The notes below the pieces were generated by a model, which was not told where the DNA came from, ran no database searches, and saw only the letters and a program-made list of their open reading frames with translations. From the NCBI RefSeq assembly GCF_009914755.1, contig NC_060925.1: a stretch of DNA of 64,000 nucleotides; one strand, given 5' to 3'. Numbering within the stretch: position 1 is the first letter of the stretch; every line of letters starts with the position of its first letter. The stretch comes from the human T2T-CHM13v2.0 reference genome, Homo sapiens. Made by a program: the position numbers and the translations under genes. Below, one piece after another: positions 1-64,000 of the stretch.

Positions 1-1808
1 CCCACCCCCGTCTCCTGGCCGGTTTCCTTTTCTGCAGTTTGCCGCCTCCAAGCCGCCCTGCGCTTCCTGCCCGTGTCTGACAAAGACTCTGCTCCCTTAC
101 TGAACACCACAGTGCCCGCCACGGGCTGCCACTCAAGGTCACATCCGCACGACCACCCCCTGCAGCCTACCTGCCAGTGTCATCTCTGGTCACCCCTCCC
201 TCCCAGGATCCATCTCCTCATCGTGCTTCCGCACCTGCGGTTCATTCCCTGGGCCAAGAATGTCCCTCCTAATTCTTTGTTCATCCTTAGAGACCCTGAT
301 AAATGTCACCACAGGAGTGGAACCTTCCCCTGCCCCACCCCAGACTTAGTCTCTCCACAACAGCTTGCACATCCCCTTGTCCAACATTACACTTGTCCCT
401 ACACACAGCTGCCTCCTCTACCAGACTCTGAGCTGCTGGAGTGTGCGGCCTGGCTCTTGTTCTCCTCATCCCCCACCCCACACACAAGGCCCGGCACAGA
501 GCAGCCATTGGCAATAAATAAACCGCATTTTAAAAAATGAGTAAGTGGAAGACCATAAGAACTGGGTAGTTGCTGGGTATGCGGAAGGGGCTGGACTGTT
601 GAGCGTTCATCTGAGGCTTCTTGGAGGCCACACTGGGCAGGGTTAGATGGAAGGTCAATAGATTTGGTGCAGCGAGAGGACCTCAGGGAAGCACCAGAGT
701 GACCTGTGATGTTAATTTAACAAACACAGAACAACTTCTATTGTCAGGCCTCATACTGGGTACAGGGACCTCGGCCAGCACTCAAATTGCATTCCCTGTA
801 GGAAAGCCAGTGTAGGCGGTGCCCAAACAGAGTGCCAAGTGTCACATGGTAAGCACAAGAAGACAAGACCATACAGATGAGGGGCACCTAACGTGCTCAG
901 GGGTGATGTCAGAGGGGCTTCCCAAAGAGGAGCACCACCCAACCCAAGTCCAAAGGGAGGTTCTGAGAAGGGTGGGGAGGACTGAGAGGAAGCTGGGAGA
1001 GCTGAGCAGAGCTGGCATACCAAACGCAGGAGTTGGACTCCATCCTGAGGGCATTCAAGAAGCTGGGGAGTGACCAGATCACCTGCAGTCTCGTGCTGTG
1101 CCAAGCCTCAGCCCTCGCCCCTCCTGGGAGCCTTCTCACCCCGTGGCAGGCTGAGCCCCTTTTCGGTGCTCCATTAGTAGCCCGGTCGCCTCTTTTCTGT
1201 GCAGGGTTAGGTACTGTGGCTAAACTGTGTCCTTTGGTCTTAATCTTCTCTGTGTCCCAAGCACCAGGCACCACATCTTGCCCCTGGCCAAACATTTGCT
1301 GAATGAGTGGGTGGTTCCTTATTTCTGTTGTCCTCTACAGCCCTTACTCTCAATTCCACATCCTTTCACACCTGGGACCTGTGCATTCTGCTGCAAACAG
1401 CATTTAACTGGGAAAGAGGAGACTCAAATCAAATCCTGGCTCCACCATTTACTGGACAAGTCACATAACTCTCCTGAAACCTCAGTTTCCCCATCTGTAA
1501 GATAAGGTACCACTATGAATAGGGTCTAAGTCTCTACATGTATGCAAGAGACTCATTTCCTTGGATAGGTTGTAAACTCTGTGATGGTAGGGACCAAGGT
1601 TTCTACCAGCACCCAGCTCAGGCACAGCATATAACCAATACAATGTTCAGTCCTCTTGGTTGGTAGACAGCAGAGCACAGGGGAAAGAACACTTAAGGCA
1701 AAATTGTAACTTTTGTTCTGCCACTTCTGGTGTGACCTTGAGCTAGGTTCTTCCCATCTCTGAGTCTTCCTTGCTTTACCTGGAAAGTAGGGACAAGAAC
1801 CCTTGCCT

Positions 1809-2129
<321 letters not shown>

Positions 2130-3412
2130 CCTTGCCTGACAGAGCTCACAGGGCCAATGGAAATCCTAAATGTGAAAGTGGTTTGTGAATGGAGGAGATA
2201 ATGAAAGAGATAATATAGTAGACAATTGACCATTAATTAAAAATTAACCAGTGTGAAGTAGCACAGAGGCAGCAGCAATGCTTGACAGGTGGTAGACAGA
2301 CCCTGGGCACCTGCTAACTGGCTCTGAGCAGCAGACAGTGGGATGTTTGATCTTGCTGGGGTCAGCCCAGAGACCCAGGAGAGACCACTACAGCGGGTTC
2401 ATGGGGAGGGAGTATGCAGCAAGTCCTTTGTCCCCTTCCCTTCCCAGATTTCCCTGGCTTGCATTGCTTCTTGTCTTAGGTTTGGAGGGGCTCTGGCATA
2501 CGAACGTCTTAGGAATCCCAATGGCTCTGGCCATGTAGCTACTGATCACCTTTGGTGAGTGAGGCTGGCCCATGGAGGCAGTGAGCCCAGCAGTGCTGCC
2601 CTGATAAACTCTAGTCCCAAACTCCAAGTCAGCCCTCCCAGCTGCTGGCATGTTGGTGGCAGGTTTATGAGAAAAGACCATGGTTTGTCTCAGCTCTTGT
2701 CCAGACCAGATGGGCCTGGGGCTGAACAGAGGGGCTGGATGGAGGCAGAGCTGGAGGTGAGATTAATCCTCACATCTGAAATGGGTGAGGATTAAATGAG
2801 AAAACAGATCTGGGAACACCTTGAAACTTGTTTATTTCACTCAAGTGCAGGATCTATTTGTGGCTGGTACATTTGCCCCAACCAGCGGGGCTTCTCAGTT
2901 TTGGGGAGGAATGGGGCTCTTTCTCCAAGAGACTCAGTTTCTCAAGCAGATTGAGTGTAAGGTGTACAAATGTGGTCTTAGAGTAAAAACAGAGACAAGA
3001 CAGACTGTGAAGATGGGCAGGGCCAGCCAATTCCCTGTTGTGGGAGAGACTGGGAGAGACTGGGAGCACTGGGGGGCCTGGGCTGGACGGTCCCACACAC
3101 ACAGGGAGGCTGCTGCTGCCTCGCAGGCCTGGCCATTGAGCTCGTTCACTGCCATATCCCACACACCTCCTCCTGCTGAAATCTATGCCTGCAGCGAAGA
3201 AACAGCAGATTTAGAATCAAACAGATGGGATTTGGTTCTACTTACCATGTGACTTTGAGCAAGTATCTTCCTCTCTTTTAACTGTAGTTTCCTCATTCAT
3301 AAAATAGGGGAGAATTCTAGCACCATCTCCTGAGGTTGTCAGGATCTGAGAAACAGACATGGGGATGGGAACATGGCGAAAAGATCTTTGTGAACTATTC
3401 AGTGTTGTACAC

Positions 3413-3754
<342 letters not shown>

Positions 3755-4383
3755 TAGGCCTGCTGTTCTGACTGGGGCCTGTCAGAACCAGGACCTTGAG
3801 GCACCTCAGCTGCAGCCCTGTGCTTCAGAAGGAGTGAACTTGGACTGTGGGACAACAGGGCTTCCTGGCACTACTTCTCTCTCAAGCCAACCCTTCGTCA
3901 GTGACAAGGGCCCACCTCTCAGATGGGAGAAGGGCCCCATACCCCCTGCATTCTGGGCCATGGGGCTTCAGGAGAGTCAGCATATGGACTGGAGGGATGT
4001 CTGTGCTGTGGGGCAAAGGTGCAGTCAGAGAGGGAGTGGAAACTATGCTTGTGTTGGTTCACCCACTCTGCTGTTGAGCTTTCCCAAGACGCTGGATCCT
4101 CAGCACCTTTGTCTTCACCTCCTGAGTCTCCTTCATCTACCTCCTGTCTCCCTTAGTCCAGCCAGTGAAACAGAATGTAGGGAGGGTGCCATTCTGGGAT
4201 GAGATCTAGTGGAACAGGTCCCTGGGAGCCTCTTCTGGGACTCCTTAACCTTGGGAACCCTTCGCCCCTCTCTCTTGGGCCCCAGGTAAGGGTACCAGTT
4301 TCTTCCTGAGCCATGACCAGAGCCATTCCCAGATAAATGAGGTTTCCTGGAAGGATGTTACCAGTGCCTTATCTCTGGCCAAC

Positions 4384-4424
4384 ATGGTGCTGGGGCTCTT
4401 CTCCATCATCTTCAGCTTCAGCAG
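4384..4424 (+). CDS. TMEM269: TMEM269 coding exon 1 (join 4384-4424,7294-7391,8090-8233,8902-9102,12587-12714; 203 aa multi-pass membrane protein)
   Basis: ATG at 4384, MVLGLFSIIFSFSR, donor AG|GTAGGT; the five exons sum to 612 nt in frame. The frame is open upstream to 4249, so the true start may lie further 5'. Confidence 0.8.
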
Positions 4425-5085
4425 GTAGGTCTGGGGCCCAGCAAGCTCTTAGCCAAGAGCTGGAGCCAATGGCATGCGGGAAGGAGAGGGAGAGTTTGGA
4501 GAGCAGGCACTGAGGCATAGGAATCCACAGTGTACCCAGGGTAAGTGCAGTGGCTTAGGAGTCAAGAGGCCAAGATCCCATGCTCAACGGTACCAGTTCA
4601 TTCCAGCTATGGCAGTCTAGAATGGTTTCTGTGAGAAAGTCAATAGATTCTGTTCTGGTGGCCCTTATGCAATCTTTGGGTAGGCCACAGTTCATATTTT
4701 CTAATTCTTAGATCATATGACCTGGCAGAATATTTGAAATTAGCACTGTTCTGGGAGGTCCGAGACATTATATGTTCCCCCAAAATGTTGTAAGCAAATT
4801 CTATTTCTGTAAGTTGAATCCCATTTCAATGTTTTTGGGATGTCAGTCCTTTAAAGATAAATCCTTTATGATGCGGGTAACATCTCCTAATCTACTTGAT
4901 TGTCTATAACCATCAGTAAGTGACTTCTCTTTGGATTTGTTTCTCATCCACAAAATAAGATGACTTTACCTGATGATGTTTAAGCCCCCTTCCAGCTGGA
5001 AATTTTTGTGATTCTCTAAGTCTTGGTTTTTGGAGTATAATAAAGTAGGGCACACCTACAGCAGAAAATTTCTTTTTTTAAGAAA

Positions 5086-5222
5086 CTTTTTTTTTTTTTT
5101 TTTAAGAGATGAGGTCTCATTATATTGCCCAGGCTGGTCTCAAACACCTGGGCTCAAGTGATCCACCTGCCTAGGCCTCCCAAAGTGCTGGGATTACAAA
5201 CGTGAGCCACTGTGCCCAGCCC
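5086..5222 (-). mobile_element. Alu monomer (FLAM-like)
   Basis: Poly-T plus left-monomer reverse complement; flanking cagaaaatttct repeat. Confidence 0.8.
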
Positions 5223-5574
5223 AGAAAATTTCTATCCTCTTAGTACAGCCTAATTTTCTAGGAGTGTTGCCATGATGGTGCCCTGAGTATTTTTATTTAA
5301 CTTCAGTCCCCTTTAGATACATAGGACTAGGTCTAAACAAAGGAAATGCTGTGGTAGTTTGGAGACAGCTGAGGTCTAGGTCAGGCCCTTTGCTTCTTCT
5401 GGGTTGCCTAAGCATTGCAATCAGGGTGCAGACTTGAGAATGGGCCTCTCAGGGCAGGTTTGCTTGGAGCTGTGGTGGCAGCTTTTAGAGGGACCTGAGA
5501 GCAGGTGCTGGATGGAGGCACAGAATCAAGAATGTGGGGTATGAAAGAGCTCATGGAAATCATTTAAAGCATCA

Positions 5575-6850
<1,276 letters not shown>

Positions 6851-7293
6851 AAATCATTTAGCACACACTCCTCATTTTACAGATGGGGGAACAGGCCTAG
6901 AGATGGGGTAGTGATTTACCTAAGAATTCATAGGGAGATGGTGGCAGAGGCTGGACTAGAACCTAGGTCCCCTGTGCCATCAAAAATGCCTGGAAGTTAG
7001 AGTTGGAAGGGATCTTAGTGATGTTCTAGGGGGTTTGGGGCACCCCTTTAAGACTGTAGATTGAGTTTGTGAGGGATGTAGGCATGTGTATGTGCATGTG
7101 TGGTGCAAAAAGCAGCATATATCAGAAGGGATGTGAGTGTGGGGGACATGAAGAGGTGTGTATGTGTGCAAGTGTGGGAGGTGTGTGGGAAGTATATTAG
7201 TGTATACTAATATACTAATGGGGGGCAGGGGAGAGTCTCCAGTGGAAACTGCGAAAGTGCTTCCCTGTTTGGGCTTGCTGGCCTGCACTTTAG

Positions 7294-7391
7294 GAAATGC
7301 CACTATGCCTCCCGGATGCTCCTGGTCAGCTTCCTGTTAGACATGGCAGTCAGGGCAATGACCAGCCACATCAACATATGCTCCAAATTGG
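7294..7391 (+). CDS. TMEM269: TMEM269 coding exon 2
   Basis: cactttag|G acceptor, KCHYASRMLLVSFLLDMAVRAMTSHINICSKLG, donor G|GTGAGT. Confidence 0.88.
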
Positions 7392-8089
7392 GTGAGTTCA
7401 GGCCCCAGGCCCCTAATCCTTGCCCCCAGTAGCATCCATCTGGGGTCACCCCTTCGTCCATCCTCTAACATCCCGCAGGCCTTCATCAGGCATCCACCCC
7501 TGTTCACACCCCGCTGAGAGCAGCAGCAGCAGCAGCCCTGGAGCAGGAGTTCAGGAGCCCCGCGGTCCAGCTCCAGCTCCTCTGCTGGCTCACTTGCTGA
7601 CCTTTGGGCAGTCCTTGTCCTGGCTTTCAGTTTTCTCATCTGCCCTGCTTCCCTGTTCTGGGCCCATCCAGGTATTGGAGTGGAAGTGGGTAGGGGTGGG
7701 GTGAGAGGAAGTTGGCAGAGAGGAGATGAAAATTACACCAGCAGAGCAGCTGGTTTAAAATACAGTAAAATGCTTCCATGTAAGATTTAGCGTGAAAAAA
7801 GTCCCACAGCTTATCAGTTTGTATCTGATTGTAGTCCAAGCCTTGCATGTTAAGGGATGGGAAGACTAAGATCTGAGGGGGAGATACTTGCCCAAGGCCA
7901 CCGGCCAGCGCAAGGCAGAGCCAGGAGGAGATCCCGAGCTTTGATCTGAAGACTGCCCCAGGGGAGCAGCTGTTGCTTTCTGTGACCTCAGGACCCCTCT
8001 TATCACTACCCCAGCTCCCCTACTAGATGGGGGCTAAGGTGCAAGACGTGGGAGTATAAGTTCTTCTAACCTTGGGCCGTCTGGGGCAG

Positions 8090-8233
8090 GAGCCGAGCTG
8101 AATGACTTTGCCGTCTTCACCACCTTCGGCTTGGCCTCCGCTCTGCTCCTAGGCGTGGATGGACTTCTGAGTGGGATCCTGGCCATCATCTATGTGTCAG
8201 CTGCTTCTTTCCACTTGTGCTTTTATTCACCTG
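8090..8233 (+). CDS. TMEM269: TMEM269 coding exon 3
   Basis: ggcag|GA acceptor, AELNDFAVFTTFGLASALLLGVDGLLSGILAIIYVSAASFHLCFYSP, donor G|GTGAGT. Confidence 0.88.
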
Positions 8234-8901
8234 GTGAGTGGAACCAAGGTTGCCTTAGAACAGAGGGCAGGGGAGCACAGAACGGGGGGCTGTCGGGTGC
8301 CAGAAGCCTGGGGTGCAGTTACTGACTCCTTTTTTGGAGCTCCTCTTCCTTCCTCCTTGCGTGCCCCATGCCCCATGCCCACTGAAGGCTGCAGGCTGCA
8401 TTGGCAGAGCCCTGGGCTGGGAGGCAAGGGCCTTCATTTCTTGGAGCAGCTGTGCCTCTTTCTCAATGCGTGACCTGTGACCTTTGGATGGAGCACATTG
8501 ATTCTTGGACTAGAACTGGAGGTTGTATTCCAGTTCCTTAAAACAGATGGAGAAACCATGCTCCAGTGAGGGAAATTGTCTTGCCTAAGGTCACAAAGTG
8601 AGGGAGAGCAGATACAGCACAGGGCTTAGACTAGCAGGTCTCAAAGGACCCTTTCAGCAGAGACTTCCTAGGAGCCAGGGCACACCCTGGTCCTAGCTGG
8701 CTGCCTGCTTTCCCTTGGAAAACCAATGTAAAACCCATGCATCATCTTTGTGAATAAATGATTTTCAGCCTGCCACTGCCTTTGGGTTTAAGGGAATATT
8801 GTATCCTGGGTAGGGGAATACCCAAAGAGAGAGGGGCTTGCTTCATTTTGGTATCTTTAGAGCAGAGGGAAGCAGCTAATCTCCAGCGTTCTTCCTGGCA
8901 G

Positions 8902-9102
8902 GAGTCCCCTCCACATACAAGGGTCTACCCTGCCCCTATGCTTCCTGCATCTTGGCTTCCACCTCCCTTCTGACCAAAGGCAACAGGTTCATCCTCTGCT
9001 GCATGGCCTCACTCATGATTCTCTTCATGATGGACCAGAGCTACTATCCATATGACAAAATCCTGGAGTCTGAGAACTGGAAAAAATTGGTTTATATAGG
9101 AG
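8902..9102 (+). CDS. TMEM269: TMEM269 coding exon 4
   Basis: cttcctggcag|GA acceptor, VPSTYKGLPCPYASC...ENWKKLVYIG, donor G|GTGAGT. Confidence 0.88.
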
Positions 9103-11027
9103 GTGAGTGAAAATGTCACTATGGCCAGTTTGTTATCACAGTTGCTTATTGCCACTGTACCTCACCCCAGCATTTTTCTATCTCTCTTATTCTGCTTTAT
9201 TTTTCCCCATAGAACTGATAATCATCTGACATATTTACTAGTTTTCTTATTGTCTATAAACACTAAACCTACCCCCAATAGAGGACTCTCTTTTATTCAT
9301 GCTATTAATATAATCCCCAGTGCCTAGAAGTGTGTCAGTCACATCGTAGGTGCTCAGTATATACTTGCTAAATGTTAATAAGTTCAATAGAGATTTAGGA
9401 AGCACCCACCGTGTGCCAGGTACTGGAAATCAAATTGGTAAACTAGGCAAACAGTCCCTGCCTCTGAATCTAGAGGCTGATCACAGGGGAGACAGAGATC
9501 AAACAAATAATGGCAGAAATATCTAGAAACATATAGGTTTACTGTATGTATTATGTAAGTGCAGGGTGCTCTGAGTGTCAGAGGGTGACCTACTTCAGGC
9601 TGGCATGATCTGAAGGGAAGGAAAGGATCCTTAAGCAGGTGTCATTTAAGTGAGACCTACAAGAGGAGTGGCCAGGTGGGGATGGGGAGGTTCAGGAGGT
9701 TCAGGCAGAGGAACAGTATGTTGTGATGGCTTTGAGGCCACAGGGGCTGGACACATTAGTGGAGCAATGTGGCTGAAACTTGCTGAGACAGCCAGTGACA
9801 CAGACTGAGGCCATGAGGTGAGCAGACCTGGCAGGATTTGGGATTTGATACCAAAGGCAAATGAGGAGCCTCTAAAGGGATTTATGCAGGGAAGTGGTAT
9901 GGCTGGAGCAGCAGTTTTCAATAATCACTTTGACTGCAATGTGGAGAACAGATTGTAGGTCTGAGAATGCAAGGAGGAAAACAAACTTTTTGTTCAGATG
10001 AGAGGTGATGGTGGCAGTGGAGATAAAGAGAAGTGAATGGATTTGAGATAAATGTTGGAAATAGAATTGACATTGAGGAAGGAGGAGGAGACATGGATGA
10101 CTCTTAGGGTTGGGTTTGAAGTAACTGAGCACTGGGCTCCAGGCCCTGAGTTCCTGGTCACACTGGGGCCTTGCAGACGTCTCCCTAGAGCTTCCCCTGA
10201 TTTAGGGCTTCCTTCAAGGAATATCAGTTTTTCTTCTCTTAAAATGTGCTCCTGTAAACAAGACAAACATCTATGGGGATCCAGAGTTCCTTCCATTATT
10301 CCCATGTGAGTCCCATCTAGTTTATAGGGTCTTCGGTTTCATCCTGACCTTTCCCTTAAGGTTTATACCTTTTGTAACATTAGCACCAACAGCCCTTTCA
10401 AAGCTCCAGGAGCTGGCTCCTCCTATGCCTTAGGTGGCAGAGGCAGAATGGTGGTGAGAAGCTTCTGGGTTTGGAAGCTTCTCAGGAAGACCTGAGCCCA
10501 AGCTCTAACTCTAGCACATATTAGTTGAACTTGGGCTAATACCTCACTGTTTTGAGCTCAATTTTATCCATCTGTAAAACGAAGCCACTAATCCCTACTT
10601 TGCAGGATTTCTGAGATTAAATGAGATAATAAATATAAATCCTCTGGCACAGATGTGTCCATTTCTAGCCTCGCCCTTCTCCTCCACCTCCCCTTCTCCT
10701 ATCTCATAACAGTAGTATTGCTTAGTGTTCTTCGCTCCTGTAGATACTACTGATCCCCCTCTTCTCAAAATAAACCACATACTTGGCCTCAGCCTTCCTC
10801 AGATTGTCCTGCTGTGTGAGTAAGGGAGGAAACTGCACCTTACAGATTTTGACAACAGTTAATACCAGAGCCCTACTGGGTAGATTTCAAAATGGCTTCT
10901 GTGGACATTCCTCTTATTTGGAGTGCAGCCAGTCACCTTCTTAGACTGAGGTCCCTTCTACCCCACAGAGCTTCGTACGTCTGAGAACTGGCCTGTGACC
11001 AGCACTCTGAAACCTTATATGAAATAC

Positions 11028-11192
11028 TTTTTTTTTTTTTTTTTACAGGGAGTAGCCGAAAATCATACATACATGGTAGAGAGGGGTCTCACTCTTTTGT
11101 CCAGGCTGATCTCAAATTCATGGATTCAAGCAATCCTCCTGCCTTGGCCTCCCAAAGTACTGTGATTACAGGCATGAGCCAACGCGCCAGCC
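11028..11192 (-). mobile_element. Alu monomer (FLAM-like)
   Basis: Poly-T plus left-monomer reverse complement. Confidence 0.7.
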
Positions 11193-11661
11193 ATGTACTT
11201 TCCAAGACAACTCTGGTTTTCAGTATTGTCTTTTTGCCTCAACAGATCAATGACTATTCTTGAAATACAGTATTCCAAAATGCCCATGCATATCCTTAAC
11301 TGCTTATTACTCCTAGAAGTGGTCTTCTATCAGATCATATGTTCTGATTTCTCTTACAGGATACATGGTGATCATTCCCATGGAAATACCATTGGCTCAT
11401 ACTCTCTTTGTCCTCTTTTTGAGCTCCCTGAGGCAGTGTGTCTAGTTTTTAAGAGTCAAGCAGAAGTGGGTTTGAATCAGGACCTCGTACAGGTTACTTC
11501 TGTTTCTTCTTATGAAAAACAGACTTAGTTCTAAACCACGGGATTATTGTGAAGTGTAAATGAAAAAAATGTACACATCTAGCAGAATGTCTAGTGCAAA
11601 ATAGATATTCCACAAACGTGAGTGCTCTTTTGCCTTTTGGTGGCGAATCTGAGATGCAAAT

Positions 11662-12200
11662 TGTGTTGGGAGTCCCCAAGACCACCCCTGAGAAGACTCA
11701 CAGGACTCAGCTTGTTGTACTCATGGCTAAGATTGATTTCAGCAAAAGGATGTAAAGCAAAATCAGCAAAGGGAAAAGGTGCATGGGAAAAAGTTCAGGG
11801 GAAACCAGGTGCAAGCTTCAGAGAGTCCTCTCCCAGTAGAGTCACACGAGATGCACTTAATTCCTCAGCACTGAATTGTGATAATACAATAAAGTGTTGG
11901 CTACCAGGGAAACTGATGAGAGACTCAGTGCCCAAGTTTTACTGGGGGATGGTCATGTCAGCACCCTGTGCCTACCATGTACCAAAATTCCAGATTCCCA
12001 GAAGGAAACCAGGTGTTACCACCGTGCTTATATGGACAGTCTAGGAACAGTGAGACACTCTTATCAGTTGGGGAAAGTTTTATGTTGGTCTAGGGAACTG
12101 TTTACTATTCAAGTTTCCAGCCATCAGCCAAGGGCCAGCCTTGCAAGAAGGCCTTTCTGAGGATAGCAGTCTCAGGCCTGCACGTAAACTCTTTTCTGCA
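11662..12200. mobile_element. MER21-family LTR fragment
   Basis: Motifs recalled from the MER21 consensus: gggagtccccaagaccaccc, agactcacaggactcagc, aaaatcagcaaagggaaaaggtgcatggg. Confidence 0.65.
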
Positions 12201-12586
12201 TACATATCATACTGCATTGGTCGTTATCACATGTTAAATTTAAAACAATGAGGAAGATTTTTTTTTCCTAACAAGGGTTTTTGGTTTTTGTCTTGGTTTG
12301 TTTTGTTTTCCCTAACAAAGGCAATTCAGATTTATTATTGGCTGGAACTTCTGATGTGAATTTGACACAGTGGAACCTGAGACTGCATTGGGCTATACTT
12401 CTCTAGTTACTTACCTATCTCTATTAAACTGAACTTGAAGACAGGGCTCCTGTCTCTTTCTGTTTGTTTCTTAGGCACTGTGGGTGAAAAGTAAAGAATG
12501 GGAGGGTGGGGACGGGAGAGTAGAGGGTAGAAAGCATAGAAGACAGCTTCCTAGAAATTGAGTGTCTGCACTTTTTGTTCTTCCAG

Positions 12587-12714
12587 GTGTCATCATGCTG
12601 TTTTTCTCCCCATTGTCTCTGTCTGCTTTTTACTGCCTGATGTGGTCGCTCTCGTACATCTTCTTTCCAGATGCTCTGTGGGGCAAGGCAGCCTGTCTTT
12701 CGCCACAGCACTGA
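12587..12714 (+). CDS. TMEM269: TMEM269 last coding exon
   Basis: tttgttcttccag|GT acceptor, VIMLFFSPLSLSAFYCLMWSLSYIFFPDALWGKAACLSPQH*, TGA at 12712-12714. Confidence 0.88.
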
Positions 12715-13221
12715 GGAAGCTAAGCAGCTCTACCAGCTCCTGCCGGCCTCTGTGGGGTTTGTGTCAGCATATTGGGTCAAGCCTGCACTAAAGCTTTGTA
12801 TGTACCTGTGTTGCCATATACTAGATATATGGTATGTCTGTTGCCATGAAGTTAGAAACCCAAAGCAGGGTCAGTGAACTTCACTTCTTTGTCTTTATTC
12901 AGGGTTCTGACTCCCTTGCGGACAATACTTGTTTATGTCATGTAGAGCAGAATATCCCCCCGCCTCAAGCTCAATGTGGGCTGGGTTTGGGTTCCAGCTC
13001 CATTACCAGCCGGGTGACTGTGTGCTACTAAGGTCCATCCCTTGGAAAGGAGTGAGAGCCTTCAGAACTGGTATTGGCCTCAGCCTCAGCCCTGCCTGGT
13101 GGGGCTTCCTGAAGCATTTCTTACTCTTGCAGACTCTGGCTCTGAGAGTAGAGCCAATCACAGGACTCTCTTGTTGCCTAGTTTGAATGTGTGTAGGATT
13201 TTGTAACTTCAACATTCTGGG

Positions 13222-13532
13222 TTTTTTTTTTTTTTTTTTTTTTTTTTTTGAGAAGGAGTCTCGCTCTTTCACCCAGGCTGGAGTGCAGTGGAGCGATCTC
13301 GGCTCACTGCAGGCTCCGCCCCCCGGGATTCACGCCATTCTCCTGCCTCAGCCTCCCGCGTAGCTGGGACTACAGGCTCCCGCCACCTCGCCCGGCTAAT
13401 TTTTTGTATTTTTAGTAGAGACGGGGGTTTCACCGTGTTAGCCAGGATGGTCTCGATCTCCTGACCTCGTGATCCGCCCGCCTCGGCCTCCCAAAGTGCT
13501 GGGATTACAAGCGTGAGCCACCGCGCCCGGCC
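13222..13532 (-). mobile_element. AluY in the TMEM269 3' region
   Basis: CpG-rich reverse-complement Alu with Y diagnostics (ttagccaggatggtctcgatc); flanking acattctg repeat. Confidence 0.9.
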
Positions 13533-15585
13533 TACATTCTGTATTTTAATAGTTCAAAGCTGCCGCCTTTTGCTTTGTTTAGCAGTTAGATACATTGGTG
13601 ACACAGGGCATCATCTGGCTTGCAGGATCTCGTGTGGATTTTCTTTCCTACGCTGGAAACTACTAAACTCTAGCTATTCAGATGCCACTTCATATTCTAA
13701 AATCCAAATCAAATAGAAATAAACAGTACTGTATGGCAAAGGTGTACCTCACCGAGAACTCAGGTCCACTGAGCCCCCAGCGTAGATAGACATTCCACCT
13801 CCCAGATGGTGGAAAAAAGGATTGATGGCTGGTTCTGCTCCACCCTCAGAGACTGTGCCAGAACACCTTCTACCCTGGATATAACTTTTTTAAGTTTCCA
13901 GAACAATGTATGTGGTAAATATACATCTATTCTCAAATTAGATGTTTAAAAATAAAAACCCAAAGTAAGATTTGACTGTAACAGAATAGACGGTGCCTTC
14001 CTGTTAAATCATTCATATGTTCCTAGTTAGATGGATTTGCCTGTGTCCCAGGACTTTATATCTCCTTCAGTTTAAGTTTTGTATTTTTGCTATCTGCCAT
14101 AGTGCCTGACACTCAGAAATGTTCCCTTTGTATATGAATTGATTTAGTTGTGGATTCTAGTAAGTTACATACAAGGTTTCTATAATGTGGTAAGAATTTT
14201 ACAAATATACACGAGCTTAGACATTTCAATACAATGTCCTTCAATGCTGTACATCCATTTCAATGTGATGCTCCCCTTAATCAAAGCATTTTAGGAACTC
14301 CAATCTGAAAATGGTCTTCACATAAATTCTTAAGGACCAAGCAGCTGGAACAACACCACCACCACCAAAAGCGAAAAACAGGTTTTATTCTGAACTAAAT
14401 TTTTTCCAAAAACCTAACATTTGAGATTAGCCAATTATGTCGTATTCTTAAATCAAATTAGGTATCATATTTGGACTCAAATGCCTTGTGGCTGTTTCTA
14501 AAATTTGAAACTATGTTGAAAGGAAAAAGATGCAATTCTGAAAGAGAATTTCCATGTCCATTTTAAGTGACAGCAGCAGAGAGAAATATACAGACCCCCA
14601 GGAGGACAGCTTTGAAAAGTAAAATGCCCATTTGGATGTGTAAATTATCGCTTGATTGTAATGGCAATAATTCATACTTAATTGCCTCCAGTTTTTTTTG
14701 TAGGTTAATGACACTAGGATAGTTATAGGTCAGCTGACAGCCGGTTAACAGAGGGATCTATGCTTCCTTGCACCTCTCTGAGAGTATGGTTATACTTCTA
14801 TACGGGCTTGAGGGTCTCAGATACTAAGGCTACTCATTCAATGCCTTCACTTCCTCAGACAGTGGTTTTCTAAAATAGAATGTCTCTTCTTGGGCTTCCT
14901 CTTAGGAACAAGGGAGAAGGCCAAGACTTTAAAATCTGCACTTCTCAAATGCATACATGAAGCCAGTGGGGTTTAGGCAGTTCTCTTTGTCCTAAGCTTG
15001 AGAGAGAGTGTAGATTTCCCTCCTGGTCAACTTCTAGTCCCTTCTTCCTAACCTGAAGTCCTACTTCTGTGTCTGATAAGCGGAATCAAGTGACTGAGAA
15101 TTCTGCTACTCTTTTAGCCCTGTGACCTTGAATAAAACGTTTAATCTCTCTAAGCCTATTTTCCTATCTGTAAAATGGAGGATTTACTTCCTTTCAGGGT
15201 TGTTTTGTGGATTGAACAACCGTGATGTTTTATGTGGATGAATGTAAAACACCTAGAATAATGAATGGCACGTAAAATATGTTAAATAAATGTTAGATGG
15301 CTTTCTGTCCCCTCTAGCCTTCTTCTCTTCCCATATGTACATATTTCAATTTAGAATGGTAATAATAGTTAACATTTACTATGTACAGTAAATGTATAAT
15401 TAACATTTACTATATTATACCATATAACTTACTATGTGTCAGGAACCGTTCCCTGAATTTTACTATTTTACATAATCCCCTAAACAATCCAATGAGGTAG
15501 GTGACCACAGGTTTTAGGTCAGCAGTTCTCAAAGTGTGGTCTGTGGACCCCTGGGGTTCCTGAGACCCCTTCAGGGTCAAAACTG

Positions 15586-15853
15586 TTTTTTTGTTTTGTT
15601 TTTTTTTGAGACGGAGTCTCACGCTCACTACAAGCTCTGCTTCCCAGGTTCAAGCAATTCTCCTGTCTCAGCCTCCCGAGTACCTGGGACTATAGGTGCC
15701 CGCCACCACGCCTGGCTAATTTTTTTGTTGTTGTTGTATTTTTAGTAGAGACGGGTTTCACCGTGTTAGCCAAGATGGTCTCGATCTCCTGACCTCATGA
15801 TCCATCTGTCTCCGCCTCCCAAAGTGCTGGGATTACAGGCGTGAGCCACCGTG
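15586..15853 (-). mobile_element. Alu (partial)
   Basis: Reverse-complement Alu with an internal deletion. Confidence 0.85.
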
Positions 15854-16099
15854 TTTTCTTAATCCTAAAACTGGGACTAAAATGTCACTCTGTTGACATT
15901 TTTGCTAATGGAGCAAAGCAATGGTGGGCAACATGCCTGACATTCTGGTTTGAATCTAGGCAGTGGCCCTAAACAGTATTGCTAGTTAATTGTACTTTTC
16001 ACTGCTGCAGGCTCACAGTAAAAAACAAAAAACTGAAGAATGTTATGATGAAGTAGTAAAAATTATTAATTTTATTAAAACTTTACCCTTGAGTACACT

Positions 16100-16399
16100 T
16101 CTTTTTTTTTTTTTTTAGACGGAGTTTTGTTCTTGTCACGCAGGCTGGAGTGCAATGGAGTGATCTTGGCTCACTGCAACCTCCGCCTCCTGGGTTCAAG
16201 TGATTCTCCTGCCTCAGCCTCCTGAGTAGCTGGGATTACAGGCGCCCGCCACTACACCCAGCTAATTTTTTGTATTTTTAGTAGAGACAGGGTTTCACCA
16301 TGTTGGTCAGGCTGGTCTGGAACTCCTGACCTCAGGTGATCCACCTGCCTTGGCCTCCCAAAATGCTAGGATTACAGGCGTGAGCCACCGTGCCTGTCC
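16100..16399 (-). mobile_element. Alu (AluS)
   Basis: Full reverse-complement dimer; flanking gagtacac repeat. Confidence 0.92.
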
Positions 16400-17435
16400 G
16401 AGTACACATCTTTTTAATATTCTGTGGAATGAAATGGAAAGCACACATAGAACATTCCTGCTGCATACTGCAGTGATGATGGTTTTCTGGAGGAAAAGCA
16501 CTGGTTTGAGTTTGAGCTGAACTCGCTTCTTTTCTTATGAAACACCAAAGGACGATTGACAGACTAGGGTTGCTCAGACTTGTCTTTCTGAAAATATAAA
16601 CAGAGAGAGCCTGTTGCTTCAAGAAATAGTTCTTGTTGCCAAGGATAAAATTTGAGCTTCCAAGTGAAAAGTTAGAATTTTGGAAAACTTGTATCCAAAC
16701 TCACTGTCACTGTGCGTTTGACACTTTTCCAATACTCAGACTTTTCTGGTGAGATCAGTGGGGATATTAATGAATAAATATTTCTGATGTTGTGTAATGC
16801 AATGTGGTAACATTTGGAAAATCCGCATAACTCGGTGAACCAACATTTTCTAAATGATCAGTGCATGATGTTACAAAATCATGCATGGGTGAAAGATCTG
16901 TTCATAGGGAAAGATGCAAAGACCAAAGGATTTTAATGTAATAAAGTACAAAAAGATCACTGACATGTTATCAGATTCTATATTGCAACTAACCTTTAAG
17001 AAACCACCACTCGCTGAGTTTTGGTATAGTATTAAAGATTATCTACAATGATCATAAAAGGCTATTAAAATACTCCTCCCTTTTCTAACTACATATCAAT
17101 GTGAGGCCGCATTTTCTTCATATATTTCAACCGAAACAAGATGAGAATACAGTATACAGAAGCAGATATGAGAATTCAGCTTTTTTCCATTATGCTGGAT
17201 ATTAAAGAGATTTGCAAAAATGTAAAATGATGCCACTCCTCACTAAATGATTATTTTTGAAATTTTTTCACAAAAATATTATTTATGTTATCCTATAATG
17301 GGTTATCACTTTTAAATGAATTAGTAAATATTTTTTAAGCTTTTAACTTCTAATAAAGCAAATATGATATATACAACAATTTTTAGAGTATGTAAAACCC
17401 CTGAGACCAAAACACTTAAGAATTATTGACTTAGG

Positions 17436-17722
17436 GGCCGGGCACGGTGGCTCGTGCCTGTTAATTCCAGCACTTTGGGAGGCTGAGGTGGGTGGATCAC
17501 TTGAGATCAGGAGTTTGAGACCAGCCTGACCAACATAGTGAAACCCTATATCTATTAAAAATACAAAAATTAGTCAGGTGTAGTGGCGGGCGCCTGTAAT
17601 CCCAGCTGCTCGCGAGGCTGAGGCAGGAGAATTTCTTGAACCCAGGAGGCAGTGCTGAGATAGCACCACTGCACTCTAGCCTGAGTGACAGAGCAAGACT
17701 CCATCTCAAAAAAAAAAAAAAA
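17436..17722 (+). mobile_element. Alu (AluS)
   Basis: Full dimer; TSD tattgacttaggg on both sides. Confidence 0.92.
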
Positions 17723-18060
17723 GTATTGACTTAGGGAGATTAACACTTGCCCACACAATCACCAAGTAGTGGATCTTAGAGCTTGACTTCCAAAGTCAGT
17801 GTTATCATTATTGGTTTTAGATGTAAAGCTTCAAAAATATCTCTGTACCTTTGAGAAACTGGGGATGGACCACATCAGGATGAGGGAATTCTGGGCAGGT
17901 AAGCAGAGATGATGTGTTCCTAGTTTTCTTTGACTATGCTTATAAGACCCTTAGCATTCAATGTTATTCCAATTATGGACACAATGGCCTCTGGACCCCT
18001 TACGCTGGTATTTCTTAGAGGTAGAAGATAAATCTTTTTCTTTCTAAAATGTGAATAAAA

Positions 18061-18344
18061 GGCCAGGTATGGTGGCTCATGCCTGTAATCCCAGCATTTG
18101 GGAGGCCAGGAGTTTGAGACCAGCCTAGGCAATGTGGCGATTCCCCATCTTTACAAAAAAATTTTAAAAAACTAGCTGGGTGTGGTGGAACACATCTGTA
18201 GTCCTAGCTACTCGGGAGGCTGAGGTAGGAGGATTGCTTGAGCCCAGGAGTTCAAGGCTGCAGTGAGCCATGACTGTACCACTTGCACTCCAGCCTGGGT
18301 GACAGAGCAAGACCCTGACTCAAAGGGGAAAAAAAAAAAAAAAA
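18061..18344 (+). mobile_element. Alu (AluJ)
   Basis: gagcccaggagttcaaggctgcagtgagcca J-type right arm and A tail. Confidence 0.88.
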
Positions 18345-18543
18345 CAGGAAGGGGGAATACAAAGATGACCCATTGCTCTCTTGGTTCAGGCATCCTCTTG
18401 TATCTCGATTTTTTTTTTTTTTTTTTTTTTACCACAACCCACAGTAAGGAATAATTTTTACATCCAATGCAGTATACACATTCATGTGTATGTAAGCCTA
18501 AAACAAAAGTTTCACCAAACAATATCCTTACCACATGTGGCAG

Positions 18544-19375
18544 TTTTTTTTGTTTGTTGTTTTGTTTTGTTTTGTTTTGAGTCTCGCTCTGTCGCCCAGG
18601 CTGGAGTGCAGTGGCGCGATCTCCACTCACTGCAAACTCCACCTCGTGGGTTCACGCCATTCTCCTGCCTCAGCCTCCTGTGCTGAGACCAGCTCAGTAG
18701 GGTAGACCCTAATCCAGTGGCACTAGAGGAATTAAAGACACACACACACAGAAATATACAGGTGTTAAGTGGGAAATCAGGGGTCTCACAGCCTTCAGAG
18801 CTGACAGCCTCAAACAGAGATTTACCCACGTATTTATTAACAGCAAGCCAGTCATTAGCATTGTTTCTATAGATATTAAATTAACTAAAAGTATCCCTTA
18901 TGGGAAATGAAGGGATGGGCCAAATTAAAGGGATAGGTTGGGCTAGTTAACTGCAGCAGGAGCATGTCCTTAAGGCACAGATCGCTCATGCTATTGTTTG
19001 TGGGTTAAGAATGCCTTTAAGTGGTTTTCCACCCTGGGTGGGCCAGGTGTTCCTTGCCCTCATTCCAGTAAATCCACAACCTTCCAGCGTGGGTGTTGTG
19101 ACCATCATAACATGTCACAGTGCTGCAGAGATTTTGTTTGTGGCCAGTTTTGGGGCCAGTTTATGGCCAGATTTTGGGGGGCTTGTTCCCAACACTCCTG
19201 AGTAGCTAGGACTACAGGCGCCCGCTACCACGCCTAATTTTTTTTTTTTGTATTTTTAGTAGAGACCGGGTTTCACCCTGTTAGCCAGAATGGTCTTGAT
19301 TTCCTGACCTCGTGATCCACCCGCCTCGGCCTCCCAACATGCTGGGATTACAGGCGTGAGCCACTGCGCCCGGCC
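18544..19375 (-). mobile_element. AluY-type element split by an LTR insertion
   Basis: Right arm 18544-18680, remainder 19195-19375; Alu TSD ccacatgtgg at 18531-18540 and 19376-19385. Confidence 0.88.
18681..19194 (-). mobile_element. MER9 solo LTR (HERV-K HML-3)
   Basis: 514 bp TG...CA element whose minus strand begins tgttgggaacaagccccccaaaatctggccataaactggcc; 6-bp TSD ctcctg at 18675-18680 and 19195-19200. Confidence 0.88.
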
Positions 19376-19643
19376 CCACATGTGGTATTTTCTAATTTGT
19401 TATTTCATTAAAAAGAAAAGCTGGTCATAATTTACTAAACTGATTTTACAACCACTTGTGCCCTACTAGAGTGTTTCTCCACGACAAGAATATACCCAAG
19501 GCTGAGAGATGTTAATACAAGCAGTTCCCAACTAAGAATCTTTCCAGACAATGATCATGTCTTTCCTGGTTATGTGAAATCTGAAAACATTTCCCATGAA
19601 ACAATCTGAAAGGTGGCTGGGAAGGGAAGTAACATTTTCTGAG

Positions 19644-20358
19644 TGCTATGGTTTGAATATGTCCCCCAAAGTTCGTGTGTTAGAAATAATCCCCAATGCA
19701 ACAGTGTTAAGAGGTGGAAACTTTAAGAGATGATTAGGTTATGAGGGCTCTGCCATCATGAATGATTAATGCTGTCTGTTATTGCTGGAGTAGGCTAGTT
19801 ATCTTGGGAGTGGGTTCCTAATAAAAGGCTGAAGTTTGGCCTCCTTCTTCTTCCGTTGCCCTTTCACCTTCAGCCACAGGATAATGTAGCAAGATGGCCC
19901 TCAGCAGATGTGGGCCCCTCCACCTTGGACATCCCAGCTTCCAGAACTGTAAGAAACCAATCTCTGTTCTTCATAAATTACCCAATCTAGGCCAGGTATG
20001 TTGGCTCATCCCTGTAATCCCAGTACTTTGCGAGGCTGAGGCGGGTGGATCACTTGAGCTAGGAGTTTGAGACCAGCCTGGGCAACAAAGTCAGACCCTG
20101 TCTCTACAAAAAAATACAAAATTAGCAGGTGTGGTGGTGCAAGCCTGTGGTCCCAGCTACCCAGGAGGCTGAGGTTGGAGGATGGCTTGAGCCAGAAAGC
20201 AAAGGTGCAAAGGTTGCAATGAGTCGAGATCGTGCCACTGCACTCTAGCCTGGGCAACAGAGCCAGACCCTGTCTCAAAAAACCAACCAACCAACCAACC
20301 CACAAAAACCATACCCAATCTGAGGTTTTGTTATAACAGCACAAAGTGAACTAAGGCA
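19644..20358 (+). mobile_element. MaLR solo LTR (MST-type) interrupted by an Alu
   Basis: tgctatggtttgaat...gaactaaggca termini; 5-bp TSD ctgag at 19639-19643 and 20359-20363. Confidence 0.85.
19990..20310 (+). mobile_element. Alu (AluJ) with (CAAC)n tail
   Basis: Dimer flanked by the repeat tacccaatct. Confidence 0.88.
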
Positions 20359-21545
20359 CTGAGTATCTATTACATACATTATTTCTCAACAACACTCCTG
20401 AGAGGAAGAAAATACCATTCCATTATGTAGATAGGAAAAGTGCAGTTCAGAGAGGATAACTGGTAGTTGGGTACCCTAGGTCATTTGGCTCCAAAACTGC
20501 TCTTTTTAGTATATGACAGTATTTCTGTATGTTTATAGGGACAGCTCCCTCCAACCCCCTACTTCTCTGAAAACACAAAATTCCATTCAACCAAATTTAG
20601 CAGGATGCTACAGAACCTAATTACCATTTATGGAGATAATCTATGTAGAGATTATCCTTAATTATAACTTGGGCTCTAAAAACACATTCTCCACAATGGT
20701 ATAATGTTTAACATCCCATTAACTCCCCAGTTTACTCCTAAAATATGCCAGAGCAATGGAAAAGTATTCTCAGTGACTTCAGAGGCAGCAGGGAGACAGA
20801 GGAGACAGGGACAACTTGAGGTGTTTCCAGCATTTCCAGCTTAGAGGAAAGCAGGTGGCAGTGTCTGGCTCTTTGCCCCATCTGAGTGGTATTTTTTCAG
20901 CTCTCTTAAGTCCTCCTCCCCCTACTCCCAAGGAATTTCTGGAAATGAAATATCCTGGAAGAACAATCTCTTCTTTTGCTCAGCATTAAAATAACTCTAC
21001 AGCTAAGCATTCAGGTATGAACTACCATTCTTGATACAAATGTCAGCAGCAGAAACAACCTTACATTTCTACACCTAAAAATGGCTGTTGAATGGCGGAG
21101 GGCGGGTGGCTGGTTTCTGAGGGACGTCTGAATATTTCCACCATAAATCCATTTCTAGGTCTGATAAGGCAGCCACCAAAACAAAAAACAAAAAGCACCT
21201 GCACTCCCCTCTTGCTGTTGATGCAAGCCTGCTGCTAGCTCTCCACATCACCGGTGAGGGAATCCTAGCTTCAGGCCTCTAACCCTGACTAGTGACTCAT
21301 CTGGGAGTAAAGGGGTCACATATTTCTATCTGTGTGCCTACAAACTAGAGATCAGCAAGGTCTGCAAAGTTTTAGCCCCAGGAAGAATGAAAACCGGAAG
21401 CAGTCATGTTCTTTCTCTCCTCTCTGCCAAGCTCCTGAAGGAGAGAGGGTGCCTTCTGCTCACCTCAACTTTTCTTACCTATCACATTACTTTGTGCTCC
21501 ATTTTCTACGGCTAGGCATTTGCTAAAGTATGAGCAAATGAACAT

Positions 21546-21562
21546 TTTATTAGTATTTTATT
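21546..21562 (-). terminator. SVBP: SVBP polyadenylation signals (two AATAAA)
   Basis: tttatt at 21546-21551 and 21557-21562, about 340 nt downstream of the SVBP stop on the minus strand. Confidence 0.75.
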
Positions 21563-21691
21563 TGTATTTTTGGAGAAGATATAGAGTTTCATGAGAAACA
21601 CTGATTTTTCTCAAACAATAGAAAAAGTGTTTTTTGTGTGTGTTTTTTTTTTTTTTTTAAAAAAACCCAAAAAACAAAACCACTGTCTTAG

Positions 21692-21848
21692 AAGAAGAAA
21701 ACAAGTCTCTTCAGCAAGCATGTGGCCAATTCAGATGGGAGGAACCAGTGAAGTTAGAAGTTACACACAGGAAGTGAGTTCAGATTTATCCACAAATGTC
21801 TTCTGGTCTAGTTCTGTAAGGCTCCAAATGGGCCATCTCAGCTTAAAA
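21692..21848. repeat. Direct repeat copy A (SVBP 3'UTR), about 90% identical to 22221-22372
   Basis: Manual alignment; first 40 nt identical. Confidence 0.93.
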
Positions 21849-21902
21849 CTGGCAACACCCTCTCAAAGCTCTCAGGATCCCATCTGGTTTGAACCTGGGG
21901 CC

Positions 21903-21989
21903 TCATTCTCCAGGAGGCTGCATCTGTTTACAGAACTCATCAAACTGCTGCTGCTCCAGTTCTGTCATGACTCTGTTGAGGGCATAGAT
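21903..21989 (-). CDS. SVBP: SVBP last coding exon (small vasohibin-binding protein)
   Basis: Minus strand ttcag|[31 protein letters not shown]. Confidence 0.97.
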
Positions 21990-22220
21990 CTGAATGAGAG
22001 AAAGAGATACATCTGTTAGCAATGGAAGCAGCTGCACAAAGCATCTTCTGACATAACAGGTGGTGCCTTCTGAAAATACCAGAATTTCACCAGTAGTGGT
22101 AATGCAGGGACAGTGCTCTGGGAATAGGAAAGTTAGATATTAGTTCCATCTGGAGAATCAAGACAGCAGCAGTGATGCAGGTGGCTTGATTTGGTCTTTA
22201 AGGGATTAGTAGGATCCCTT

Positions 22221-22372
22221 AAGAAGAAAACAAGTCTCTTCAGCAAGCATGTGGCCAATTGAGATTGAGGAACCAGTGAAGTAGAAGTTACATACAGGAA
22301 GATCAGATTTATCCACAAATAATCTTCTGGTCTAGTTCTGTAAGGCTGCAAATTGGCCATCTCAGCTTAAAA
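22221..22372. repeat. Direct repeat copy B (SVBP last intron)
   Basis: Manual alignment to 21692-21848. Confidence 0.93.
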
Positions 22373-22619
22373 TCTATCATGGGACATGACAGGTGGTGGG
22401 GGAGGCTTTATGTGTAAATAAATGTAATGGAAAAGTATAGAGTCTGTTCTGGAAACTTCAAGCATGCCAATATAAAGGATATTATAGAGTAGGGGTTGGG
22501 GAGCTGGAGAAAGCAAGAAAATTATGTTGGGGTCTTAAATGTCATGCCAAGGAATCTGGATTTTATCTGGCAGATTCTGGAGAGCCAGCAAAGATAAGTG
22601 TGCAGGGGAGCAATGTGAA

Positions 22620-23478
<859 letters not shown>

Positions 23479-23779
23479 TAAGCAACGTTGATTCTTTCTG
23501 TGCTTTAGGAGGCATCTGTTACAACAGTCCAGACAGGAGGTCGTGGGAATATCGTCTACAGCAGGCAGTGGTGATGGAAAGAAGATGGCAAGAGACATCC
23601 TCAGGTGAAAGGCAGGGTAACTACACCTTATTCCTCATCATCTTTCTTTATTCTTAATTAATCCACCCACTAAGAACAGAAACAGATCACAAAACTTCCT
23701 AATTTGTAGAAGAAAAAAATGAAAGACAGAGTGTGTGTGTGTGTAGAGGAGCTATAACTTGATTAATTGAAAAGACAAG

Positions 23780-24550
23780 GAAGGGGGAAAAAATGAAACT
23801 TAGAAGTGGGACAAATAGAAAATACAAAATAAAGAGCAGAAACGAATGAAAAAGCAACCAAACCTACAATAGAGAGGATCACCAAGACTGCCAGATGGTT
23901 CCTTGAAAATACTAAAAAAAACCTTGCAAACCTCTGACATGACAGATCAACATAAAAGGGAGTGGGCACAAATAAACATTATTAGGAACTAGAAAGAAGA
24001 CTTAACTACTGACATAACAGAAATGAAAATGAAACATTATGAACTCCGTGCCAACACATTTGACAACCTAAATGAAACAAGTTCCTAGGAAAAGTAAAAT
24101 GATCCAAACTGACTAGAAAGCTTGAATATTCCTGTCATCTTTAAGAAAAATGGAATTCTACACAGTGATGAAAATAGTTACTAACACTACCGCAAATGAT
24201 TCTTGAAACACAGAATGCGGCTGATGAAACTAGTAAATTTTATGTATATTTTACCATAATAAAAATAAATAAACTTGAATGGTTAAAAAAAGGCTGAGTG
24301 AAGACAGCCAGTCACGGTAACATATATAAAAGGTCAGAAACATTCAAAACAATATATTGTTACACAACAAAATATTTAGAGGTACACAGACAGTAAATTA
24401 ACGTAGAACAGCAAGAATGATTAGCATAAAATACAGCAAAGAGGGTACTGCTGGTGGGAAGGGTGAGGTACATGACCAGGAAAGGAGTACACAAAGCTTC
24501 CCAGTTACTGGTCACGTTCTATAGTTGGGTGTTTTATTCTTAAGCCACAT
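23780..24550 (+). mobile_element. Old L1 (L1M/L1ME) fragments
   Basis: Degenerate A-rich L1 ORF2 and 3' end-like sequence. Confidence 0.6.
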
Positions 24551-24576
24551 ACACACATTATATAAATATACTTTTA

Positions 24577-24594
24577 ACACACACACACACACAC

Positions 24595-24640
<46 letters not shown>

Positions 24641-24928
24641 TTTTTTTGTGAGCAGAGTCTTGCTCTGTCACCAGGCTGGAGTGCAGTGACCCGATCTCAG
24701 CTCACTGCAACCTCCGCCTCCTGGTTCAAGCAATTCCCTTGCCTCAGCCTCCTGAGTAGCTGGGACTACAGGCGTGCACCACCGTGCCTGGCTAATTTTT
24801 TGTATTTTAGTAGAGACGGGATTTCACCATGTTGGCCAGGATGGTCTTGATCTCCTGACCTCGTGATCTGCCCACCTTGGCCTCCCAAAGTGCTGGGATT
24901 ACAGGTGTGAGCCACTGTGCCCGGGCCC
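24577..24928 (-). mobile_element. Alu with (CA)n microsatellite tail
   Basis: (CA)n at 24577-24635, then reverse-complement Alu. Confidence 0.9.
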
Positions 24929-25328
24929 ACATATATACATATATATTTGAAAACCTCTGCTTGCTTCATTCACTAAGTATTTACTGAGCATTTTTAATCT
25001 GCACATTACTGTACTAGGGACTGAGATGCAAATTAAATAGCTTCTCAGAGACCTCCAGATCAAGGAGGCAAGATGGTAGGAGAAAGAGGAGACTCACAAT
25101 GGGTCAGGGTGTCCAGGCCAAAGAATGACTCTCAGTCAAGAAGGAAACGGACCCTAGCAGTGTCAAACGGTGCTTCCACTGCCAATGTGCCTTCCGTTCC
25201 CATTCACCTCCCACATCTCTCCTTCACATCTAACTTTCTGGAATCTGGCGTCTGCAGAATTGAATAGAAACTGTCTCTTCCTCCCCACAAAGGGTCTTGT
25301 TGCATTACATTCCAGGCAATAAAGATTA

Positions 25329-25718
<390 letters not shown>

Positions 25719-26399
25719 TTAGACCACAGGCCTGCCCCTCTTTAACTACAGGACTCTACTCACATCCCTTTGAAGTGAGGATAATACTGCCTACCTCACA
25801 AGGCCATATATTTTACATATCGGATTAACCAAGGTTAAATGGGAGTCACAATAACTCCTGCTTTGGAGCCCTGGTGTGAGGACTACATGTGGCTATGCAT
25901 GTGTAGGCTTGGCTCGGTCCTGGCACATCTCAAGAGCTGCACGGGGCCAGCTGCTGCTTGAGTGCAGCAACGTTGCATTTCAGCAGGTCAACAGGAACTC
26001 AGCAGTTGTTCAATTTAGGGTCCACACAATAAGAGCAGGCTGCCTGCTTGGAAACACAAGATTATTCCTGATCATAATCACTGCTAGTTATCAAATGCTT
26101 CCTCTGCCAAGTACTGCGCTATGGGCTTTACACGTGGTATTTCTATTCCTTTTAATGGTCTTCTGAGGTAGATGTTATCCTCATTTTACCAAGGAGGAAC
26201 TGATGAACTGGGGGTTCAGAGAGGTTAAGTATCTTGTCCAACGTCACATGGAAGAACTGGGATTTATGGAGGAGCTGAGATTTGAAGTCAGACAAATAAA
26301 TTTAACCTATAGAACTTTACAGAAGGGTGTCAATAAGGGCATGAACAATGTCCTCAACATCTATCCTTACAATATGCACAGAGGACAGTTTCATAGGGC

Positions 26400-28325
26400 T
26401 GTTTTTTTTAAAAACGGATTTTAACATAATTACTATGTGTACATAGACAATTAAGAATAGGGAAAAACCCCAAATTAATGTTTTAACAAGTTACAAGCTG
26501 TTACTAAAGACAATATCCTTGGATTTAAAAAAAAAAAAAAGAGTACAATAGAGGAAGTCTCTCATTCAACCGAGCAGTTTAACCAATCTCTTTTAATAAA
26601 TCCAGCACATTACAGTGGTATAAATTTATCTTTTTTAACACTCCACATAAAAACATGTGTCCTCTCTTACATTTAATCATTAGTAGTCTCTAAAATGGTA
26701 AAATAAATTGAATTTACATTAGCAAATGAAAGTGCAAATTTGTACAGCTAGGCTCAGCAGCAAAAGTGAAGAATAAGAATGAAAGGTGAAAAGCTGGTGG
26801 ATGCCATGCAGAGCGAGGACTTCCATAAAGGTCTGTGCCCTGCGGCCAAACACAGTCAACACACCACCATTTTCTTGTTGCTCTTAAATGAGCAAAACCA
26901 AATTTCTTTTTTATTTAATGAAATATTAAATCTTTATTTCCCCCTAACATAATTTGTGATCAAGTAGGACAGAGGTAAGTCCCACCATCACTGGGGACAG
27001 TAGCAACACACAGACTTCAGAAACAGCCTTGAATCATCAGTAACATCCTCCCCTGGTAACGTTAGAAGGAATGCATCTAATGACAAATTTGCAATGTTGT
27101 CACATTGTTCTAATTTATTTGATTAGTTTATCTGGAAAAACTTTACACATTATTGAAGACAACAGTAAATTATTTTCTTGCTCTGAAAAAATAATGTTTT
27201 TTCACATTTTAAAACCTTTTAGTATGCTTTTGCAAAAGTAGTTGCAAGAATATGACAGCTGGGTTTGCAGAATGTCCATGTACAAGTTTGTATTTATAAG
27301 AAACTGGTAATCTGCCTATAATTTGCCTCTACAAATAGAGCTCTTTAAAATAATATTTTTAAAAAAACAGGCTTAAACTTTTCCCTATTCATTCTACTTG
27401 TAGCAAAGAGGTACTTACTTTTCAAGTATTACATGGTAAAAGGCACAAGTTTTTTTTGCCAATTTTAAGCTGTTAAGCTTTAAGACCAAACTATGTGAAA
27501 AAAAATCATGCCTAGTCAATCCTAGTCAATCATTTTATAGCCAAATCCTCTTGTCTTTTAAATAACGCAGAAAAATACTAATTTGCTAAGAAGGAGCACA
27601 CTGGAAAAAGCCATTTGAAAGTACTGAAGAATGAGGAGTATTTTTTTTCTACTGATGAAAATTATTAGGAAAGCTATCCTGTCTGTTGTCTTTAGCTAGT
27701 TTAAATAAATCTTTTCAAAATGATGGTCAAGAAATCTTTAGAAAACTGGAAGAGGGGATGCTCTTTTATAGCATGAAAGGAATTCCATTAATTATAGAAA
27801 TTCTCGTTAAATTTTGACGTTGGTTCTTCAGAAAAAATACGCATTTAACTTCTGCAGTCTGTTGTGTTTGAACACCATCTACCTGAGCCAGGGGCCCAAG
27901 CGTTCCTTCATCATCAAAGGCCAAAACTGGATTCAAAGGAACTTCTGGGCTCTTACTGTTAGTGACATCTAATCTGGATGGTTTCGATCCAATGGGTAAA
28001 TTTATAATTTCTTCAAAATTTTCATTCTGAACAGAGATACTCCATTTTCATTTGGTTTTCCAAATTGGGGGTGCTCTCCACAGTCACTTTTGATTGGTGT
28101 GAGGTAACCACATATGGGCTGGCAACTGGTTCTCCATTTCCCAGAGCATTTGTTGTACACGGAAGTATAGATAGCTCTGTTCCTCCAGTGAGAGCTCCCT
28201 TGGCTATATCACCATTTCTCTGATCAATGGTTTTCTTATCTGTAGCTTCTGTTCTCCTGCTTCAGGGCTGTTTCTTATAGCAACCCTCATATTGTTCACC
28301 AAAGCACAATGCAGTCATATCATCT
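26400..28325 (-). pseudogene. Probable 5'-truncated processed pseudogene (C-terminal coding remnant plus AT-rich 3'UTR); parent gene not identified
   Basis: Minus strand gives a protein-like, interrupted frame (...ENFEEIINLPIGSKPSRLDVTNSKSPEVPLNPVLAFDDEGTLGPLAQVDGVQTQQTAEV), then about 1.4 kb of non-repeat UTR-like sequence; no introns; boundaries approximate. Confidence 0.6.
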
Positions 28326-28565
28326 GAGGACCCGGATCCAGGTGGGAATGGGAAGGTAAAGGACCACAGCTCTCAGGGGGTCTGCCTTAACCCAAAGGTA
28401 GATTTCAGTTTACAGATTAACTTCAAATGCACTAGTAAGTTTACTTATTATGTTTACTGCCTCCCCTTGCTGGAATGCAAGATCCATGAAGGCAGGGATT
28501 CTTTTCTGCTTTGTCATCATGTGACTCAAATTCCTCGAACAGTGCCTGGCACATACTAGCAGTTC

Positions 28566-28857
28566 TTTTTCTTTTTTTTTTTTTTTTGAGACAGAGTCTA
28601 GCTCTGTCGCCCAGGCTAGAGTGCAGTGGCACAATCTCGGCAACCTCCGTCTCCTGGGTTCAAGCAATTCTCCTGCCTCAGCCTCCCGAGTAGCTGGGAC
28701 TACAGGCGAGCACCACCACGCCCAGCTAATTTTTTTTTTAGTAGAGACAGGGTTTCACCATGTTGGCCAGGATGGTCTCAATCTCTTGATCTCATGATCC
28801 GCCTGCCTCGGACTCCCAAAGTGCTGGGATTACAGGTGTGAGCCACTGCGCCTGGCC
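28566..28857 (-). mobile_element. Alu (AluS)
   Basis: Reverse-complement dimer. Confidence 0.92.
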
Positions 28858-28892
28858 AATATTTAATGAATGAATCAGGTTAACAAAAATTA

Positions 28893-29870
<978 letters not shown>

Positions 29871-30911
29871 GAGACTCCATCTCAAAAAAAAAAAGCAATG
29901 TGGCAATGTCTAGTAAAATTGAGAATGTACCCAGTAATTTTTCTAGTTAAATAACCTACAGAAATTCTAAGGCAGGTGCCAAAGGAGACACCTAAAAGCT
30001 TTTCACTACAGCAATGTTTGTAATAGCAAAAAATACTATAAATAATTTAAATGTGCATCTCTGTAAGAATGAATAAATATACTAAGTAAAATGGATGCAT
30101 AAAATAGACTATTATAAAAATTAATGAGAATAAACTAAATTCTTATATTGGCATGAATAGTTCTAAAAAACAATGTAAGCAAAATGCAAAATAAAATGCA
30201 GGAATTTTATTAATGTAAAAATTTAAAATACTACTGTATATTGTTCAAGGATATCTATTAATATATTTGAATGTAAAAGTATAAAAAAAAGTAGTTGTCC
30301 ATGGAGAAGTAAAAGGATGTAAGACAGGAAATGAACAAAGCAGACAGATAAACAAAACAAAGAGGGAAAAAGAGACCAGCAAGATTTTCCCTGACATTAA
30401 ATACTAAAATAAAATACTTATGTCTGTATGTGGCTCAATATTGGCAGGGTAAAGTTTAAAGCTTTTTATTCTCAAGTTGATTGTAATCGTTGAGAGAACA
30501 AAGGAACACACTGGTGAGTTTAAAGCTTGGGCCTCTACCTGGCATGAGTAGCTGCTTTCCGCACCAAATCCAGAACATCTGTACTGGGGGTGTCTGACAC
30601 TTGCGTGCTCTCTCTCATTCTGACCCCTTCTTTCCCCTTACATATCATTTTTTTTCCTTTCTTCCTTCCCTTGGGTCTCTTACCACAAAAGCTCCGCACC
30701 AGACTGGGGTTCTGACACTAACTTGGCATGTGATTCTGGGCTGCCACCTCACCATTCTGAACCTCAGTGTTGTCCCCTCTAAACCTGGGAGAACACCCAT
30801 CCTGCCTGGAGGCAAGTATGGCTCGCTGTCAGTTCTCCTTTCTGCTGTTTCTCTATTCCAGCATCATCTCCAGCAGACTACAGGCATACAGAGCCTCCGC
30901 CTTAATCTCAC

Positions 30912-31025
30912 CTCTGCTCTTTGTCTCTGCTTCAGCTCCTGCTGGGCTGATTTCTGTTTGGCCTTCTCAACTCTGCTGACAGATTCTTTAACTTTGGTTT
31001 TTTCTTTACGTGCAGGTGGATCCAT
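30912..31025 (-). CDS. SVBP: SVBP first coding exon (join complement 30912-31025, 21903-21989; 66 aa)
   Basis: gccATGG Kozak, [38 protein letters not shown], donor GAG|GTGAGA; exon acceptor near 31062. Confidence 0.97.
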
Positions 31026-31601
31026 GGCTTGACTTCTGGATATTTCTTAGGAGGCTCTGATCTGGGTGGTACAGAAAGAGGCAGATCTTCAAAACAAAAC
31101 AAAACAAAAAATACCCTGCCAGTTACTCCTCTAATCCTTTAGCTCCGCCCCATCCTTTGCCAGGTGAGGCAGAGTGGTCTGGTGGCAAGGGCGCTGGATG
31201 TGGGGGAGTAGGAACCGAGTCCCAAGGCCACAACCTCGCTGGGTGTCCCTGGGCAAGTCTCCTCCCCACTTTGAGCCTTAGTTTTCTGTCTGCAAAATGG
31301 GTTAAGTGTTTTCCTGGCCTCCCTCCAGGAGCTGCTGTGTGCGGGTGAAATGCAAAGACCCCTGTGAAAGCGTTGCCCACTGTGCGGCGTGCGGCACCCA
31401 GCGCGGAACCGTCCTAATGGGACGCTGAGACCCAGAGGGCGCCCAGGGTTTTCCCACTGCGGCCGGCCTAACTCCGCCGCAGCAGCCGCTCCTGGGGCCA
31501 GGGGGCCGGGCCCCATAGCCAGCCGGGCCCGCCCCCCACCGCCCGGCCCCCCGACCCCGCCCCGGCCCGCCCGGCCCCAGGGGACGGCCCCCGCCTCCTG
31601 C

Positions 31602-31734
31602 CCTCTTCCCTCTCCTGGAGGAAAATGGCGGTCGCTGGAGCCGCCGACCAAGAGGCTTGGGAGTCTGTACCTTTCCCGACCGGGCCACTGGAAGTTGGAG
31701 CCTCCGCCGAGTCGCAGACAACGCCTCCGGGAGG
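31602..31734 (+). other. ERMAP: ERMAP distal non-coding exon 1 (TSS approximate)
   Basis: Plus-strand donor GAGG|GTAATC; recalled ERMAP isoform starting in the SVBP CpG island. Confidence 0.6.
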
Positions 31735-31870
31735 GTAATCCTCGCCTTCCCCCGACCACTGGACCCAGCGCTGCCTGCCCACCGCCCCTCGTCCTGGGCG
31801 GGGCCGCGCGCCGGGGGGAGGGGCGCAGGGCCGAGCGCCAGGAGGCTTCCGCCCGCAGGAGCGGCCGCGC
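31671..31870 (-). other. SVBP: SVBP non-coding exon 1 (TSS approximate)
   Basis: Minus-strand donor GAAAG|GTACAG at 31671/31670 within the CpG island. Confidence 0.6.
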
Positions 31871-32943
31871 GTGCGCAGAGAGGATGGCTGGAAACCCGCG
31901 TAGAGGGCGGGGCGGGGCAAGCCGGTGCCGGGGCGGGGCAGGGGCGGAGCCACACCGGGGTGGGTGGTGGTTACGGCTAACCAAAGCTTTTTCCCGTTAT
32001 ATTTTCTGCAACAGCTACTAGGTTTTAGAGGGTGAGATCCGAATCCTGGAATTGGAATTGCTCAGAATTCGAATTCCGAGGCTCAATTTCTTAATTCGAA
32101 AAGTGGGGATTGATGATTGCCACCTTCTTCATTCATGAGTTTATTGGGAGGATCAAGTGAGATCCCGTTTGCCACAGTGCTTTGAAAAAGGAAATCTTGA
32201 CAGAAGTACCAATAGCCAGTATAAATACAGAGAACATTCACGTTCAACTGATTACCGAGGAGATGTAAATTAAAATAGCTGGCTGTAATTTTCCAGGTAT
32301 TACATTAGCAAGGATTGACAAAAATGATAATAGCTACCTTACATTTGGGCTTACTATATTCCAGGCACTGTTCTTACAGCTTCACATTTATTAACTAATT
32401 CCTCATAATAAGTGTGTATAATGTATACGTGTATATTATTATCCCCATTTACACATAAGGGAACAGAAACATTGAAAAGTTAAGTGAGTTGTCCCGGGTC
32501 ACACAGCTTCTAAGTGCTGGAGCAAATATTTCAGCCAGGATTCATAGGACAATGGCCTTATCCAAAGTAAAACCCTGTTTGGGTCCACTATTTGTTCCTC
32601 TATCAAACTGGCAAGAATTGAAACAACTGATAGATGCTAAGCAAGCAATGAACTCAGCCCAGATGGACACACGCTTCCAGTCAAACTGTAAATCGTTAAC
32701 AGCCTTTCTGGAGGTCAGTTTAGTACTAGGTATCAAAAGCCTTAAAAGTGAGCACAATGCCCCAAAAAGACAAATACTGCATGTTTCCATTCATATGAAG
32801 TATCTAAAGCAATCAAAGTCTAAGAAACAGAAAGTAGAATGGTGACTGCCAGTGGCTAGGACAGAGGGAAAAGAGGAATTGTTTAAAGGGTATAGAATTT
32901 TAGGTTTGTAAGGTGAAAAAGTTCTAGAGATCTACTGCACAAT

Positions 32944-33306
<363 letters not shown>

Positions 33307-33648
33307 TAAATGTCTTTTTAAAAACCCTATACAAATGCTGATTCGATTATTATTAATAAAAGTAACCAAGTCAGAGTCTATTTCAGAAATCTTGATGTAG
33401 TACTGGTATTTTACATTTGTGTCACATGGTATGGTTTATAACGTTCATATAAGCTATGAACTAGATTACAGCTGAAGACACGGCAGGACCTTTAGAAGCC
33501 AGCTAAAAACAAACCAGCTATAGGGAATGGAGGAGTGGAAAAGCCACATGGAAGACTGGAAAAGTAGTGGTGCCACTGAGCCACTGTTGAAAGTGGAGAA
33601 GGTGTGATGAGTTGGTTTGGGAAACGGTGAGGAAGAGGATAAGTTAGG

Positions 33649-33651
<3 letters not shown>

Positions 33652-33682
<31 letters not shown>
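33652..33682. repeat. (GT)n microsatellite
   Basis: Direct inspection. Confidence 0.95.
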
Positions 33683-33684
<2 letters not shown>

Positions 33685-34851
33685 CGCGCGCAAGAGAGGG
33701 ACCGAGAGAGAGAAAGAGCTAGATTACGCTTCAAGTGGCAATAGGCAAGAAGAATTGTCCAGTGAGCAATTAGAAGATTTCAGAAAAGAACGGAACTGGA
33801 GATACCAGTTTGGGATTCTACATTCTTTATTGGGAAGGTGAAGGTTGGAGCCAGGAGGGAGTGAATGTTGAGGCTGAACACTGTCAAAGTCCCCTCTCTA
33901 TTCTTTCCATGAGTTTATGCTTTGTCTGTCTCTTTTGTGTCTACCAGTGGACTCTTGGCCAGGCTGCAGAATTTCCTGGTTTGTTGAATGACTAGCAAGA
34001 GTTTATAGTAATATAACTAGAATATTTTTACAGTTGAGGTATATACTACACTAAGATTATATTCACTTTATTGAATAATATTTTTTCTAGAGTCAAAAAA
34101 TTATCTATTTTTATTTGCTTAATGATCTATGCATCCCTTGTTTATTTTTTATTTTCAGAGGTGGGCTCAAGTGATCCTCCCGCTTCAGCCCCTCAGTGGC
34201 TGGTACTACAGATGTGAACCAGGTCATTTACCAGTGTCTTTTTTTTTTTTCTTGGCAGCATCCCTCCTTAGACTCATCCTCTCTTTGCTCCAAACTCCTC
34301 TGCTTAGCCTTGCTTCACAGCTCTTGTCCTAGGATTAGGGACCTAACTACATTCTGGGGATTCTCTTCTTGTTTCTCCTGTGCCAAATCCCCTGCTCTCT
34401 GGATCTTATGTTTTTCCATTCTTGGTTTATTCTCTCATTTTGGAGGAGTATGTTCTCCACTAACTCCCCAGAAGGGGTTCATGGAAGCTAAATTTTTGAG
34501 TCCTTGCTTGTCTAAAAATGGCTTTATTTTCTTTCATCCTTGAGTGACAGATTTCCACATTGGAAATTATTTTCCCTCAGAAGTTTAACGGCATTGATTC
34601 ATTGTCATCTAGCTTCTCATGTGGCTACTCTTGAGGAGACTGATTTATTCTGACTTGTGTTACTTCCCATATATTTTGTTTGTTAATTTGTTAATTTGTT
34701 TAGGATATTTTTCTCCTTTATCCTTGATGTTCTGAACGTTCATAACAAACTGTCCTTTAAGTATTTTTCATTCATTATGCTAAGCACTCGGTGGCCCCTT
34801 TCAATTGGGAAACAAAGTCTTCAATTCTGGGAAACGTTCTCTGTGATCAGT

Positions 34852-34998
34852 TTCTCTTTTTTTTTTTTTTTTTTAACAAATAGAGACAGGGTCTCCCTAT
34901 GTTGGCCAGGCTAGTCTTGAACTCCTGGCTTCAAGTGATCCTCCTGCCTCAGCCTCCCAAAGTACTCAGATTACAGGCATGAGCTGCTGCACCCAGCC
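34852..34998 (-). mobile_element. Alu monomer (FLAM-like)
   Basis: Poly-T plus left-monomer reverse complement. Confidence 0.8.
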
Positions 34999-36202
34999 AG
35001 TTTCCCTGTTTTTAAATTTTTCTTCATGTTCCATTTCCTGGTTTTGTTTATTCTAATTTACAAGAGATTTTCCTGAGCTGTATCCCCTGGTTCTTCTATT
35101 GAATTTTTTCATTTCTGCTACAAAAATGTTAATTTCCAAGAGTTTTTGTTTGATCCCCGACTTTCCTTTTTGGTAGCCTCTTGCTCTTACGTTGTGGATT
35201 CAGGATCTTCTCTTATTTCATATTTCTGAGGATTCCAGTTGTAATTTTCTGCTGTTTTCTTCTGCTTCCTAGATTGTCTCTGTTGTTTATTTTGGTCTCT
35301 GGCTTTCAAGTTGGAGCTTATCCTCAGACAATAACAGCTACCATTGAGTATCAGCCCCTATTTTAAGTATTTTGCATGTTTTAGCTAATTTAATCCTTAC
35401 AACAACCCCGGGAGGTAGAGCCAGGCCCTGGTCCCTCCCATCCCAAGCCTGGAAGGTTCTCAGTTGAGAATCAGCTTTCTTCTTGCTGATGTCAAGGGTT
35501 GATGTCAGGAACCCTTTATCTGATGTTTCCCCCAATCCTGCCTCCCTCTGCAGGCACCTGGGTTAGAGTTCAGTTTTTCCTAGCTCTATTACTAGTGAGC
35601 CCTCTGCTTTCCTTCATTAAAGAAATGTATTGACATCTCTATTGCACAGTTACTTACTGTCCTGTTCTCTTTGTCCTTATAGGCTTTTCCTTTTGCACTC
35701 CAAGATTGTCATTTTAGATCATTTTGGGAGGTAACAGAGATAAGCATTTGTGTTCAATGAGACATGTTTATTTAACTGGAAATCTAGAGCTCCCTCTTTT
35801 TAAGTCAGGAAGCATATAGACCAAAAAAATTACAGTGATTATTACTGGATTCTGAGATTACGATTATGAGTGATATCTTTATCTATGTCTGTATCTGTTT
35901 TTCTCACTCATAGAGTTAGAAGTCTAAAAAGAACATTTCAGATAAGAAACTCATTTTATGATGTGATTTAGACTATCTGATAAAATGCTTCTGGAGAAAG
36001 CAGTAAAAATATTAATTATGACAAGTTATAAATTGGTACAATTACTTTGGAAAACAATTTAGTATCATCTATAACCTGGCAATACTACTTCTAGGTATAT
36101 ATTCTGAGAAACGCTTTACATTTAAAAATTATTGAGGACCTCAGGGAGCTTCAGTTTATATGAGTTATATTTTTTGAAATTTTCCATATTAAAAATTAAA
36201 AC

Positions 36203-36502
36203 TGACTGGGTGTGGTGGTTCATGCCTGTAATCCAGCATTTTGGGAGGCCAAGGTGCGAGGATCACTTTAGGCCAGGAGTTTGAGACCAGCCTGGGCAAC
36301 GTAGTAAGACCCCATCTCTACAAAAAAATTTTTAAAAATAGCTGGGCTTGGTGGCATGCACCTGTAGTCCTAGCTACTAGGGAGACTGAGGCAAGAGGAT
36401 CACTTGAGCCTAGGAGTTCAAGGCTGCAGTGAGCTATGATTGTGCCTTTGCACTCCAGCCTGGGCAACAGAGCTAGACCCTAGCTCTAAAAAAAAAAAAA
36501 AA
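36203..36502 (+). mobile_element. Alu (AluJ)
   Basis: Full dimer. Confidence 0.9.
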
Positions 36503-36654
36503 GAAAACTAAGAAAAATTAAATATAATTACTACTTTTAAAAATAAAAATAATAAATTATATAACAACAAAACATATATTTATGAAAAGCAACTTTTTTG
36601 AAACAAAAATATTACTGAGTAGCACTGCTTTATATTTATATAAATCCTTTTTAA

Positions 36655-36957
<303 letters not shown>

Positions 36958-36959
36958 CT

Positions 36960-37445
36960 AATTAATTTTTAATTGACACATATGGTACATATTTATGGGG
37001 TACAGAGTAATATTTTGATACATACAATGTGTAGTGATCAGATCAGGGTAATTGGCATATTCATCTCAAACATTTATCATTTCTGTGTTTTGGGGACATT
37101 CAGTATCCTTTCTTCTTTATTTGAAACTACATAATATATTATTGTTAACTATGGTCATCCTACAGTGCTATAAAACAGTAGAAGTTGTTCCTCCTACCTA
37201 GCTGTAATTTTGTGTTATTGAACAAATCTCTCCCTATCCTCCCCTTCCCTCTCCAGCCTCTAGTAACCTCTGTTCTGCTTTTCACTTCTATGAGATTAAC
37301 TTTTTCTTTTTTTTTAACATCTAACTATGAGTGAGAACATGTGGTGTTTAACTTTCTGTGCCTGACTTATTTCATATAACGTAATGTTTTCTAGTTCCAT
37401 CCATGTCACTTTGAATGATGGGATTTTATTCTTTTTAATGGCTAT
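36960..37445 (-). mobile_element. L1M 3' end fragment
   Basis: tacatatttatggggtaca...atgagtgagaacatgtggtg...tagttccatccatgtc motifs. Confidence 0.8.
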
Positions 37446-38536
37446 AAATATTTTAGATGTCTGGCTTAATAGAAGACAGCTGTATTCTCAAGCCAGCTAT
37501 ATCTTTCAATCTGCTGCAGTATGTTTTGTGGTTGAAGTGTATGCAATTGGAAAAGGAGCATTTCAGTAGCTTTTTCAGATAATCGTGGATATTCTTTGAT
37601 AAGACACCAAAACTCAGCAAGTGGTAGTTTTTTAAAGCTTAGTTGTGACATGAAATCTGAAACCATAGCAATGACCTTTTTATACTCTATTACAGCAACA
37701 CTCACAGTTTTTTCTTGCATTTTAAATGAATGTTTTACCCATGCAGGGTTTTGTCAACACACCCATTGGTCATTTGGAAATTGCTGAGTCACTGAGTTTT
37801 ACAGATCTTCTAAATGTTGACACATTTCATTATACAACATCAAAAAATCACATTTATTAATATCAATGCCAATCTCATCAGAAAAGTCTTTTGCTATTGT
37901 GAGGGTATCAAGCAGCAGATAAAAATTTTCCAAAATTCTAATTTTTGCTCAAAAGATTGAATGTTCTCATTGACAACAAACACTGTCAGTTGCTTTTCCT
38001 GAAGTGACAGGTGCACTTTATTCATTTTGGAGAAAATGCCTGCCAAATACCCAAGTCTGAATAATTATACTTTGTCTTTCAGCTGTACTTTCAGGTAAGA
38101 ATGGTGCTCCATGAGTCAAGCGATTACTTCAGCTCACAACTCAATCACTTAAGGTTTTTTCCTCGATAAAGTCATCATACTTTGATATGCAGCGTAACTG
38201 TTTATGCATCCTTCCCATTTTGTCACACAAACTATTAAAAAGATGTGTATCTAAGAGTTGAAATTTAATAAAATTTGTAACTTCTACTACAGTTTGGTGC
38301 CACTTCCTGATTTGTGCTAGCTGTTTTACCCACTATTGCTTTTGCAGTGTCCTTGAAAATGTCAATACCGTGAAAAAGGCAAATAACGTCTTTATTATGA
38401 TGAATGTAGTTTTAACCTGGATGATAGGGCCTCAGGGACTTCAAGTGTTTGTGGACCACACATTAAGAACTGGTGCTCTAGAGAAATTCTTGCACATGTG
38501 AGCAGGAAATACCTATCAAGAATGTTCAGGGCACGA

Positions 38537-38927
<391 letters not shown>

Positions 38928-39644
38928 TTATATAATGGTCTACTATATAGCAGTGAATGAATATCCTAGTGCTCTGTGAAACAACCTGGATTAATTTCAG
39001 TGTCTTAATTTGTACACCCCCAGAACAGAGTGTGAGGTGTGAGACAAGTACTTCAGTTCAAGAGTGTATTTAGGAGGTAATCCCAGGAAGCAGAAATGGG
39101 AATGAGCAAAAAAGGAAGAAAAGTCAATAAAAGGTGCAGTACGGAGCTACTTACCACTATGAACCACCGTGCTCACTCCCATTGGGAACACTCAGAGGAA
39201 TCATGTCGAATACAGCTCAGAGCTGAAGGTGCAAGCCTGGAGCATTTTGTCTTGACTCCTCTCACTGTTGTTTATGTCTCCGAGGTGTTAGCTTTGGTGA
39301 ACTCCTGGGCTGCACAGCCTTCCAAGGCTTTGTAGAAAGCCCCAAGACAGGCAAGCAGAAAAATGCCATGGCCTATGAGGTGACATGCTAGCAGCTTGCC
39401 TGCAAGTCTCAGCTACACCAAAATTGGGTGGGCTGAGGGGACATGGTGTGGGCCACCACAGATGTCTGCTAGACTCAGAAGCTAATGTTGAATAAAAAAA
39501 GGGAATAATTGGGAATTATGTACAATGGGCTCCATCTTTATAAAGTTCAAAGGACATAAAAATGTGTAATGTATTGTTAATGATATAATTATGGAGATTA
39601 TGAACATACAGCTAAGGATATTATGAAAGCAAGACAGGCGGGAA

Positions 39645-40098
39645 GCGTTTATCACATGTTGGAAAACAGCAAGCTTGCTTATCAGAAGGCACATGTCAGG
39701 GTGTAGCTGGAGATAAAGATAGTGAGTTAAAGAAGGTGGTTAATTGGTGGATGTCTTTGAAACCAATCTTCCAATTTACTCTGATTTGAAAAGTAAAGGG
39801 GGAAGGTTTTCAGAAAGAATGTGATAGGATCAAAACGCATCAGAGGGAATTACTATTGGCAGCATTGGAGGAAAAGGGAGTGGAGGGGCAAACGTGCCTC
39901 CTACCCGGTCAGTCATACTCAGTGGTTCCCTCATTTTTGGGAGCCTCCTCTTTGCTCTGTTCTTTTATCAGGGGCATACAGACAGGGTGTGGCTTGCTGG
40001 TTTACAGGGACAGCGAGAAGGGAGTTCTGTGGGGGCAGAGAGAGCCCTGGCCTCTCATATTTCATAAAATATGAACTTTTCCCGGCCCACATCCCTAG
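39645..40098 (+). promoter_or_regulatory. ERMAP: Candidate erythroid proximal promoter of ERMAP (GATA1, TAL1-GATA, KLF1, ATA box)
   Basis: WGATAA at 39649, 39679, 39711 and 39965; CTG-N8-TGATAA on the minus strand at 39965-39981; CCACACCCT (minus) at 39984-39992; CATAAAA at 40063-40069. Confidence 0.72.
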
Positions 40099-40214
40099 GC
40101 CTTCCTGATGCGCTTGCCTGCTCCCTGGTCTCTCTGCATGGGGAAGGAGTGTTCCCAGCTTGCAAACTCCAGCTTTGCCTGTGAGAGGAACAAGCGTCCC
40201 TGATCCAGAAGGTG
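40099..40214 (+). other. ERMAP: ERMAP 5'UTR exon (116 nt)
   Basis: catccctag|G acceptor and GTG|GTGAGT donor. Confidence 0.78.
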
Positions 40215-41051
40215 GTGAGTCCTCCTCTCTCTCTTCATGCTTTTTAGTCCTTTAACTTTCTCAGGATCCTCAGGTTTAGTAGAGAAATAATCCCCTTTCT
40301 CCTTACGCACAAGAACATTTTCAAGGGTGAAATGGGGCAGTTGTTAGCTATCACTAAAGAAACACAAAAGGAGACAAGTGACAAGATTGCTGGATGGGTT
40401 TTGTTGAAGTACTCTTATTTAAGTAGTATTGTCATCATTATTAAATTAAAGCCAACATTTATTTAGCTCTTACTATTTGCTGGACGCTGTGCTGTGTGCT
40501 TTTAGACTGATCAATTGCAGATTTGCAGGGTCATATTAAACTGCTTGGGACTGTCAAGAGAACATCTGTTACAATCTTTTTTCTGATTTAGAAGTTTTAA
40601 AAATTAAACTGTTTCAAACTTAAAATGTAAATAACTGCCATGTTTCCAACATGTGTAGTGGAAAAAAATGGTTAGTATATGCAGAATTTTGCAAACCATT
40701 AAGAAATAAATGTCCCAATAGATAAACGAGCAAATTACATAGACAGGTAATTGACAAAGTCCAAATAACCAGTGAGTAATCAAAGAAATACAAATTGAAA
40801 TGAATCACCATCAAACAAAAAAAAAGGGATGGCATTTTGTTACTCATGAAATTGGCAAATTTTTTTTTAAATGATAATATCCAGTGATGGTAAGGTTGTG
40901 GGAAAACAAGAAATTTCATAGGATACTTTGGTAAGTTGATATGACTTTCTGGAGGGCAATTTGTCAGTGCAGATGAAAAGTCTTCCCATTTTAAAGATGG
41001 GAAACTTAAGGCCTAAGAATCTAAGTGACTTGCTTAAAGTTACAAAGTCAT

Positions 41052-41348
<297 letters not shown>

Positions 41349-41643
41349 TTACAAAATCACAGAGCAGTAAGGGACCAAGCCAAGACTAGGACTAAGCCAT
41401 CTGATTCTAGCCCTCAATCCACTGTCACTTATAGCAATGTTTATAATAGCGATGTATTGGAAAACAACCTAAATGTCCTCAATATAGAATTATTTTAAAG
41501 CTTTTACATCTTATATCCTAACTTCTAAAATTCTATGTCCATGATGGAATCCTAAAGTCATGTAAAGAAGATTTGATTGCCTTGGGAAATGCACATAATG
41601 TAGCACTTGGTAAAAATATCAGGTATCAAAACAGTATATAAAG

Positions 41644-41949
41644 TATTTATTTACTTATTTATTTAAGACAGGGTCTTGCTCTGTCATCCAGACTGGAGTG
41701 CAGGGGCGTGATCATGGCTCACTGCAGCCTTAACCTCCTGGGCTCAGGTAATCCTCCTACCTCAGCCTCCCAAGTAGCTGGGACCACAGGCACATACCAC
41801 CACAGCCAGTTGATTTATTTTTATATTTTTTTGTAGCAACAGGGATTTGCCATGTTGCCCAGGCTGGTCTCAAACTCCTGGGCTCAAGCAATCTTCCCAC
41901 CTCTACCTCAAAGTGCTGGGATTACAGGCGTGAGCCACTGTGCCCAGTC
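41644..41949 (-). mobile_element. Alu (AluJ)
   Basis: Reverse-complement dimer. Confidence 0.9.
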
Positions 41950-42961
41950 ATGGTTTTTGTTTGTTTGTTTTACAAAAAGTTATGTACATGCATAGAAAGA
42001 ATATTTATAGAAACATTATCTTTGGGTGGAGGAATTACAGATGATTTGAAATTTTTGTCCTTGTTTTGGATCATTTCCAGATTTTCCTACAATAAGTAAG
42101 ACAGAAAAAGCCCCAAACTGTGGCATATACATTGAACTTTAGGAAGTGAAATCATATTTTATATTTGTTGGGGAAAATTTCTTTGTAAAGGAGTTCCATG
42201 ATAATCACTCAGTAAAGTGTGGTGGTCATTTGCTCATTTTATAACTCATGATACAGGGCTATATAGGCATGCATTCATTCATCTGTTTATCCATGTTTTA
42301 CATTCTATCTGCTTCCAGAAAGGATCCCGGCAATTCACTTGCATGGTACCCTGAAGTGTGTATGATTGCCTTTCCTGTTCTAAGTGTAAAAGAGAATAAT
42401 ACCTACTTTTCAGAGATGTTGTCAGTACTGAAGACAATATATATGGAGAAACAACAAATGCAATAAATAAGAACTATTATTGATTTAGAGCAATATCATA
42501 ATTAGAAACATATTTATGATTTAGTGTTACTTCACAGCCATTAATAGGATGTTGACTACTATAATATTGATATGTTACATGTTAGAAGAGATGGAGGAAG
42601 GGGCCATCCTGGCAAACTAGATTAGAAGAATAAATCCTGGAGGTCAGTATGGTGACCAGATGGTTCTTACATCTGTGTAAGAAAATATGAAAAAAAGGAC
42701 CTGGTAGCACTTCTTACATGGAGTGACAATCTAACAGAAGGACTTCATTTGCTTTTTATTTCCAGCATCTGGTGCAAATCATTTTACATGTATTTTCTTT
42801 GATCCTTACTATAACCCTATCTATGAGGTAGGTACTATTATTAACTTCATTTCATGTGTGAGCAAGAGGAGGTTTGGAGAAGTAAACTAACCTGTCTAAG
42901 GCCACCAGTTAGGAAATGGCAGAGCCAGGACTTGAACCCAGGCTGACTCTAGAGCTCATTC

Positions 42962-43275
<314 letters not shown>

Positions 43276-44926
43276 TAGAGCTCACCCTCTTAACCACTTC
43301 ATAGATTGTCTGAATCTTGGAATATGGGTCCATAGAGGTCTCCTTCTATTTGATTTCAGGCAGCCTTGGGTTAGCTTGGAGCTCTGGGTCACTCTGAGCA
43401 TGTCTACCCAGGGTGTGCTTCAGAGTCACTAGAAAGTTGAGGGGTTTTGGGATTAGGGATAACGCCAGGGAATCCTGGGCCCTACTTCCACCTTCAACCA
43501 TAATTGATAAAATAGAGAGCTTTTCTCATTTACTTAACTTCTCTTGTCCAGTTTTTGAGTAGCTAGTAACCTATAGGAAAGTGGGTGGGACAGTCACAAA
43601 AAAATGTGTCCTAATGTGATCCTAACCTCACTATGACCTAGTGCTATGTTGTCATTTGCTTAGAGGGGTATGTTGTATAAAATATGATTTAAAGAAAAAC
43701 AAGAACAACCCTAAACCAGTGTGCTTTTTGCCATGAGAAAACAGAATTGGGTGTTTAAAATGAGAATGTGTTCAACGCTAGCTTCATCTTCAGTTTCCCA
43801 GTCTCCCTTTGACACCCCCTCCGTGTGTCATGACCTTTTCCATGACCTTCAGGGACTGGGCCTTCTGACTTATACAAAAGCCTCCTCTTTGGAAAGGATT
43901 TGAACCTTGGAGAGAATTTAAGAGATGAGTTGCCTTTTCCTAGAGCATTTACATTTTAAACTTTATGCTCACTTGTGGCATGAGAGATTCTGTTTCCTGC
44001 TAAAGCAATTTCAGGCAGTAGCAAATAGGTGGGGAAAGAGCTTTACAGGAGGAAATCCTTTAGGGTCTCCCTGTGATTCATGCACACGGTCATCTGGACC
44101 TGCTAGGGATAATTTTCCTCACTTGGTTAGTAATAATAACAACAACTACACACTTATGAGCAGTTGTTCTGCCAGGCATTTGTGGCCAGTGCTTGGCAGG
44201 CAGTATCTTTTTGAACCCTCACACTCATCTGTGAGGACAGTTTCCCTTCATAGATTAAGAACCCGAGGTCCAGAGATGTTATGCAACCTTCCTAGGGACA
44301 CAGAGCTAGTAATAGGTAGAGCTAAGATTTGAACCCAGGTCTTTCCAGCGCCAGACCCTGAATTTGTAGGATTAGTGCCTTCAGGATGACATGGAGGGAC
44401 CTCACTGCCTTGATCTGTTATTTATCAAGAGTCAAACTGGAAAAGGCTGTCAGGGAAACCTCCAGGCTGCATCTTGGGCAAAGATTGGCTTGAAACAGGC
44501 ATTTCCCAAGCCTGGCCTTGGACACCAACTGTAAAAAAAAGGCCATTACTGGTGTTTCCTTGGTTAGTTCTGGGTATAAGTTCTGGATCCTCACTCATCT
44601 CATCTGCACTGACATCCTCACTCACGGCATTTAGAGACTTAACACGCCAGCCTCTGTGTGAGCATTTACCTCTTTCAACCCTCACCATAATCCCACAAGG
44701 AGGCACAGTTCTTTTACCCATTTTGAAGATGAAGAAACACAGTCTCAGAGAAGTTCGGTCACAGTATCACAAGGAGGTAAGTAGCAGAGCTGGGATTGGA
44801 GCCCCGGCCTTTGTGATCCCAGAGCACCAGCAATACCGTCTCGGCCTCGGCTCCTGGGTTATACCCTCTGTCACGCCAAGCCCATCAGCCCGCTTGTGCT
44901 GTCTCCCTCTGTCTGTCCTAGTTCGG

Positions 44927-45011
44927 ATGGAGATGGCGAGTTCTGCTGGCTCCTGGCTCTCTGGCTGCCTCATCCCTCTCGTCTTCCTCCGGCTGTCTGT
45001 GCATGTGTCAG
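44927..45011 (+). CDS. ERMAP: ERMAP signal-peptide exon (join 44927-45011,45246-45593,49520-49636,50212-50244,51638-51670,53381-53401,54513-54533,54632-54658,54750-54776,56997-57712; 475 aa, Scianna blood group, butyrophilin family)
   Basis: MEMASSAGSWLSGCLIPLVFLRLSVHVSG; acceptor at 44921, donor G|GTAGGA; the exons sum to 1428 nt. Confidence 0.97.
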
Positions 45012-45245
45012 GTAGGAGTTTCTGATCCTCTTTCCCTGCCTGGTACATGTGATATTGGCGTCCCCAGAATAAGGAAGCTTGGCTGGAAACATTATGTCTT
45101 TTGGGGTTCTGTTCCCCCGGCCCTGGCAATCCTTTCCAGAGTCCTTCCTGGGCTCTGTCCTTCCCCGGGATATCCTCTTCCTCATCCCTTCCCAAGCTTT
45201 CTCCTGCCGTCCCTCCCAGTTGGCCTTGTCTCTTTTTTTGTCCAG

Positions 45246-45593
45246 GCCACGCAGGGGATGCCGGCAAGTTCCACGTGGCCCTACTAGGGGGCACAGCCGA
45301 GCTGCTCTGCCCTCTCTCCCTCTGGCCCGGGACGGTACCCAAGGAGGTGAGGTGGCTGCGGTCCCCATTCCCGCAGCGCTCCCAGGCTGTTCACATATTC
45401 CGGGATGGGAAGGACCAGGATGAAGATCTGATGCCGGAATATAAGGGGAGGACGGTGCTAGTGAGAGATGCCCAAGAGGGAAGTGTCACTCTGCAGATCC
45501 TTGACGTGCGCCTTGAGGACCAAGGGTCTTACCGATGTCTGATCCAAGTTGGAAATCTGAGTAAAGAGGACACCGTGATCCTGCAGGTTGCAG
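45246..45593 (+). CDS. ERMAP: ERMAP IgV exon
   Basis: 348 nt; AELLCPL...EVRW...EYKGRTVLV...DQGSYRC butyrophilin-type IgV. Confidence 0.98.
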
Positions 45594-46033
45594 GTTAGAA
45601 TGGGTTTGAGGTGCCCAGGGTCATTTGTGGCAATTGGACAAGCTTAATCAGGACCTACTTTGTCTCTCCATGTCTAGACTTTTCTTTCATCTGCAGTGTA
45701 GTTTTTACTTGCCAGGATGGCTCAGCCTTACCCAGCCATGTCCATTGATCTCAGCTGAGGCTGTGAAGCTGGCCTAGGCATTTCTGATAAGGAAGGAACT
45801 CAGACTTTGGAAAACACTGTACAATGCAGGTCCTGGTTAAATAGGGCTTGGAGGCTCAGATAATAGCTTTTCCTCCCTGGGTCATCTTTCTATGCTCCAT
45901 TATCAAGGAACTCATTACATGGCTGTAAAGAAATGTCTTCAAGGGACAGATCCCCTGCTGTGACAGGATTTACTTAATGGGTCCTCTCCTGGGGTTCCTG
46001 AGAAAGTAAAGGGTTAGGAAGGGAGAGATAGTG

Positions 46034-46358
46034 TTTTTTTTTTTTTTTCTTTCTCTCTCTTTTTTTTTTTTTTTTTTTGTTTTGAGATAGGGCCTTGCTC
46101 TGTTGCCCAGGCTGGAGTGCAGTAGTGCAATCATAGCTCACTGTAGCCTTGACCACCTGGGCTCAAGTAATCCTGCCACCTCAGCCTCCCAAGTAGCTGG
46201 GACTACACATACACTACCATGTCTGGTTAATTTTTTTTTTTACTTTTAGTAGAGACAGGGTCTCCCTATGTTTCCTAGACTGGTTTCCAATCCAGCAATC
46301 CTCCCCGCTTGGCCTCCCAAAGTATTGGCATTACAGGTGTGAGCCACTGCACCCAGTT
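46034..46358 (-). mobile_element. Alu (AluJ)
   Basis: Reverse-complement dimer. Confidence 0.88.
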
Positions 46359-46656
46359 GAGAGTGTTCTCAAACTAGCTTCAATATTTAAAAAAAACAGT
46401 TTACTGAAAATCAGTCCACAAAAATCAGTCTACTAATATTTTAAAAAATCAGTCTACCAAACCAAACCCAACTCAACCCAACCCAAACCATGTCTTTGCA
46501 TTTGCTTGAATGACACTGGCTTCACATGGTCACATGCTGATTATCTTTTGGTCATAATTTGAAGTCACACACCATGAAGTGGGGATGAATCAATTACTTT
46601 AAAACACTCAGTAGTTGGTAGACAGACTTTCCAAATTGGAGTCCTTTGGGGTGAAA

Positions 46657-47148
<492 letters not shown>

Positions 47149-47388
47149 GAAAAGTAATTTTTAAAAGGGGACCGAGGTGCCCACAGGAATCTGAATCATG
47201 TGATACAGTTATTGCTATGGGTGAATTTTTAAATGTCTGAGAATAAAGCTAGAGACTGGCTTATCCCATTAGGAGGAGCGTGGGGAGAGAGTGGAGAGAG
47301 GACAAGTTCCATTAACAGCTGCCCCTGTTCATCACAGGAGGCTATGGGGGAAGAGGGCCGTGGCCAGGACCATACCCTGGCAGAGGCC

Positions 47389-47617
47389 CTGCTGGTGTGC
47401 AGATAGGTGGGATGGTTCCCAGAGCCCTGGGCCAAGTGGAGAGAACCTCAAGGCAGGGTACTTCCATCCCTGTCAGAGGCCCACTCTCTGGAAAAAGCTG
47501 GGCTCTTCCAAATAGCAGTGTCTAGCAGAGTCAGGGACAGCACACTGGGGAATGTGTCCTGAACCATCCACAACATGGCCCTTGGCCAAGAGAAGACCAC
47601 AGCTGTGGTCATAACAA
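47389..47617 (+). pseudogene. ERMAP: Decayed butyrophilin IgC pseudo-exon in the ERMAP intron between the IgV and TM exons
   Basis: LLVCR*VGWFPEPWAKWREPQGRVLPSLSEAHSLEKAGLFQIAVSSRVRDSTLGNVS*TIHNMALGQEKTTAVVIT, then a phase-1 A|GTAAAA donor. Confidence 0.92.
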
Positions 47618-48194
47618 GTAAAAGCTGGGGTGGAAACAGGTTTGAAGGCGCTGGTGGTTCCTGAGGAAATTCCTACCCTAGCAGGAACTTTTTGAGGAAT
47701 TTTCAATTTTTTTAAATTCTAAGAATAAAGCATATATATTGTAGAAAATTTGAAAAAAATCCAAAATATTTAAAGGAAACTGAAAAATGGCCTATAATAG
47801 CTTAAATTAGAGAGAACTGCTGCTAACATTTTTGTATCTTTCTTGCAAGACTTTTTTGTATATATGTATCTCTGAGCATGTATGTTTACACATGTGTATT
47901 CTTGTGCCCAGGATATTTTTCCACTTATGATGTCATGAGCATTTGTTTTCTTTGCCCATGTCCCTAAGTAATATGATTTTAAGGGCTGCATAGTATTTTG
48001 CCATGTGGCTATAGAATAATAAAATTAATCAAAGCCCTGTTTCTGGGCATCTGGATGCTTTCCAAATTTTCCTCATATTATAATGAAGGGTGCAATGAAC
48101 ATCTTTGAACGTATTTTGGAAAGTGATTTTGATTTTTTTTTTAATAATGTACTTCTGGCAGTAGAATTAATGGGTCCAAGGGTTCAAACCTTTT

Positions 48195-48338
48195 ACTTAT
48201 TTTTTCTTTTTTATTTATAATAAAGATGAGCTCTCACCATGCTGCCCAGGCTGGTCTGAAACTCCTGAGCTGTAGTGATACTCCTGCTTCAGCCTCCCAA
48301 AGTGCTAGGATTACAGGTGTGAGTCACCACACCTGGCC
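48195..48338 (-). mobile_element. Alu monomer (FLAM-like)
   Basis: Left-monomer reverse complement; a + strand Alu fragment follows at 48368-48476. Confidence 0.75.
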
Positions 48339-48968
48339 TGAACCTTTTAATGATCCTTGAAACGAACTGGAGACCAGCCTGGCCAACATGGCAAAACCTT
48401 GTCTCTACCAAAAAAATACAAAAACTAGCCAGGCATGGTGGCATGTGCCTGTAATCCCAGCTACTTAGGAGACTGAATGCTTTATATGACTGACCTCTTT
48501 AAATCTCTCCAAACCTCAAAGAGATAAGGAGTCCTGTCATGCACACATTTTACAGATGAGGGACAATGGGCTGGGAGGTGCTCAGTCTCCTGCTTTGGGT
48601 CACACAGCATTGAGCAAGGACATACTCCCAGCTTAGGCTCTTAACCACTTCTACCCATAGCCCGCTTCTGCTCGTTTCCTCTCCTCTATTTCCTCTTTCT
48701 TTTCCCCTTTCTCTCCTGCCTAGGCTTCAGGCCTACTGCTGCGGCATCATAGAAATTGCTTTGCCCCCGTGGACAGTGCTCAGGGCAAAGAGGTTGCTGC
48801 CTGCTCTTCTAGAGCAGAGTGAGGATTGACAGGGGTAAACAGGCAGGTGCTCCTGGGAAGACTGGAGGTGTGTAGTGAGGAGAGTGCCTTCAGTCCTCTG
48901 AAGTCCCGGGCTTATTTTTCCATTGAATTATAGGGCAGGATGAGATTGTGGTCAAGAAGTTTGTTTAA

Positions 48969-49364
<396 letters not shown>

Positions 49365-49519
49365 TGAGTTATCAGAGAAGCAAAGAGCCTCTTGGCCGGA
49401 GCTCTCTCCCTAGAGGTGATGGAGAGTGTTGGGATGTGCTGGAGCCGCCTGCCATCTGAGGCATGCCAGAAGCCCTTAGACATCTCCCTGAGGTCAGTCG
49501 TTGGTGGTTTCTGTTTCAG

Positions 49520-49636
49520 CCCCATCTGTGGGGAGTCTCTCCCCCTCAGCAGTGGCTCTGGCTGTGATCCTGCCTGTCCTGGTACTTCTCATCATGGTGT
49601 GCCTTTGCCTTATCTGGAAGCAAAGAAGAGCAAAAG
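49520..49636 (+). CDS. ERMAP: ERMAP transmembrane exon
   Basis: APSVGSLSPSAVALAVILPVLVLLIMVCLCLIWKQRRAK; AG/GT boundaries. Confidence 0.96.
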
Positions 49637-50211
49637 GTAATTAAATGGTAAGGGAGCTCAGGCTGGTGGGAAGTGGGACTATGACTGCTCTGGGAAAGGG
49701 CCAGACGGAAGTAGATGTAGACCTGACACTTGTCCATAGGTTGGGGACACTGCAAGTTGGCTGGGAGAAAACTGGTAGAGCCATGCCCTGGGGACACACA
49801 TTGCAAAGGGAGTTCAATAAACTGCAGAAAGGCCTGGGCAGAGCTGTAAATTCTCATCCTTTGAAAAATAAGAAAATAACCGACTATGCCAGCCTTCTAA
49901 TTAACTAAGAAATGAATTACAGCCCTTTAATAAAGAAATCCAATTATATCCATTGGATAAGACTCTCATAAAAAATGGTCACATTTCACAGGATCTCAGG
50001 GCTGCAAGGGACTTTGAAAGTCACAGTCATGTAATCCAACACTCCTGCCCTTATCTGATGGTTTGAAGACTCTCTAATCCTTTCAAATGCCCGCTTACCT
50101 GTAGTGACAAGGAGTCAGTCCTACTCAGGCAGCTGGGGGCATCTTGGGACACTTGTGCCTGTTAGAAAAAGCCCTTCCTAAGCTGAGCTGGCATTTCTCT
50201 CTCCCTTTTAG

Positions 50212-50244
50212 AAAAGCTTCTCTATGAACATGTGACGGAGGTGG
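50212..50244 (+). CDS. ERMAP: ERMAP micro-exon (33 nt)
   Basis: EKLLYEHVTEV; cttttag| and |gtaagt. Confidence 0.93.
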
Positions 50245-51053
50245 GTAAGTGTTCTTGGCTGGGGGGCAGGGGAGATGTTTCTTTTGTTGTTAATTTCTGT
50301 GCCCCCCATACCCACTAACCTGGATTCTGTTCCTGAAAATTCCATTATCTGCTATCCTTGGTGATGGTGGCAATGTCTAAATCCGTTGCTTCCAGTTTTT
50401 ACTGCCTCTTACTTGTAATAGCTTTGCCTTCCTGTATGTTTAATGATTTTTGCCTGTGAGCTCATTGCTTGATCTTATTCTATGGGAGTCGAGTAGCTTG
50501 AACATGGGGGAAGCTTTTATTTGTTCAACAAATACTTGATAATTATCTACAAAATGCCCTGGACAATACTAGATTCTGGGGATGCAATAGTGAGTAAAAG
50601 CAGACACAGTTTTTGCCCTCCTGGAACTTTCAGTGTAGTCAGGGAAATGAGATGAATTAAATAGTTAACACAAATAAATGTGTACAAAAGCTACACAAGA
50701 AAGCTCCTGGTTCTGTGAAGGCTATGACCAGAATGAACCAACCAAGCTTGAGGGTTGAGGGTATGAAGTTTGTCCTGAAGGACTAGAAGTCATGAGTGAA
50801 GAGGGAATGGAAAACCAGCCACCGCAGAAAGAACAGCTTCAGAGAGAAGCATGGTCGGGGAAAGCAGCACTCACTGGGGAGTTGAGGAGGTGCAGGAGTG
50901 AGGGGAAAAGTGGCAGGGGTGAGGCTGGGGAGTGAGGCGGAGCTGAGCCTCCTGAGGCCTGGTGGGTCACATTCAGGATTTTAGTCATTCTCGTAAGAGC
51001 AGTGGTAAAGCAAGGAATGGGGATATCAGATGTAATTGTGCTTTGAAAAACTT

Positions 51054-51398
51054 GGCCGGGCATGGTGGCTCACGCCTGTAATCCTAGCACTTTGGGAGGC
51101 TGAAGAGGGTGGATCACCTGAGGTCGGGAGTTCAAGCCCAGCCTGATTAACATGGCGAAACCCTGTCTCTACTAAAAATACAAAAATTAGTGGAGCATGG
51201 TGGTGCGTGCCTGTAATCCCAGCTACTCAGGAGACAGACAGGAGAATTGCTTGAACCCCGGAGACAGAGGTTGCAGTGAGTCAAGATCGTGCCACTGCAA
51301 TCCAGCCAGGGTGGCAGATTTTTAAAAAAAATCTGCAGTGAGTCAAGATCATGCCACTGCAATCCAGCCAGGGTGGCAGATTTAAAAAAAAAAAAAAA
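51054..51398 (+). mobile_element. Alu with tandemly duplicated 3' end
   Basis: tgcagtgagtcaagatc...gtggcagattt occurs at about 51272-51322 and 51334-51383. Confidence 0.9.
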
Positions 51399-51637
51399 AC
51401 TAAACAATTCTCTCAGGCTGCAGAGTTTAGTAGAGACCAGAGGGATTAAGACAGGATGTGGGAGACAATTTGGGCTGCCATTTCTGTTGTCCAGGTGAGA
51501 GTTGATTAGAGACCGGATCAGGGAGGTGGAGGTGAAGATAGAGGTGGACAGGTCCAAGGGCAGGTAAAATCAATAGGAATCAGGGATCCTCAAGGCAGTG
51601 GCAAAAAATCTCATTATCTTTTCCTTTCTTCCTCTAG

Positions 51638-51670
51638 ACAATCTTCTTTCAGACCATGCTAAAGAAAAAG
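51638..51670 (+). CDS. ERMAP: ERMAP micro-exon (33 nt)
   Basis: DNLLSDHAKEK; cctctag| and |gtaatg. Confidence 0.93.
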
Positions 51671-53380
51671 GTAATGATATAAAAGAGTAAGGGGTAGGGA
51701 ACAAAAAACACATTCTTTATTTTTCTATGTAAATGTTGACAGTCATTATTATAAGTCTATTTTTATAATACTGTACACACATGCACACATATATCCTCCA
51801 TTGATATTACTGGAATTTAGTGTGCAATGTTAAGGGGCTGTGGAGCTTGTGGCAGTGGGTAAGGAGGTGCCCAGGTCAAAATTCACAGGCCTAGATTACC
51901 ATAAACTCCCTTCATTAGCCTTTCCGCCAACCATTTTAAAAAGAAGTCTACATATTATTGAAAAGTATATTAATGTGGTCATATGGGATATATGGGAATT
52001 TCAAGAATCCACACAACCTTTGCATAGAGAGAGGTGGTATGATACAAAGGAAGGGTCGCAGGCTCTGGGGTCAGTGACACCTCAGATCATTGGTCTGCCA
52101 CTTAGGTTTTGGTTTCCTCATCAGCAAAATGCAGATAACTTCCCCTTACCTGATTGTTTTCAGTGTTAAAACAGGCAACCTTAAAAAAAAATCTGTCACA
52201 GTGCCTGGAACTCCTTTTCCTTATTGCCATTTTGTCTTCATTAATTTGACATTTACTGTGGGCCACTGAGTTGGACACCTTGTTGAAGTCTATCTGGGAA
52301 GACAAGTCACTGGCTCAGATGACTCCAGATTCAATGATGTCAGCGTCTCCTCTCTTCCCTCCTTACATTTCCTCCAAGCTGGTGCAAGTGTGGCGTGTAT
52401 CTGGCAGACACTGGCTGTTCTGCTCAAGTGAAGAGGGAACAGTGTGGGGTAAGGGAGAGGGCCTCTAACTCAGGAGTCAGACAGACTTAGATTGAATCCT
52501 GCCTCCTTGGTCACTTACTAGCTGGAAGACCTTGGGCAAATTTTGTGTCCCTTTGAGCCTCAGACCACCCCCCTATAAAATGGCAATAATAATTCTAGGC
52601 ATCTCACATTATTGAGAGGATTCAGTGCCTACTTCAGTATAAGCACAGCAGACAGTAAATGGAAGCTGTTAGTAGTGGAGATGGTAACAATAAACCATAA
52701 GCTCCTTAGGAGCCGTGTCGTATTCGGCTGCATTGCTCCAATGCCTAATGCCTAACACATGCCCGGCCCTTAGCACAGGGACTGGTGGTGGACTCAGGAT
52801 GTGTAACTTCAATTGTCTAGCAGGGCCAATGCTGGGTAGGGGGAAATGTGGGCCACATGGCCCTCCAGAGAAGCTGCAAGTACTCCCCAGAAACACATGT
52901 CTCATACACATGTCCCCAAATCTTCTGGGACCTCCAATTTGTGAAATTTATAACCTCAGGGGAGTTACTGTAGAGAATAATAAAGCCATATTAACAAGTT
53001 CATGCTAGGCCTTTAGCTAGTTTTACACCTTAGATACCATAAACGGTGGGCTATAAAAGGACAGCAGTGCATACACTCATGTACCGCAGTTACAAACATA
53101 TAGAAACACTCATGCCGACAGCAGAAATGAAACCAGACAGATGAAAAGGAGGGGAAGGGGAAGGAGGAACCAAAGTCCCGGGCAGGCTGGGTCACTGGGA
53201 CAGTGTCACCAGCACCATCAGATTTCTGGGTCTGAACTCTGGGACACGGAGCTGGACTAGGGACATAGAAGCGTCACCATCATTTTAATCTTGTGGGTTG
53301 GAGTGATGAGGCTGCCACAGCTCTGAGGAAAAAGAGGCAGGATCTGATCACTCACTCTTCTCTCTCTTTCTGGTTTTTAG

Positions 53381-53401
53381 GAAAACTCCATAAAGCTGTC
53401 A
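53381..53401 (+). CDS. ERMAP: ERMAP micro-exon (21 nt)
   Basis: GKLHKAV; tttttag| and |gtaagt. Confidence 0.92.
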
Positions 53402-53767
53402 GTAAGTTTTGCTCCTCATCCATGGCACAAGCTCCTTCTGCTGACACTTTTGCTTTGGGATGAGCATCTCAGTTTCACTTCCTGGGGCAGAAGGGAGGGG
53501 GTACTGGTAATTCAAGCCATGGGGACTGGGGCTTTCTTGGCTCTCAAAGGCCTCTTTTCTCAAGTATTCTCTGCTCCTCTTTCCTGCACAACTATTATTT
53601 AGTCTTTAAATGAAAAACGTTTCACCAGGAAGAGATAGATGCATCTCCCATAGGTGAAGCCATCTGGAAGTCCCTTTTATCACCCAGGCATGACATTTCC
53701 TTAGATGGGGTCCAGGAGGACAGGATCCTTATTAAACTGAATATGCTGGAGCAGTACTTCTCCATCA

Positions 53768-54141
<374 letters not shown>

Positions 54142-54512
54142 TTATTACATTGAGAAAATATACATGATCACAAAGTCCAATACTCAGTGATAGTTTTAAA
54201 TGAAGTAATATTTCCTACAACATCTACATAATTTATGTTGTCATTACCTGTAGGTGTGAGATGTGTTATTTATTTAGCCTGCAGATAAGGTTTGGCTCAC
54301 ATAGGAATTTGCTGATCCTCTGCAGTATCTCTGGGGATACTCCCATGGTCCACAGCTGGGATCTACTGCTCTTGCAAACTCTTCTGGGGAAGTTCCAGGG
54401 TATAGCTATTGAGTATCTGTCTGCTCATGGTTGGGATGGGACTGTAGCATTATGGGAGGGCCTCTACATAGAGGCCCTCCTTCTGATTTGCCAAATTGTT
54501 TTCATTCTTTAG

Positions 54513-54533
54513 AGAAACTCCGGAGTGAACTGA
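54513..54533 (+). CDS. ERMAP: ERMAP micro-exon (21 nt)
   Basis: KKLRSEL; tctttag| and |gtaagt. Confidence 0.92.
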   Translation, partial: RNSGVN

Positions 54534-54631
54534 GTAAGTTTCCCATGTTCTTGTAACTTCCGTACCAACTTATCTCCTGTTGCCCTAATATTTGCAGTGA
54601 TAGCTCATTCCCCTTGTTTCTTCTTTCATAG

Positions 54632-54658
54632 AGTTGAAAAGAGCTGCAGCAAACTCAG
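54632..54658 (+). CDS. ERMAP: ERMAP micro-exon (27 nt)
   Basis: KLKRAAANS; ttcatag| and |gtgaga. Confidence 0.92.
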
Positions 54659-54749
54659 GTGAGATGCACTTTCTCCACATTTGACCACCACCCTACAGGA
54701 GTTCTTGATGTCTCTGGTACTTTAATGATCCCCTTTTCTCATTTTTCAG

Positions 54750-54776
54750 GCTGGAGAAGAGCCCGGTTGCATTTTG
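54750..54776 (+). CDS. ERMAP: ERMAP micro-exon (27 nt)
   Basis: GWRRARLHF; ttttcag| and |gtaagt. Confidence 0.92.
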
Positions 54777-56327
54777 GTAAGTTATACCAATCAAATAGGT
54801 CCATATCTCAGAGCACTTCCTCCTTATGGCTTTGTAACCTTAGATTTTGTTCCATTCCTCTGGAATGCAGGTAATTTAAAAATTTTTAAATCAAATCTGT
54901 ATATCTGACTATCAAATTAAAAAAATCTTTGTGATCGATCTTGAGGTCATATTTAGATTTAGAAAGTATCCCCTCTTTTAGAGCACTGATAATATTAGGT
55001 TTGGTCTTCTTAAGGGTTTTCTGTGATTTTTGAGATTTTTCCTATGTTTATCAGTTATTTGTATTTCTTCTTTGTGTGACTTGTCTGTTCCTGTTCTATT
55101 TGGGCTTTTTTTTGATTTGTGAAGACTCTTTCTAGATAAAGTATATTAGCTCTTTGTCATATTTGTCACCATTACTTTTCATTTGTACTTCCTTATAGTA
55201 TTTTTCTGATGCATAAGTGTTTTATTTTTACGTAGTCAAATTCATTCATCTTTTTCTGTGTAGTCTCTTCCATGCTTTCAGGTTTGGGAAGTCCTTCCTA
55301 TCCCACAACCAGATAAATAGCCACTGCTTCCGCCTCTTTCTACACATTTGCTTTTTCTTCTTTCTCTGCAGACCAATTTGCTTAGGGGTGGTGATTGAGA
55401 TTCTCAGAGAAGAAGGGAATGGGTTGAGCAGATGCCCCAACAATATACATTATGAAAAGATTTGCACCTCTCTTTCAATGTATTCCTAAATAGTTTGCAT
55501 TTTTTGCTGCTGTTCAAATGGGACCTGTTTTTTTCACTGCTTTGGGATCCTTATCAATTTTCTAGGCTTTTATCCTCCTCCTGTTCACACCATCTTCCTT
55601 CAGGCAGAGTACAACAAATTATGAGTTGGCCACTCGAGAGAACTCCAGGTCACCTTGGCTGGCATTCTGGGAACTTACAAACCCTTCTGTCTCACATTTA
55701 CAGTCTGGCTTATTGCCACCATCTCAACTGTGTATGGTTTATAGACTTAACTCTCTAAGAAGAAGCTGTTTCCTGTATTTGGGGAAGGAAGGAGACTCAC
55801 TGTGACACTCATAATCCACAATTTTAGGGAAGAATCCTTCTCTCTATATTAACATTTAAAAATAATAATTTCGTCCTACGTACTTGGGAGGCTGCAGTGG
55901 GAGGTTCACCTGAGGCCAGGAATTCAAGGCTGTAGTGTGTTATGACTGCATGCCCATGAATACCTACTGCATTCCATCCTGGGAAACATAGTGAGACCCT
56001 TCCTCAAATAAAATAAAATAAAGCAGATAATTATAAGTAATAATTTTAGGTGACAGAATGAATATCATGCACTCACTGTAGGAATGAGGCACTATATCAT
56101 TAGTTCATCAAGTCTGCACAATAGCTCTACAACACAGGTTCTGTTACTATTTCCATTTTACAGATGAGGAAACTAAGGTTCAGAGATGAGTAACAAGCCC
56201 AAGGTCACATAACTAGCATGTGGCAGAGCTGGGATTCAAACATGCTATGTGGCTACAGGATCTAACAACAAACCCTGTATTTATCATCACACATTTGATT
56301 ATTTTGGAACATCAAAGACAAATGTGG

Positions 56328-56730
56328 TGTCTTACTCTGTTTTCTGTTGCTATAACAGAATACCCGAGACTGGGTAATTTATCAAGGAAAGAGGTTTATT
56401 TAGCTCATGGTTCTTGGGGCTGGATGGTCCAAGATTGGGCGACTGTATCTGGTGAAGGGCTTGTGCTACTTCATAGTATGGTGATAGTTGCTTCTGGAAG
56501 AACAGAAGGGCAAGTGAGTGCCTCCAAAAGCAGAGAGGAGACAAAGTGCCCTGACCTGCTTTATCATAACCTGCTCTCCAGAGAAATAAACCCAGTGTTG
56601 TGAAAACTGCATTCATCTCTTTGTGAAGGACCCAAACACTTCCCACTAAGCCCTACCTCTGAACACTGCAGCAATGAGGGATTAAGGTTCCAACACGTGA
56701 ACTTTTGAGGGACACACTTAAATCATAACA
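56328..56730 (-). mobile_element. MaLR LTR (MST-type)
   Basis: tgtcttactctgttttctgttgctataacagaatac...gagactgggtaatttat...aaatcataaca. Confidence 0.8.
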
Positions 56731-56996
56731 GGTAGTTATTTCCTGAGGATTAAAGCAGTTTCACAGACAGATGAAGAAGAACTTTTTCTTCTATTACTTA
56801 GTAATCGACCAGGAGACCTATTCTTTGAAAGAGAATATTCTTTGGTTCCAGTACACATGGTGGGGGCGGGAATCCATGAACTAAAATGGGCTAATGACAG
56901 TGATGGCAGACCTAAGATTCTTTTTCCCTCCAAAGCCATCCCCAAATCCCTTAAGACCTATACTTCCAAGCCTCACCTGTCTGTGTCTCTTTGCAG

Positions 56997-57712
56997 TGGC
57001 AGTGACCCTGGACCCAGACACAGCACATCCCAAACTCATCCTTTCTGAGGACCAAAGATGTGTAAGGCTTGGAGACAGACGGCAGCCTGTACCTGACAAC
57101 CCCCAGAGATTTGATTTCGTTGTCAGCATCCTAGGCTCTGAGTACTTCACGACTGGCTGCCACTACTGGGAGGTGTATGTGGGAGACAAGACCAAATGGA
57201 TTCTTGGAGTATGTAGTGAGTCAGTGAGCAGGAAGGGGAAGGTTACTGCCTCACCTGCCAATGGACACTGGCTTCTGCGACAGAGTCGTGGGAATGAGTA
57301 TGAAGCTCTCACATCCCCGCAGACCTCCTTCCGCCTTAAAGAGCCTCCACGGTGTGTGGGGATTTTCCTGGACTATGAAGCAGGAGTCATCTCTTTCTAC
57401 AATGTGACCAACAAGTCCCACATCTTTACTTTCACCCACAATTTCTCTGGCCCCCTTCGCCCTTTCTTTGAACCTTGCCTTCATGATGGAGGAAAAAACA
57501 CAGCACCTCTAGTCATTTGTTCAGAACTACACAAATCAGAGGAATCAATTGTCCCCAGGCCAGAAGGGAAAGGCCATGCTAATGGAGATGTGTCCCTCAA
57601 GGTGAACTCTTCTTTACTACCCCCGAAGGCCCCAGAGCTGAAGGATATAATCCTGTCCTTGCCCCCTGACCTTGGCCCAGCCCTTCAGGAGCTCAAGGCT
57701 CCTTCTTTTTAG
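56997..57712 (+). CDS. ERMAP: ERMAP last exon, B30.2 (PRY/SPRY) domain
   Basis: VTLDPDTAHPKLILSED...HYWEVYVG...VGIFLDYEAGVISFYNV; TAG at 57710-57712. Confidence 0.98.
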
Positions 57713-58907
57713 GGATATGCCACATTACCTGCTCCCATCACCATCCAGCCCAGCACCCTGGACTTCAGTCGCCTGGCCCAACCCCATGATTATGGAACGT
57801 CTCTTCACCTTAACCCAAATCCAGACCCTTTTGTGGTTTCTATTTGTACCACTTTTCTCCCAGGCCTCAGTTCTGAAGCTTACCTTTCTTCTAAGGAATT
57901 GAAGCTCCCAGTGACCTGGAGGGAGGATTCCTGGAAACCAAACAATCAGTTTAGGTGCAGGTGGAGATGTTGAATATGTGTTACCAAGATACAGCACAGG
58001 TTCAGGGAAAAGAGTTCGCTACTCCAGGGGTTATTTAGAAGACACTTTCTCTGCCTCATCCTGCCCTCAAGCTTTAGTCAAGAAGTTATGGCCCCCAGTC
58101 CCTGACTTCTTACTTATCCCATTGAGGACTGCCTTTCTCTCTCTCAGTTCTGGCCTCTGCCCCCCAAAGTCAGCTCTCTAAAAGCAAGCATGTTTTTAGA
58201 CCACTCACTCTTTCCCTCTTTCTTCAGGAATGAATTGGGAAAGGCTGATGAGTAAAACATACCATCCTTTTCTATTTTCTTGATGCTGTTTACAACATAG
58301 TTTGGTGATATCCAGAGCTAATGTACATGCTTTCAAAAGCTAATCTGCCTGTTGATGATAACTAGGTACAGCGACTTTAAATACAGTTGCTATAATCCTG
58401 AAAAGCCCCAGGAGCACATCAGGGAGCTGGGAAACACAGTTGCAGAGAACTCAGCTGTATGTTGCCCTCTGACCTTGGCCCAGACCTTCAGAGGCTCAGT
58501 CTGTTGAGTCTGTTGTGACTGTCTTATGAATCAATCTGTTGTGCCAACCCTTTCTGAGATTCAGAGAGGTCCAGCTAGAAAAAGTGGCAGTTTTAACCAC
58601 CAACGTAGAAGCTTTTTTTTCCCCACAAGACCATTGTACTGCAATACTTGACTATTTGTGTAGCAAACAGCCTCTTAGGTTGGAGAGTATTGATTTCAAA
58701 TAGGAAGTTGGTAGACTAGGTGTGAGGATGAAATAATGACCTTGATTTTTGGGTGTGTATTGCAGAAGCCTCGTCGCTTTCAAGTCACATCATATATGCG
58801 ATCTGGCCTAACCATGGAGATATTGGTTATCAGTTTGCAGATGAATACACAGTTCTATCCAACAGAAACTGTATCTTTCTGTTTGTCAGAAGTTCTCCGT
58901 TAGTTCC

Positions 58908-59403
58908 TGTATTAGTCAAGGTTTTCCAGAGAAACAGAATCAATATATATTGGGGCAGGGGGGCGGTGGTTATTATAAGGAATTGGCTCACGTGATTATG
59001 GAGGCGGTTAAATCCCAAGATCTGCAGGATAAGTCAGCAAGATGGAGTCCCATGAGAGCTGATGGTTTAGTTCCAGTCTGATGGCAGCAGGCTTGACGCC
59101 AAGGAAGAGATGATGTTTAATTCAAGTCCGAAGGCAAGGAAAAAGCTGATGGTCCTGTCCAAAGGCTATTAGGCAGGAAGAATTCTCTTAGGGCAGAGTT
59201 AGCTCTTTTGTTCTATTCAGGCCTTCAACTGATTCAGCAAGGCCCGCCCACATTTGGGAGGACAGTCTGCATTACTCAGTCTACTGATTTGAATGTTAAT
59301 GTCATTGAGAAACACCCTCACAGGAACACTCAGAATAATGTTTGACCAAATAGCTGGGCATCTTGTGACCCAGTTAAGTGGATACATAAGATTAACTATC
59401 ACA
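58908..59403 (-). mobile_element. MLT2 (ERVL) solo LTR within the ERMAP 3'UTR
   Basis: Minus strand starts tgtgatagttaatcttatgtatccacttaactgggtc; plus strand starts tgtattagtcaaggttttccagagaaacagaa. Confidence 0.85.
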
Positions 59404-59445
59404 GTGACTCAGTGGAATTTTTTGTTTGCTTTTGTACAGTTTTAA

Positions 59446-59451
59446 AATAAA
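59446..59451 (+). terminator. ERMAP: ERMAP polyadenylation signal
   Basis: AATAAA followed by a GU/U-rich tract, with a TGTA upstream at 59433. Confidence 0.75.
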
Positions 59452-59749
59452 AGTTTGGTATTTGTGTTTTGGTATGCTGTTATTTTCATTGTGAATGAGG
59501 AGTTGTGGGGAAGGTAAGAGATTGGTTTCCAAAGAGCTTTGAGTCCCCCAAGGCAAGGTTTAGCCACCGTTCATACTAAAGCCATAGTTTTATTCCTGAG
59601 TCTGCTCTCTAGTATTTTATTTTATCAATTTATAAACAAATAGTGTTCATAAGGCACACATATTTCACTCAACCATATTCAGTTCCAAACATGCATTCCT
59701 GAATATCCCAATCTTAAAACTAACTCACATTGTCAGCTTGTGGAGGCAG

Positions 59750-60195
59750 AATACATGCATACATATACACATACATACATGAATATACATATAATATACA
59801 CACACATATGCATACATACACATATACACATGTATACATGTATGTGTATATACATATCTGTACTACATAGGTGTATATATATGTATATGTATTTAGCATG
59901 TATGCACGTGTATATGTATACACATATATACATATGTATGTATAATACATATTCACACATGTATGCATGTATATACACATGTATACATTAGTATATGTAT
60001 ATACACATGTATGTGTATTATACATGTATATATGTACATACATATCAGTCTACTGATTTGAATATTAATGTCATCAAGAAATAACCTCAATATATGTATG
60101 TATTATAACCTTACAACTATATAAAACATACATACATATATATGTATATATGTATACACATACACATGCATGAGAATATATGTATGTATATATAA
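59750..60195. repeat. (TACA/TATG)n low-complexity microsatellite
   Basis: Direct inspection. Confidence 0.93.
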
Positions 60196-60789
60196 TATCC
60201 TCACAGTAATTCTGCCAGGGATTTTATGGGGGAGGGAGTTGGTACTCCAAATGGCTAGGTGGTAGAGCCAGAGTTTTATACTTGGTTTATCTAGCTCTGA
60301 AGGCAATGCTCCTTGTTCTTTGCACTGAAACATTGTGCAGATACGAGAAGCCTGTAGTTTACGTATTTCATTAGCCTTTTATTATTTTAAAAAATAAAAC
60401 CTGAAAAAAAAGACCTAGTCCTGGATACTTTGGTGATCTTGTTGTGTCTGGATTGACGAACACGTGTCAGGCTTAATTAGGGATGCACGCGGAACCCGGG
60501 AAAATCCCTGCTCAGGGGGGCTGGAAGACCTGGAGGTTGATCCTTGAACAGGGTACTTTTAGCTTCTCCGATAAGGAGATTGGGTTATTTTATCTTTAAA
60601 CTCCCTTCCAGCTCTACCCTCCTTTGATTTTAAGTTATAAACCTTGAGTGAGGTGCCAGACTCTAGGCTTCGTTGGACGTCTACAGGACGGTCAAGGATT
60701 ACCAACTCAAAGTAAAGAAGGAAATTTGAGTACTTGCCCCCTTGGAGGTTGTGTAGGTTGGCTATACAGATTCTACAACTTCCCAGACG

Positions 60790-61520
60790 AGTGGCCCTGA
60801 GACTTGGGGCTGAACGCGCGAGCACGGAAAGAAATCCCACCGTAGGACGGAACCCAGTCTCTTCAGCTCCATCCTAAACTTCGCAAGTTTTCTCTGAGTC
60901 TACGCGCTTCCTTAGGACTACAACTCCCAGCATGCCACGCCAGCGGTCAAAGCTTATTGGTGGTCCCGCCAGGTCGCTTGCGTTGTGGCAGTCATGGTAG
61001 CCAATGGAAATAAAGAATTATCCCAAGAAACCAATCCTGGAGTAGTAGGGCGGATCCTTCCTGGGTTCCGGCTCCGGCTCCAGCTCCTTCCCTCGCCTAC
61101 AGAGGCGGCGCTGTCCCTGATCGAGCGGCGGGAGCGAGGTGGGTCCGGGTTGGGCCCGAGGTCGCGGGGGGAGGCGGACACGACTTCGCGGGAAACTCTG
61201 TACACGGCCACTTCCCTCTCACCGAGGATCTGGATGCTGCTGCTTTGCTCCCTGGACCGAGTGGGAAGCCAAGGGGCCTTGTGGTCCCTCCGCCGCGACC
61301 CTCGGCCCTGGCCCCCGGCCCACGCAGCCAGGTGGCTGTCCCCAACCCATTCCCCGGCCCTTCTGTTGGGTTTGAGTATACAGCCTTCCTGCCGCTGACC
61401 ATACGTTTAGGATCAGCCCCTCCTCCTCTCCCACCTCTCTGGCCCCAAGCCCGCCGGCAATCTCTGAAACCAGCTCTTGTACCCTTGGACCTCCGCCATT
61501 GGCTTCTCCCCGCCCCGCAA
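60790..61520 (+). promoter_or_regulatory. ZNF691: CpG-island promoter (ZNF691 by synteny) with ZNF143/THAP11 motif, CCAAT boxes and an E2F-like site
   Basis: ACTACAACTCCCAGCATGCC at 60917-60936; CCAAT/ATTGG at 60956, 61001 and 61031; TTCGCGGGAAA at 61185-61195; donor GAG|GTGGGT at 61138. The gene name comes from recalled gene order, not from coding sequence in the window. Confidence 0.75.
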
Positions 61521-63431
61521 CACACAACTCAGCTCTTGGGCCCTGGCCTGTGACACTTCTGGCAGCCTTTGCTTCCTCTTCCCTGACCGTCTCCTGCGAC
61601 CCTCTGACTTCCTTGGTCCTCCTGTATCTCTGACCCGTTATCTAGCTTCCCTGTACAATTACCCTGTTAGCACCTTGCTCTTGGTCTTTCATAGCTCCTC
61701 TCTCCTCTTCCTCCCTGCAGCCCTTGACTTGGCCCCAAAGACCTGTAACTTCGGACCTCCATACCGCACTATGGCTTGGCCCCTTGCCTTTAACCTAGGC
61801 GCTTCACCTTCATCATCTGTGATCACTAGCCCCATCTTCTTGGCTCTTAACTTCTTAGACCTGGCCCCTCCTCCACTTCTCAGCCCCTTCCACCGTTGCT
61901 TCTCTCTGTGCAGCTGAGCCACCAGGAAGACAAAGCCCAATAGACCCCTTTTCCCCCCAGATCTCTGCAGTGTGATATGAAAGTGCCTCTGTACTTCAGC
62001 TGCACTGTCTTCTCAGTAGGTAGTTGCCTCTTTATCTCTGCAAGTCCCAGTCTTACCCATCCTGCAAACCTTAGGTCAAATACCTACTCCTCCTTGAAAC
62101 TTCTCAGCCCTGATTTCATCAGGGAGATACATCTGTATCATGTGAACTTCAGTGGTACTGTTTTTATTTCCTTCCTTCCCGTCTTCTCTCCTTTTTTCCT
62201 TCAGTAATAGTATAATGGTTAAAAGCACTGACTTTGAAGTGATGGGCATAGGCCCCAGTTCTGCCACTTACTTGCTGTGTGCCCTTGGGCAAGATACTTA
62301 ATTTCTCTGAGCCTCAGCTTTCTCATCTCTAAAATAAGGATGATGTGAAGTGAAATTAGATGATTCATATATGGTCCTTAGTCCACAGCTTAGCACTTGA
62401 TTCGAGCTTTAAAAAAATGTTAATAATGTGCCAGGTGCTGTGTTAGACACTGAGGAGTGGGTACAAAGGTGACTAAGGCACAGTTCCTGCCCCTGTCCCC
62501 TGAACTTAACCTTCTGCATTGTATGACAATTTCTGGAGTTCACGGTCTGTTTCAGTACACTGTATCACAAACTGAGTGGTAATCATAATCCTAAATCCTT
62601 TTGCTCTTACATTGACCTAGCATCCAGCCCCGGGTAGAGCTGGAACTTGGTAAATTATAGGTTCTCAGAATAGCAGTTTCGGAAGTGAGTGGAGGCTGAA
62701 TAGCTCATTGCATAGAGATACTGTAGCTGTAGGTCAGATGGGAGCAGGGCAGGGGGTGGGGGATGGGATGGTGGCGTGAATTAAGATCACATCCTGTCAC
62801 TTATACATTCAAAAGACATTTGAGCACCCAGCTTTATGCTGCAGAAGGAGATTACTAATATGACCCAGTCCCTTTCCTCAAGTTGCTTATAAACTACTAA
62901 TAGAAACAGACATGTTCTACTAGTAGTTGCAAACCACTATAAGCCAAGCACAAGATTCTGTGACTGCATAAAGGAGAAAGTAGGCAGGAATCAGGAGATT
63001 GCTGAGGAAAAGTGGGTGAGACAGTTCATGGTTACTTGTGTCCCATGAAGACAGAGCTGGTGTTTTATTCAACTCATTCAACAAATACTTATGAAGGATC
63101 TACTGTATATGGCTGCCACTACTCTAGGAGTTTTGGTTACATTGGTAAATTAAAAAAAAAACAAAAAAACAACAAAGACACCAGCTCTCATGGAACTTAT
63201 GTTTTAGGGAAGCAGACAATAAATAATAGACATAAAGAGAATGTCAGAAGGTAAGATGTGCTATGGGGCAGGAGGACTGGGAGTGTGGGAGTGATTTTAA
63301 TTTTTTAAAGGATGGTCAGGAAACAGTGTCTAAGTATCAAGGAATAGTTTCTCATGTTTACTTGCATTTTTGGAAGTAAAGCAAACCAATTATTTTTCAT
63401 ATTCTTATCTAAATTCTTCAAGGAACACTAA

Positions 63432-63640
63432 CAGGGATTGGCAAACCACAGCTCACCTCCTGTTGCTTTAAATAAAGTTTTATTAGAGCACAGCCACACA
63501 TTCCTTTATGTCTTGTCTATGGCTGCTTTCATGATTCATGATACAGTGGCAGAATTGAATAGTTACAGCAGATATCCCATGGCCATAAATATTTACTAAA
63601 TATTATCTGGCCCTTTACAGAAAAAGCTTGTCAACCTCTG
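63432..63640 (+). mobile_element. MER58-like hAT MITE
   Basis: cagggattggcaaac...aataaagttttattagagcacagccac...gcttgtcaacctctg. Confidence 0.75.
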
Positions 63641-63772
63641 GTTCTTAAAGAGTTGAGGTTCTGTCTGTATTTCACATTTTAGAAGGTTATATACAGTTTT
63701 ATGCTATTTTTAAGTTAAAAGTTTTTTCTTAATGAGATCATTTAAAAGATCTTTTTCTTGTATTCTTCACAG

Positions 63773-63895
63773 GGCCTGGACGTAGTGTCTTCAACAGTTG
63801 TAACAGCAGCTGCCATTTGCTGAATGACAGCATGTGTCACACACTCTGCTGAGTATTACAGGCATTTTTTTCTAATACAAAGTCTTGTAGTGTGG
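63773..63895 (+). other. ZNF691: Probable non-coding exon 2 of the downstream gene (ZNF691)
   Basis: Strong polypyrimidine acceptor ttcttcacag|G and donor TGG|GTAGGT. Confidence 0.5.
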
Positions 63896-64000
63896 GTAGG
63901 TATCACAATTTTAGTGAAGAGGGAGTTTAGGCTCAGAGTGGTTGAATAATTTGCAGAGAGCGATAAAGATAGTATGTGTCACAGTTGTAATCCAACCCTA

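What the first reader, a model, noticed from the sequence alone, without database searches (positions are those of the whole stretch)
47336..47623. Fossil IgC exon in ERMAP: the human protein lost its second Ig domain
Seen: between the IgV and TM exons, a frame missed by the ORF track reads LLVCR*VGWFPEPWAKWREPQGRVLPSLSEAHSLEKAGLFQIAVSSRVRDSTLGNVS*TIHNMALGQEKTTAVVIT. It matches the butyrophilin IgC pattern C-x-S-x-G-W-[FY]-P-x-P-x3-W...G-L-[FY]...N-V-S-C-x-I-x-N-x2-L-G-Q-E-K. The conserved Ser is TAG (47404) and the second disulfide Cys is TGA (47560). It ends at a weak phase-1 donor (A|GTAAAA, 47617/47618), the phase needed to join the TM exon. The first ~18 codons are not recognisable; the nearest AG (47336-47337) would give 280 nt, a frameshift. 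Known: most butyrophilins, and as I recall mouse Ermap, are IgV-IgC. Inference: lineage-specific exon loss shortened the ectodomain of a red-cell/immune ligand, so mouse data may not transfer. Residual inclusion would act as a poison exon.
Basis: partly seen in the sequence, partly recalled or inferred. Interest (0 to 1): 0.82.

Follow-up and report, generated by a model that had tools for sequence, protein, structure and literature searches.

The report
Dead IgC exon inside human ERMAP
An intron of the human red-cell gene ERMAP holds the broken remains of the exon that encodes a second immunoglobulin domain in most other mammals, which explains why the human protein has only one such domain.

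Summary
Window 47338-47617 (+), between the IgV exon (45246-45593) and the TM exon (49520-49636) of ERMAP, reads as a butyrophilin-type IgC domain. Its 51-codon middle piece hits Pfam PF22705 at E 4.1e-15 and BTN1A1/BTN2A1 structures at E 4.5e-9 to 3e-7.

It is the ortholog of an exon that is intact in ERMAP of most placental orders, including mouse-genus rodents, tree shrew and two strepsirrhine primates. It is 69-72% identical to them. It nests inside their clade at 100/99 support, and all 13 human BTN/BTNL/SKINT1L IgC exons fall outside.

The human copy is dead:
- TAG replaces a conserved Ser (47404).
- TGA replaces the invariant second Cys (47560).
- The first 18 codons match orthologs at 0 of 18 positions, against 62 of 75 for the rest.
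- It is 280 nt where orthologs imply 282.
- Its donor is poor.

No RefSeq transcript uses it, and 15 of 15 haplorhine ERMAP proteins retrieved lack IgC.

The poison-exon idea and the date of the loss are untested. That human ERMAP lacks IgC is already in print; I found no report of the relic.

The parts
47338..47617 (+). Pseudo-exon: relic of the ERMAP IgC exon. It is 280 nt from the nearest acceptor AG to the phase-1 donor; orthologs imply 282 nt.
47338..47391 (+). The 5' 18 codons of the relic, which no longer resemble any ortholog in any frame. In orthologs this part holds six invariant residues, and all six are lost here.
   Evidence: 0 of 18 identical; 6 of the 8 violated invariant columns lie here; frameshift-aware search not significant, 56 of 200 shuffles as high
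47392..47616 (+). Recognisable 75 codons of the IgC domain. 62 of 75 are identical to the majority residue of the orthologs.
47398..47400 (+). TGC, the retained first disulfide Cys of the IgC domain.
47404..47406 (+). In-frame TAG at a column where orthologs have Ser (at least 90% conserved).
47407..47559 (+). Stop-free middle piece (51 codons), used for the profile and structure-sequence searches.
   Evidence: PF22705, E 4.1e-15; BTN1A1 E 4.5e-9; 65% identical to the Mus cluster representative
47560..47562 (+). In-frame TGA at the invariant second disulfide Cys.
   Evidence: column 76 invariant Cys
47318..47337 (+). Candidate acceptor: pyrimidine-rich tract (13 of 18 in -20..-3) ending in cacag. 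If used, it gives a 280-nt exon, which shifts the frame.
47615..47623 (+). Donor CAA|gtaaaa at the position where the ortholog exon ends. It is the only ERMAP coding-exon donor in the window that lacks G at both -1 and +5.
   Evidence: colinearity
47523..47525 (+). TAG that would be the first stop if the 280-nt segment were spliced in after the IgV exon. This is the out-of-frame reading.
45246..45593 (+). ERMAP IgV exon (annotated, coding). It ends in phase 1 with ...ILQVA.
49520..49636 (+). ERMAP transmembrane exon (annotated, coding). It is joined directly to the IgV exon in all full-length human transcripts.

Best explanation
Window 47338-47617 is the dead remnant of the ERMAP IgC exon.

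Shown: ERMAP of most placental orders has the exon order IgV, IgC, TM, as butyrophilins do. On the human lineage the IgC exon was disabled by four lesions:
- a nonsense codon at a conserved Ser;
- a nonsense codon at the second disulfide Cys;
- scrambling of the first 18 codons, with a net 2-nt length change;
- a donor that lacks both consensus G residues.

The spliceosome now joins the IgV exon straight to the TM exon. Both junctions are phase 1, so the frame is kept, and human ERMAP is an IgV-only protein.

Inferred: the loss was tolerated because an IgV-only isoform made by skipping this in-frame cassette exon already existed. Such precise-skip isoforms are annotated in mammals that still have the exon.

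Inferred: the loss is old, at least before the catarrhine-platyrrhine split and possibly in the haplorhine stem, because no haplorhine ERMAP protein retrieved has an IgC domain.

Today the segment is most likely inert intron sequence.
For: - Sequence and stops.
- IgC identity: Pfam PF22705 E 4.1e-15, 56 bits against a cut-off of 27; BTN1A1/BTN2A1 structures E 4.5e-9 to 3e-7.
- Orthology:
  - One strong intron hit per ortholog, E 1e-31 to 9e-33, 69-72% identity.
  - 71 of the 72 proteins returned by the IgC-region search are ERMAP-locus proteins that carry PF22705. They span rodents, lagomorphs, carnivores, perissodactyls, pigs, camels, bats, eulipotyphlans, pangolins, xenarthrans, afrotherians, Tupaia, Nycticebus and Microcebus.
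  - Careful tree of 46 rows: the ERMAP clade including the human relic has 100/99 support, and 13 of 13 human paralog IgC exons fall outside. The quick tree of 94 rows gives 99.
  - Best human paralog is 43% identical.
- Position and phase: 93 codons in one frame, ending where the ortholog exon ends.
- Lesions.
- Not used: 0 of 9 RefSeq ERMAP transcripts include it, and it is not repeat-masked.
- Haplorhines: 15 of 15 retrieved proteins (Carlito, Sapajus, Macaca, colobines, Hylobates) have no IgC match at E <= 1e-5.
- Pre-existing skip isoform: Microcebus (P0160/P0203) and Jaculus (P0127/P0213) each have both forms, and the short form joins ...TLQVA directly to APSPG..., as in human.
Against: - The recognisable 75 codons are no more diverged from the mammalian majority residue than a typical functional ortholog. 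Human has 13 differences; the ortholog median is 13 and the range 7-20.
- Normalised to IgV plus the B30.2 exon, the human ratio is 1.5 against a median of 1.13, and 10 of 55 functional orthologs are as high. So the sequence itself gives no clear sign of long neutral decay, and the date rests only on which proteins are annotated.
- Absence of an IgC isoform from an annotation does not prove the exon is dead in that species. I had no DNA of other primates, so I could not see whether the stops are shared.
- The short isoforms in other mammals are gene predictions. Some may have been modelled on the human protein.
- Inside the ERMAP clade the relic does not group with the strepsirrhines. Its placement there is unresolved, on a long end branch of 0.34 against a median of 0.12.
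- The Mus representative is M. spicilegus. I did not see the M. musculus sequence itself.
Confidence: 0.9

Rival explanations
1. The relic still works as a regulated poison exon. Occasional inclusion brings in a premature stop, sends the transcript to nonsense-mediated decay and so tunes ERMAP output.
For: A usable-looking acceptor (cacag|G, 13 of 18 pyrimidines) and a GT donor flank it. Inclusion would give a stop at 47523, far upstream of the last junction. The 75 recognisable codons are not more decayed than functional orthologs, which could be read as residual constraint.
Against: 0 of 9 RefSeq transcripts contain it. The donor lacks G at both -1 and +5, unlike every other ERMAP coding-exon donor in the window. 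Protein-level similarity is not what a poison exon would conserve, and the mild ratio (1.5 against a median of 1.13) lies within the range of functional orthologs. No RNA data were available.
Confidence: 0.06
2. The segment is a fragment of another butyrophilin gene that was copied into the ERMAP intron, not a lost ERMAP exon.
For: Butyrophilin IgC exons are similar to one another, and Pfam and PDB name BTN proteins as the best annotated matches.
Against: The best human paralog, BTN1A1, is 43% identical, against 69-72% for ERMAP orthologs. The tree puts it inside the ERMAP clade at 100/99 with all 13 paralog exons outside. It has the strand, order and exon end expected of the ERMAP exon. It is not repeat-masked and shows no sign of a retrocopy.
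Confidence: 0.01
3. The IgC exon was only ever an alternative cassette exon. It has been lost repeatedly in mammals (haplorhines, colugos, hystricomorph rodents and others), so the human state is one case of recurrent, possibly selected, shortening of the ectodomain rather than a single neutral accident.
For: Only IgC-less ERMAP proteins were retrieved for Galeopterus, Cynocephalus, Cavia, Chinchilla, Octodon, Erethizon, Fukomys, Sorex, Suncus, Talpa, Pteropus, Chrysochloris and Elephantulus. Same-species pairs of long and short isoforms exist.
Against: These are annotations, not genomes. Close relatives disagree: Galemys has IgC and Talpa does not; Rhynchocyon has it and Elephantulus does not. 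That fits incomplete annotation as well as it fits loss. Nothing here tests selection.
Confidence: 0.2

Closest known systems
ERMAP IgC exon of other placental mammals (for example Microcebus P0160, Nycticebus P0145, Tupaia P0149, the Mus cluster P0148)
   Same: Same gene, same place between the IgV and TM exons, and the same 93-codon register and exon end. Identity is 69-72% over the recognisable part. The first Cys and the G-W-F-P, G-L-F and G-N-V-S/L-G-Q-E-K stretches are shared.
   Different: The human copy has two in-frame stops, an unrecognisable first 18 codons, a net 2-nt length difference and a poor donor, and it is in no annotated transcript.
IgC domains of human butyrophilins (BTN1A1, BTN2A1/2, BTN3A1-3, BTNL3/8/9, BTNL2; Pfam PF22705)
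   Same: Same domain family and the same exon-per-domain, phase-1 layout. The profile match is above Pfam's cut-off.
   Different: They are paralogs only, 27-43% identical to the middle piece, and lie outside the ERMAP clade. They are intact and expressed.
SKINT1L, a butyrophilin-related gene known to be inactivated in hominoids (PMC4382165; title and abstract seen in the listing)
   Same: Another lineage-specific inactivation within the BTN-related family in primates. Its IgC exon was the fourth-best hit in the human genome after the segment's own match.
   Different: There the whole gene is a pseudogene. Here only one exon died, and the gene stays functional with a shorter product.
MOG, the other IgV-only member of the family (as stated in PMC6017450; passages seen)
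   Same: A butyrophilin relative whose ectodomain is a single IgV domain.
   Different: I did not test whether MOG holds an IgC relic. MOG also lacks B30.2, which ERMAP keeps.

Membership tests
Butyrophilin-type IgC domain (Pfam PF22705, C2-set_3) | Profile match above the curated gathering score | tested here: met
   56 bits against a cut-off of 27, E 4.1e-15, profile positions 25-74 of 87, for the 51-aa stop-free piece. The two flanking pieces (22 and 20 aa) gave no match on their own.
Butyrophilin-type IgC domain (Pfam PF22705, C2-set_3) | Both cysteines of the intradomain disulfide | tested here: not met
   The first Cys is kept (47398-47400). The second, invariant in 62 of 62 ortholog rows, is TGA (47560-47562).
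Butyrophilin-type IgC domain (Pfam PF22705, C2-set_3) | Uninterrupted reading frame over the whole domain | tested here: not met
   Two in-frame stops. The first 18 codons are 0 of 18 identical to orthologs and could not be recovered in any frame.
Orthologous ERMAP IgC exon | Lies between the IgV and TM exons of ERMAP, on the gene's strand | tested here: met
   47338-47617 (+) lies between 45246-45593 and 49520-49636. Ortholog proteins have the order IgV, IgC, TM.
Orthologous ERMAP IgC exon | Closer to ERMAP IgC domains than to any paralog | tested here: met
   ERMAP clade including the relic at 100/99, with 13 of 13 human paralog exons outside. 69-72% identity to orthologs against at most 43% to paralogs.
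Orthologous ERMAP IgC exon | Same exon boundaries and phase (phase 1 at both ends) | tested here: inconclusive
   The 3' end and its phase agree with orthologs. At the 5' end the nearest AG gives 280 nt rather than 282 nt, and the ancestral acceptor cannot be placed without ortholog DNA.
Orthologous ERMAP IgC exon | Disabling lesions shared with other haplorhines (dates the loss) | not testable with these tools
   No primate genome DNA was available. There is only indirect evidence: 15 of 15 haplorhine proteins lack IgC.
Poison (NMD) exon | Inclusion brings in a premature stop | tested here: met
   A model splice of IgV + 47338-47617 + TM gives TAG at 47523.
Poison (NMD) exon | Observed inclusion in transcripts | not testable with these tools
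   No RNA-seq was available. 0 of 9 RefSeq transcripts include it.
Poison (NMD) exon | Nucleotide conservation above the flanking intron | not testable with these tools
   There was no other primate DNA to compare.

The most novel reading that the evidence does not exclude
The ERMAP IgC exon was an ancestral in-frame cassette exon, so placental mammals made both a long (IgV-IgC) and a short (IgV-only) red-cell and immune ligand. Several lineages, haplorhine primates among them, independently fixed the short form by killing the exon. That would point to recurrent selection on the height or binding surface of the ectodomain rather than to neutral decay. The human relic might also keep a residual role as an NMD-triggering exon.
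Probability: 0.15. Interest if true: 0.6.

Novelty: new member of a known kind. Interest (0 to 1): 0.38.

Why it matters
ERMAP carries the Scianna blood group antigens. Recent papers treat it as a B7/butyrophilin-related immune regulator (abstracts and passages seen).

The relic gives a genomic reason why the human ectodomain is a single IgV domain while the rodent proteins retrieved here have IgV-IgC. This difference should be kept in mind when mouse knock-outs, antibodies or Fc fusions are used to model the human protein.

It also adds a clean example of domain loss by the death of one exon in a gene that stays functional. With primate genomes it would offer a datable marker.

The practical weight is modest, for three reasons:
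- The domain difference itself is already in reviews (PMC6017450).
- Short isoforms are annotated in other mammals too.
- Human IgV-only ERMAP-Fc is reported to act on mouse cells.

Tried and rejected
- **Chance similarity:** rejected.
- **Inserted BTN fragment:** rejected.
- **Structured RNA or other element in the intron:** Rfam at gathering thresholds found 0 matches in 45594-49519. The ORFs on both strands of 47200-47700 are short (30-77 aa), and only the IgC-frame piece has a family match.
- **Recovering the missing 5' third of the exon:**
  - tblastn at E <= 50 over the whole intron found nothing for those residues.
  - A frameshift-aware profile alignment over 47250-47391 scored 22.6 against a null of 20.9 +/- 3.8; 56 of 200 shuffles scored as high. 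Its suggested path, partly upstream of the AG, is therefore not claimed.
- **Dating the loss from excess divergence:** no clear excess.
- **Recoding of TGA as selenocysteine at the Cys position:** considered and dropped, because a TAG and the scrambled 5' part also break the domain. It was not tested further.
- **Grey-seal isoform X2 (P0020):** its N-terminus reads the IgC exon out of frame. I first took this as a hint of decay in carnivores. I dropped it because an elephant seal protein and many other carnivore proteins have an intact IgC.
- **Literature:**
  - Searches found no paper that describes a relic IgC exon in human ERMAP.
  - Afrache et al. 2012 and Su et al. 2021 are not held.
  - Ye et al. 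2000, Xu et al. 2001 and Su et al. 2001 were not available. Any of these five may already state the human-mouse domain difference or the relic.
  - My memory that Ye et al. 2000 describes two Ig folds in mouse Ermap is recall only.

Full report
**What is in the sequence.**
- It has TAG at 47404-47406 and TGA at 47560-47562.
- It ends at A|GTAAAA (47617|47618).
- The segment lies in ERMAP's intron between the IgV exon (45246-45593) and the TM exon (49520-49636), on the gene's strand.
- It is not repeat-masked; the masked stretches nearby are 46649-47171 and 47685-47790.
- It is part of none of the 9 RefSeq ERMAP transcripts.
- Rfam finds nothing in the intron.
- The other ORFs on both strands of 47200-47700 are short and unremarkable.

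**Is it more than chance?** Yes.
- The 51-codon stop-free piece, 47407-47559, matches Pfam PF22705, the butyrophilin Ig-C domain. E is 4.1e-15 and the score 56 bits against a curated cut-off of 27, over profile positions 25-74 of 87.
- It matches the sequences of solved BTN1A1 and BTN2A1 structures at E 4.5e-9 and about 3e-7.
- The two short flanking pieces give no match on their own.

**Whose exon is it?** In the human genome the best match other than itself is the IgC exon of BTN1A1, at 43% identity. It is followed by BTN2A2, SKINT1L, BTN2A3P, BTN2A1, BTNL2, BTNL8, BTNL9, BTNL3 and the BTN3A genes. So there is no recent donor copy.

To reach orthologs despite the length filter of the protein search, I proceeded in two steps:
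1. I searched with the B30.2 exon. This returned a marmot ERMAP-locus protein (P0007) that carries PF22705.
2. I searched with the IgC region of that protein.
   - 72 proteins passed. 71 of them are ERMAP-locus proteins with PF22705. One is annotated as a ZNF691 isoform, and the 72nd is a turtle butyrophilin-like protein.
   - They come from rodents (including a Mus cluster of 32 members), lagomorphs, carnivores, perissodactyls, pigs, peccary, camels, bats, hedgehog, desman, pangolins, armadillo, anteater, aardvark, tenrec, manatee, tree shrew and two strepsirrhine primates (Nycticebus, Microcebus).
   - No haplorhine appears.

Searched back against the intron, these orthologs hit one place only, 47389/47392-47631, at E 1e-31 to 9e-33 and 69-72% identity.

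Two trees agree:
- A careful maximum-likelihood tree had 46 rows: 30 ortholog rows chosen from 77, 13 human paralog exons, two turtle proteins and the relic. It puts the relic inside the ERMAP clade with 100/99 support, and all 13 paralog exons fall outside.
- A quick tree of all 94 rows gives the same split at 99.
- Inside the clade the relic's place is unresolved, and its end branch is long (0.34 against a median of 0.12).

The alignment is significant, and the segment is closer to ERMAP orthologs than to any BTN or BTNL gene.

**Colinearity.**
- Ortholog proteins read ...TLQVA, then about 94 IgC residues, then APSPG..., which begins the TM exon.
- Human IgV ends ...ILQVA and the human TM exon begins PSVG... 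after the split codon.
- From 47338 to 47616 the human frame holds 93 codons, the same number as the ortholog exon, and it ends one base before a GT. So the 3' boundary and its phase agree with the orthologs.

**How it is broken.** The comparison uses 62 ortholog rows of equal length.
- The 75 codons from 47392 on are identical to the majority residue at 62 positions.
- The 18 codons before them are identical at none.
- 8 of the 17 invariant columns are violated. Six lie in the 5' part; the others are the second Cys (now TGA) and a Met to Val change.
- The TAG replaces a Ser that is at least 90% conserved.
- The first Cys is kept.
- A frameshift-aware search for the missing 5' part in all frames of 47250-47391 is not significant; 56 of 200 shuffles scored as high. 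That part has been scrambled or replaced in a way I cannot resolve without ortholog DNA.
- The nearest acceptor, cacag|G at 47336-47337, has 13 of 18 pyrimidines upstream. It gives a 280-nt exon, 2 nt short of the 282 nt implied by the orthologs.
- The donor CAA|gtaaaa is the only one among ERMAP's coding exons in the window that lacks G at both -1 and +5. That such donors are weak is established knowledge, not a score computed here.
- If the segment were spliced in, the frame read would be the one, and the first stop would be TAG at 47523.

**When and how.**
- All 15 haplorhine ERMAP proteins retrieved lack any IgC match. They are from tarsier, capuchin, macaques (up to isoform X14), colobines and gibbon.
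- Two strepsirrhines and Tupaia have the domain.
- This points to a loss before the split of Old and New World monkeys, perhaps in the haplorhine stem. It rests on annotations only.
- The sequence does not help with the date. The 75 recognisable codons differ from the majority residue at 13 positions, which equals the median of functional orthologs (range 7-20).
- Relative to IgV plus the B30.2 exon, the human ratio is 1.5 against a median of 1.13, and 10 of 55 orthologs are as high.
- ERMAP's Ig domains evolve fast in general, so relaxed constraint is hard to see at the protein level.
- Microcebus and Jaculus each have both a long isoform and a short one that joins IgV to TM exactly as in human. 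By the listings, several other species have both forms too.
- I infer that skipping of this in-frame exon existed before its death, which made the loss tolerable. These are predicted models, and some may have been built on the human protein.

**Comparison with what is known.**
- That human ERMAP has no IgC domain is stated in a review (PMC6017450, passages seen).
- None of my searches found a paper that describes the relic.
- The papers most likely to mention it were not held or not available: Afrache 2012, Xu 2001, Su 2001, Ye 2000 and Su 2021 (for two of them).
- Two papers use a human ERMAP-Fc and report effects on mouse cells or in mice. One specifies residues 30-145, that is, the IgV domain only (PMC12070682, Methods passage). 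The other is PMC8590358 (figure-legend passage).

**Verdict.**
This is the fossil of the ERMAP IgC exon.
- It is a new example of a known kind of event, the death of one exon with loss of a domain, in a gene whose domain difference was already known.
- The poison-exon role, the date and possible recurrent loss in other mammals remain open.

Noticed in passing
Proteins P0009-P0018; P0016: ERMAP proteins predicted for whales, hippopotamus, deer, sheep and cattle are short (332-412 aa) and list no Ig-domain Pfam match. The cattle protein P0016 joins a signal peptide to only the last 33 residues of the IgC domain and then the TM segment. The ectodomain may have been reduced in a different way in that clade, or the models may be incomplete.
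   Followed up: partly
Protein P0134; window 59472-61094: A pocket-mouse protein named 'zinc finger protein 691 isoform X1' (655 aa) carries the ERMAP V-set and IgC domains plus zinc fingers. This is a read-through model that joins ERMAP to ZNF691, which is also the next gene downstream of ERMAP in the human window.
   Followed up: no
Protein P0020: Grey seal ERMAP 'isoform X2' begins with about 75 residues that are the IgC exon read in the wrong frame, and they resemble the human frame. This is probably an annotation artefact from an alternative start, since other carnivores have an intact IgC.
   Followed up: partly
(proteins P0201, P0202, P0207, P0208, P0211, P0221, P0224, P0225, P0227, P0232, P0240, P0242, P0243): Only IgC-less ERMAP proteins were retrieved for colugos, five hystricomorph rodent genera, shrews, mole, Pteropus, golden mole and elephant shrew. 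This could mean further independent losses of the exon, or only that the short isoform was the one annotated.
   Followed up: partly
L004 = chr1:48043534-48043680 (-), SKINT1L: The IgC exon of the transcribed pseudogene SKINT1L is still an open frame of 136 aa. It was the fourth-best match to the relic in the human genome after the relic's own match (39% identity).
   Followed up: no
L015 = chr12:42911717-42911851 (-), intergenic: A very weak IgC-like match (E 6.7, 38% over 45 residues, two TAG inside) in intergenic DNA. It is most likely chance.
   Followed up: no
Window 44729-45011: Three predicted ERMAP transcripts (XM_054334083, XM_054334084, XM_054334089) start translation 198 nt upstream of the RefSeq start (44729 instead of 44927), in an unspliced first exon that begins at 40218. 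This would add 66 residues before the signal peptide. The longer capuchin and macaque proteins (494-546 aa) may be models of the same kind.
   Followed up: no
PMC11568790: A whole-blood study lists ERMAP among its strongest splicing-QTL genes. The junctions involved are shown only in supplementary figures, which were closed, so I could not see whether they touch the IgV-TM intron.
   Followed up: no
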